Positions 1 to 36,225 of a stretch of 36,225 bases of DNA are shown piece by piece. Location: contig JAWCLG010000010.1 in NCBI GenBank assembly GCA_038851075.1, positions 1 through 36,225 of the forward strand, read 5' to 3'. Made by a program: the position numbers and the translations under genes. The stretch is from Candidatus Hadarchaeales archaeon (GTDB taxonomy: Archaea > Hadarchaeota > Hadarchaeia > Hadarchaeales > Hadarchaeaceae). Each line of letters starts with the position of its first letter. Positions within the stretch are counted from its first letter, which is position 1. The notes under the pieces were generated by a model. That model was given only the letters and a program-made list of their open reading frames with translations, did not search any database and had not been told where the DNA came from.

Positions 1-1
1 T

Positions 2-1621
2 GCCACCGGGAATGTAATATCATGGAAAGAAGAGGATTACGGACACGATTTCGGCGGGCTTGTGGGAGCAAACTACGGAGAAGACGCGATAATCAGATAC
101 TGTTATTCTGCGGGAAATGTGGTGCTGGGGGATGAGGGCGAGAAAACTGAGTATGTTGGGGGGCTGGTCGGGTATAATAGTGAGGGAACCATCCAGAACT
201 GCTATGCCACCGGGGATGTGGAGGGGTATGAGGATGTTGGGGGGCTGGTCGGGTTTAATGATGGGGGAACCATCCAGTACTGCTATGCCACCGGGTATGT
301 GGAGGGATATGAGTATGTTGGGGGGCTGGTCGGGAGGAATGATGAGGGAACCATCCAGAACTGCTATGCCACCGGGTATGTGGAGGGGCATGAGGATGTT
401 GGAGGGCTGGTCGGTTTTGACTATTCTGGATCTGTTTCGAACTGTTACTCAAATGGATACGTTGATGGAAGCACTTCGGTCGGAGGGTTGCTTGGATATA
501 ATAATAGTGCAATCTATTCAAACTCGTTCTGGGACACCGAGACCTCAGGGCAGCCGACCAGCGCAGCGGGCACGGGAAAGACCACAGCACAGATGAAACA
601 GCAATCCACTTACACAGGATGGGACTTTGTAGATATCTGGAGGATAGAAACGGGGAGAAACTATGGTTATCCGTTCCTCCTGGCACTCGGTGCTCCATTG
701 ACGAACAGCCCGCCAGTCGCAAGCAACCCCAAAGCCGAGGGACAGACCAATCCGACCAACCTGACGACGTACACGCCGACATTCACCTGGGACTTTTCAG
801 ATGCAGATGATAACAGTCAGACGCAGAGGCAGATACAGGTGGGCACAACTCTTAACGGAAACGACATGTGGGACAGCACACTCTCCACGTCTTCGCAGTC
901 AGCCGTCTACGCCGGATCGACCCTGAGCAGAGGGGTCACATACTACTGGAGGGTGAGGGTGTACGATGGACAGGATTGGTCGAGCTGGGCATCAGGCACG
1001 TTCAAGCTCATTCCAGAGCCATCCATCACCACCACGGAGACCGCGACGCACCTCGAAAACGTGATGGCCGGGGACAGCGTGCCCATCACCGTTGGGGACT
1101 TCCAGCTCACCATAGTGTTCGGACAGAGCGTGGGCTCCCTCGACATAACGCACGAGGTCACGGCGATAGACATGGACCTTGGCTCCGGGCTAGCCGCGTA
1201 CAGCGAGGGGATAACCATAGAGCTGTCGTCCTCGGTGAGCCTGACCGCCACCCTGACCATGACCATACCGAAGTCCTGGGCCACGGCTAACAACGTGGAC
1301 CCGACATCGATCAGGATAATGAGGTATAAGAACGGCACCTGGACTGAACTGTCCACGACTGTCCAGGAAACTGCAAACTCATACGTGCTCACGGCTCAGG
1401 TGACCGGGTTCTCCACATTCGTGGCTGTGGGATCGGTGCGGCAGGAGGCACCGTCCGCAGGGGAGGCTCCTCCGGAGGTCACCCTGCCGGGCCAGCAGCC
1501 CGCGCCTCCATCGGCTCCTGCAGAGGATGTCGGGTTCCTGGTATTCATCGCATGCGTTGGCATCCTGATCATAGCAATCATAGCGCTGATAAAGTTCGCC
1601 ATACTGCCGAAGAAAGAATAA
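2..1621 (+). CDS. Cell-surface protein, 5'-truncated: GLUG repeats, Ig/FN3-like domain, PGF-pre-PGF-like domain, Pro-rich linker, C-terminal TM anchor
   Basis: The frame is open from position 2 (ATGNVISWKEEDYGHDFGGLVG...), so it starts upstream of the window. It has repeated VGGLVG..N..GTIQNCYATG units, FWDTETSGQ..WDF..IW, YYWRVRV and GFSTFVAVG, then a hydrophobic tail ending in KKE. Confidence 0.85.
   Translation, partial: ATGNVISWKEEDYGHDFGGLVGANYGEDAIIRYCYSAGNVVLGDEGEKTEYVGGLVGYNSEGTIQNCYATGDVEGYEDVGGLVGFNDGGTIQYCYATGYVEGYEYVGGLVGRNDEGTIQNCYATGYVEGHEDVGGLVGFDYSGSVSNCYSNGYVDGSTSVGGLLGYNNSAIYSNSFWDTETSGQPTSAAGTGKTTAQMKQQSTYTGWDFVDIWRIETGRNYGYPFLLALGAPLTNSPPVASNPKAEGQTNPTNLTTYTPTFTWDFSDADDNSQTQRQIQVGTTLNGNDMWDSTLSTSSQSAVYAGSTLSRGVTYYWRVRVYDGQDWSSWASGTFKLIPEPSITTTETATHLENVMAGDSVPITVGDFQLTIVFGQSVGSLDITHEVTAIDMDLGSGLAAYSEGITIELSSSVSLTATLTMTIPKSWATANNVDPTSIRIMRYKNGTWTELSTTVQETANSYVLTAQVTGFSTFVAVGSVRQEAPSAGEAPPEVTLPGQQPAPPSAPAEDVGFLVFIACVGILIIAIIALIKFAILPKKE
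155..417 (+). repeat. 81-bp (27-codon) near-identical tandem repeats encoding GLUG units
   Basis: gttggggggctggtcggg-like starts occur at 155, 236, 317 and 398 (period 81), with the shared core ggaaccatccag(a/t)actgctatgccaccggg(g/t)atgtggaggg. Confidence 0.9.
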
Positions 1622-1643
1622 ATCTGTGAAACCTGCCCTAAAT

Positions 1644-2738
1644 CTAACCTCTGAGCGCTATCGCCAAGATGGCCGAACACACAATACCGATTATTGCACA
1701 CATCAAAAATGGAGCCACCGGTGAAAAAACATCGGCAAGAAAACCGCCGGCTCCCGGAAATATCGCCCATCCTAGACCGGATATCGCGTTGAACACCCCC
1801 ATCGCATATCCCGTGCTGGTTCCGCCCGCCTTGGACGCAAGCGACATGATTGACGGGTACATCATTCCTATTCCCAAAGCAACCCCAAACAGGAGCATCG
1901 CCAATAACACGAGATTGTAAGCCGCGAAAAACCAGATGTATACCACGGACACGGTGAGCATCGCCCACTTCGTTAAAGCCCTCTCCCCGACTCTGTCGGA
2001 AAGTTTACCAGAGGGTATGAAAAACAGTGCACGCGTCAGGGTGAAGATGGTTATCAGAATCCCCGCCTCAGCCTCAGACATTCCAAGAGCGGTCCTGACA
2101 TAGGGTGGGAACAGGATAAGGATCACTGAAATCATCCCGATGTACGGCAAACCGATCAATGCTGGGTAGAGTATTTTTCTGACGCTGATATGATGCCCGC
2201 TGGTTGCGGTTGGTCGCGGCAGCCGCGGTATCACCAACGTGGAAACCGCTGCCACCATTGCTCCAATCGCAAATATTGTTCTGGCTCCAAAAGACGCATA
2301 AAGCGAGCCAGCTATCAAGGGGCCAATGCCCAATCCAAGCGCCCAGGAACTTCCGTATTTTCCCATCGCAAGGCCGCGCTTCGATGAGCTTGAGGTGTCC
2401 GCCACGATTCCCTGAAGGCCGGTCCATATGAAAGCCTCCATCCCTCCCTGGAACAGCCTCACGATGAGCATGACAGGGAAGGAGAACGTGAGATGGTACG
2501 CGAGGAACACCGCCGCGGTTCCCGCGAACCCCATCATGACGAACCGCCTCTTTCCCATCCTGTCCCCCAACCTTCCAACTGGGACGCAGAGCAAAACGTA
2601 GAGGAGGATATAGGTCACTCCAAGCATCCCTATCTCGGTGTAGCTCGCCCCCAGCTCGCTTGCGTAAAGCGGGACCGCCAGGTTGACCATACCCATGGCG
2701 AGCGACAGCACGAACGTGCCGAGCATCAGCCTGCGCAT
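1644..2738 (-). CDS. MFS transporter
   Basis: About 12 hydrophobic segments, with motif A GRLGDRMGKR and a second copy GKLSDRVGER. Start trimmed to ATG 2738 to avoid overlap with the divergent tpiA upstream region. Confidence 0.9.
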   Translation of the reverse strand: MRRLMLGTFVLSLAMGMVNLAVPLYASELGASYTEIGMLGVTYILLYVLLCVPVGRLGDRMGKRRFVMMGFAGTAAVFLAYHLTFSFPVMLIVRLFQGGMEAFIWTGLQGIVADTSSSSKRGLAMGKYGSSWALGLGIGPLIAGSLYASFGARTIFAIGAMVAAVSTLVIPRLPRPTATSGHHISVRKILYPALIGLPYIGMISVILILFPPYVRTALGMSEAEAGILITIFTLTRALFFIPSGKLSDRVGERALTKWAMLTVSVVYIWFFAAYNLVLLAMLLFGVALGIGMMYPSIMSLASKAGGTSTGYAMGVFNAISGLGWAIFPGAGGFLADVFSPVAPFLMCAIIGIVCSAILAIALRG

Positions 2739-2848
2739 ATGTGAAAATGAAATCCGGTCGCATAAATCCTTTGACAATCTGAAGGTGCGGTGAAGCGCGT
2801 GTGGGATATATTTATTTGGGATGGAAACCATTTTCAGCGGTGGTAAAG

Positions 2849-3532
2849 GTGAGATTTCCGCTTGTCATCGTGAATTTCAAGACATATCCGGAGTCAACCG
2901 GGGAGAACGCGGTACGTCTTGCCGAGATTATCTCCGATATCTCACAAGAAAGTGGGGTCTCTTCGGCGGTCGCTCCGCAGGCTCCTGATATAAAGGATAT
3001 TGCGAAAAGGGTGAAGATACCTGTGCTCGCCCAGCACGTGGATCCGATAAAACCCGGAAGAAATACCGGATTCCTCTCACCAGAGTGCGTTAGGGCGGCG
3101 GGGGCTGTTGGAACGCTGGTCAACCACTCCGAGCACAAGCTCCAGCTGGATCAGGTCGACGCCATCATAAAGAGAGCTAAGGAGGCCGGACTCGTGACCG
3201 TGGCGTGCACCGCGGACACATCCGAGAGCAGGAGTGTGGCGAAGCTGACCCCGGACGTTATAGCGGTTGAGCCACCTGAGCTGATAGGCACAGGAATACC
3301 GGTCTCGAAGGCGAAGCCGGAGGTTGTGCTGGAGTCCGTCAAGGCCGTAAGGGACATCAACGGACAGATAAGGGTCCTGTGCGGGGCGGGGATAACCACA
3401 GGAGAGGATGTGACGAAGGCCATGGAGCTCGGGGCTGAGGGCGTGCTCATAGCATCTGGTGTTGTCTGTGCGAAGGATCAGGCCGCGGCATTCCAGGATA
3501 TAGTTAACGGGGTCCTGTCTTTTGGAACGTAG
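2849..3532 (+). CDS. tpiA: Triosephosphate isomerase (archaeal short type)
   Basis: Motifs VNFKTY, NHSE, AVEPPELIGTG, VLCGAGI and GVLIASGV. GTG start at 2849 follows GGTGG; the start is approximate. Confidence 0.95.
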   Translation: MRFPLVIVNFKTYPESTGENAVRLAEIISDISQESGVSSAVAPQAPDIKDIAKRVKIPVLAQHVDPIKPGRNTGFLSPECVRAAGAVGTLVNHSEHKLQLDQVDAIIKRAKEAGLVTVACTADTSESRSVAKLTPDVIAVEPPELIGTGIPVSKAKPEVVLESVKAVRDINGQIRVLCGAGITTGEDVTKAMELGAEGVLIASGVVCAKDQAAAFQDIVNGVLSFGT

Positions 3533-3608
3533 AGTGTAACGATTCATCGGGGGGCCTGGGCTACCGGATATTTTATATGGAAGATTATTGAATAAAACAA
3601 TTGATTAG

Positions 3609-4144
3609 ATGAAAACTAAAAATGGGATTATAGTCATCATCGTATATTTTATAGCTTACTTGCTATATTCGTTTGCTCCCATTGAGGGGAGGGCATCGTA
3701 TTTCTAATTTTGGCTATGTTTGGGACCCGATTAATGTATGATGGCAGAGATGAGTTGTCTAATGAACGGCATGAAAGGCTTGTGACTATCGGTTACTGGA
3801 TAGTCTTTATAACGGTAATCATAGTTTTTCTAACCATTGTTGCATCGGTTTTTGTTGTTCGATCCCCTCAATCCATATATGCATCCATTATAAACGTTTT
3901 AGTAGTTGGCATCGTATGTGAGATCATGATTACCGTGGGTCTCGGCATGGCTGTTTTTCACGTTGTAAACGATGCCGGCAAGTTGCTACTCTTGATAGGT
4001 ATTGCGTTAAAAATTGGTTTAATAGTCTCAATTTTACTACTGCCGGTTGGCGCCTCAGTGCTTTATATAATATCCACTATTTCGATGCTCGTTGCGTATA
4101 TAATCGCCCTAACCATGGTCGGAGAGAAGAAACCGGCAGTCTGA
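3609..4144 (+). pseudogene. Frameshifted multi-TM membrane protein (DUF973/DUF996-like, tentative)
   Basis: ATG 3609 gives the hydrophobic MKTKNGIIVIIVYFIAYLLYSFAPI, which stops near 3707. A second frame (GEGIVFLILAMFGTRLMYDGRDELSNERHERLV...) continues to 4144. The switch lies at the G-rich tract 3684-3693. Confidence 0.6.
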
Positions 4145-4186
4145 CTGTAACCCTCGTACACAGATGCCCGTTCAACGGCCAAGGAC

Positions 4187-4194
4187 TTTTAAAT
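4187..4194 (+). promoter_or_regulatory. TATA box of tRNA-Thr
   Basis: TTTTAAAT lies about 26-33 nt upstream of tRNA G1. Confidence 0.55.
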
Positions 4195-4219
4195 TCGACT
4201 ATGCAAAAATATCAAACGG

Positions 4220-4325
4220 GCCCCGGTAGCTCAGCCTGGCAGAGCGACTGAAGGAGACTGTCGAAACTTGTAGCCGGGTGCAGGAGATCAGTAGGTCGTG
4301 GGTTCAACTCCCACCCGGGGCTCCA
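4220..4325 (+). tRNA. tRNA-Thr(UGU) with two introns (4251-4265 at 30/31; 4273-4286 at 37/38), CCA encoded
   Basis: Acceptor GCCCCGG/CCGGGGC, U73 discriminator (typical of archaeal tRNA-Thr), D-arm GCTC/GAGC and T-arm GTGGG-TTCAACT-CCCAC. Removing both inserts gives ACTGA-CTTGTAA-TCAGT. Both inserts form BHB motifs. Confidence 0.92.
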
Positions 4326-4331
4326 CCTTAA

Positions 4332-6260
4332 TCATGCTATTCTGCAGTCGCCGGGCGGCATGGCGCGTTCCACCTCATCTATCGAAAAATTGAACCCCGC
4401 CTCGACCATCCTTCTTCTTATGGCCTCCGCCGCCTCACGCTTTCGGATTCCTCCAGGGGACACCTCAATGACTATTCTGGAGTGATTTCTGACAGCGCTG
4501 ACCGGTCCGCACATCACGATCTCCCTTCCATAGAACCCAACCACTCCCAGAGCGGCTCGCAAAGGCACGTCGATGTAGTTCCTTTCACCTCTTATCACGA
4601 AGCTTCCCTTAGGAAGGTAAGTGCCTGGTGGAGCGCGCGCCGAAACCTGATCGGGTCTAACCCAGAAAACCCTTGTCGAACCCATCCCCTCGATCCATGC
4701 CCTCGAGTGCATGGCTGCGAACTCAGCTGCCTCTCTGATATCATCCACCGGCACTTCCCTTCCCCCGGATCTTATTATCACGTGGGGTGCGCCTCTGATT
4801 TCAGCGTGTAGATAAATGTCCCGGTCTCCCATTCTCTTCCTGACGATTTCGGAGTTCGTCTTTTCATCCCTGCCGCCGAGAATCAGGAAGCCTCCTGACG
4901 ACAGGGCCCACCTGTACTTCTCGAACCAAATTTTTTCCTCTTTCCGGGGCGGCTGAAACGCGGAAAGTCCCATCCTCTGAAGGCGATCCAGCTCCACCGC
5001 CGTCCTCTCTGCCGCCTTCTTTGCCCCGGCCGCTTTCTCCGCAAACTTCTTGTAGCCCTCATAGTACCTGGAGGCATTCTGAAAAGCCGAAAACTTCAAG
5101 TCAAGCGTAACCTCTTCACCCATAAGGTCCACAACCACCTCTCCAGATCTGCGCAATGTCCTGACAGATGGTGCCCACCATGCGCCTGAAGCTGCGGCGG
5201 ACCTTATGAAATCCATCGCTCCTCCGGAACCAGCCTTTCTCAACGCTCCTCTAACCTGATCAAGCAGTCCGTCCACGAAATGGTGCTTCAGAGAGATAAC
5301 GTCCGCCCTTCTCTTCATCCAGACCGATTGTTCATAAAGCCTTGAAAAGCTGTCCTGCTCCTCAGACAGGATTTTCTTAAGCCTTTCGATTTCGGTCTCC
5401 AGCCTCCTTCTTGCGCGCTCCGAGGCCGAGATCACCGCCACCTCGGCGAAGTACTCATCAAGCGCCTCGTTGAAAGAGGGAAACTTCCTGCATTCCCTGC
5501 CCGTGTATATCTTGAACCAGAACGGCAAAACGTCAAGCGGTCTGCCCTCATCATAAACTATGACGGGATCGGGATCTGACGTGAATACCCGATGGATGGA
5601 TCCTGCCAGCGTTTTTAGGTCCTCATTTGAAATTGATGAAGGCGAAAGCGACTTTCCGAGACCGCTTCTGGAGCAGATCTCCTCGGCAAGAGCGCCTCCG
5701 AGGCCCAGGTTCACCGCAAGAGCTCTGACGAGGTCCGGAGCCCCTCTCATCTGCTCCCTGAGCTCCTCCGGGACAATCGAGTCTGGATTTATCCTCGGAC
5801 CAGGAGGGATCACGTATGCCTCTCCTGTCCTGACCGTCCTACCCATATGGCTCTCAGATCTGTACGGGTGCAGGATTTTCATCGAACCGTCACATAGGAT
5901 GATGTTGCCCCTGCCGAAAAGCTCCACGACAAGGTACCTCTTCTCGATGCCAGAAAACTCAAGCACGACCACCCTCTCGGTCCAGGGCTGCTCAATTCCC
6001 GAAAGCTCGGCTCCTCGAATGTGCTTCCGCAGCAGCATTGCGAACGAACCCGGCCTTTTGGGCAACTTTGGACGCCCGCTTGTCAGATTGATCCTGCGCC
6101 CCATCTCACATATCAGAATCATACGCTTTCCGTCCATCATTCTTAGAGACAGCAGGACAGAACCGTCTGCCTCATACGAATTTTCCACTCGAGCTCCGAT
6201 AGCGTTTTTAAGCTCGCGAACGCAGACCATAATGTCAAGACGGGACATTGCCAGCTTCAT
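4332..6260 (-). CDS. rqcH: Rqc2/NFACT family ribosome quality-control protein (archaeal RqcH-like, fibronectin-binding A domain)
   Basis: Motifs FAMLLRKHI, ELFGRGNIIL and NASRYY, plus the NFACT-R domain WFEKYRW..SSGGFLILGGRD..N..YLHAEIRGAPHV and PGTYLPKGSF. ATG 6260 has a GGTGA SD. Confidence 0.92.
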   Translation of the reverse strand: MKLAMSRLDIMVCVRELKNAIGARVENSYEADGSVLLSLRMMDGKRMILICEMGRRINLTSGRPKLPKRPGSFAMLLRKHIRGAELSGIEQPWTERVVVLEFSGIEKRYLVVELFGRGNIILCDGSMKILHPYRSESHMGRTVRTGEAYVIPPGPRINPDSIVPEELREQMRGAPDLVRALAVNLGLGGALAEEICSRSGLGKSLSPSSISNEDLKTLAGSIHRVFTSDPDPVIVYDEGRPLDVLPFWFKIYTGRECRKFPSFNEALDEYFAEVAVISASERARRRLETEIERLKKILSEEQDSFSRLYEQSVWMKRRADVISLKHHFVDGLLDQVRGALRKAGSGGAMDFIRSAAASGAWWAPSVRTLRRSGEVVVDLMGEEVTLDLKFSAFQNASRYYEGYKKFAEKAAGAKKAAERTAVELDRLQRMGLSAFQPPRKEEKIWFEKYRWALSSGGFLILGGRDEKTNSEIVRKRMGDRDIYLHAEIRGAPHVIIRSGGREVPVDDIREAAEFAAMHSRAWIEGMGSTRVFWVRPDQVSARAPPGTYLPKGSFVIRGERNYIDVPLRAALGVVGFYGREIVMCGPVSAVRNHSRIVIEVSPGGIRKREAAEAIRRRMVEAGFNFSIDEVERAMPPGDCRIA

Positions 6261-6281
6261 GCTCTCACCGGAGGAGTAAAC

Positions 6282-6635
6282 ATGCAAACCGTTGCGGCAG
6301 GAGCACCGGCCAGGGTGCAGGCGCTTTCGGAGGCCAGAGTCACCATATTCTTCGCTCTGACGGGGTCGCTGGCAGGATTGATCTCCGCCGTCATCAGCCT
6401 AACAATGGGAACCGGAACGGGCGCCCTCTGTCTCATCCTTGCTGTATTTCTGTTTTACATCTCATATAAGTTGGCCAGCCTTGAAAAATTCAGGTCCAGA
6501 TATCTAACGGCCTCACTTCCGGAATCCGAGGTGAAGAAAAATCTGAGGATAATAACAAGCGGAATATGGCCGTTCTTCATTCTGTGGCTCATCATATGGG
6601 TGCTCGCTTACACCGTGGCGATAAATTTCCTGTAA
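6282..6635 (+). CDS. Small 3-TM protein, archaeal EMC6-like (tentative)
   Basis: GGAGG SD. Two N-terminal TMs, a charged loop and a C-terminal GIWPFFILWLIIWVLAYT, which resembles the EMC6-like tail. Confidence 0.6.
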   Translation: MQTVAAGAPARVQALSEARVTIFFALTGSLAGLISAVISLTMGTGTGALCLILAVFLFYISYKLASLEKFRSRYLTASLPESEVKKNLRIITSGIWPFFILWLIIWVLAYTVAINFL

Positions 6636-6651
6636 GAATCACGGTGTAATC

Positions 6652-7305
6652 ATGGACGCAAACAGGATAAAGGTAATAGCTGACCGAAGGGAGAGCGGGT
6701 CCGGGGTCCTGCGGTGGCTCCGTGAAATCGCCGATGTGAGGCTGAGTACAATCGACGCAGGAGACTATGTGGTCAGCGATCGTATCTGCATAGAAAGAAA
6801 ATCCGCCGGAGATTTTCTGCAGTCCATCGTTGACCGAAGGCTCGCCAGACAGATGCGGGATATCGCCAAGCTTTACGAAAAACCAGTCCTGATACTGGAG
6901 GGAGGCGATCTGTTCTCCCGCAGGTCGATACATCCGAATGCCATAAGAGGGGCGCTGGCCTCGCTTGTCACGGACCTTGGAGTTTCAGTTATTCCATCCG
7001 AGGGGGAGGAGGACACGGCGAGAATAATAGCGGCCCTTGCCAGGAGAGAACAGACAAAGGACGGAAGAGAACCTGTCCTCAGGGCGAAACCAAAAGCGGA
7101 CGGAATCCAAAAAATGCAGAAGTTTGTTGTTGAGGGACTTCCGGGAATATCATGCGTTCTTGCAAAAAGGCTGCTCAAGCACTTCGGAACTGTTGAGAGG
7201 ATTATGCGGGCCTCACAGGAGGAGCTGATGAAGGTGCCTGGGATAGGCAAGAAAAAGGCGCACGGGATACGTGTCGTCCTGTCATCCGCCTACCGCGAGG
7301 ACTGA
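6652..7305 (+). CDS. xpf: XPF/ERCC4 structure-specific endonuclease (nuclease + HhH2, no helicase domain)
   Basis: Motifs ADRRE, GDYVVS and ERKSAGDF, with HhH motifs LPGIS and VPGIGKKKA. Confidence 0.9.
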   Translation: MDANRIKVIADRRESGSGVLRWLREIADVRLSTIDAGDYVVSDRICIERKSAGDFLQSIVDRRLARQMRDIAKLYEKPVLILEGGDLFSRRSIHPNAIRGALASLVTDLGVSVIPSEGEEDTARIIAALARREQTKDGREPVLRAKPKADGIQKMQKFVVEGLPGISCVLAKRLLKHFGTVERIMRASQEELMKVPGIGKKKAHGIRVVLSSAYRED

Positions 7306-7361
7306 ACACCGACGCCTACTCAACAATTTTTAGGTACTGGGAGAAAACTACTTCGGTCCGC

Positions 7362-8948
7362 ATGCACTGGATTGACAGAATCGCAAAGGCCATCATGAAA
7401 AATGGAAAAAAACACGTCATAGCCAGCGGAATATCCATATCCGGACATGTGCATATCGGTCACTGCAATGACGTGTTCATCGCGGATGGCGTTAGAAGGG
7501 CCGTGGAGGAGCTCGGGGGGGAGGCAGAGGCGATATGGTACGCAGATGACTATGACCCGATGCGCAGGGTTCCGTGGCCGCTCAATCAGGGGGAACTGGA
7601 AAACAGGTACAAGCATTACCTGGGATTCCCTTACGCCAACATTCCGTCCCCGGACCCATCTTACAGCAGCTTCGTTGACTACTTCTCGAGGGATTTCGTG
7701 AATGCCCTGAAAGAGTTTGGAATAAATGTGACCATTTACTCGGGCGCGGAGGTCTACAGAAGCGGGAGAATGGCGGAGCTGACAAGGACCGCGCTCGCAT
7801 CATCGGACAGGATAAGAAAGATACTGAACAGATACAGGAACAGACCTCTTCCGGACGACTGGCTTCCGTACGACCCAATATGCGCTAATTGCGGAAGGAT
7901 ATCGACCACACGGGCCTATTCGTGGAAGGGAGATCTGGTGAACTACAGATGCGAAGGATCAGAATACGTCGAAGGGTGTGGACATACCGGTGAGGCGGAC
8001 TTCACAAAGGGAGAGGGAAAGCTGACATGGAGGGTGGAATGGCCCGCCAGATGGAAGCTGCTGGGCGTCACGTGCGAGCCTTTCGGAAAGGACCACGCGG
8101 CCGCCGGGGGCAGCTACGAGACTGGGAAGCAGATAGCGCGGTTGGTATTCAAGTACAGGGCACCATACCCGGTTCCCTATGAGTGGGTGGGTCTCGGAGG
8201 AAAGCACATGTCCTCCTCGAGGGGGATTGTGTTCACTCTCTCACAGTGGCTGGAGGTGGCTGAGCCAGAGCTGCTGAGATACTTCATATTCAGGAGCAAA
8301 TCCATGAAGGCAAAGGAATTCGATCCATCGATGGGTATTGTAGAGCTCTACGAGGAGTTCGATGAGGTGGAGAAGGTGTACTTCGGGCTGGGGAGGCTCG
8401 GTGGAAGAAAGCTGGATCAGCTGAAGAGGATCTACGAACTATCTCAGGTTGAAAAACCCCCACACGGCCCGCTGCAGCGCCTGCCATTCAGGCTGGCTGC
8501 AACCCTGGCGCAGGTGGTTAAGGACGAAAGCCAGGCCGTGGAGATCATGAAACGCCGAAAAATCTTGATCAATCCAACCGAGCTCGACATCTCGCTGGCG
8601 GTGAAACGTCTGAGGTGCGCCGGGGGCTGGGTAACAAAATACGCGCCTGAGTTCATGCGATTCCGGATATCCGAGGAAGTTCCCCCTGCAGCACGCGAGC
8701 TAAGTGAAAAGCAGAAGACGGGACTTCGCATCATCGCCGAAGAGCTGTCCAAGGGAGATCACGCGCCGCTGGAGCTGCACAATTTGATATACGCAATCGC
8801 CAAGAAAATTGGAGCCGAGCCGGCAGATCTTTTCAGGGCAATATACATGACGCTGCTCGGCAGAAGCTCTGGCCCGAAAGCCGGGACCCTGCTGTCCGTG
8901 CTTGACCGCGAGCTGGTAATATCAAGGTTCAACGAGGTCTCTTCCTGA
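7362..8948 (+). CDS. lysS: Lysine--tRNA ligase, class I
   Basis: Motifs MHWID, SGISISGHVHIGH, KLTWRVEWPARW, EPFGKDH, HMSSSRG and GPKAG. Confidence 0.97.
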   Translation: MHWIDRIAKAIMKNGKKHVIASGISISGHVHIGHCNDVFIADGVRRAVEELGGEAEAIWYADDYDPMRRVPWPLNQGELENRYKHYLGFPYANIPSPDPSYSSFVDYFSRDFVNALKEFGINVTIYSGAEVYRSGRMAELTRTALASSDRIRKILNRYRNRPLPDDWLPYDPICANCGRISTTRAYSWKGDLVNYRCEGSEYVEGCGHTGEADFTKGEGKLTWRVEWPARWKLLGVTCEPFGKDHAAAGGSYETGKQIARLVFKYRAPYPVPYEWVGLGGKHMSSSRGIVFTLSQWLEVAEPELLRYFIFRSKSMKAKEFDPSMGIVELYEEFDEVEKVYFGLGRLGGRKLDQLKRIYELSQVEKPPHGPLQRLPFRLAATLAQVVKDESQAVEIMKRRKILINPTELDISLAVKRLRCAGGWVTKYAPEFMRFRISEEVPPAARELSEKQKTGLRIIAEELSKGDHAPLELHNLIYAIAKKIGAEPADLFRAIYMTLLGRSSGPKAGTLLSVLDRELVISRFNEVSS

Positions 8949-9639
8949 GCCTTATCTTGATGGCAGGTTTTTTTCTTATCAGTTCGCTGAACACGTTTTC
9001 AAAGCTCTCATCAGGGGCCAGCTCCCTCCTCAGAAATATCCCGGTGTGGCCAATGTTCGCCCTCCTGGTGAGCACTTGGACCCTTTCCCTCACTATCCCC
9101 AGGCTGACCCCGACCTTCTCCGCAACCTCGGCCTCCCTGCCGATGACGCTGCTCTCAACATGTCCCTCCGGCGTAGGCTCGATCAGCATCAGCCTCTTAT
9201 CCACGCCAGGTACTCTGTGATTCCACACAAGGCTGTCAAACCCTATCGATCCGCCGAACCTGTAAAACTCTATTTCGAGCGCTTCTGGTCTTATCAGAGG
9301 GAATGTGACCGATCTGTTCTCTTCCAGGTACAGGTGGGCCTTGGGGAGCTGCCACGGGGTGGCCATGACTATCTCTCGTTTCAGGGGAGTGAACCCAGCG
9401 TCTTCTAGGGCAAGCTGCACCCTGAACGATGGAACATCAGACGGAATGAAAACGTCCACATCGCTGTCCTTATCAACGTCGCCGCGGGCCAGGCTACCGT
9501 GAATGATCGGGTTAAGGCCAGCATCCTGAAGCGGCTTCATTATGGACGCCGCCTCTCTTCTCAGCTCCTCCAGAGTTTTCCACCTCTCGCCCAGATAAAC
9601 GACCTCCCTGGCGTCCGGCACCCTCGCAGGTTTCACCAT
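8929..9639 (-). CDS. Predicted archaeal nucleotidyltransferase (Pol-beta superfamily, COG2413-like)
   Basis: HGSLARGDVDKDSDVD catalytic motif, plus EFYRFGG, RVPGVDKRL and GHTGIF. Confidence 0.85.
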   Translation of the reverse strand: MVKPARVPDAREVVYLGERWKTLEELRREAASIMKPLQDAGLNPIIHGSLARGDVDKDSDVDVFIPSDVPSFRVQLALEDAGFTPLKREIVMATPWQLPKAHLYLEENRSVTFPLIRPEALEIEFYRFGGSIGFDSLVWNHRVPGVDKRLMLIEPTPEGHVESSVIGREAEVAEKVGVSLGIVRERVQVLTRRANIGHTGIFLRRELAPDESFENVFSELIRKKPAIKIRLRKRPR

Positions 9640-9643
9640 GAAC

Positions 9644-9961
9644 TCAGCCCTTTCCGGTCTCGGCCTTCAGCCACTTGAGATATTCTTTAGAACCTCCGGA
9701 AACGTCTAGCACGAGAACTTCAGGCAGCTCATAGCTGTGCTTCTCCCTCAGCCTCCTCATGAGGTTCTTAATCCTGCTCTTTCTTGTTTTTATCAGAAGC
9801 AGCGCCTCCCTGCTCCTCTCAACTCTGCCCCGCCAGCGATAAATCGAAACTCCCGCCGGGATAACGGTGACGCACGCGGCCAGCCTCTCCTCCACAAGAG
9901 TCCTTCCTATGCGCATGGCTTCGGAACGACTACCGGCTGACGACAGAACTACGCAGAACAT
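9644..9961 (-). CDS. cutA: Divalent-cation tolerance protein CutA
   Basis: Motifs LVEERLAACV, SIYRWRG, LLIKT, HSYELPEV and YLKWL. Start trimmed to ATG 9961. Confidence 0.93.
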   Translation of the reverse strand: MFCVVLSSAGSRSEAMRIGRTLVEERLAACVTVIPAGVSIYRWRGRVERSREALLLIKTRKSRIKNLMRRLREKHSYELPEVLVLDVSGGSKEYLKWLKAETGKG

Positions 9962-10021
9962 CAGTAAACCCGTGCACTGGAATCTGTTTAAGTTTTGTGC
10001 ATATAATTGATTGGTGGCAAA

Positions 10022-11197
10022 ATGATGGACGTGCTGTTCATACTGGCCATCCTGATAATGTGCTGGAATGCCGTGGGGCTCATCGACAGGTGGTTCTCCC
10101 TGAAAAAGCACGGTTTTACTGTGGCACCGGGGTACATAATGTGGAAGACGGAGAGAGGGCTCAGCTTCATCGACCGCATCGCCTGCTTCTCCAAAAGAGG
10201 CTGGATAGCTTACGGTGACCTTGCGGCGATCTGCGGATTCGTGATGATGGGTTTCATATTCGTCATGCTGATACTCAACTTCATTTTAATGCTTACAACG
10301 CCGCTGAGGACACCCGGAGTAATGCTGGTCTACCCGGGGCTGATCCCCTGGCTCCCCATAGTGCCTTGGCTGGTCGCGGTTGGTTTCCTTCTTGTGGTCC
10401 ACGAGTTCTCACACGGAATTCTCCTGAGGGCGCAGGACCTGAGGACCAAGTCTATAGGAGGAATGGTTATCTTCGTACTTTTCGGGGCTTTTGTGGAGCC
10501 CGACGAAAAACAGCTCGAGAACTCAGCACCGTCCAAAAGGATGAGAGTATACGCCGCAGGATCAATGGCCAACATTCTCCTAGCATTCATCTCGCTCGCG
10601 CTTATCCTCGTGCTGCTCACGCCCAAACCCGGAGTTTACGTCTGGGCGTCCTCCACTGAGTACGCAGATATCTTTCCTCCGGGGGCAAGGATATACTCGG
10701 TCAACGGGATCCAGATTAACAGCATCGATAACTTCTCAAGCGCTTTCAAAGGTCTGATGCCCGGTGATAACGTGTCGCTGATCGTGGAAGAAAGAGAACT
10801 GACCCTGACGCTGGAACATGTTCCCGACAACGAGAACAGAATATATCTGCCGGTAGCGATAATGTCGGCACCGCCGTCATCCAACTTCCTGAACCCGCTG
10901 TACGCCGCCGGAGCTGCGATGGCAGAGCTGACCGGATCACCCGTATTCCACCAGTACATATACAACAGTGCCGTGCCGTGGTTGCTGATCGACATTCTGA
11001 AGTGGATATTCATACTTAACCTGGGTGTGGGGCTCTTCAACATGCTCCCCGCGGTTCCGCTTGACGGAGGCTACATGCTCAGGGCGCTGCTCGAAAAAAG
11101 GGCATCAAAGAGCGCTGCGAAAAAGGCTGTCCGTCTGATCTCATTCGTCGTGCTGATTCTGATAGTTCTGAACTTCGTTCCGTCATTTTTGAGGTGA
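10022..11197 (+). CDS. Site-2 protease (M50) with PDZ-like insert
   Basis: HEFSH zinc motif, GAFVEPD, AAGSMAN and NMLPAVPLDGG. Confidence 0.93.
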   Translation: MMDVLFILAILIMCWNAVGLIDRWFSLKKHGFTVAPGYIMWKTERGLSFIDRIACFSKRGWIAYGDLAAICGFVMMGFIFVMLILNFILMLTTPLRTPGVMLVYPGLIPWLPIVPWLVAVGFLLVVHEFSHGILLRAQDLRTKSIGGMVIFVLFGAFVEPDEKQLENSAPSKRMRVYAAGSMANILLAFISLALILVLLTPKPGVYVWASSTEYADIFPPGARIYSVNGIQINSIDNFSSAFKGLMPGDNVSLIVEERELTLTLEHVPDNENRIYLPVAIMSAPPSSNFLNPLYAAGAAMAELTGSPVFHQYIYNSAVPWLLIDILKWIFILNLGVGLFNMLPAVPLDGGYMLRALLEKRASKSAAKKAVRLISFVVLILIVLNFVPSFLR

Positions 11198-11201
11198 TTA
11201 T

Positions 11202-11414
11202 ATGAAACGCGTTTCCGTGAGGGTGAAAATCGCCGGAAGCGGTAAAAAAACCCTGCGCATAAAAAAGGGTTCAACGGCGGTGGACCTGATCAAATGTCTT
11301 GGACTGAACAGGGAAACCGTTGTCGTGATGATAAACGGGCGTGTATGCCCTGAAGAGGAAACTCTGAAGGGCGGGGAAGATGTGGAGATAGTAAAGGTAG
11401 TCACAGGTGGATAA
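11202..11414 (+). CDS. Ubiquitin-like sulfur carrier (SAMP/ThiS/MoaD family)
   Basis: 70-aa beta-grasp-like protein ending in VTGG, with a GAGGTGA SD, directly upstream of a tRNA thiolase. Confidence 0.9.
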   Translation: MKRVSVRVKIAGSGKKTLRIKKGSTAVDLIKCLGLNRETVVVMINGRVCPEEETLKGGEDVEIVKVVTGG

Positions 11415-11416
11415 GG

Positions 11417-12367
11417 ATGTTGACCTGCTCGAAATGCGGGCGACGCGCCGTTTATCACATGAGATATGCCGGGATTTTTCTCTGCGACAGGTGCCTGATC
11501 AGAACCGTGGAGAGCAGGTTCAGGAAAACCGTGGCGATGCACAGGCTCATAAATCCCGGGGACAGGATCGCTGTTGCCGTCTCAGGCGGAAAGGACAGCG
11601 TTAGCTGCATGCGTCTGCTGGCCGGATACTGCTCAGGTAAGAGGTGCGAGCTGGTCGCGATAACCGTTGATGAGGGAATAAAAGGTTACAGGAGCGAAGG
11701 GCTAAGGCTCGCGATAAAAAACGCCAGAGAACTCGGCGTTGAGCACTTCACGGTCAGGTTCAGGGACGTGCTGGGGTCAACCCTGGACGCGATGGTTAAA
11801 AAATCCGCGCATAAAAGCGGCATGAACCCCTGCACGCTGTGCGGGGTGATACGCAGGGCCCTCCTCAATCGCGCCGCTAAAAAGCTGGACGCGCAGAAGC
11901 TGGCGACAGCCCACAACATGGACGATGAGGTTCAGGCCATAATGCTGAACTACGTGAGATCCGACTTTTCCAGGCTCTACAGACTGGGGCCCAAATATGA
12001 GGCCAAGAGGGGTTTTGTTCCGAGGATTAAACCGCTGAGAGAGATCCCAGAAAAGGAGATGGCGCTCTACGCGATGCTGAGCGGAATCGAGGTCCATCTT
12101 GGAACATGCCCCTACTCGGGAGGCCTCCACTCAGAGATAAGGGACTTTCTTAACTCGCTCGAGGAAAACCACCCGAACTCAAAATTCATGATCCTGAGGA
12201 TGTTCGACCGGATGAAGCCTTTTCTCTCAAAGGCCGCCGGAAAGGCTGATCTGGGGGAATGCGAGGTCTGCGGGGAGCCAACCCCATCACGGCTGTGCAA
12301 GGCGTGCTCGCTTTCTCGGGAGCTGGGCCTGACCAGCAAAGACCTTATTATCAGGAGTTCAAGCTAA
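11417..12367 (+). CDS. ncsA: tRNA 2-thiolation enzyme NcsA/TtuA (Ncs6/Ctu1-like, TIGR00269-type)
   Basis: N-terminal CxxC...CxxC, PP-loop SGGKDS, CTLCGV.RR, TAHNMDD, CPY and a C-terminal CxxC...CxxC. Confidence 0.9.
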   Translation: MLTCSKCGRRAVYHMRYAGIFLCDRCLIRTVESRFRKTVAMHRLINPGDRIAVAVSGGKDSVSCMRLLAGYCSGKRCELVAITVDEGIKGYRSEGLRLAIKNARELGVEHFTVRFRDVLGSTLDAMVKKSAHKSGMNPCTLCGVIRRALLNRAAKKLDAQKLATAHNMDDEVQAIMLNYVRSDFSRLYRLGPKYEAKRGFVPRIKPLREIPEKEMALYAMLSGIEVHLGTCPYSGGLHSEIRDFLNSLEENHPNSKFMILRMFDRMKPFLSKAAGKADLGECEVCGEPTPSRLCKACSLSRELGLTSKDLIIRSSS

Positions 12368-12370
12368 AAA

Positions 12371-12705
12371 CGGCGACGAGCTAGGCGGGCCGCTACCCCT
12401 GGCCTGTAACCACAAATGGGGTTCACGGTGGGCCGAAGCTTGAGGAAGGCGCTGGAACTGCACGCTAGGCCCGGTTTCCGGCGTGGATGCCACGTCCTGC
12501 CGGGCCGGCGGAGGCGGGGCCCTGTCCGCAGGGTCAGGGAGAACCGCCCTCACCTGGCGAATCCCCCAGGGGCGGAAGATCGGAAAAACCGATCCGAATC
12601 AGCAAGGGTAGTCAGGACGTTTGGCGCTGGCAGCCAACGGGGCGGAGCTTGGAGCCGGTAACCGGCGTGCGGAGAAGGCGTCGACCCCGGGCGCGCTCGT
12701 CGCCG
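12371..12705 (+). ncRNA. ffs: Archaeal SRP (7S) RNA containing a 20-nt insertion/intron in helix 8
   Basis: Helix 1 CGGCGACGAGC/GCTCGTCGCCG (11 bp). Alu domain GGGCC..GGCCT-GTAA-CCAC..GTGG with loop-loop complementarity ACCCC/GGGGT. Helix 6 CCCTGTCC-GCAG-GGTCAGGG (GNAR loop). S-domain ACCTGGCGAA...CAGG...AGCA...TAGTCAGGACG. Length is 335 nt, or 315 nt without the insert. Confidence 0.93.
12579..12598 (+). other. Putative BHB intron within SRP RNA helix 8
   Basis: ATCGGAAAAACCGATCCGAA. Central helix CGGA/TCCG, bulges AG^A and AA^T, inner helix TCGG/CCGA. Excision yields CAGG-GGC-GGAA-GTC-AGCA. Confidence 0.8.
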
Positions 12706-12770
12706 CTTTAAAATCGAAAATTTCGGTACCGGGTACCTGCCATATCGACCAAAAATCTGCATATGGGTTA

Positions 12771-12778
12771 CTTATAAA
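12771..12778 (+). promoter_or_regulatory. TATA box of tRNA-Ser
   Basis: CTTATAAA lies about 27-34 nt upstream of tRNA G1. Confidence 0.55.
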
Positions 12779-12804
12779 GAATAAACTGTTTGATTTTATA
12801 TCAA

Positions 12805-12907
12805 GCCGGGGTGGCCCAGCCAGGTAAGGCGCAGGGTTGCTATGGAAGCCGCAAATACCCTGTTGCGCTCTCGCGCATCGTGGGTTCAAATCCCACCCCC
12901 GGCGCCA
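12805..12907 (+). tRNA. tRNA-Ser(GCU) with canonical 37/38 intron (12843-12856), CCA encoded
   Basis: Acceptor GCCGGGG/CCCCGGC, G73, long variable arm, anticodon arm CAGGG-TTGCTA^A-CCCTG. The BHB central helix is TTGC/GCAA. Confidence 0.93.
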
Positions 12908-12927
12908 CTCACGCTCAGGTGCAGGAA

Positions 12928-14088
12928 ATGCCAAAAGGTCAGTCGTTCACGGGGAAGGTGCTGTTCCAGTACTTTTACGATATCGGAGGAGACATTGATC
13001 TCGAAAATCTTCCTTCAGAAAAACTCAACGTGGTGGAGAGAACGCGCCCTAAAACCACGCGTATTCTGGCCCCAAAGTATGAAGAGATCGGACTAAAACC
13101 AGTGGAGGTAAACCTGGGACAAGTTGAAATGAGCGGCTTAAAGTTCGCGGTGAGTGGTAAAATCTTTCCGATAGGGGTGATAGAGATATGCCTTTCAACA
13201 GACTTCAAGGGTATCGGAATCGAGGATCTGATAAAGCTTGTATGCGTTAATGAGGAGAAGATCAGGAGCGGAAGCTCGGAAAAGGATTTCGACGAGGTTC
13301 CCCTGGAATTCTTCAGGGAAATTAAGTCGACCATAAAACGTGCAATTGTATACCCGTATCCCCAGTTCGAGAACCCGGAGGTATACACAGTTGTCGTTCT
13401 GTCTGAAACGGAACCGCAGATGCGCGCAAAGGATTTCATGAAGAGGTACAGAAAAATGACAGCGGGAATACTGAGAGGCGAGAAGGAGTGGCTCTCGCTG
13501 AGCGACAGGGAAGTGGACGACGCTCTGAAGTTCTACCTGAGCTACTCCGACAAAGAGATAGTGATAGTTGACTGGTACTCTGCGCTTGTAAGCGGTGGAT
13601 CGGAGTACGTGGATGAACTCGTGGGAATGATGGAGCTTGCGAAGATACAGCTTCTGGAGCTCAAAACCTACGACAGACTCCTTGACAGAAGAATCGAGAA
13701 AGCGTACGAATCACTCCGCTCGGTTTTCACCGGGTCCCGTATCGGAATAGCCTGGCTGAGCAGGACATACGGGGAGCTGTCAAAAACCGCAAGCGAGCTC
13801 GCCGAACTGAGGATCGAGGTCATGGACTACGTTGGAGACCTGCGAAATATACTAAAGTTCACCGGTGAGTGGTACCTTGGCAAACTCTACCGTGCCGCAA
13901 GCGAAAGGTTCAGGGTCGGGGACTGGCTGGTTCTGGTCGATAAAAAGCTCGACCAGCTGCAGGACCTGTACGCAATCGCCATGGAGCGGGTCGATGTCCA
14001 CAGGGCGACCAGCCTTGAGTTCCTCGTCATACTGCTCATAATCTCGCTTGTTATACTGGAGATACTGATGGTGCTGCAGAAGATCTAA
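12928..14088 (+). CDS. Conserved hypothetical protein with C-terminal TM helix (RMD1/DUF155-like, tentative)
   Basis: Long ORF; true start taken as ATG 12928, just after tRNA-Ser. It has YDIGGDIDL, IVIVDW..AL, QLLELKTYD, YLGKLYRAASERF and a terminal LEFLVILLII. Confidence 0.65.
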   Translation: MPKGQSFTGKVLFQYFYDIGGDIDLENLPSEKLNVVERTRPKTTRILAPKYEEIGLKPVEVNLGQVEMSGLKFAVSGKIFPIGVIEICLSTDFKGIGIEDLIKLVCVNEEKIRSGSSEKDFDEVPLEFFREIKSTIKRAIVYPYPQFENPEVYTVVVLSETEPQMRAKDFMKRYRKMTAGILRGEKEWLSLSDREVDDALKFYLSYSDKEIVIVDWYSALVSGGSEYVDELVGMMELAKIQLLELKTYDRLLDRRIEKAYESLRSVFTGSRIGIAWLSRTYGELSKTASELAELRIEVMDYVGDLRNILKFTGEWYLGKLYRAASERFRVGDWLVLVDKKLDQLQDLYAIAMERVDVHRATSLEFLVILLIISLVILEILMVLQKI

Positions 14089-14130
14089 AAAACCGAAAAA
14101 TCGTTTAAGGATGGGCACAGAATTTCAACC

Positions 14131-14203
14131 GGGCCCGTAGTCCAGTGGTCAAGACGCTACCCTTACAAGGTAGAGATCCGGGGTTCGAATCCCCGCGGGC
14201 CCA
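14131..14203 (+). tRNA. tRNA-Val(UAC), intronless, CCA not encoded
   Basis: GGGCCCG/CGGGCCC, anticodon arm CTACC-CTTACAA-GGTAG, T-arm CGGGG-TTCGAAT-CCCCG, A73. TTTAAG upstream near 14104. Confidence 0.95.
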
Positions 14204-14245
14204 TCAGGGGCTTTTAACTGACCGATACCTAATAAAAACAATTGG

Positions 14246-14863
14246 ATGAAAAACAAAAAATACCTCATTACCGCCGCCATTCTGGCCCTGATCGCCGTGG
14301 CCGCGTTCATCCTTCTCGCTTTTGGAAAGATGCTTCCGGGGGAAAACGTCTCCGGAGGAGAAAACGATGGCAACTTTCCTGGCGGTGAAAATGTTGCTGA
14401 GGGAGCAATTTTCATATTTTACGAGCCAGTGACCGTGGATTTCAGGCACCCTGATGATATAGATCCCGGGATCCTGCCGCCCACTCCTGAAAACGTTCCG
14501 GTATACGACCTTATGATAAAATCCTACGACTTCAATCCGGAGAAAACCGGATTCGTGGACGAAACGGCTGCTGACGACGAAAATTGGTGCAGGATAAAGC
14601 AAATTACCCCCAACATGTGGGCGTACTACTTTGAGGACTATCACTATGAATTAAAGTGGGAAAACGGTGAAAGGTGGAATCCTGACTTTAACGATGTCGT
14701 GGTGATCCTGTGGAAAACTGAAAACGCTTTCAGGATTAGGATCAAAGCATCGATCTCGACATTCAGAAACGAGCTCTGGGTTGCGGGAGAGAAAATGTGC
14801 GAGAACGTGGCGGCCCGGGCGGATGAAGTTTTTGAAGCTGAAACCATTCCGAGGTTAAGGTGA
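14246..14863 (+). CDS. Exported or membrane-anchored hypothetical protein (FED...DFND motif, DUF4114-like)
   Basis: Basic N-terminus plus hydrophobic stretch, an acidic body, and YFED....PDFNDVVV. Confidence 0.65.
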   Translation: MKNKKYLITAAILALIAVAAFILLAFGKMLPGENVSGGENDGNFPGGENVAEGAIFIFYEPVTVDFRHPDDIDPGILPPTPENVPVYDLMIKSYDFNPEKTGFVDETAADDENWCRIKQITPNMWAYYFEDYHYELKWENGERWNPDFNDVVVILWKTENAFRIRIKASISTFRNELWVAGEKMCENVAARADEVFEAETIPRLR

Positions 14864-15388
14864 GCGCTTGCCGGAGCGCAATTCTTCAATTTCTCCGTGC
14901 AGGCGCTTCAAGCGCTCTATCGCGGGATGATCCGGTCCAAGTTCCTCCCTGAACCTCTCAAGGACCTTCTCGTAGGAAACGACCCTTTTTCCGTCAACCA
15001 GCTTGTCTGCATACGCCACAATTTTCTCCTCAATCGTGGTGGGAATGTAGTCCTTCCTCTTGAGGCCGAGAGCCTCCGCCTCTTCAGCTGGTATGCCTGC
15101 TCCGATGTGCCTCTCCGCAAAACTGGAGAGAGATCCCAGACCCATTTCTCTCAGTATCTTGGCCCCTGTCACGCCGTGCTCTATTCCATGAGTCTCGGAC
15201 CGCCCGATATCGTGGACCAGCGCTCCCATACTGACGAGCGCTCTGTCAACCTCATGACCGTTCTCCGCAATTTCATCCGCGATCCTGTTGGCCAGTCGCT
15301 CAACTGCTTTGCAGTGCTCTATAACCTCGACGGGACATCCTGCCTTCCTGAGCGCTCTGGTCAGGTGCTTTCTCTCCAAGATAATCAC
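14855..15388 (-). CDS. HD-domain (HDIG) phosphohydrolase, TIGR00295-like
   Basis: Motifs HC, LVHDIGRS..HG..HG, ERHIGAGI and EEKIVAYADKL. Start is approximate. Confidence 0.9.
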   Translation of the reverse strand: MIILERKHLTRALRKAGCPVEVIEHCKAVERLANRIADEIAENGHEVDRALVSMGALVHDIGRSETHGIEHGVTGAKILREMGLGSLSSFAERHIGAGIPAEEAEALGLKRKDYIPTTIEEKIVAYADKLVDGKRVVSYEKVLERFREELGPDHPAIERLKRLHGEIEELRSGKRSP

Positions 15389-15413
15389 ACCCGAGATAGA
15401 TGGCCGGGCACCC

Positions 15414-15599
15414 TCACCTAACTTTGAGCGCATATCTTCCCGGTTTGTCAACTCCGAGTCTTTTTGCGATTTCAGAACCAGAAGGATCGAGGACTACAAC
15501 GTATCCGGTCCAGTCCTTCGAAAGAGAGTTGCTCCCGCAGTTGGGGCAGACTTTTTCCTCTGTGACGAACTTGCAGTTCTTGCAGGCTCTTTCAATCAC
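15414..15599 (-). CDS. spt4: Transcription elongation factor Spt4 (RpoE'')
   Basis: ACKNC...CPNCGS, W.G.VVVLDP..SEIAK and PGRYALKVR. Confidence 0.97.
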
Positions 15600-16150
15600 G
15601 CTTTGCCCTCCTTGCCCTTTTCACTCCACTCCGGCTTTCCCAGACCAGGTTGTCTCATCGTGAGCCCTATCTTCTCCCCCTTGGCGCCGCGCTTCAGGCT
15701 GACAGTGACTATGCGCGCCAGGACACGGTCACCCTCCTTCAACACCCTTTTGGACTCCTTTCCGTAGAGAACTCCCTTCTTCTTGTCATAACCGACGAAA
15801 TCGTCCATCACCTGAGAGACGTGCACGAGTCCGTCCACGGGGCCAATTCTGATGAAAGCCCCGAACTCCACTATCTCCACAACCTCACCCATCACCAGCT
15901 CGTTGACCTCGGGCTTGTAGACCAGCGCCTCGAAAACCACATCATGATAGCTCGCCCCGTCACCCATTATGACACGGCCCACCCCGACCTCCTTAAGCCC
16001 GGTTATTGCCAGTACAACACCCACATCTTTGTCTGCGGCCCCGCAGTAGTTCTTGTTGAGCAGATCCACTATAACCTCCTCGACTGGCTCAGAGAACCTG
16101 TTTGGAGGAACACGCACCGTGTCCTCAACCGTTATTATCCTGAACCCCAT
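15596..16150 (-). CDS. rpoE: RNA polymerase subunit E' (Rpo7)
   Basis: DTVRVPP, GDGASY, S1 domain [23 protein letters not shown] and [13 protein letters not shown]. Confidence 0.97.
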
Positions 16151-16230
16151 ATTCTGCCTCCCTATGCCTGAATATGCTTCCAAATATCCCTTTTTCTTTT
16201 ATCCGCATCCTTATAAAGGGTCGTTGTCCA

Positions 16231-16623
16231 TCATTTTCCGGCACCGGAGCCGCGACTGACCGCCAGACGCGACATTCCTCTCAGAAAAATAACCGTTACG
16301 CCTTTTTCTCTGAGTTTTCTTTTTAGTTCGCCGTCATTTGTCGCCACCGCCCACCCGTTTTTCGCGGCGATATCCAGTATCGCATCGTCCGCATTTCCCC
16401 TCACATTCAGAACCTCGGCACGGGAAACGAGTTTAAGCCCGATCCTCGCGGCAGCTCTCTCCCTGGGGCTGCCTGACTCGGAAATCCGTTTTAGCTCTTC
16501 GACAACGCATGAAGGCACAATGAGCTCAAATTTTTCCTCAACAACTCTCCCGAGCTCCTCAGACACATCGATATTGAAAAAGCCTGGAACCATCAGGAAG
16601 CTCGTATCTGCCACTATTTTCAT
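16231..16623 (-). CDS. PIN-domain protein (Fcf1/Utp24-like)
   Basis: ADTSFLM, VVEEL, ADDAIL and ATNDGELK. Conserved position downstream of eif2g. Confidence 0.9.
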   Translation of the reverse strand: MKIVADTSFLMVPGFFNIDVSEELGRVVEEKFELIVPSCVVEELKRISESGSPRERAAARIGLKLVSRAEVLNVRGNADDAILDIAAKNGWAVATNDGELKRKLREKGVTVIFLRGMSRLAVSRGSGAGK

Positions 16624-16634
16624 CCAGCTCACGA

Positions 16635-17852
16635 TCACCTGACTATCCCGTGTCCTATTAGCCTCCACCTGCCGGAGACCCTTCTGCTGATGGCCGCCCT
16701 GGCCCCGGTCTCAACGCACACGTGATGCTTCAGCTTGAGGACCGCCACATCCCTTCTTGCGCTGGCCACGGTCCCAACGGTTGTTGCTGTTCCCACGTTC
16801 ACGACCAGTGGCTCTCCTATCGCAAGGGGTTTTACCTCCTGCTCCTCCTCCATCCCAACGACTCTTTTCATAAGGTGAAATTCCATCTCCAGTGTTTCTC
16901 TGGTGCTCGGCAGCTTTCCGGGATGTCCCACAACCGACCCAACAAGCGAGTCTCCCTTTGTCATCGAAGGATCCAGAAGTGTTCCGATTCCAATCAACCC
17001 CCCGGGTACTGCTTCCTCGAGTTCTCCGTCCATGGTCCTTATGCTGACCACCTTCGTGAAAATCGGCTTCCACCACTGCCTCCCCTCCTGCGAAAACTTG
17101 AGCCCTGGCCTTATCTCGATCTCATCTCCGACCGAAATCTTACCTCTCACCAGGGACCCCCCAACCACGCCTCCTTTTAGCTCCTCCGGCCTCACGCCCG
17201 GGTGGTTTACGTCGAAAGAACGGGCCACATACATGAGCGGCGGGCTGTCGGGATCTCTCTTCGGGGTGGGGATGCGTTTTTCTATGGCTTCAATTAATTT
17301 GTCGATGTTTGCCCTGTGGATTGCCGAAACCGGGATTATGGGAGCATCACTGTATGGAGTACCTGAGAGGAAATCACGTATCTGCCTGTAGTTTTCGATG
17401 ACCTTATCTCTGGGAACAAGCTCTATCTTGTTCTGCACAACAACCATATTTTTTACTCCGATGATGTCCAGAGCCATGAGGTGCTCCTTCGTCTGTGGTT
17501 GCGGGCACTTTTCGTTGGCCGCAATGACCAGCATGGCTCCATCCATGAGCGCGGCTCCGGAGAGCATTGTTGCCATCAGCATCTCGTGACCGGGAGAGTC
17601 AACAAAAGAGACTCTGCGCCTGAACTCCGTTTTTTCGCCGCAGTACGGACACTTCTTCTTCGTGCTGTATCTTCCGCAGCTCTGACACTGCATGAAGGAC
17701 GTGTCAGCATATCCCAGCTTTATCGATATTCCTCTCCTTATCTCCTCGCTGTGAACATCGGTCCAGACCCCGGAGAGGGCCTCGGTGAGTGTGGTCTTGC
17801 CATGGTCCACGTGACCGACCAGACCGATATTCACGCTTGCCTGAGGCACCAC
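16635..17852 (-). CDS. eif2g: Translation initiation factor 2 gamma subunit
   Basis: [18 protein letters not shown], zinc knuckle, DSPGHE, QNKIE and RWRLIG. Confidence 0.98.
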
Positions 17853-17905
17853 AACACCTGCAATATCTTCGCTCGAACAGTCTAAAAATTACCTGTTCCG
17901 GAGAA

Positions 17906-18307
17906 TCACTTTTCCTTTTCGCTCTGCTCCTTCTTACCAAGTATTTCATCAACCGGTTTTTCTCCGGTCTTGACTATCTTCGCGTTGATCTGAACAATCG
18001 CCTCGGAAATTCTGTTTCCGCGCACAAGTTTTCTTCTGCGCTCCCCCCTTCTCCTCGGTGAGAAACCGGTGCCTCCGGCAATGAGAACGCTGGCCCTTCC
18101 GGTACCGCCTATATCCTTTCTCATTGGGACCCCATCACGATCGGTTCCACCGGACACCTGGAGCTCATACCCAGAAAGACCCAGAAAATCGCCGGAGAAA
18201 TTGTCCCCTATCTTCAGCCCGATTAGCTTCCTGGACTCCGGCTCCCTTGCCTCGACCTGGTAACTTTTACCGGTTTTTGGATCTGATATCACGACCTTGA
18301 ACGGCAT
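17906..18307 (-). CDS. rps6e: 30S ribosomal protein S6e
   Basis: [23 protein letters not shown] and [11 protein letters not shown]. Confidence 0.97.
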
Positions 18308-18344
18308 GCGTTCACCCCAAAATCAACCTTACTAGCTCCAGACC

Positions 18345-18360
18345 TCATAAAAACCTTTTC
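18345..18360 (-). promoter_or_regulatory. BRE-TATA upstream of rps6e
   Basis: The minus strand reads GAAAAGG-TTTTTATG about 40 nt upstream of the start. Confidence 0.55.
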
Positions 18361-18386
18361 CGCAAGAGACCGGAGATCCAAACGGC

Positions 18387-20390
18387 TCAAAACAGGAGGA
18401 GCGGGGCGCATATCAGCGCCACCCATGACATCAGCTTTATCAGTATATTGATGGAAGGTCCGGCGGTGTCTTTAAACGGATCCCCGACTGTGTCCCCGGT
18501 CACCGCGGCTGCGTGCGTGCTGGAACCCTTTCCTCCAAAGTTGCCGAGCTCGACGTACTTCTTCGCGTTATCCCAGACAGCGCCAGCGTTTGCCATCAGG
18601 AGGGCAAAAACCAGCCCCACTCCGACGCTGCCTGCAAGGAATCCACCAAGCGCAGCTTTTCCGAGCAAGAACCCGACTGCCACAGGTATCAGAAGCGCCA
18701 GAATACTTGGGATCACGAGTTCCCTGAGCGCGCCTTTTGTGGCTATGTCCACGCATCGTGCATAATCCGGCCTCGCCTTTCCCTGCATGAGCCCCCTGAT
18801 TTCCCTGAACTGCCTGCGGACCTCCTCAACCATCCTGAAAGAATTCCTGCCAACTGACAGAATCGTCATCGCACAGAAGAGAGAAACGGTGGCTCCCCCT
18901 AGAAACAGGCCTGCAAGAACGCTCGGGGACATCAGGTCGAGCTGCGGCAGGCCGGCGAAGCTGCCTGAGGTATAGGTTGCAAAGAGCGCTATGGCTGTGA
19001 GGGCGGCGGAACCTATGGCGAATCCCTTGCATATGGCCTTGGTTGTGTTTCCGACCGAGTCGAGCGTGTCGGTGACGTTCCTGACCTTCTCAGGCATCTT
19101 TGACTGCTCCACGATCCCGCCAGCGTTGTCAGCTATTGGCCCGTAGGCATCCGAGGAAACTATCATTCCCGTGACAGAGAGCATGCCTACCCCAGCGAGA
19201 CATATTCCGTACAGCCCGGCCGCCCCTCCTCCCAGCGCGGAGTATGAGACCACTACCGACACCGATATCGCAACTATCGGAAGCACAACGCTTATCAACC
19301 CGACCGAAAATCCGTTGAGGAGCCCGATTGCTGCGCCAGACTGATCGGACCGCGCCACAAATTTTGCAGGCCCGTACATCCTGTTAGTGAAGTAGTCCGA
19401 TGTAAGACCAACAACAAGACCTGAGATCAGGCCGGACAGCACGGCAACGAACAGACTGACCCCCTTCTCGGAGCCAAACGTGTAAAATGCCATTGCAGCC
19501 GAGCCGGCGGCTGTGATAACTATTGCGGCTATGCTCGCGTTGTTGAGAGCGCGACTTGGGTCCTTACCTTCTCTGACCCTGACGAAGAGGACCGCGATCA
19601 TTGAAGAAAATATGCCGATCATTGAAATCCAGAGCGGAAAAGTGATCGCGGACGCCCCATATGTCGCCTGAACCGTGACACCGACTATCATGGTCGCAAT
19701 TATGCTAGCCACGTACGACTCGAAGAGGTCAGCCCCCATTCCAGCCACGTCCCCGACGTTGTCGCCAACGTTGTCCGCTATCACGGCCGGATTTCTCGGA
19801 TCGTCCTCAGGAATCCCGGCCTCAACCTTGCCAACCAAGTCCGCGCCGACATCTGCAGTCTTTGTGTATATTCCTCCGCCGACCCTTGCGAAAAGCGCTA
19901 CGAAGCTGGCACCGAAACCGTAGGGCATTATGAATGTTGGGTCCCCGAAAATGACGTGGAACAGAAAAACTCCGACTATGCCTATGCCCACGACGGACAT
20001 TCCCATAACCAATCCGCCGCGAAATGCAACGCTGAGGGCTCTGTTTATCCCCTTAACTGCGGCGTTGGCTGTGCGGGAGTTGGCCCTCACAGCAATGCTC
20101 ATGCCGATAAAACCGGCCAACGTGGAACAGGCCGCACCCAACAGGAAGGAAAGTGACGCTCGCCATCCCCAGGAAGGGATTAGTAAAAGCACCGCGGCCA
20201 CAACAATGGCAAAGATCCATATCGAAACGTACTGCCTTTTTAGGTAAGCGCCCGCACCCTCGCGAATCGCCCTTGCTATCTCTTTTATGCGTGGGGATCC
20301 CTCATCCTGCTTGAGAACAAGATGTGCGGATATGCCGGCCACAATAAGCGCAGCGGCGCCCGCGACCGGGACGAACATGTTGATGTCCAT
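18387..20390 (-). CDS. hppA: Membrane ion-translocating pyrophosphatase, predicted K+-independent
   Basis: [47 protein letters not shown] and [11 protein letters not shown]. Confidence 0.97.
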
Positions 20391-20490
20391 TTTATCACCA
20401 TCTAACGTAACAGCAGATCTCTTATTTTAGCATCCTCACCTCAAAATCATCTCACCTCGACCACAGCAGTATAAAAATATTTGGTATGTA

Positions 20491-22299
20491 CTACATGACC
20501 CCGTATGTGGAGTCCTGACGCTGCTTGATTGAAATTATCTCGTCGAGGACAGAAAGCTCATCCCCGCTTAAAAGGTCCTTGAGATCCCGCTTCATGACCA
20601 GCACGTGATCTCTGGGGATATCGGTGTAGAGCACATCCCCCTCACTAAAGTGCCTGCCCACAAGAGGTCCGTCAATAGACACCGCAAGCTCATCTCCCAT
20701 CCTTGCCTCCTTAACAGACTTTTTATCTTTCTGGATTTCCCTGACAGTTCCAATCTGTTTTCCATCTGGGCGCATCAAAGGCGACTTTGGTTTCAGCACC
20801 CCTCCCAGCACATCCACACCGACTATTGCCGGATCGCTGCGCCTGAAAACGCAGCCCGGTTTCACCGCTATCTTCGCGGGTCTCACATAAGAAGCCAGCT
20901 CCATTTCCCTGAGTTCCTCACGCTTTACTTTTGACCACTCATCATATTTTTCAAGAAGTCGATATATCACCTGGTCTATCAGTATCGCAACTCCTTGACG
21001 CTGAGCCTCAGCTTCGACCTCGGGGAGCACATCAACGTTGAAGCCGAGAACAACCGCGAGAAGCGGGTTGCTCTTCGCCACCGCGGATGCCTCTATGACG
21101 TCCCGCCTGGACACATCGCCCACATCAGCAAGCTTTATCGGTACGTTCTTTGACTTAAGCTGGAGCTCAAGGGCCTCCAGCGAACCGAGCGCATCGGCCT
21201 TCACAACCACGCCGTCGGACTCGGATAAGATTCTGATGCGCTCCAGCTCCTGACGCATGGTCTCCCACACAGCCGATGCCTCTGACTGGTCACGTATTGT
21301 CTGAAACGGAGCCCCTGCCACCACCGCATCTATATCTGGTGCGGCCACCTTAACCCCCGCCGCGGCATAAACCCTGTCCACCTGGGTGAACCTGTCCTCT
21401 GGATCCCTTATCTCGTCCATTGGTTTTGGTCTCAATATCGCGCGAACTTTTGAGACTATCAGCTTATTCATGCCTCCCACCGCGAATGTGTCTCCCCGGG
21501 AAAGAGCGCCATCATATATTATGAGATCCAAAGTTTTTCCAAGGCCCACCTCCTCCCTAACCTCAAGAACGGTTCCCCTTGCCGGTCCGGTCACTTCGGT
21601 CTCGAGCTCCTTTTCAAGAAAACGTTGCGCCAGTCCGGCGAGTATGACGAGCACCTCAGGAATGCCTTCTCCGGTCTTTGCACTGACCGGCACGATGCAG
21701 ACCTGTTTTCTAAAATCTGTGACCCTGTCAAATCTCTCCGATTCAAACCCTAGCCCATGCAGCTTTCCAACAAGTTCATAGATGAGAGAGTCGAGGGCAT
21801 TTCCCACCTCCTGGCGCTGGGATGATAAAGAATCTAGAAAACATGACCCCGGTCTGGAATCCCACCCCTGAACAAGATCTATTTTGTTTGCCGCCACCAT
21901 GAAAGGAGTTCTGTATGTCTTCAGTATTTCCACGGACTCAAGGGTCTGGGGCATGAACCCCTCCCGTACGTCTATGACAAGCACCGCGAGGTCTGCAAGT
22001 GCTCCACCCCTTCTCCGAAGATTTGTGAAGGCCTCGTGCCCGGGAGTGTCTATAAACATGAGCCCCGGTATCTTAACGTCTATCATGAACCTCTTGAGAA
22101 GCCCCCCGCATATTTTTTTTATTGCTTCAGCCGGAACCTCGGATGCCCCGATGTGCTGGGTGATACCCCCCGCCTCCCGGGAAGCGACCGCGGTGCCCCT
22201 GATCGCGTCGAGCAGTAGAGTTTTTCCGTGATCCACATGCCCGAGGATAGAAACTATGGGCTGCCTTATTCTGCCCCCAGCTTTCATATTCCACACCAT
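20491..22299 (-). CDS. infB: Translation initiation factor aIF5B (IF-2)
   Basis: [33 protein letters not shown] and NKID. No intein seen. Confidence 0.98.
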   Translation of the reverse strand: MVWNMKAGGRIRQPIVSILGHVDHGKTLLLDAIRGTAVASREAGGITQHIGASEVPAEAIKKICGGLLKRFMIDVKIPGLMFIDTPGHEAFTNLRRRGGALADLAVLVIDVREGFMPQTLESVEILKTYRTPFMVAANKIDLVQGWDSRPGSCFLDSLSSQRQEVGNALDSLIYELVGKLHGLGFESERFDRVTDFRKQVCIVPVSAKTGEGIPEVLVILAGLAQRFLEKELETEVTGPARGTVLEVREEVGLGKTLDLIIYDGALSRGDTFAVGGMNKLIVSKVRAILRPKPMDEIRDPEDRFTQVDRVYAAAGVKVAAPDIDAVVAGAPFQTIRDQSEASAVWETMRQELERIRILSESDGVVVKADALGSLEALELQLKSKNVPIKLADVGDVSRRDVIEASAVAKSNPLLAVVLGFNVDVLPEVEAEAQRQGVAILIDQVIYRLLEKYDEWSKVKREELREMELASYVRPAKIAVKPGCVFRRSDPAIVGVDVLGGVLKPKSPLMRPDGKQIGTVREIQKDKKSVKEARMGDELAVSIDGPLVGRHFSEGDVLYTDIPRDHVLVMKRDLKDLLSGDELSVLDEIISIKQRQDSTYGVM

Positions 22300-22377
22300 C
22301 CAACTGTTTTAAGATAATCACAGCGGACCTAAAAAACAGGAGCATTTTACAAAAATACTGAAATAAAAACTGGGGGA

Positions 22378-22554
22378 CTAGCCCTCCTCTTCCTCATCTG
22401 ATTCCCACTTTTCTTCGCAGTCCGGGCACACACCGAACTCATTCATGCTGTCCTCATTCGATGCGCATTCCTCACAGTAAACCCTGCCGCACTCCCTGCA
22501 CTTCACCTTATTCTCTTCCTCCACATCCCTGCCGCACTCAGAACACATCGTCAT
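22378..22554 (-). CDS. Small acidic Cys-rich protein (four CxxC)
   Basis: CSEC, CREC, CEEC and CPDC; acidic tail; purine-rich SD before ATG 22554. Confidence 0.7.
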   Translation of the reverse strand: MTMCSECGRDVEEENKVKCRECGRVYCEECASNEDSMNEFGVCPDCEEKWESDEEEEG

Positions 22555-22604
22555 TGTTTCTCCCCTCTCTGACAAAAATCATCATCATGAACCGGTATAA
22601 AAAA

Positions 22605-23006
22605 CTAATCAAAAAATATTTTTATCTCTCTTTCCGCGCTTTCCTCTGAATCGGACGCGTGCACCGCGTTCCGCGTGGTGTCTGTTCCAAAGTCCCCCCT
22701 TATGGTCCCCTTCGGGGCCAGCTTTGGGTTGGTTGGGCCAATCATCTCGCGCATTCTTGATATTGCCCTGCAACCTTCAACCTTCATGACCACAATATCC
22801 CCGGACGTCATGAACTCAACGAGGGGACCGAAAAAATCCTTGCCAGCATGGGGCTCGTAAAGCCTCTCCGCGAGCTCGCGCGTCAGCCTGATCCTACGCG
22901 AAGCCTCTATTCTCAGGCCAGAGCTAGTTATCCTTCTTTTGATCTCTTCAACAAGGCCCATTCTAACGCCGTCTGGTTTTACTACCACAAGGGTTCTCTC
23001 AGTCAC
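22605..23006 (-). CDS. ndk: Nucleoside diphosphate kinase
   Basis: ERTLVVVKPDGV, GTIRGDFG and RNAVHASDS. Confidence 0.98.
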   Translation of the reverse strand: MTERTLVVVKPDGVRMGLVEEIKRRITSSGLRIEASRRIRLTRELAERLYEPHAGKDFFGPLVEFMTSGDIVVMKVEGCRAISRMREMIGPTNPKLAPKGTIRGDFGTDTTRNAVHASDSEESAEREIKIFFD

Positions 23007-23194
23007 TCCTTACCCCTCATCTTAAGGTAACGCTCGGTCCATCTTATTTTGTGCGGCTTTCTTCCAAGCTTCATGTTCCTCTCGCACTTTGAAGAACAGA
23101 AATAGTTTATCGTCCCATCCTTCCGAACGAACATAAGGCCGCTTCCAGGTTCAATTCTTCCCCCGCAGAAAGAACACTTTCGGGCAACAGGCAT
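23003..23194 (-). CDS. rpl24e: 50S ribosomal protein L24e
   Basis: CSFCG..IEPGSG, FCSSKC and WT. Confidence 0.98.
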   Translation of the reverse strand: MPVARKCSFCGGRIEPGSGLMFVRKDGTINYFCSSKCERNMKLGRKPHKIRWTERYLKMRGKE

Positions 23195-23410
23195 CTAAGG
23201 CACCCTTATCTCTCTGGCTTCCCTCTCGGTCTCCCGGAGCATCAGTATGTCACCGACTCTCACCGGCCCCTTAACATTTCTTGTTATTATTCTCCCCTTA
23301 TCTCTGCCTTCCATGACCCTGCATTTTACCTGCAGTATCTCCCCGGTGACCCCGGTGCGCGCTCTTATCTCTATAACCTCTGCAGGATAACTTATTTCCT
23401 CGCCAGGCAT
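23195..23410 (-). CDS. rps28e: 30S ribosomal protein S28e
   Basis: RTGVTGE..QVKCR and [23 protein letters not shown]. Confidence 0.98.
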
Positions 23411-23415
23411 CGGGC

Positions 23416-23787
23416 TCACTTCTTGAGCTCTTTAACCCGTTCCACTATCTCCTTCACTGCCGCATCGGCCCCTCCGGCTGCCGATATTGCAATTGCCGAA
23501 CAGCCGACCTCGACACCGGCAGCTGCCCCGAGCTCCTTCTTGCTCGGGACATAGACGTACGGAATTCCCTTCTCATCGCATAGCGGCGGAAGATGGGCCA
23601 CTATCTCCATTGGCTCCACATCCTCTGCTATCACGACCAGCACCGCCTGCTTTCTCTCTATTGCCTTTGTGGCCTCGTTTGTCCCCTTTCTGATTTTTCC
23701 TGTCTCTCTGGCCTGCTCAACCGCCTCGTACGCCTTCTCGGCAAGATCCTTCGGGACCTCAAACCTGACGTATGCTGATTTTGGCAC
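23416..23787 (-). CDS. rpl7ae: 50S ribosomal protein L7Ae
   Basis: [30 protein letters not shown] and LGAAAG. Confidence 0.98.
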
Positions 23788-23790
23788 AAC

Positions 23791-23839
23791 ATCCCTCCTT
23801 CGGTTTTTTTACCTCATCATTCATCCGGACTTGCTCCGG
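23791..23839 (-). promoter_or_regulatory. Candidate kink-turn leader of rpl7ae (autoregulation)
   Basis: The minus strand reads CCGGAGCAAGTCCGG-ATGAATGATGA-GG-TAAAAAAA-CC-GA-AGGAGG. A box C-like ATGATGA and tandem GA pairs abut the SD. Confidence 0.55.
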
Positions 23840-23899
23840 TGTTCAACTAGAACCCACCCCCCTAAAAAGGGTTGCGCAAGAGTTCCAATTATTTAAAAT

Positions 23900-25588
23900 T
23901 CACCTGTGGGCGTACACCGCCCTGAGAACCGGGCCTTGCCTGTCTATCCGCACAAAACCGTACCTTTCAAACTGAACCACATCCCCATGCTGAAGCCCGG
24001 CAACCGCAGGCTCCGCCATCCCGCGATCGATTCTTCCGTTCGGCATCAGCACCTCGGTCATGACCGCACCTCTTGAAACCCACTGCATCTTGGGAACGTC
24101 GAGCAGCTCAAAACCTTCAAACTTTCCACCAGTCTCAGGCGCCATCTCAGTTATTCTGACATTCATGAGATCCTTAAGCCTGAACAGATCCCCCTCCCTC
24201 ATTTTCGAAATGTCTGCGGATGGGACCCAGAAAAGCGCAGAGTCCCCATCCCTCTCTATCGGCACTATCCTCTCACCGGACTCAGTCCTGTCCGGGTGCA
24301 GTCTTATTCTGACCTCATCCAACGCCGGGACACCTGATACCCTGAGTCTGACCGGAGATGGAACAAAAAAGTACCTGTTTGCAATGCTGTCCAGAACCTT
24401 TCTGTTGTAGGAGTAGAGGGTCTCCCAGCTCAGCGTGGAGTCAACAAGAGTCAGGCCGATGTCCATTATCAGGGCCTTTATGGAGTCCGGCATGAAGCCC
24501 CTCCTCCTCAGGGCGGCTACTGTTGCGAGCCTCACATCGTCGGGGCCCGTGAGTTCCCCCCTGCGTATTGCCGCCATTGTCTGGGTCTTGCTGAGCTCTG
24601 TCCCTGGTATGGAAAGCCTCCCGTGCTGAACTGCCGTTGGGTACTCCCAGCCCATATGGGTGTAGAGAGACCTCTGACGCTCCTCATTCACCTCATGCTC
24701 CTTACCCCGGAGTATGTGGGTTATCCCCATCTCGTGATCATCTATAGCGGCCGAGAAGTTGTAAAGAGGCCATACATGATATCTGGATCCGACTCTTGGA
24801 TGGGGCCTATCCACGGGTCGAAGAGCGGGCCAGTCTCTGACCGCGGGATTCGGGTGGGAGATATCTGTCTTGATTCTGACAACGGCACTTCCTTTTGACA
24901 TCCCGCCTGAAAGCATTCTCTCCCACCTGGACAGATGCTCATCAGGCCCGAGTTCCCGGCACGGGCACGGCTCCATCCTGTCCCTGAGCGAACGAAACAG
25001 CTCGACCTCACATGTGCAGACATAGGCCTTTCCTCCCTTCAGAAGTTCCTCCGCATAACCGTAGTAAAGCTCGATCCGGTCTGACTGTATGTACTCTTCG
25101 TCCCACGTTATTCCTATCCACTTGAGATCTGCCTTTATTCTGTCGTACATCTCCAGGAGCGTGTTCTCAGGATTCGTGTCCTCGAATCTGAGTATGAACT
25201 TACCGCCGTGCTTCCTGGCGTAAAAGTGGCTCAAAAGCGCGGTCCTGACGTGCCCCAGATGAAGAGGTCCGTTTGGATTCGGTGCAAATCTGGTCACCAC
25301 CCTCCCCCATTTTTCCACATCTGGCAGGTCGGGCTCTGCCCTGCTCACGTGCTCCCTCATCCTCGGCTTTCCTATTATTTCTAGGCGGAGCCTCTGCTCC
25401 TCGGCGCTCCACGAATTCACCTCTGAGACAACATCCTCAAGCATCCTGGAAACCTCATGTATATCTGATTTGAGGCTCGGATATTCAGCGATCAGTTTGC
25501 CAAGAACAGCCTTGCTGCTGGCCCTGCCCCCGTGCTCCATTGCATTAACTAGCGCCCACCGCGTTGCCTCTTTTCTAAGGTCTTCCAT
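23900..25588 (-). CDS. gltX: Glutamate--tRNA ligase (archaeal)
   Basis: RFAPNPNGPLHLGH, LRFEDT, THILRGKEH, LSKT and QFERYGF. Confidence 0.97.
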   Translation of the reverse strand: MEDLRKEATRWALVNAMEHGGRASSKAVLGKLIAEYPSLKSDIHEVSRMLEDVVSEVNSWSAEEQRLRLEIIGKPRMREHVSRAEPDLPDVEKWGRVVTRFAPNPNGPLHLGHVRTALLSHFYARKHGGKFILRFEDTNPENTLLEMYDRIKADLKWIGITWDEEYIQSDRIELYYGYAEELLKGGKAYVCTCEVELFRSLRDRMEPCPCRELGPDEHLSRWERMLSGGMSKGSAVVRIKTDISHPNPAVRDWPALRPVDRPHPRVGSRYHVWPLYNFSAAIDDHEMGITHILRGKEHEVNEERQRSLYTHMGWEYPTAVQHGRLSIPGTELSKTQTMAAIRRGELTGPDDVRLATVAALRRRGFMPDSIKALIMDIGLTLVDSTLSWETLYSYNRKVLDSIANRYFFVPSPVRLRVSGVPALDEVRIRLHPDRTESGERIVPIERDGDSALFWVPSADISKMREGDLFRLKDLMNVRITEMAPETGGKFEGFELLDVPKMQWVSRGAVMTEVLMPNGRIDRGMAEPAVAGLQHGDVVQFERYGFVRIDRQGPVLRAVYAHR

Positions 25589-25643
25589 AACCGTACCCCT
25601 TTTTAACTGAACATGGAGCGTGAAAATACTAACCTGTTGCGGT

Positions 25644-26645
25644 CTAGAAATCTCTCCTTATCACAAAGTCCGCGAGGTGCAACAGGAATTCTCTGGCCTC
25701 GGTGTCTGGCAGAGTATCGAGTTCCTTCTTCGCCGAGGCCACAATTTTTTTTGCTGTATCAAAGGCGTAATCGACAGCTCCAGAGTCCCTGATCAGACGC
25801 ATGGTCCGCAATATCTCCTCCCTAGACGCATTTTTGTTTCCGAGCACCCGCAGAATTTCTTTTTTTTCATCTGAAACCGACAGCGCCCTTATAACCAACA
25901 GGGTCATCTTTCCCTCCTGGATGTCGCTTCCTATTGGCTTTCCAAACTTCTCCTCCTTTCCAATAATTCCGAGCACGTCATCCTGAATCTGAAAGGCGAT
26001 TCCTATCTGTCTGCCGTAAGATGAGAGAGAATCCACCTGATTTCTGCTTCCTCCTCCCAGAATGGCACCGACCCTTGCAGACGCCTCGGTGAGCGCCCCG
26101 GTCTTCTTGCTTACCATTTCCATGTACTCCTTTTCGACCACGTCCTTGCGGCCCTCAAAGAGCATATCCATTGCCTGTCCCCTACACACCTCGAAGCTCG
26201 CCCTGCTGAATGCAGACAGCAATTCAACCGTGCGGGCGCCGTCAAGCCCGAGCCTTCTCGCGTTCTCTGCAGCTGCCTCAAAAACTCTTGCAAAAAGCGC
26301 ATCACCTGCTATTATTGCCATTGGCTCGCCCCAGATTGTATGAACGGTCTTCACGTTACGTCTCAGCTCATCCCTGTCCATTATATCGTCGTGGATGAGC
26401 GTGAAGTTGTGCAGCATCTCTATGGCCGCTGCAGACTCTAAGGCGTCTCCCGGCTTCCCGCCAACCGCCTCACAGGCTGCGAGAACAAGGCACGGACGCA
26501 GTCTTTTCCCACCTGCCTCTATCAGGTGCCTCGCTGCTCTTGCCAACGTATCCGGCTTCATGTTTTTCGGGATCCATCTGTCAATCTCTCTTTCAACCAT
26601 GTGCAACCTTTTTCTGACGTAACTGTGAATGTTCAAGCCTATCAC
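25644..26645 (-). CDS. idsA: Geranylgeranyl diphosphate synthase (short-chain polyprenyl synthase)
   Basis: GGKRLRP, FTLIHDDIMD..RR (Phe five residues before the first Asp-rich motif), GQAMD, KKTG and FQIQDD. Confidence 0.92.
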   Translation of the reverse strand: MIGLNIHSYVRKRLHMVEREIDRWIPKNMKPDTLARAARHLIEAGGKRLRPCLVLAACEAVGGKPGDALESAAAIEMLHNFTLIHDDIMDRDELRRNVKTVHTIWGEPMAIIAGDALFARVFEAAAENARRLGLDGARTVELLSAFSRASFEVCRGQAMDMLFEGRKDVVEKEYMEMVSKKTGALTEASARVGAILGGGSRNQVDSLSSYGRQIGIAFQIQDDVLGIIGKEEKFGKPIGSDIQEGKMTLLVIRALSVSDEKKEILRVLGNKNASREEILRTMRLIRDSGAVDYAFDTAKKIVASAKKELDTLPDTEAREFLLHLADFVIRRDF

Positions 26646-27964
26646 CTCAACACCAAAGACGAACCGTTTCTCATCTGGTGAAGGTTAGACGGTGGATATC
26701 CCATCTCGACCGCTATCTCCATCATTCTTCTGAGTTTGTCAGAGGTGCCATGAGACGGAATTATGTGTTCGGGCCTGATCATTCTCAGGAATTCCTCAGT
26801 GTCGACTCTCCCCGCGTGTCCCGAGGCGTGCACGTCCCTGTATATGTGGGCTCCTTGGGCCATCAGCTTCGTTTCCAGGATGGCCCTATTTGACTCGTTT
26901 ATCGGATTAGGTATCACGCTTGCCGAAAAAATCACCTCGTCTCCATTTGATATCTCTATCGGGAGCTGCCGGTCTGCGATTCTGGTGAGGACCGACGCAG
27001 GCTCTCCCTGGTGTCCGGTGCATATCAGTACAAAGTCCCCTTTTGAGGCCTGAATTCTGTTCATCAGGTTTTTAACAGTGTTTGGCCTGCCGTGAATTGG
27101 TATGCTCTCCGGAAATTCAACCATCCCAAGGTCCATCGCCGCGGTGCAGTAGTTTCTCAGGGACCTTCCGAGCATCACCGGAGACCTTCCGAGCTCAAGA
27201 GCTATGTCGACTATGGACTTCAGCCGGACCATGTGGGATGAAAATGTTGTCACGATGACGAGACCGCTCGTTGCCGTAGCTTCCTTCATGACCTCTCTCA
27301 ACCTATCCCTAACCCATGTTTCTGAAGGAGTGGGGCCCTGATTGTCAACCCTGACGGTGCCCACAAGAGCTGCGAGGAGTCCCTCCCTGCCTATTTCCTC
27401 CAGCCTTTTTCTGTCAGTTCTGGGGCCCAGTATCGGCTCCTCGTCCAGCTTGAAGTCTGTCGCGCAAAGCACCGATGAATCCCCGCAGTCCAGAAGCACC
27501 GCTGATGTTTGAAGTATGCTATGGGTCACTCCGACGAATTCCACACCCACTCCATCAACCGCAACCCTGTCGCCTGGCTCTACCGTTATGAAATCGTTCT
27601 TGATACTTGAAGTTCTCTCCTCCCTCAGAAGCCTCTTCGCTATCTCAACTGTGAATGGCGTTCCGTAAATTGGGGCACGGTACGAACTCGCAAGCTTTCC
27701 TATCGCGCCGACATGATCAAGATGCCCGTGTGTCAGAACTATCGCGGAAACCTTGCGCCCTCTAATAACAGAATCGTCTGGAATGCCATTGATGCTTATC
27801 AGTTCTTCCCTTCCCATTTCCCCGATGTTTGCATCCTCAAAAGCCATTATGCTGTCCAGCCTGATGCCCATGTCAACTATAATGTAATTCCCGTCAAACC
27901 CCACCGCAGTCATGTTCTTGCCTACCTCGCCCAGTCCGCCGACCGGAATTATCTCCACGCTCAT
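26642..27964 (-). CDS. rnj: Ribonuclease J (beta-CASP metallo-beta-lactamase)
   Basis: GGLGEVGKNMT, THGHLDHVG, TGHQGEP, HASGH and PSHG. Confidence 0.93.
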   Translation of the reverse strand: MSVEIIPVGGLGEVGKNMTAVGFDGNYIIVDMGIRLDSIMAFEDANIGEMGREELISINGIPDDSVIRGRKVSAIVLTHGHLDHVGAIGKLASSYRAPIYGTPFTVEIAKRLLREERTSSIKNDFITVEPGDRVAVDGVGVEFVGVTHSILQTSAVLLDCGDSSVLCATDFKLDEEPILGPRTDRKRLEEIGREGLLAALVGTVRVDNQGPTPSETWVRDRLREVMKEATATSGLVIVTTFSSHMVRLKSIVDIALELGRSPVMLGRSLRNYCTAAMDLGMVEFPESIPIHGRPNTVKNLMNRIQASKGDFVLICTGHQGEPASVLTRIADRQLPIEISNGDEVIFSASVIPNPINESNRAILETKLMAQGAHIYRDVHASGHAGRVDTEEFLRMIRPEHIIPSHGTSDKLRRMMEIAVEMGYPPSNLHQMRNGSSLVLR

Positions 27965-29037
27965 TTTCTTGCCGCCCTAACTGCACTGACATCGATGCCT
28001 CTGGACTCCATCCACTCCCTTGTCCTACCCGTTATCATCAATGGCACCTTCCTCAGGTCACCCACAGTCTGACAACCGGTGAGCAAAATTGCCGCCTTAA
28101 GCTCGAAAATAAAATTCTTAAGAAAACTTTCAAGTCCGTCCTTCGATGACAATGCCCTTAAAACCGGAAGCGCAATGCCAACTATGTCGGCTCCGAGTGC
28201 TATGGCCTTTGCAGCGTCGACCCCTGACCTTATGCCTCCGCTTGATATAAGAGGCACGTTCACCCCACGGGCGACCTCTGCAGTGCATACAGCCGTCGGT
28301 ATTCCCCAGTCCCAGAGGTCCAAACAGAGAGGAGGTCCGCCCCTCCTGTACGACTCAACAGCGGACCATGATGTGCCGCCAGCTCCGCTTACGTCTATGG
28401 CAGAAACTCCAGATTTGACGAGCTTCTTCGCAACATCAAGGTTTATGCCGCAACCGGTTTCCTTTGCGATCACCGGGTATCCAAGATTTTTACACAGTGC
28501 CGACAACTTTTCAAGCGCCCCCCTGTACCTCGGCTCCCCCTCAGGCTGCACAAGTTCCTGAAGTACATTCATGTGAACGGATAGCGCGTCTGCATCTATT
28601 GTTTCAAGAGTCGCTTTCAACTGATCGATTCCGTATCCTGCTGCTATCTGGGAAAGCCCTATATTGCCAACCAGAAGTATGTCGGGAGCCACCTCCCTGA
28701 CTTTATAAGTGTCAATGACCATCGAGTCCTCAATAGCAGACCGCTGACTTCCGACGGAATACGCAATCCCAAACTTCTGCGCTACACGCGCCATATTCAG
28801 GTTCAACTTCCTAGTGGACTCGCTTCCTCCAGTCATCGCTGTGATCATGATGGGCGCCTCCAGATGAACCCCGAGGAAGAACGTGCTGATGTCGAGGTCC
28901 TCGTAATTTATCTCAGGGACGGCAACATGGACAAAATCGATGTCCTCGAACCCGGTGGTCTTGAAGATGCTCTCCACGTTTTCGGTGAGGCAGATTTTAA
29001 CGTGGTCATCCTTTCTCTTAACAGTCTTTCTCGTCAC
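27961..29037 (-). CDS. fni: Type 2 isopentenyl-diphosphate delta-isomerase
   Basis: RKDDH, AMTGG, GSQR, QELVQPEG, KETGCG, GAGGTSW, WGIPT and SGGIRSG. Confidence 0.97.
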   Translation of the reverse strand: MTRKTVKRKDDHVKICLTENVESIFKTTGFEDIDFVHVAVPEINYEDLDISTFFLGVHLEAPIMITAMTGGSESTRKLNLNMARVAQKFGIAYSVGSQRSAIEDSMVIDTYKVREVAPDILLVGNIGLSQIAAGYGIDQLKATLETIDADALSVHMNVLQELVQPEGEPRYRGALEKLSALCKNLGYPVIAKETGCGINLDVAKKLVKSGVSAIDVSGAGGTSWSAVESYRRGGPPLCLDLWDWGIPTAVCTAEVARGVNVPLISSGGIRSGVDAAKAIALGADIVGIALPVLRALSSKDGLESFLKNFIFELKAAILLTGCQTVGDLRKVPLMITGRTREWMESRGIDVSAVRAARK

Positions 29038-29820
29038 CTAACCAGCCCTCACGATCGTTCCTATCCTTCTTTTTCCTCTGATGGCCTCCAAAAGCAGGCC
29101 TGGTTTCAGCGCGTTCACTATCTGTCCCTCAACCCCATTTTTTGCAAGTTCAATAAGTTCGGCCAGCTTGTTCCCCATTCCACCTGTTACGTCAACATCT
29201 TTTATCCTTCCTATTCTCGGCGCTGTTTTCGGCGTGACAGTCTCGAGCAACTTTGCCTTACGGTGAACCTTCGGGTCGGCGGTGAAAATTCCGTCAACAT
29301 CTGCTGCCATTATCACCCTCCTTGCCCCGAGCTCGATGGCAAGCCTAGATGTTATCTGATCTCCTGAAAGTATCGATAAACCCCTCTTTGTGTCTGGGAC
29401 CACATCTCCGTAAAACACTGGGACCATCTTAAGATCGATAATTTTCCTTATTGGACCAAGCTCCACGGAAACTATTCTCCCGTCACTGACCCGCATGCAG
29501 GCTGATGGCTGAACCGGGAACGCGGGCAATCCTCTGTCTCTGAAAGCGCTTACCACCTCTTCATTCAGTCTGACCATTGCCGAGTGTGTCAATGAGGCCC
29601 CAACAAGCTGCTCCCGCGAGCGGTATCCTTCAGCTATACGGTAACGTGAGGCCAGAGGGTGCCCGAAAGAACCCCCGCCGTGAACCACAACCGGCCTTAC
29701 TCCGGAAGCGTATATCTCTCCGGCCAGACGTTTGAGCACCTTGCGTCTTACGGAGAATCTCCTGCGCTTGTCAGTTATAACGCTTCCTCCAAGCTTCACG
29801 ATCAGTATTGCCACACACAT
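29038..29820 (-). CDS. ipk: Isopentenyl phosphate kinase
   Basis: KLGGSVITDK, HGGGSFGH, GDVV, SGD and DVTGGM..K. Start is 29820 or GTG 29814. Confidence 0.95.
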   Translation of the reverse strand: MCVAILIVKLGGSVITDKRRRFSVRRKVLKRLAGEIYASGVRPVVVHGGGSFGHPLASRYRIAEGYRSREQLVGASLTHSAMVRLNEEVVSAFRDRGLPAFPVQPSACMRVSDGRIVSVELGPIRKIIDLKMVPVFYGDVVPDTKRGLSILSGDQITSRLAIELGARRVIMAADVDGIFTADPKVHRKAKLLETVTPKTAPRIGRIKDVDVTGGMGNKLAELIELAKNGVEGQIVNALKPGLLLEAIRGKRRIGTIVRAG

Positions 29821-29922
29821 CCTCCCGAAAGAACGCGCTCTCCCCCCGCGGCGGCTGCCCTGGTATCCGGCAATCCGCATCCGACCAACATTTCCCCATG
29901 AAACCCAATCAGACTTTTCACC

Positions 29923-30771
29923 TCACTGAATTACTATGGCCCCGTATCCGACCGCATCTGGACCTGGCACTATATCGTGCGAGGAAGCGTGCTTAAGAAG
30001 CCTCGCCCCACTGGCGATCTTTCTGATCGCAACAAGCATTGCCACAACGCTGCCCACCCCGCACATGGATATGTCGTGCTCCATCACTGCTTTCAGGAGC
30101 TCTTCATGCGAAAGCTTCAGTATAGCATCTATCGCGAGCATGTCCTGCCTTTTCACGAACTCATCTACTCTGATTCCCTCAGGCGGAATCTGACCGTAGT
30201 CCGGACCGGCGTGGGTGAAGTCCGTGGCCGCAATTACCACCACGTTTTTTCCTCTTATGGCCTTTCCAATTTTTTCACCAGCTTCCTTCGCAACTTCCGG
30301 ATAATGGGATGGCACGTAAACGGGGACGAACTTTATTTCTGAGCTCAAATGCTGCAGAAAAGGGAGCTGCATCCCTATGGCATGCTCGTATTCGTGCACT
30401 TCCTTGTTTTCCATCAGACCTATCTCCCCCGCAGTTTCCATATCGACCGGAACTTTGCCAAGAGGAGTAACGAAGGTCTCAGTTGTAATAACTGCCTCAT
30501 CGTGTCCAACATGATCTCCACCGATGATAATAAATTTTTCAGGGAATCCATCCTCGGCTAGGGCACTGTAAACGTGAGCCGCAACTGGGCCTGAATACTC
30601 ATATCCGGCGTGCGGCACAACGGCCCCCACAATGCTTCGCTTTCCTCCGGACCTCAGCGATGGAACCCTGCCTGGACCTAGAGGATGAGTGTAACACCTC
30701 TCAATCTGTTTTAAAAGAGCGGATTTTCCCTGGGCTGTTGCCATCATCTCAAATCTGGACGGATACCTCAC
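29923..30771 (-). CDS. MEMO1 family protein (AmmeMemoRadiSam protein B)
   Basis: VPHAGYEYSGP, TPLG, EHAI..QLPFLQ, TDFTH, SMCG and VGYG. Confidence 0.93.
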   Translation of the reverse strand: MRYPSRFEMMATAQGKSALLKQIERCYTHPLGPGRVPSLRSGGKRSIVGAVVPHAGYEYSGPVAAHVYSALAEDGFPEKFIIIGGDHVGHDEAVITTETFVTPLGKVPVDMETAGEIGLMENKEVHEYEHAIGMQLPFLQHLSSEIKFVPVYVPSHYPEVAKEAGEKIGKAIRGKNVVVIAATDFTHAGPDYGQIPPEGIRVDEFVKRQDMLAIDAILKLSHEELLKAVMEHDISMCGVGSVVAMLVAIRKIASGARLLKHASSHDIVPGPDAVGYGAIVIQ

Positions 30772-31401
30772 CTATTCACCAGCATCTGGCTTTGTTTCAA
30801 ATTCCTCGACCTTCACCTCGAAAGGTGCGTCAGCTGCCAGCGTTCCTCTCTCCCTTAGAACCTGTCTGGCAAGAAGCCAGTAAACCAGGGCAAGCGCCTT
30901 TCTGCCCTTGTTGTTGGTGGGTATCACTATATCAATGTCTGCTGTCTCGTTATCAGTATCGCAGAATCCGACCACAGGTGTTCCTGTCATGGCAGCCTCC
31001 TTAAGCGGCTGCTCATCCGCCAGCGGATCTGTTAAAACCAGCGCGGATGCTTTCATGTATCCACTGTACCTCGGGTTTGTGAAAGTTCCAGGTATAAACC
31101 TGCCTACCATCGGGGTCGCGCCGGTCACCTCGGCAAACTTTTGAGCGGGGCGCTGGCCGTACTGTCTTGCGGAAACGACTACGACTTTTTTCGGTTCAAA
31201 CGTTGAAAGGAACTTGCCGGCTACCGCTATGCGCTCGTCCGTCTTTCTGACATCCAGTATGTAAAGACCATCGGGGCGGACCCTGTATATGAACTCTCTC
31301 ATCGCTCCGGTCTTCTGCCTCGTGCCTATGTGAACTCCGCTGGAAAGATAAGTCTCAAAATCCGCCAACCCAACCGTTCCCTCAGGGAACTCAGCGCTCA
31401 T
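30772..31401 (-). CDS. rps2: 30S ribosomal protein S2
   Basis: YLSSGVHIGT, GRFIPGTFTNP and IPTNNKGRKALAL. Confidence 0.98.
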   Translation of the reverse strand: MSAEFPEGTVGLADFETYLSSGVHIGTRQKTGAMREFIYRVRPDGLYILDVRKTDERIAVAGKFLSTFEPKKVVVVSARQYGQRPAQKFAEVTGATPMVGRFIPGTFTNPRYSGYMKASALVLTDPLADEQPLKEAAMTGTPVVGFCDTDNETADIDIVIPTNNKGRKALALVYWLLARQVLRERGTLAADAPFEVKVEEFETKPDAGE

Positions 31402-32660
31402 CTTATGCTCGCCATCCTAGCTTTTTCTCCGAGTTCTTCCTCTATACGAATCAGCTCGTTTAGCTTTGCTATTCTCTCCCCACCGACAGCGCCCGTCTTT
31501 ATCATCGGGCAGCCCCAGGCCACCGCAAGATGGGCTATCGTCTCATCTGTGGTCTCTCCGGACCTGTGAGAGATAACCGGGATACATTCGCTCTTCTTTG
31601 TGAGCCTAACCGCAGCAAGGGTGTCTGTCAGGGTTCCTATCTGATTGGGCTTTATAAGCACGGCGTTCGTCGCCTTTTTCTTGATTCCAACGCTGATGCG
31701 CTTCACGTTCGTCACATACAGATCATCACCACACACGATGCACTTTTTTCCAACTTTTCTGGTGAGCTCTGAAAATCCGTCAAAGTCCTCCTCTTGAAGC
31801 GGATCCTCGAGATAGAAAATTCCATATCTGTCAACAAGATCCACCATAAAGTCTATCTGCTCTTCCGGATCCCTTGTTTTCTCCTCACGCTCATAGACAT
31901 AGACTTTCTTCTCCTCGTCGTACAGGCTGCTTGCGGCTATGTCAAGCGATGGTCTTACCGTGAAACCGACCTCTTCACCTGCTGATTTACAGGCCTCCGC
32001 CACCACCTCCATAGCCTGAATTGAATCCAGATTTGGAGCCCAAGCCCCTTCATCCCCCTTTCCTCCTGAAAACGTCCTGTCTCTCTTTTCTATTCCAGCT
32101 CTCACCGCCTTGTGGACCCTTGTGTTTGCAAACACGGCATCCGAAAACCTTCTAGCACCGACCGGCATTGAGATATATTCCTGAATATCCGGAGCCATCT
32201 TCCCAGCATGGGCCCCTCCTCCAAGAACGTTACCTATCGGGTATGGAAGATGGCAGGCCTTCTCTCCACCGAGGTACCGGTAGAGCGGCAAGCCCAACGC
32301 CAGCGCTGCTGCCTTTGCGACAGCCATTGATGTGGCAACAGCCGCGTTTCCTCCTATCCTCGAAAAATTTGGTGTTCCGTCGACCTCATGGAGAATCTCG
32401 TCCACTCCCTCCTGATCCTCCGCGTCAAAGCCTGCAAGCTTCTTTGAAAGATCACGCATGAGGAGCCTAACAGACTCTTCCGCCCCGCCCTTCGGGAAAG
32501 CGACGACCTCATACTTGCCCGTGCTGGCACCGCTCGGGGCGGCTGCTCTCCCGGTGTACCTCTTCCCGCTCTCCACCGATATTTCGACCTCAACCGTGGG
32601 GTTCCCCCGGCTGTCGAATATCCTTCTCGCTTTCAATCCTCTAACAGTGACATCAGCCAT
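31398..32660 (-). CDS. eno: Enolase
   Basis: DSRGNPTVEVE, PSGASTG, EDPL, GDDL, LIKPNQIGT, SHRSGET and RIAKLNELIRIEE. Confidence 0.98.
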   Translation of the reverse strand: MADVTVRGLKARRIFDSRGNPTVEVEISVESGKRYTGRAAAPSGASTGKYEVVAFPKGGAEESVRLLMRDLSKKLAGFDAEDQEGVDEILHEVDGTPNFSRIGGNAAVATSMAVAKAAALALGLPLYRYLGGEKACHLPYPIGNVLGGGAHAGKMAPDIQEYISMPVGARRFSDAVFANTRVHKAVRAGIEKRDRTFSGGKGDEGAWAPNLDSIQAMEVVAEACKSAGEEVGFTVRPSLDIAASSLYDEEKKVYVYEREEKTRDPEEQIDFMVDLVDRYGIFYLEDPLQEEDFDGFSELTRKVGKKCIVCGDDLYVTNVKRISVGIKKKATNAVLIKPNQIGTLTDTLAAVRLTKKSECIPVISHRSGETTDETIAHLAVAWGCPMIKTGAVGGERIAKLNELIRIEEELGEKARMASIR

Positions 32661-32793
32661 TGAATCGCCCTTTTCCCGTTATTTTTAACGCTTAAAATAG
32701 GTTTTCTGTGGGTAAAAACCAGGCTCACGGTGGTCAAACTTCAGCGCACCAGAAAAAAATATAAGAAAATGCACCCTCTTTTTTTGTGACCGT

Positions 32794-33180
32794 ATGCCGA
32801 AAAAGATGGTTTATCCGCCAGAGCTACCAAAGACAGTGGGATATTCCCAGGCCGTAAGGGCCGGGAACATGCTGTTCATATCTGGCCAGATATCTGAGAA
32901 CGCCAAGGGGGAGATTGTTGGAAAGGGTGATTTCAAAAAACAGGCGCGTCAGGTTTTCGAGAACATAAAGGCCGTGCTCAAGGCCGAAGGCGGATCCATG
33001 AGAGATATTGTCAAGATAACGGTACATCTCACCGACATCAAAAATCTGCAGGCGTTCAGAGAGGTGAGGGGAGAATATTTCAAGGACTACTATCCGGCGA
33101 GCACTCTAATTGAGGTAAACAGTCTGATTTCTGACGAACTTATGATAGAGATAGACGCCATCGCGGTTCTTGAAAAATAG
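32794..33180 (+). CDS. Rid (YjgF/YER057c/UK114) family protein lacking the catalytic Arg
   Basis: YSQAVRAGNMLFISGQ, QVFENI and IEIDAIA. It has PAST where RidA has PARS/T. Confidence 0.9.
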   Translation: MPKKMVYPPELPKTVGYSQAVRAGNMLFISGQISENAKGEIVGKGDFKKQARQVFENIKAVLKAEGGSMRDIVKITVHLTDIKNLQAFREVRGEYFKDYYPASTLIEVNSLISDELMIEIDAIAVLEK

Positions 33181-33252
33181 GTGCGTGCGCCTCTTCATAT
33201 GGGCGACAATCAGACTTTTATCAGCGTGAATCATAAAAATCGAGGGGAGGCT

Positions 33253-34521
33253 ATGGAGAAGAATCTCGCTCGCATTTTAAATGAAGTTGACGAGAGAAAG
33301 GATGAGCTCTTGAAATTCGCAGCGAGGTTGATATCATTCAAGACACCGAACCCCCCTGCCAAAAACACCCTCCCGGCCCAGAAGTGGATTGCCTCAGAGA
33401 TGAAAAGGATAGGTATGGAAGTCGAAATGGTAGACGTTTATCCAGGAGAAACAGACGCCGTCGGGACTCTCCGTGGAAAGCGCGGCGGAAAAACCATAGC
33501 CTTCAACGGCCATATTGACGTGGCTGAAGTTAAAAAAGACGAAAAATGGGACTTTGATCCATTCAGGGGAACTTACGATGAGCGATATCTGTACGGCCGC
33601 GGATCTACTGACATGAAGGGGGGATTTGCATCGGCCTTCTTTGCGGTGAAGCTGTTTCTTGAAAAAGCTGCGCCGAAGCACGGACTGATGATTCAATCGG
33701 TAATAGGTGAGGAGGCCGGTGAACCAGGCACCAAGAGACTGCTGGAAAAAGGATACAGATGCGATTTCGCAATAATCCCTGAACCGAACAGCTTAGAAGT
33801 TCAAGAGCAGGGGGGAGTGATAACATTCTGGATAAAAATAAAAAGCCCAAAAACTTACCACGACGCCGTCAGGCACAAGATGATCCACGCCGGTGGCGGA
33901 GTCTATGCGGCGAACACGATAGAGAAAATGTGTAAGATTATGGAGGGAATGCAGGAGCTCGAGCGACACTGGGCTGTGATGAAAAGATACCCGAGGATGA
34001 CGCCCGGAGCCAACACTATAAATCCGTCTGTTATCGAGGGTGGCAGGAACCCGATATTCATACCTGACGAGTGCAGGATATGGTACACGGCGCACCTGCT
34101 GCCGAACGAGGATGTTGACGATGTAAAAAGAGAAATAACCAAACACGTGATGAATATTGCAAAATCAGACGTATGGCTCAGGAATAACCCTCCTGAAATA
34201 ACGTGGGGCGGAGAATCCCTTGTACGCGAGAGAGGAGAGGTATTTCCGTCCTCACATGTGGACGAAAAAAACCCATATGTGAAAATGCTGCTTGAAACAC
34301 GGGAAAAGGTTCTTCGTAAGAGATCAGAAACATCTGTCTGGCCATCGGTGTCTGACGCCGGATGGTTCCACAAATTTGGAATACCTTCCGTCATATGCGG
34401 CCCCGGCAGGATAGAGGATGCCCACATGATAAACGAAAAGATCACTGTTGATGAACTTCTGAGTGCGGCCAAGCTTTACCTGGCATATCTGCTGAGATTA
34501 AACGGGGAAATAAGCCCATGA
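33253..34521 (+). CDS. M20 metallohydrolase (ArgE/DapE family), YlmB-like putative N-formylaminopyrimidine deformylase
   Basis: NGHIDV, GRGSTDMKGG, GEE and AH..NE. Segments TPNPPAKNT, QGGVITFW, MIHAGGG, ELERHWAVMK and WGGES..RGEVFPS resemble Bacillus YlmB as recalled. GGAGG SD precedes ATG 33253. Confidence 0.8.
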   Translation: MEKNLARILNEVDERKDELLKFAARLISFKTPNPPAKNTLPAQKWIASEMKRIGMEVEMVDVYPGETDAVGTLRGKRGGKTIAFNGHIDVAEVKKDEKWDFDPFRGTYDERYLYGRGSTDMKGGFASAFFAVKLFLEKAAPKHGLMIQSVIGEEAGEPGTKRLLEKGYRCDFAIIPEPNSLEVQEQGGVITFWIKIKSPKTYHDAVRHKMIHAGGGVYAANTIEKMCKIMEGMQELERHWAVMKRYPRMTPGANTINPSVIEGGRNPIFIPDECRIWYTAHLLPNEDVDDVKREITKHVMNIAKSDVWLRNNPPEITWGGESLVRERGEVFPSSHVDEKNPYVKMLLETREKVLRKRSETSVWPSVSDAGWFHKFGIPSVICGPGRIEDAHMINEKITVDELLSAAKLYLAYLLRLNGEISP

Positions 34522-34895
34522 AAAAGATCATATCTCCAGGCGGTTTTCCACCTGCTGTTGGATATTCCAGGGCGATAAGGGCCGGGAACTTCCTTTTTAT
34601 ATGCGCTCAGACACCTGAAGATCCAGAAGGGAAACCAATCGATGAAAATTTCGAGTCACAGGCGAAACAGGTGTTTGAGAACCTGAAAAAAATCATGGAT
34701 GCCGCAGGCGGAGACCTCAGCAATATTGTGGAGATGACTGTTTATCTTACCGACATGAAAAACGTTGACAGTTTCAGAAAGGTGAGGAGGCATTATTTCA
34801 AGGATTACTGGCCGGTCTGCAACATTGTTGAGGTTAGCGGGTTATTATCAGAAAAATGGATGCTCGTTATAAAAGCAACCGCCTACTTCGAATGA
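34518..34895 (+). CDS. Second Rid family protein (divergent)
   Basis: GYSRAIRAGNFLFI, QVFENL and WPVCNIVEV. Clearly paralogous to 32794-33180. Confidence 0.88.
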   Translation: MKKIISPGGFPPAVGYSRAIRAGNFLFICAQTPEDPEGKPIDENFESQAKQVFENLKKIMDAAGGDLSNIVEMTVYLTDMKNVDSFRKVRRHYFKDYWPVCNIVEVSGLLSEKWMLVIKATAYFE

Positions 34896-34947
34896 CTTAT
34901 CAGTGAAAAGGTTTAATTGAGAACAGGTTGAGGGCGAAGGGACAGAA

Positions 34948-36087
34948 ATGACGTTTGAATTCAGGTTATCCCCAAAAATAATTTTCGGGTCCAAAAGTGT
35001 AGAGAAAATCCCTGCTGAGATAGAAAACACTGGAGCAAAAAAGATACTTTTAGTTACGGATGAGGGGCTTGCTGAGACAGAAATATTGAAAAAAATTCTC
35101 GACCTGCTGGAAAACCTTGAGGTTACAGTCTTCAGCAGGGTTGCGCCTAATCCCAAGGAGCCGGCAGTGGAAGAGGGTCTCAGAGTTGCCAAAGATAGAA
35201 AATGCGAGGCTGTTCTGGGAATCGGCGGCGGGAGCCCTATGGACGTTGCCAAGATGATCGCCGCAATGATGACCAACAGCGGAAATATCTGGGAATATGA
35301 GGGCGCCGATAAGTTCAGAACCCCCCCGCTTCCCCTGATACTGGTGCCAACAACAGCAGGCACCGGCAGCGAGGTCAGCAGAGCCGCGATGATAACGAAC
35401 AGCGTGACGCACCGGAAGACCCTGTTTTTGAGCTGGTATCTCACTGCCAGAACAGCTGTACTGGATCCGGAACTCACACTGGGTCTTCCCCAAAAGATAA
35501 CCGTGTGGTCAGGGATGGATGCCCTCTCACACGCTGTTGAATCATACGTTTCCAACATGTCTAACCCGCTCACGGATGTTTTCGCCGAAAAAGCCACCGA
35601 GTTAATATACAAAAACCTGGAGAGGGCGGTAAAAAACGGGAGCGACATCGAGGCGAGGACTAACATGCTGCTCGGAAGTCTGATGGCGGGGATATCAACG
35701 GCGAACGCCCGGCTTGGAAACGTTCACGCGCTCGCACACGCTATCGGCGGTAAATACGACCTTCCACACGGACTCCTCTGCGGTGCCCTCCTGCCCGTAG
35801 TGATGAAATACAACTTGGACTACTGCCGCGATAAACTGGCAAGGATGGCCGCCATTTTTGGTCTTTATTCGGAGGATGCATCAACTGAAGAAAGCGCTGA
35901 ATTTGCGATAAAGCTGATAGATGGCCTGCGGGAGAAACTGTGCCTGCCAAAGAAGCTCTCAGAGATAGGCGTAAAAGAGGATGACATACCATATCTGGTA
36001 GAAAATACAGTTCTGATTCCATCAAACCCCAGGCCAACGAAGAAGGAGGATTTATTTAGTCTCTACAGTGCTGCCATATCTGGATAA
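34948..36087 (+). CDS. Iron-containing (type III) alcohol dehydrogenase
   Basis: GGGSPMD, PTTAGTGSE, DALSHAVE, HALAH and PHG metal ligands. A BRE-TATA-like GAAAAGG-TTTAATT lies at about 34904-34918. Confidence 0.93.
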   Translation: MTFEFRLSPKIIFGSKSVEKIPAEIENTGAKKILLVTDEGLAETEILKKILDLLENLEVTVFSRVAPNPKEPAVEEGLRVAKDRKCEAVLGIGGGSPMDVAKMIAAMMTNSGNIWEYEGADKFRTPPLPLILVPTTAGTGSEVSRAAMITNSVTHRKTLFLSWYLTARTAVLDPELTLGLPQKITVWSGMDALSHAVESYVSNMSNPLTDVFAEKATELIYKNLERAVKNGSDIEARTNMLLGSLMAGISTANARLGNVHALAHAIGGKYDLPHGLLCGALLPVVMKYNLDYCRDKLARMAAIFGLYSEDASTEESAEFAIKLIDGLREKLCLPKKLSEIGVKEDDIPYLVENTVLIPSNPRPTKKEDLFSLYSAAISG

Positions 36088-36225
36088 CTAGAACGGCAGT
36101 GGTTTGATGAACTCCTTTCTCCTCTCCAGCAGGTCGGCCGCAAGCTCACCGTGCTTTCTGATGATGCTGCCCAGATCCATCGTAACCAGCTTTCCTCCCT
36201 TCACAACAACCCTTCCGTCAACCAT
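36088..36225 (-). CDS. C-terminal end of a probable amidohydrolase (SsnA/8-oxoguanine deaminase-like), truncated by the window edge
   Basis: The minus frame reads MVDGRVVVKGGKLVTMDLGSIIRKHGELAADLLERRKEFIKPLPF*, matching the V.GRVVV..G.L.T.D tail of metal-dependent deaminases. Confidence 0.6.
   Translation of the reverse strand: MVDGRVVVKGGKLVTMDLGSIIRKHGELAADLLERRKEFIKPLPF

Follow-up and report, generated by a model that had tools for sequence, protein, structure and literature searches.

A two-intron tRNA-Thr(UGU) gene of Hadarchaeales with mutually exclusive splicing folds and a predicted order of intron removal

How can a tRNA be spliced when two introns lie close together in its anticodon arm and their splicing motifs claim the same exon nucleotides? 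This question is raised by a locus in a 36,225-nucleotide stretch of DNA from a Candidatus Hadarchaeales archaeon (contig JAWCLG010000010.1, positions 1 to 36,225, hereafter the window), in which the Rfam tRNA model RF00005 matches positions 4220-4322 with 51.7 bits. All arms of the tRNA are intact, and in the Rfam alignment 36 nt occupy the place of the 7-nt anticodon loop, between the anticodon-stem strands ACTGA (4247-4251) and TCAGT (4288-4292). The original prediction had read the locus as a two-intron tRNA-Thr(UGU) gene with competing bulge-helix-bulge (BHB) folds, and had proposed that intron 1 is removed first.

A two-intron tRNA-Thr(UGU) gene

As had been expected, automated tools do not call the anticodon correctly. 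ARAGORN in default mode missed the gene, and with introns allowed it reported a tRNA-Ser(gga), i(33,29), with one 29-nt intron. None of the eight single 29-nt excisions that are possible in this gene restores U33. The locus was analyzed with a splicing solver that combines our own BHB scanner with ARAGORN as a cloverleaf check. This yielded 15 acceptable splicings, two of which have both U33 and a purine at position 37, and only one of these two is complete. In the complete solution, introns at 4251-4265 (position 30/31) and 4273-4286 (position 37/38) are taken out, resulting in a tRNA-Thr(UGU) of 77 nt including CCA. The gene spliced in silico is called Thr(tgt) by ARAGORN, with a 7-nt anticodon loop, U33 and A37, and its minimum-free-energy (MFE) structure is close to a cloverleaf. 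The features of the gene are as follows:

4187..4195, + strand: TATA-like, A/T-rich box TTTTAAATT lying some 29 nt upstream from the 5' end of the tRNA, a probable archaeal promoter
4220..4325, + strand: whole tRNA-Thr(UGU) gene, with a 103-nt precursor body (4220-4322) and an encoded CCA (4323-4325)
4220..4250, + strand: exon 1, positions 1-30, with the acceptor 5' strand, the D-arm and nucleotides 1-4 of the anticodon stem
4251..4265, + strand: intron 1, 15 nt, at 30/31 within the anticodon stem, with a strict hBHBh' motif (H 4/4, h 3 bp, h' 2 bp)
4242..4269, + strand: intron-1 BHB core, with h GAG/CTT, H CGAC/GTCG, bulges TGA and AAA, and h' AG/CT
4266..4272, + strand: middle exon, positions 31-37 (A31, C32, U33, U34, G35, U36, A37), with anticodon UGU
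4273..4286, + strand: intron 2, 14 nt, at the canonical 37/38 site (H 4/4, h' 1 bp)
4267..4287, + strand: intron-2 BHB core, with H CTTG/CAGG and bulges TAG and AGA; 4267-4269 are in common with the intron-1 outer helix
4287..4322, + strand: exon 3, positions 38-73, with the anticodon-stem 3' strand, variable loop, T-arm, acceptor 3' strand and discriminator U

The upstream box is presumably an archaeal promoter, an assumption based on the TATA consensus and the spacing, and of the 31 orthologue loci compared, most have a TTTTAAA-type box at a distance of approximately 25-35 nt upstream.

The solver arrived at the same two introns as the original prediction, and every helix, bulge and coordinate listed there was recovered. 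Intron 1, described as a full hBHBh' at 30/31, has a central helix CGAC (4245-4248)/GTCG (4260-4263), bulges TGA (4249-4251) and AAA (4264-4266), an inner stem AG (4252-4253)/CT (4258-4259) closed by the loop GAGA, and an outer helix GAG (4242-4244)/CTT (4267-4269). It is a genuine BHB motif, with two 3-nt bulges on opposite strands, a 4-bp spacer helix and flanking helices of at least 2 bp. Intron 2, placed at 37/38 with CTTG/CAGG as central helix, indeed has these strands at 4267-4270 and 4281-4284, with bulges TAG (4271-4273) and AGA (4285-4287). It is also a BHB motif, with a weak inner helix of 1 bp. As in the canonical hBHBh' at 37/38, positions 32-35 form the 5' strand of the central helix, there are two bulges of 3 nt, and the cut is predicted after the second nucleotide of each bulge; the 1-bp inner helix is unlike the canonical motif. 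The outer helix of intron 2 was said to depend on the whole anticodon stem, and it grows from 1 bp to 5 bp when intron 1 is taken out. The two motifs overlap at 4267-4269, corresponding to C32-U34, which were correctly assigned to both, and the two BHB folds are mutually exclusive.

The chance of finding such a solution was estimated by shuffling the 37-nt variable stretch of the gene 3000 times and solving it again. Only 14 of the 3000 shuffles were solvable under relaxed BHB criteria, and none of the 3000 under strict criteria, which demand, at the time of cutting, a central helix of 4/4, an outer helix of at least 2 bp and an inner helix of at least 1 bp. Lone BHB-like motifs are common, with 35 candidates in the 106-nt gene in a permissive scan; it is the combination of motifs that is rare, not a single BHB-like motif.

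The body of the spliced UGU tRNA aligns with the Thr(GGU) and Thr(CGU) tRNAs of the same genome, and the three share G1-C72, C2-G71 and discriminator U73, which we take to be threonine identity elements in archaea. The host genome measures 1.009 Mb in 29 contigs, with 52% G+C, and is 88% complete. Among its 36 Rfam matches and 40 ARAGORN calls, the other threonine tRNAs are GGU and CGU only. Another Thr(UGU) gene, the presence of which the original prediction had proposed to check, was found in this 88%-complete genome neither among these matches and calls, nor by BLAST searches in which intronless Thr(UGU) genes from relatives served as query and the CGU gene was the only match, nor with an intronless Thr(UGU) pattern search (0 matches). 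The two-intron gene is the only UGU isoacceptor found in the 88%-complete assembly, and we consider it almost certain that 4220-4325 is a real two-intron tRNA-Thr(UGU) gene.

Elsewhere in the genome there are ten YTTGTRN stem-loops, a number compatible with the approximately 15 that a rough estimate predicts by chance, and none of them overlaps a tRNA match. The best one (C12:14383) was tried as a Thr(UGU) candidate and rejected, having no T-arm. The window contains a second long tRNA (12805-12904), which looked like a multi-intron gene in the Rfam alignment. The solver rejected this and identified a tRNA-Ser(GCU) with one canonical intron and a class II variable arm.

Conservation and the D-loop helix

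A covariance model built from orthologues was used to search 65 genomes of the order. The two-intron gene was found in 10 of them, with scores of 111-128 bits, in six genera that belong to one family, and the next-best scores were at most 75 bits. The model, combined with GTDB and metagenome pattern scans, gave an orthologue set of 33 loci and 23 distinct sequences. Nine GTDB species carry the two-intron pattern, all titled Hadarchaeota, Hadesarchaea, Hadarchaeales or 'Hodarchaeaceae'. Both introns are kept in the 23 distinct orthologues, which vary in 8 of 74 exon columns, in 5 of the 16 columns of intron 1 (every one of them within the hairpin loop) and in 10 of the 15 columns of intron 2. 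This combination of near-invariant exons and variable intron loops is the pattern expected of a functional gene, and indicates that the gene is under purifying selection. The intron-1 helix sequences were fixed by the search patterns, and their invariance in the Thr set carries no weight. The central helix of intron 2 stays paired by means of one-sided changes, pair 50:66 being UA in 12 orthologues, UG in 10 and other in 1, and pair 51:65 being UA in 22 and UG in 1.

Other forms of Thr(UGU) occur in the same family, with a single-intron gene in genus g11 and an intronless gene in 6 of 46 family genomes. One genome (G062) has both the two-intron and the intronless form, thus the two-intron gene is not indispensable everywhere. 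In a relative from the same genus as the host (G001), the Thr(UGU) gene is 96% identical to the Thr(CGU) gene of the host genome, a resemblance which indicates that it may well have arisen by an anticodon switch.

The unconstrained MFE structure of the precursor is not a cloverleaf. It contains the outer and central helices of intron 1 and, beneath them, a 7-bp helix, named P1, that is formed by the D-loop and the beginning of intron 2 and is separated from the intron-1 outer helix by a 1x3 internal loop, across which it prolongs this outer helix. The two strands of P1 are:

4234..4240, + strand: P1 5' strand, D-loop GCCTGGC, paired with 4273-4279 in the MFE structure and in the RNAalifold consensus
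4273..4279, + strand: P1 3' strand, the D-loop complement GCCGGGT at the start of intron 2 (7 nt)

RNAalifold, run without a given structure, returned the same alternative hairpin (P1 + h + H), with neither a D-stem nor an anticodon stem. Over the 23 orthologues, P1 is paired in 98.8% of 161 cells versus 3.7-49.3% in slid registers. Its pair 21:55 is UA in 10 sequences, CG in 6, UG in 5 and other in 2, and its pair 17:59 is CG in 22 and UA in 1. The covariation score was attained by none of 500 shuffles, and its depth is modest, with compensatory double changes in two pairs among closely related, non-independent sequences. In our assessment, P1 is very probably a selected helix. The inner helix of intron 2 is restricted to 1 bp because the 5' part of this intron is complementary to the D-loop.

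That intron 2 pairs with the D-loop, and in the predicted fold helps to build the structure around intron 1, had been overlooked in the earlier reading of the locus. The permissive scan also gave a BHB-like candidate of 29 nt (4245-4273; H 4/4, h 5), which was discarded, since its excision ruins the D-arm and leaves no tRNA; its apparent outer helix is P1.

The second-tier matches of the covariance model are other tRNAs with introns at 30/31 (or 29/30) and 37/38. This two-intron layout is present in Met(CAU), Phe(GAA), Lys(CUU), Arg(UCG) and the host's own Arg(UCU), and the host genome contains at least four other two-intron tRNAs as well as several single introns near position 30. For genes with introns at 29/30 or 30/31 plus 37/38, and for control genes with a single canonical intron, we determined how long a helix the D-region can form at most with the canonical intron. 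This count leaves out canonical introns longer than 25 nt and two-intron genes of another layout, as well as one 'Stop' call, one mis-solved gene and two loci without a solution. The two-intron genes (n = 26) have a median longest helix of 6.5 bp and a median duplex energy of -10.75 kcal/mol, and 19 of 26 reach 6 bp or more, compared to a median of 4 bp, -5.8 kcal/mol and 2 of 26 for the controls (n = 26); orthologues within these sets are non-independent. The helix lengths per tRNA are:

Thr: 7 bp
Met: mostly 6-10 bp
Phe: 7-8 bp, with a register that varies by clade (two in total)
Lys: 6 bp
Arg(UCU): 5 bp
Arg(UCG): 4 bp in 3/3, with introns at 29/30 and 37/38

The pairing of the D-loop with the canonical intron is a rule that holds for the 30/31 families and not for the 29/30 Arg genes. 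The full hairpin is present in MFE folds of Met, Phe and Lys examples, with a P1 of up to 12 bp, and the Met genes of genus g11 have an equivalent helix in a shifted register. One Met locus (L082) shows a compensatory change in the central helix of intron 1. For the Met family, a column-based test of P1 covariation was given up, since the genera differ in pairing register. In genes with a 30/31 intron only, i.e. Leu(CAA) and Met(CAU) of the host, the D-loop finds its partner in the 3' strand of the anticodon stem, at the corresponding place. This points to a long platform beneath the 30/31 BHB as the common factor.

Order of splicing

Under the strict criteria, the solver could process the native gene only in the order intron 1 followed by intron 2. 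Over the 23 sequences, the precursor favors the intron-1 fold over the cloverleaf with the intron-2 BHB by a median of 16.3 kcal/mol at 37 C, and still by a median of 13.4 kcal/mol at 75 C. The intron-1 BHB is part of the precursor MFE structure in 10 of the 23 sequences at 37 C. When intron 2 is deleted first, this motif is present in the MFE structure of 0/23, and lies a median of 10.9 kcal/mol above the MFE. The original prediction that intron 1 goes first is thereby strengthened, by the single order allowed under strict rules and by the 16.3 kcal/mol, and is still something that we infer. Based on these models, the removal of intron 1 before intron 2 is probably the main pathway. No RNA run was found for positions 3000-7000, a negative result that has no bearing on whether the gene is expressed.

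The second step is less straightforward. Once intron 1 is out, 9/23 sequences have the cloverleaf and its intron-2 BHB in their MFE structure, and this fold lies above the MFE by a median of 8.1 kcal/mol. Folds that contain P1 continue to be preferred by the energy model, and P1 is in the MFE structure of 13/23 at 37 C. Because these P1 folds persist once intron 1 has gone, the refolding step is not predicted by thermodynamics alone, and would have to rely on tertiary contacts, modification or proteins.

As for the enzymes, the host genome encodes RtcB (601.9 bits). EndA was not found in the 88%-complete assembly with either PF01974 or the protein of the same-genus relative, and we treat this as assembly incompleteness rather than absence. 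Of 36 family relatives, 33 encode an EndA, among them the one of the same genus, with reading frames of approximately 175-239 aa and one of 125 aa. PF01974 has one match per genome in 32 of the 33 matching relatives, and two in G001. Residues 15-179 of the 179-aa EndA from this same-genus relative align with residues 9-171 of the homotetrameric M. jannaschii EndA (1a79; E 1.1e-40), without a large insert relative to that enzyme. Judged by size, the EndA of the relatives is probably of the homotetramer (alpha4) type. The passages available from Kaneta et al. 2018 (PMC5829648) describe an 'L3' insert in the Hadesarchaeal alpha4 EndA, tie it to more tRNA gene disruption, and attribute broad specificity to the enzymes that carry it. 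The intron-1 motif is strict, thus a permissive enzyme would not be required for intron 1, whether or not a short L3 insert is present.

Taken together, we propose the following pathway. The primary transcript would fold as one long hairpin instead of a cloverleaf, in which P1 joins the D-loop (4234-4240) to the initial 7 nt of intron 2, the D-stem 3' strand GAG is bound to C32-U34, and the 3' end of intron 1 is held by positions 25-28. Jointly, these pairings would present a strict hBHBh' for intron 1, of which both bulges would be cut by EndA, homotetramer-sized in relatives, followed by ligation by RtcB. The loss of intron 1 would complete the 5-bp anticodon stem and the RNA would refold towards the cloverleaf, upon which C32-G35 could pair with the 3' part of intron 2, so that the canonical BHB can be cut and ligated. 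Intron 2 would then be both the last intron out and a cis-acting scaffold for the removal of intron 1. We estimate the probability of this reading, a two-intron Thr(UGU) gene that follows an alternative-hairpin pathway with intron 1 removed before intron 2, at roughly two in three. For the specific role of P1 as scaffold for intron-1 cleavage, the folding models make us lean towards a yes. A wider reading is conceivable, at odds somewhat short of even: a lineage-wide folding programme of the Hadarchaeales, in which the 37/38 intron has been recruited as a D-loop antisense that forces the hairpin with the strict 30/31 BHB, a strict homotetramer-type endonuclease suffices, and splicing is obligatorily ordered and mutually dependent. 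If that is true, intron 1 could be removed only while intron 2 is still there, and intron 2 only once intron 1 has left.

The same data could be read in another way, namely that a permissive EndA removes both introns, which are real, independently and in either order, with interconverting folds and a P1 that has no part in the order. Both orders do solve the native gene when the BHB criteria are relaxed, the permissive Hadesarchaeal alpha4 EndA with its L3 insert has been proposed in print, in the passages available (Kaneta et al. 2018, PMC5829648), and the energies after intron-1 removal do not clearly favor the intron-2 fold, so that there is no clean two-state switch. However, in the precursor the fold required for cutting intron 2 is the one that is a median of 16.3 kcal/mol less stable, and intron 2 then has an outer and an inner helix of only 1 bp each. 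If intron 2 nevertheless left first, P1 would be lost and the intron-1 BHB would disappear from the MFE structure in 23/23 sequences. Independent removal also leaves unexplained the covariation of P1 and its recurrence in other two-intron tRNAs, and the same-genus EndA is without a large insert relative to the strict M. jannaschii enzyme. We regard independent removal as unlikely, although it is the strongest of the competing explanations.

P1, which is clearly under selection, could also have been selected for another purpose, such as delaying the cloverleaf, modification or aminoacylation, protecting the precursor, or holding the exon halves for ligation. The latter would fit with the presence of P1 in the MFE structure of 13/23 sequences after intron-1 removal at 37 C, as it could keep the 5' and 3' parts together while they are being ligated. 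Yet the helix accompanies upstream 30/31 introns (19/26) and not single canonical introns (2/26), it lies directly under the 3-bp outer helix of intron 1 in every example folded, and genes with a 30/31 intron only pair their D-loop with the anticodon-stem 3' strand at the equivalent place. This possibility is less probable still than independent removal.

That there is no two-intron Thr gene at all, and the locus is either a tRNA-Ser(GGA) with a single 29-nt intron, as called by ARAGORN in intron mode, or a decaying pseudogene, is hardly credible, since the serine reading has no U33 in any of the eight single excisions, no long variable arm and a body that aligns with Thr(GGU) and Thr(CGU), the exons are nearly invariant and the intron loops variable over 23 orthologues, and no other Thr(UGU) was found in the host genome.

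Relation to known systems

Multiple-intron ('nested') pre-tRNAs of Thermoproteales have reportedly been described by Sugahara et al. in 2007 and Tocchini-Valentini et al. in 2009. According to the passages available from two papers that cite this work (PMC3728597, PMC3978253), the last BHB in such archaeal precursors forms only once the remaining introns have been excised. The gene described here resembles these precursors, as they appear in those passages, in having two BHB introns of which one is at a non-canonical site, in a later BHB that needs the earlier removal, and in the repeated rounds of cleavage, ligation and refolding that this would entail. It differs in that the EndA of Hadarchaeota relatives is homotetramer-sized and not the crenarchaeal (alpha-beta)2 enzyme, and in that the introns are adjacent with overlapping BHBs, and not one inside the other. 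Also unlike the Thermoproteales precursors as described in the citing passages, the later Hadarchaeote intron supplies a co-varying D-loop helix that would support the earlier BHB.

The original prediction held that such a gene is unexpected outside Thermoproteales-type archaea, a view that finds no support in this form. Besides the at least four other two-intron tRNAs of the host genome, disruption of tRNA genes in Hadesarchaea is already in print: the available passages of Kaneta et al. 2018 (PMC5829648) report an alpha4-type EndA and a marked rise in disrupted tRNA genes for Hadesarchaea archaeon YNP_N21, a member of the same lineage as the host of the Thr(UGU) gene, and multiple introns are a plotted category in their Hadesarchaea tally. 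As far as these passages go, that account consists of genome-level tallies, whereas the present one concerns a single gene with its intron positions, fold and order, and processing in YNP_N21 is ascribed to the loop insert of EndA, whereas the genes described here form a strict hBHBh' through alternative folds. In the same passages, the pre-tRNA-Glu(UUC) of Methanopyrus kandleri, with a D-loop intron and a canonical intron, showed a preferred order in an in vitro time course. This is likewise a two-intron pre-tRNA in a euryarchaeal-type organism, but in M. kandleri the canonical intron is the first to leave and the non-canonical intron carries a relaxed HBh', whereas in Thr(UGU) the non-canonical intron is strict and predicted to go first. 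Within what these sources cover, the Thr(UGU) gene and ordered splicing belong to phenomena already described for archaea and Hadesarchaea. In the limited literature covered by our search, nothing specific beyond Kaneta et al. 2018 was found on splicing order or on tRNA introns of Hadarchaeota, and nothing specific on a D-loop:intron scaffold. The proposed arrangement, in which a canonical intron co-varies with the D-loop and would serve as scaffold for the BHB of an upstream intron, is possibly new.

For the biology of these archaea, the gene matters first of all because automated annotation mislabels or misses what is the only ACA-codon decoder found in the host genome. When annotation misses such genes, Hadarchaeal MAGs may appear to lack essential tRNAs. 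The data further suggest how a homotetramer-sized EndA might cope with many non-canonical introns, namely by a precursor that is shaped into a strict BHB, so that the specificity of the enzyme need not be relaxed. If this is confirmed, one tRNA intron would play a defined structural part, in cis, when another is excised, and a canonical intron that is complementary to the D-loop would provide a simple rule for finding and splicing such genes in silico.

Neighbouring genes and Thr(UGU) gene forms

The two-intron tRNA-Thr(UGU) gene is directly followed in the window by a gene on the opposite strand, and the region downstream of it also contains another intron-bearing tRNA gene:

4332-6287 (-), NFACT-family protein gene
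6652-7305 (+), ERCC4/HhH nuclease gene (Hef/XPF-like)
7362-8948 (+), class I lysyl-tRNA synthetase gene
12374-12702, archaeal SRP RNA (Rfam, 127.6 bits)
12805-12904, tRNA-Ser(GCU), approximately 100 nt downstream of the SRP RNA

The tRNA-Ser(GCU) gene, which was not detected by ARAGORN in its default mode, has a class II variable arm, and its single intron is at the canonical site (gene positions 39-52).

The two-intron Thr(UGU) gene was not found in the same-genus relative G001, the genome of which is 86% complete. The Thr(UGU) gene of this relative (L136) shares 96% identity with the Thr(CGU) gene of the genome containing the window, G000 (contig C15:20815-20887), an apparent C34/U34 anticodon switch between these close relatives. 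Another relative, G062 (66% complete), contains a two-intron Thr(UGU) (C26:16274-16376) alongside an intronless Thr(UGU) (C16:2584-2606), a co-occurrence that was not found in the remaining 45 family genomes searched.

Splicing-enzyme genes

An intact gene for the tRNA ligase RtcB is located on contig C8 of G000. In addition, two short RtcB-like matches are present at the end of contig C3 (103233-103445 and 104796-104972), within a reading frame interrupted by stop codons (one TAG and one TAA). These may represent a broken copy, one that contains an intein, or simply a fragment. The splicing endonuclease gene of the same-genus relative is arranged convergently with a neighbour encoding 371 amino acids, the product of which looks, by eye, like a class I aminoacyl-tRNA synthetase:

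L062 1246-1785 (+), EndA gene
L062 1782-2897 (-), 371-aa gene

Other tRNA genes with unusual introns

Four tRNA genes of G000 carry a single non-canonical intron, located either around position 30 or within the D-arm:

C3:75921-76019 (+), Leu(CAA)
C4:26569-26656 (-), Met(CAU)
C4:22658-22754 (+), Gln(CUG)
C7:17395-17488 (-), Gly(GCC)

The predicted minimum-energy folds of Leu(CAA) and Met(CAU) contain a helix below the BHB, formed between the D-loop and the anticodon stem's 3' strand.

Four additional two-intron tRNA genes were predicted in G000 by our solver, a BHB-intron scanner combined with an ARAGORN cloverleaf check, with the intron boundaries as placed by the solver:

C5:25976-26081 (-), Arg(UCU), predicted introns at 29/30 and 37/38
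C6:19964-20077 (+), Gly(GCC), one predicted D-arm intron and one further intron
C23:2817-2933 (+), Glu(CUC), likewise
C3:50561-50678 (-), Tyr(GUA), two predicted introns, both close to the anticodon loop

The Phe(GAA) genes of two other relatives (L092 in G014 and L093 in G005) contain a 30/31 intron and a T-arm intron after position 52, with none at 37/38, and this arrangement is an additional two-intron layout within the family.
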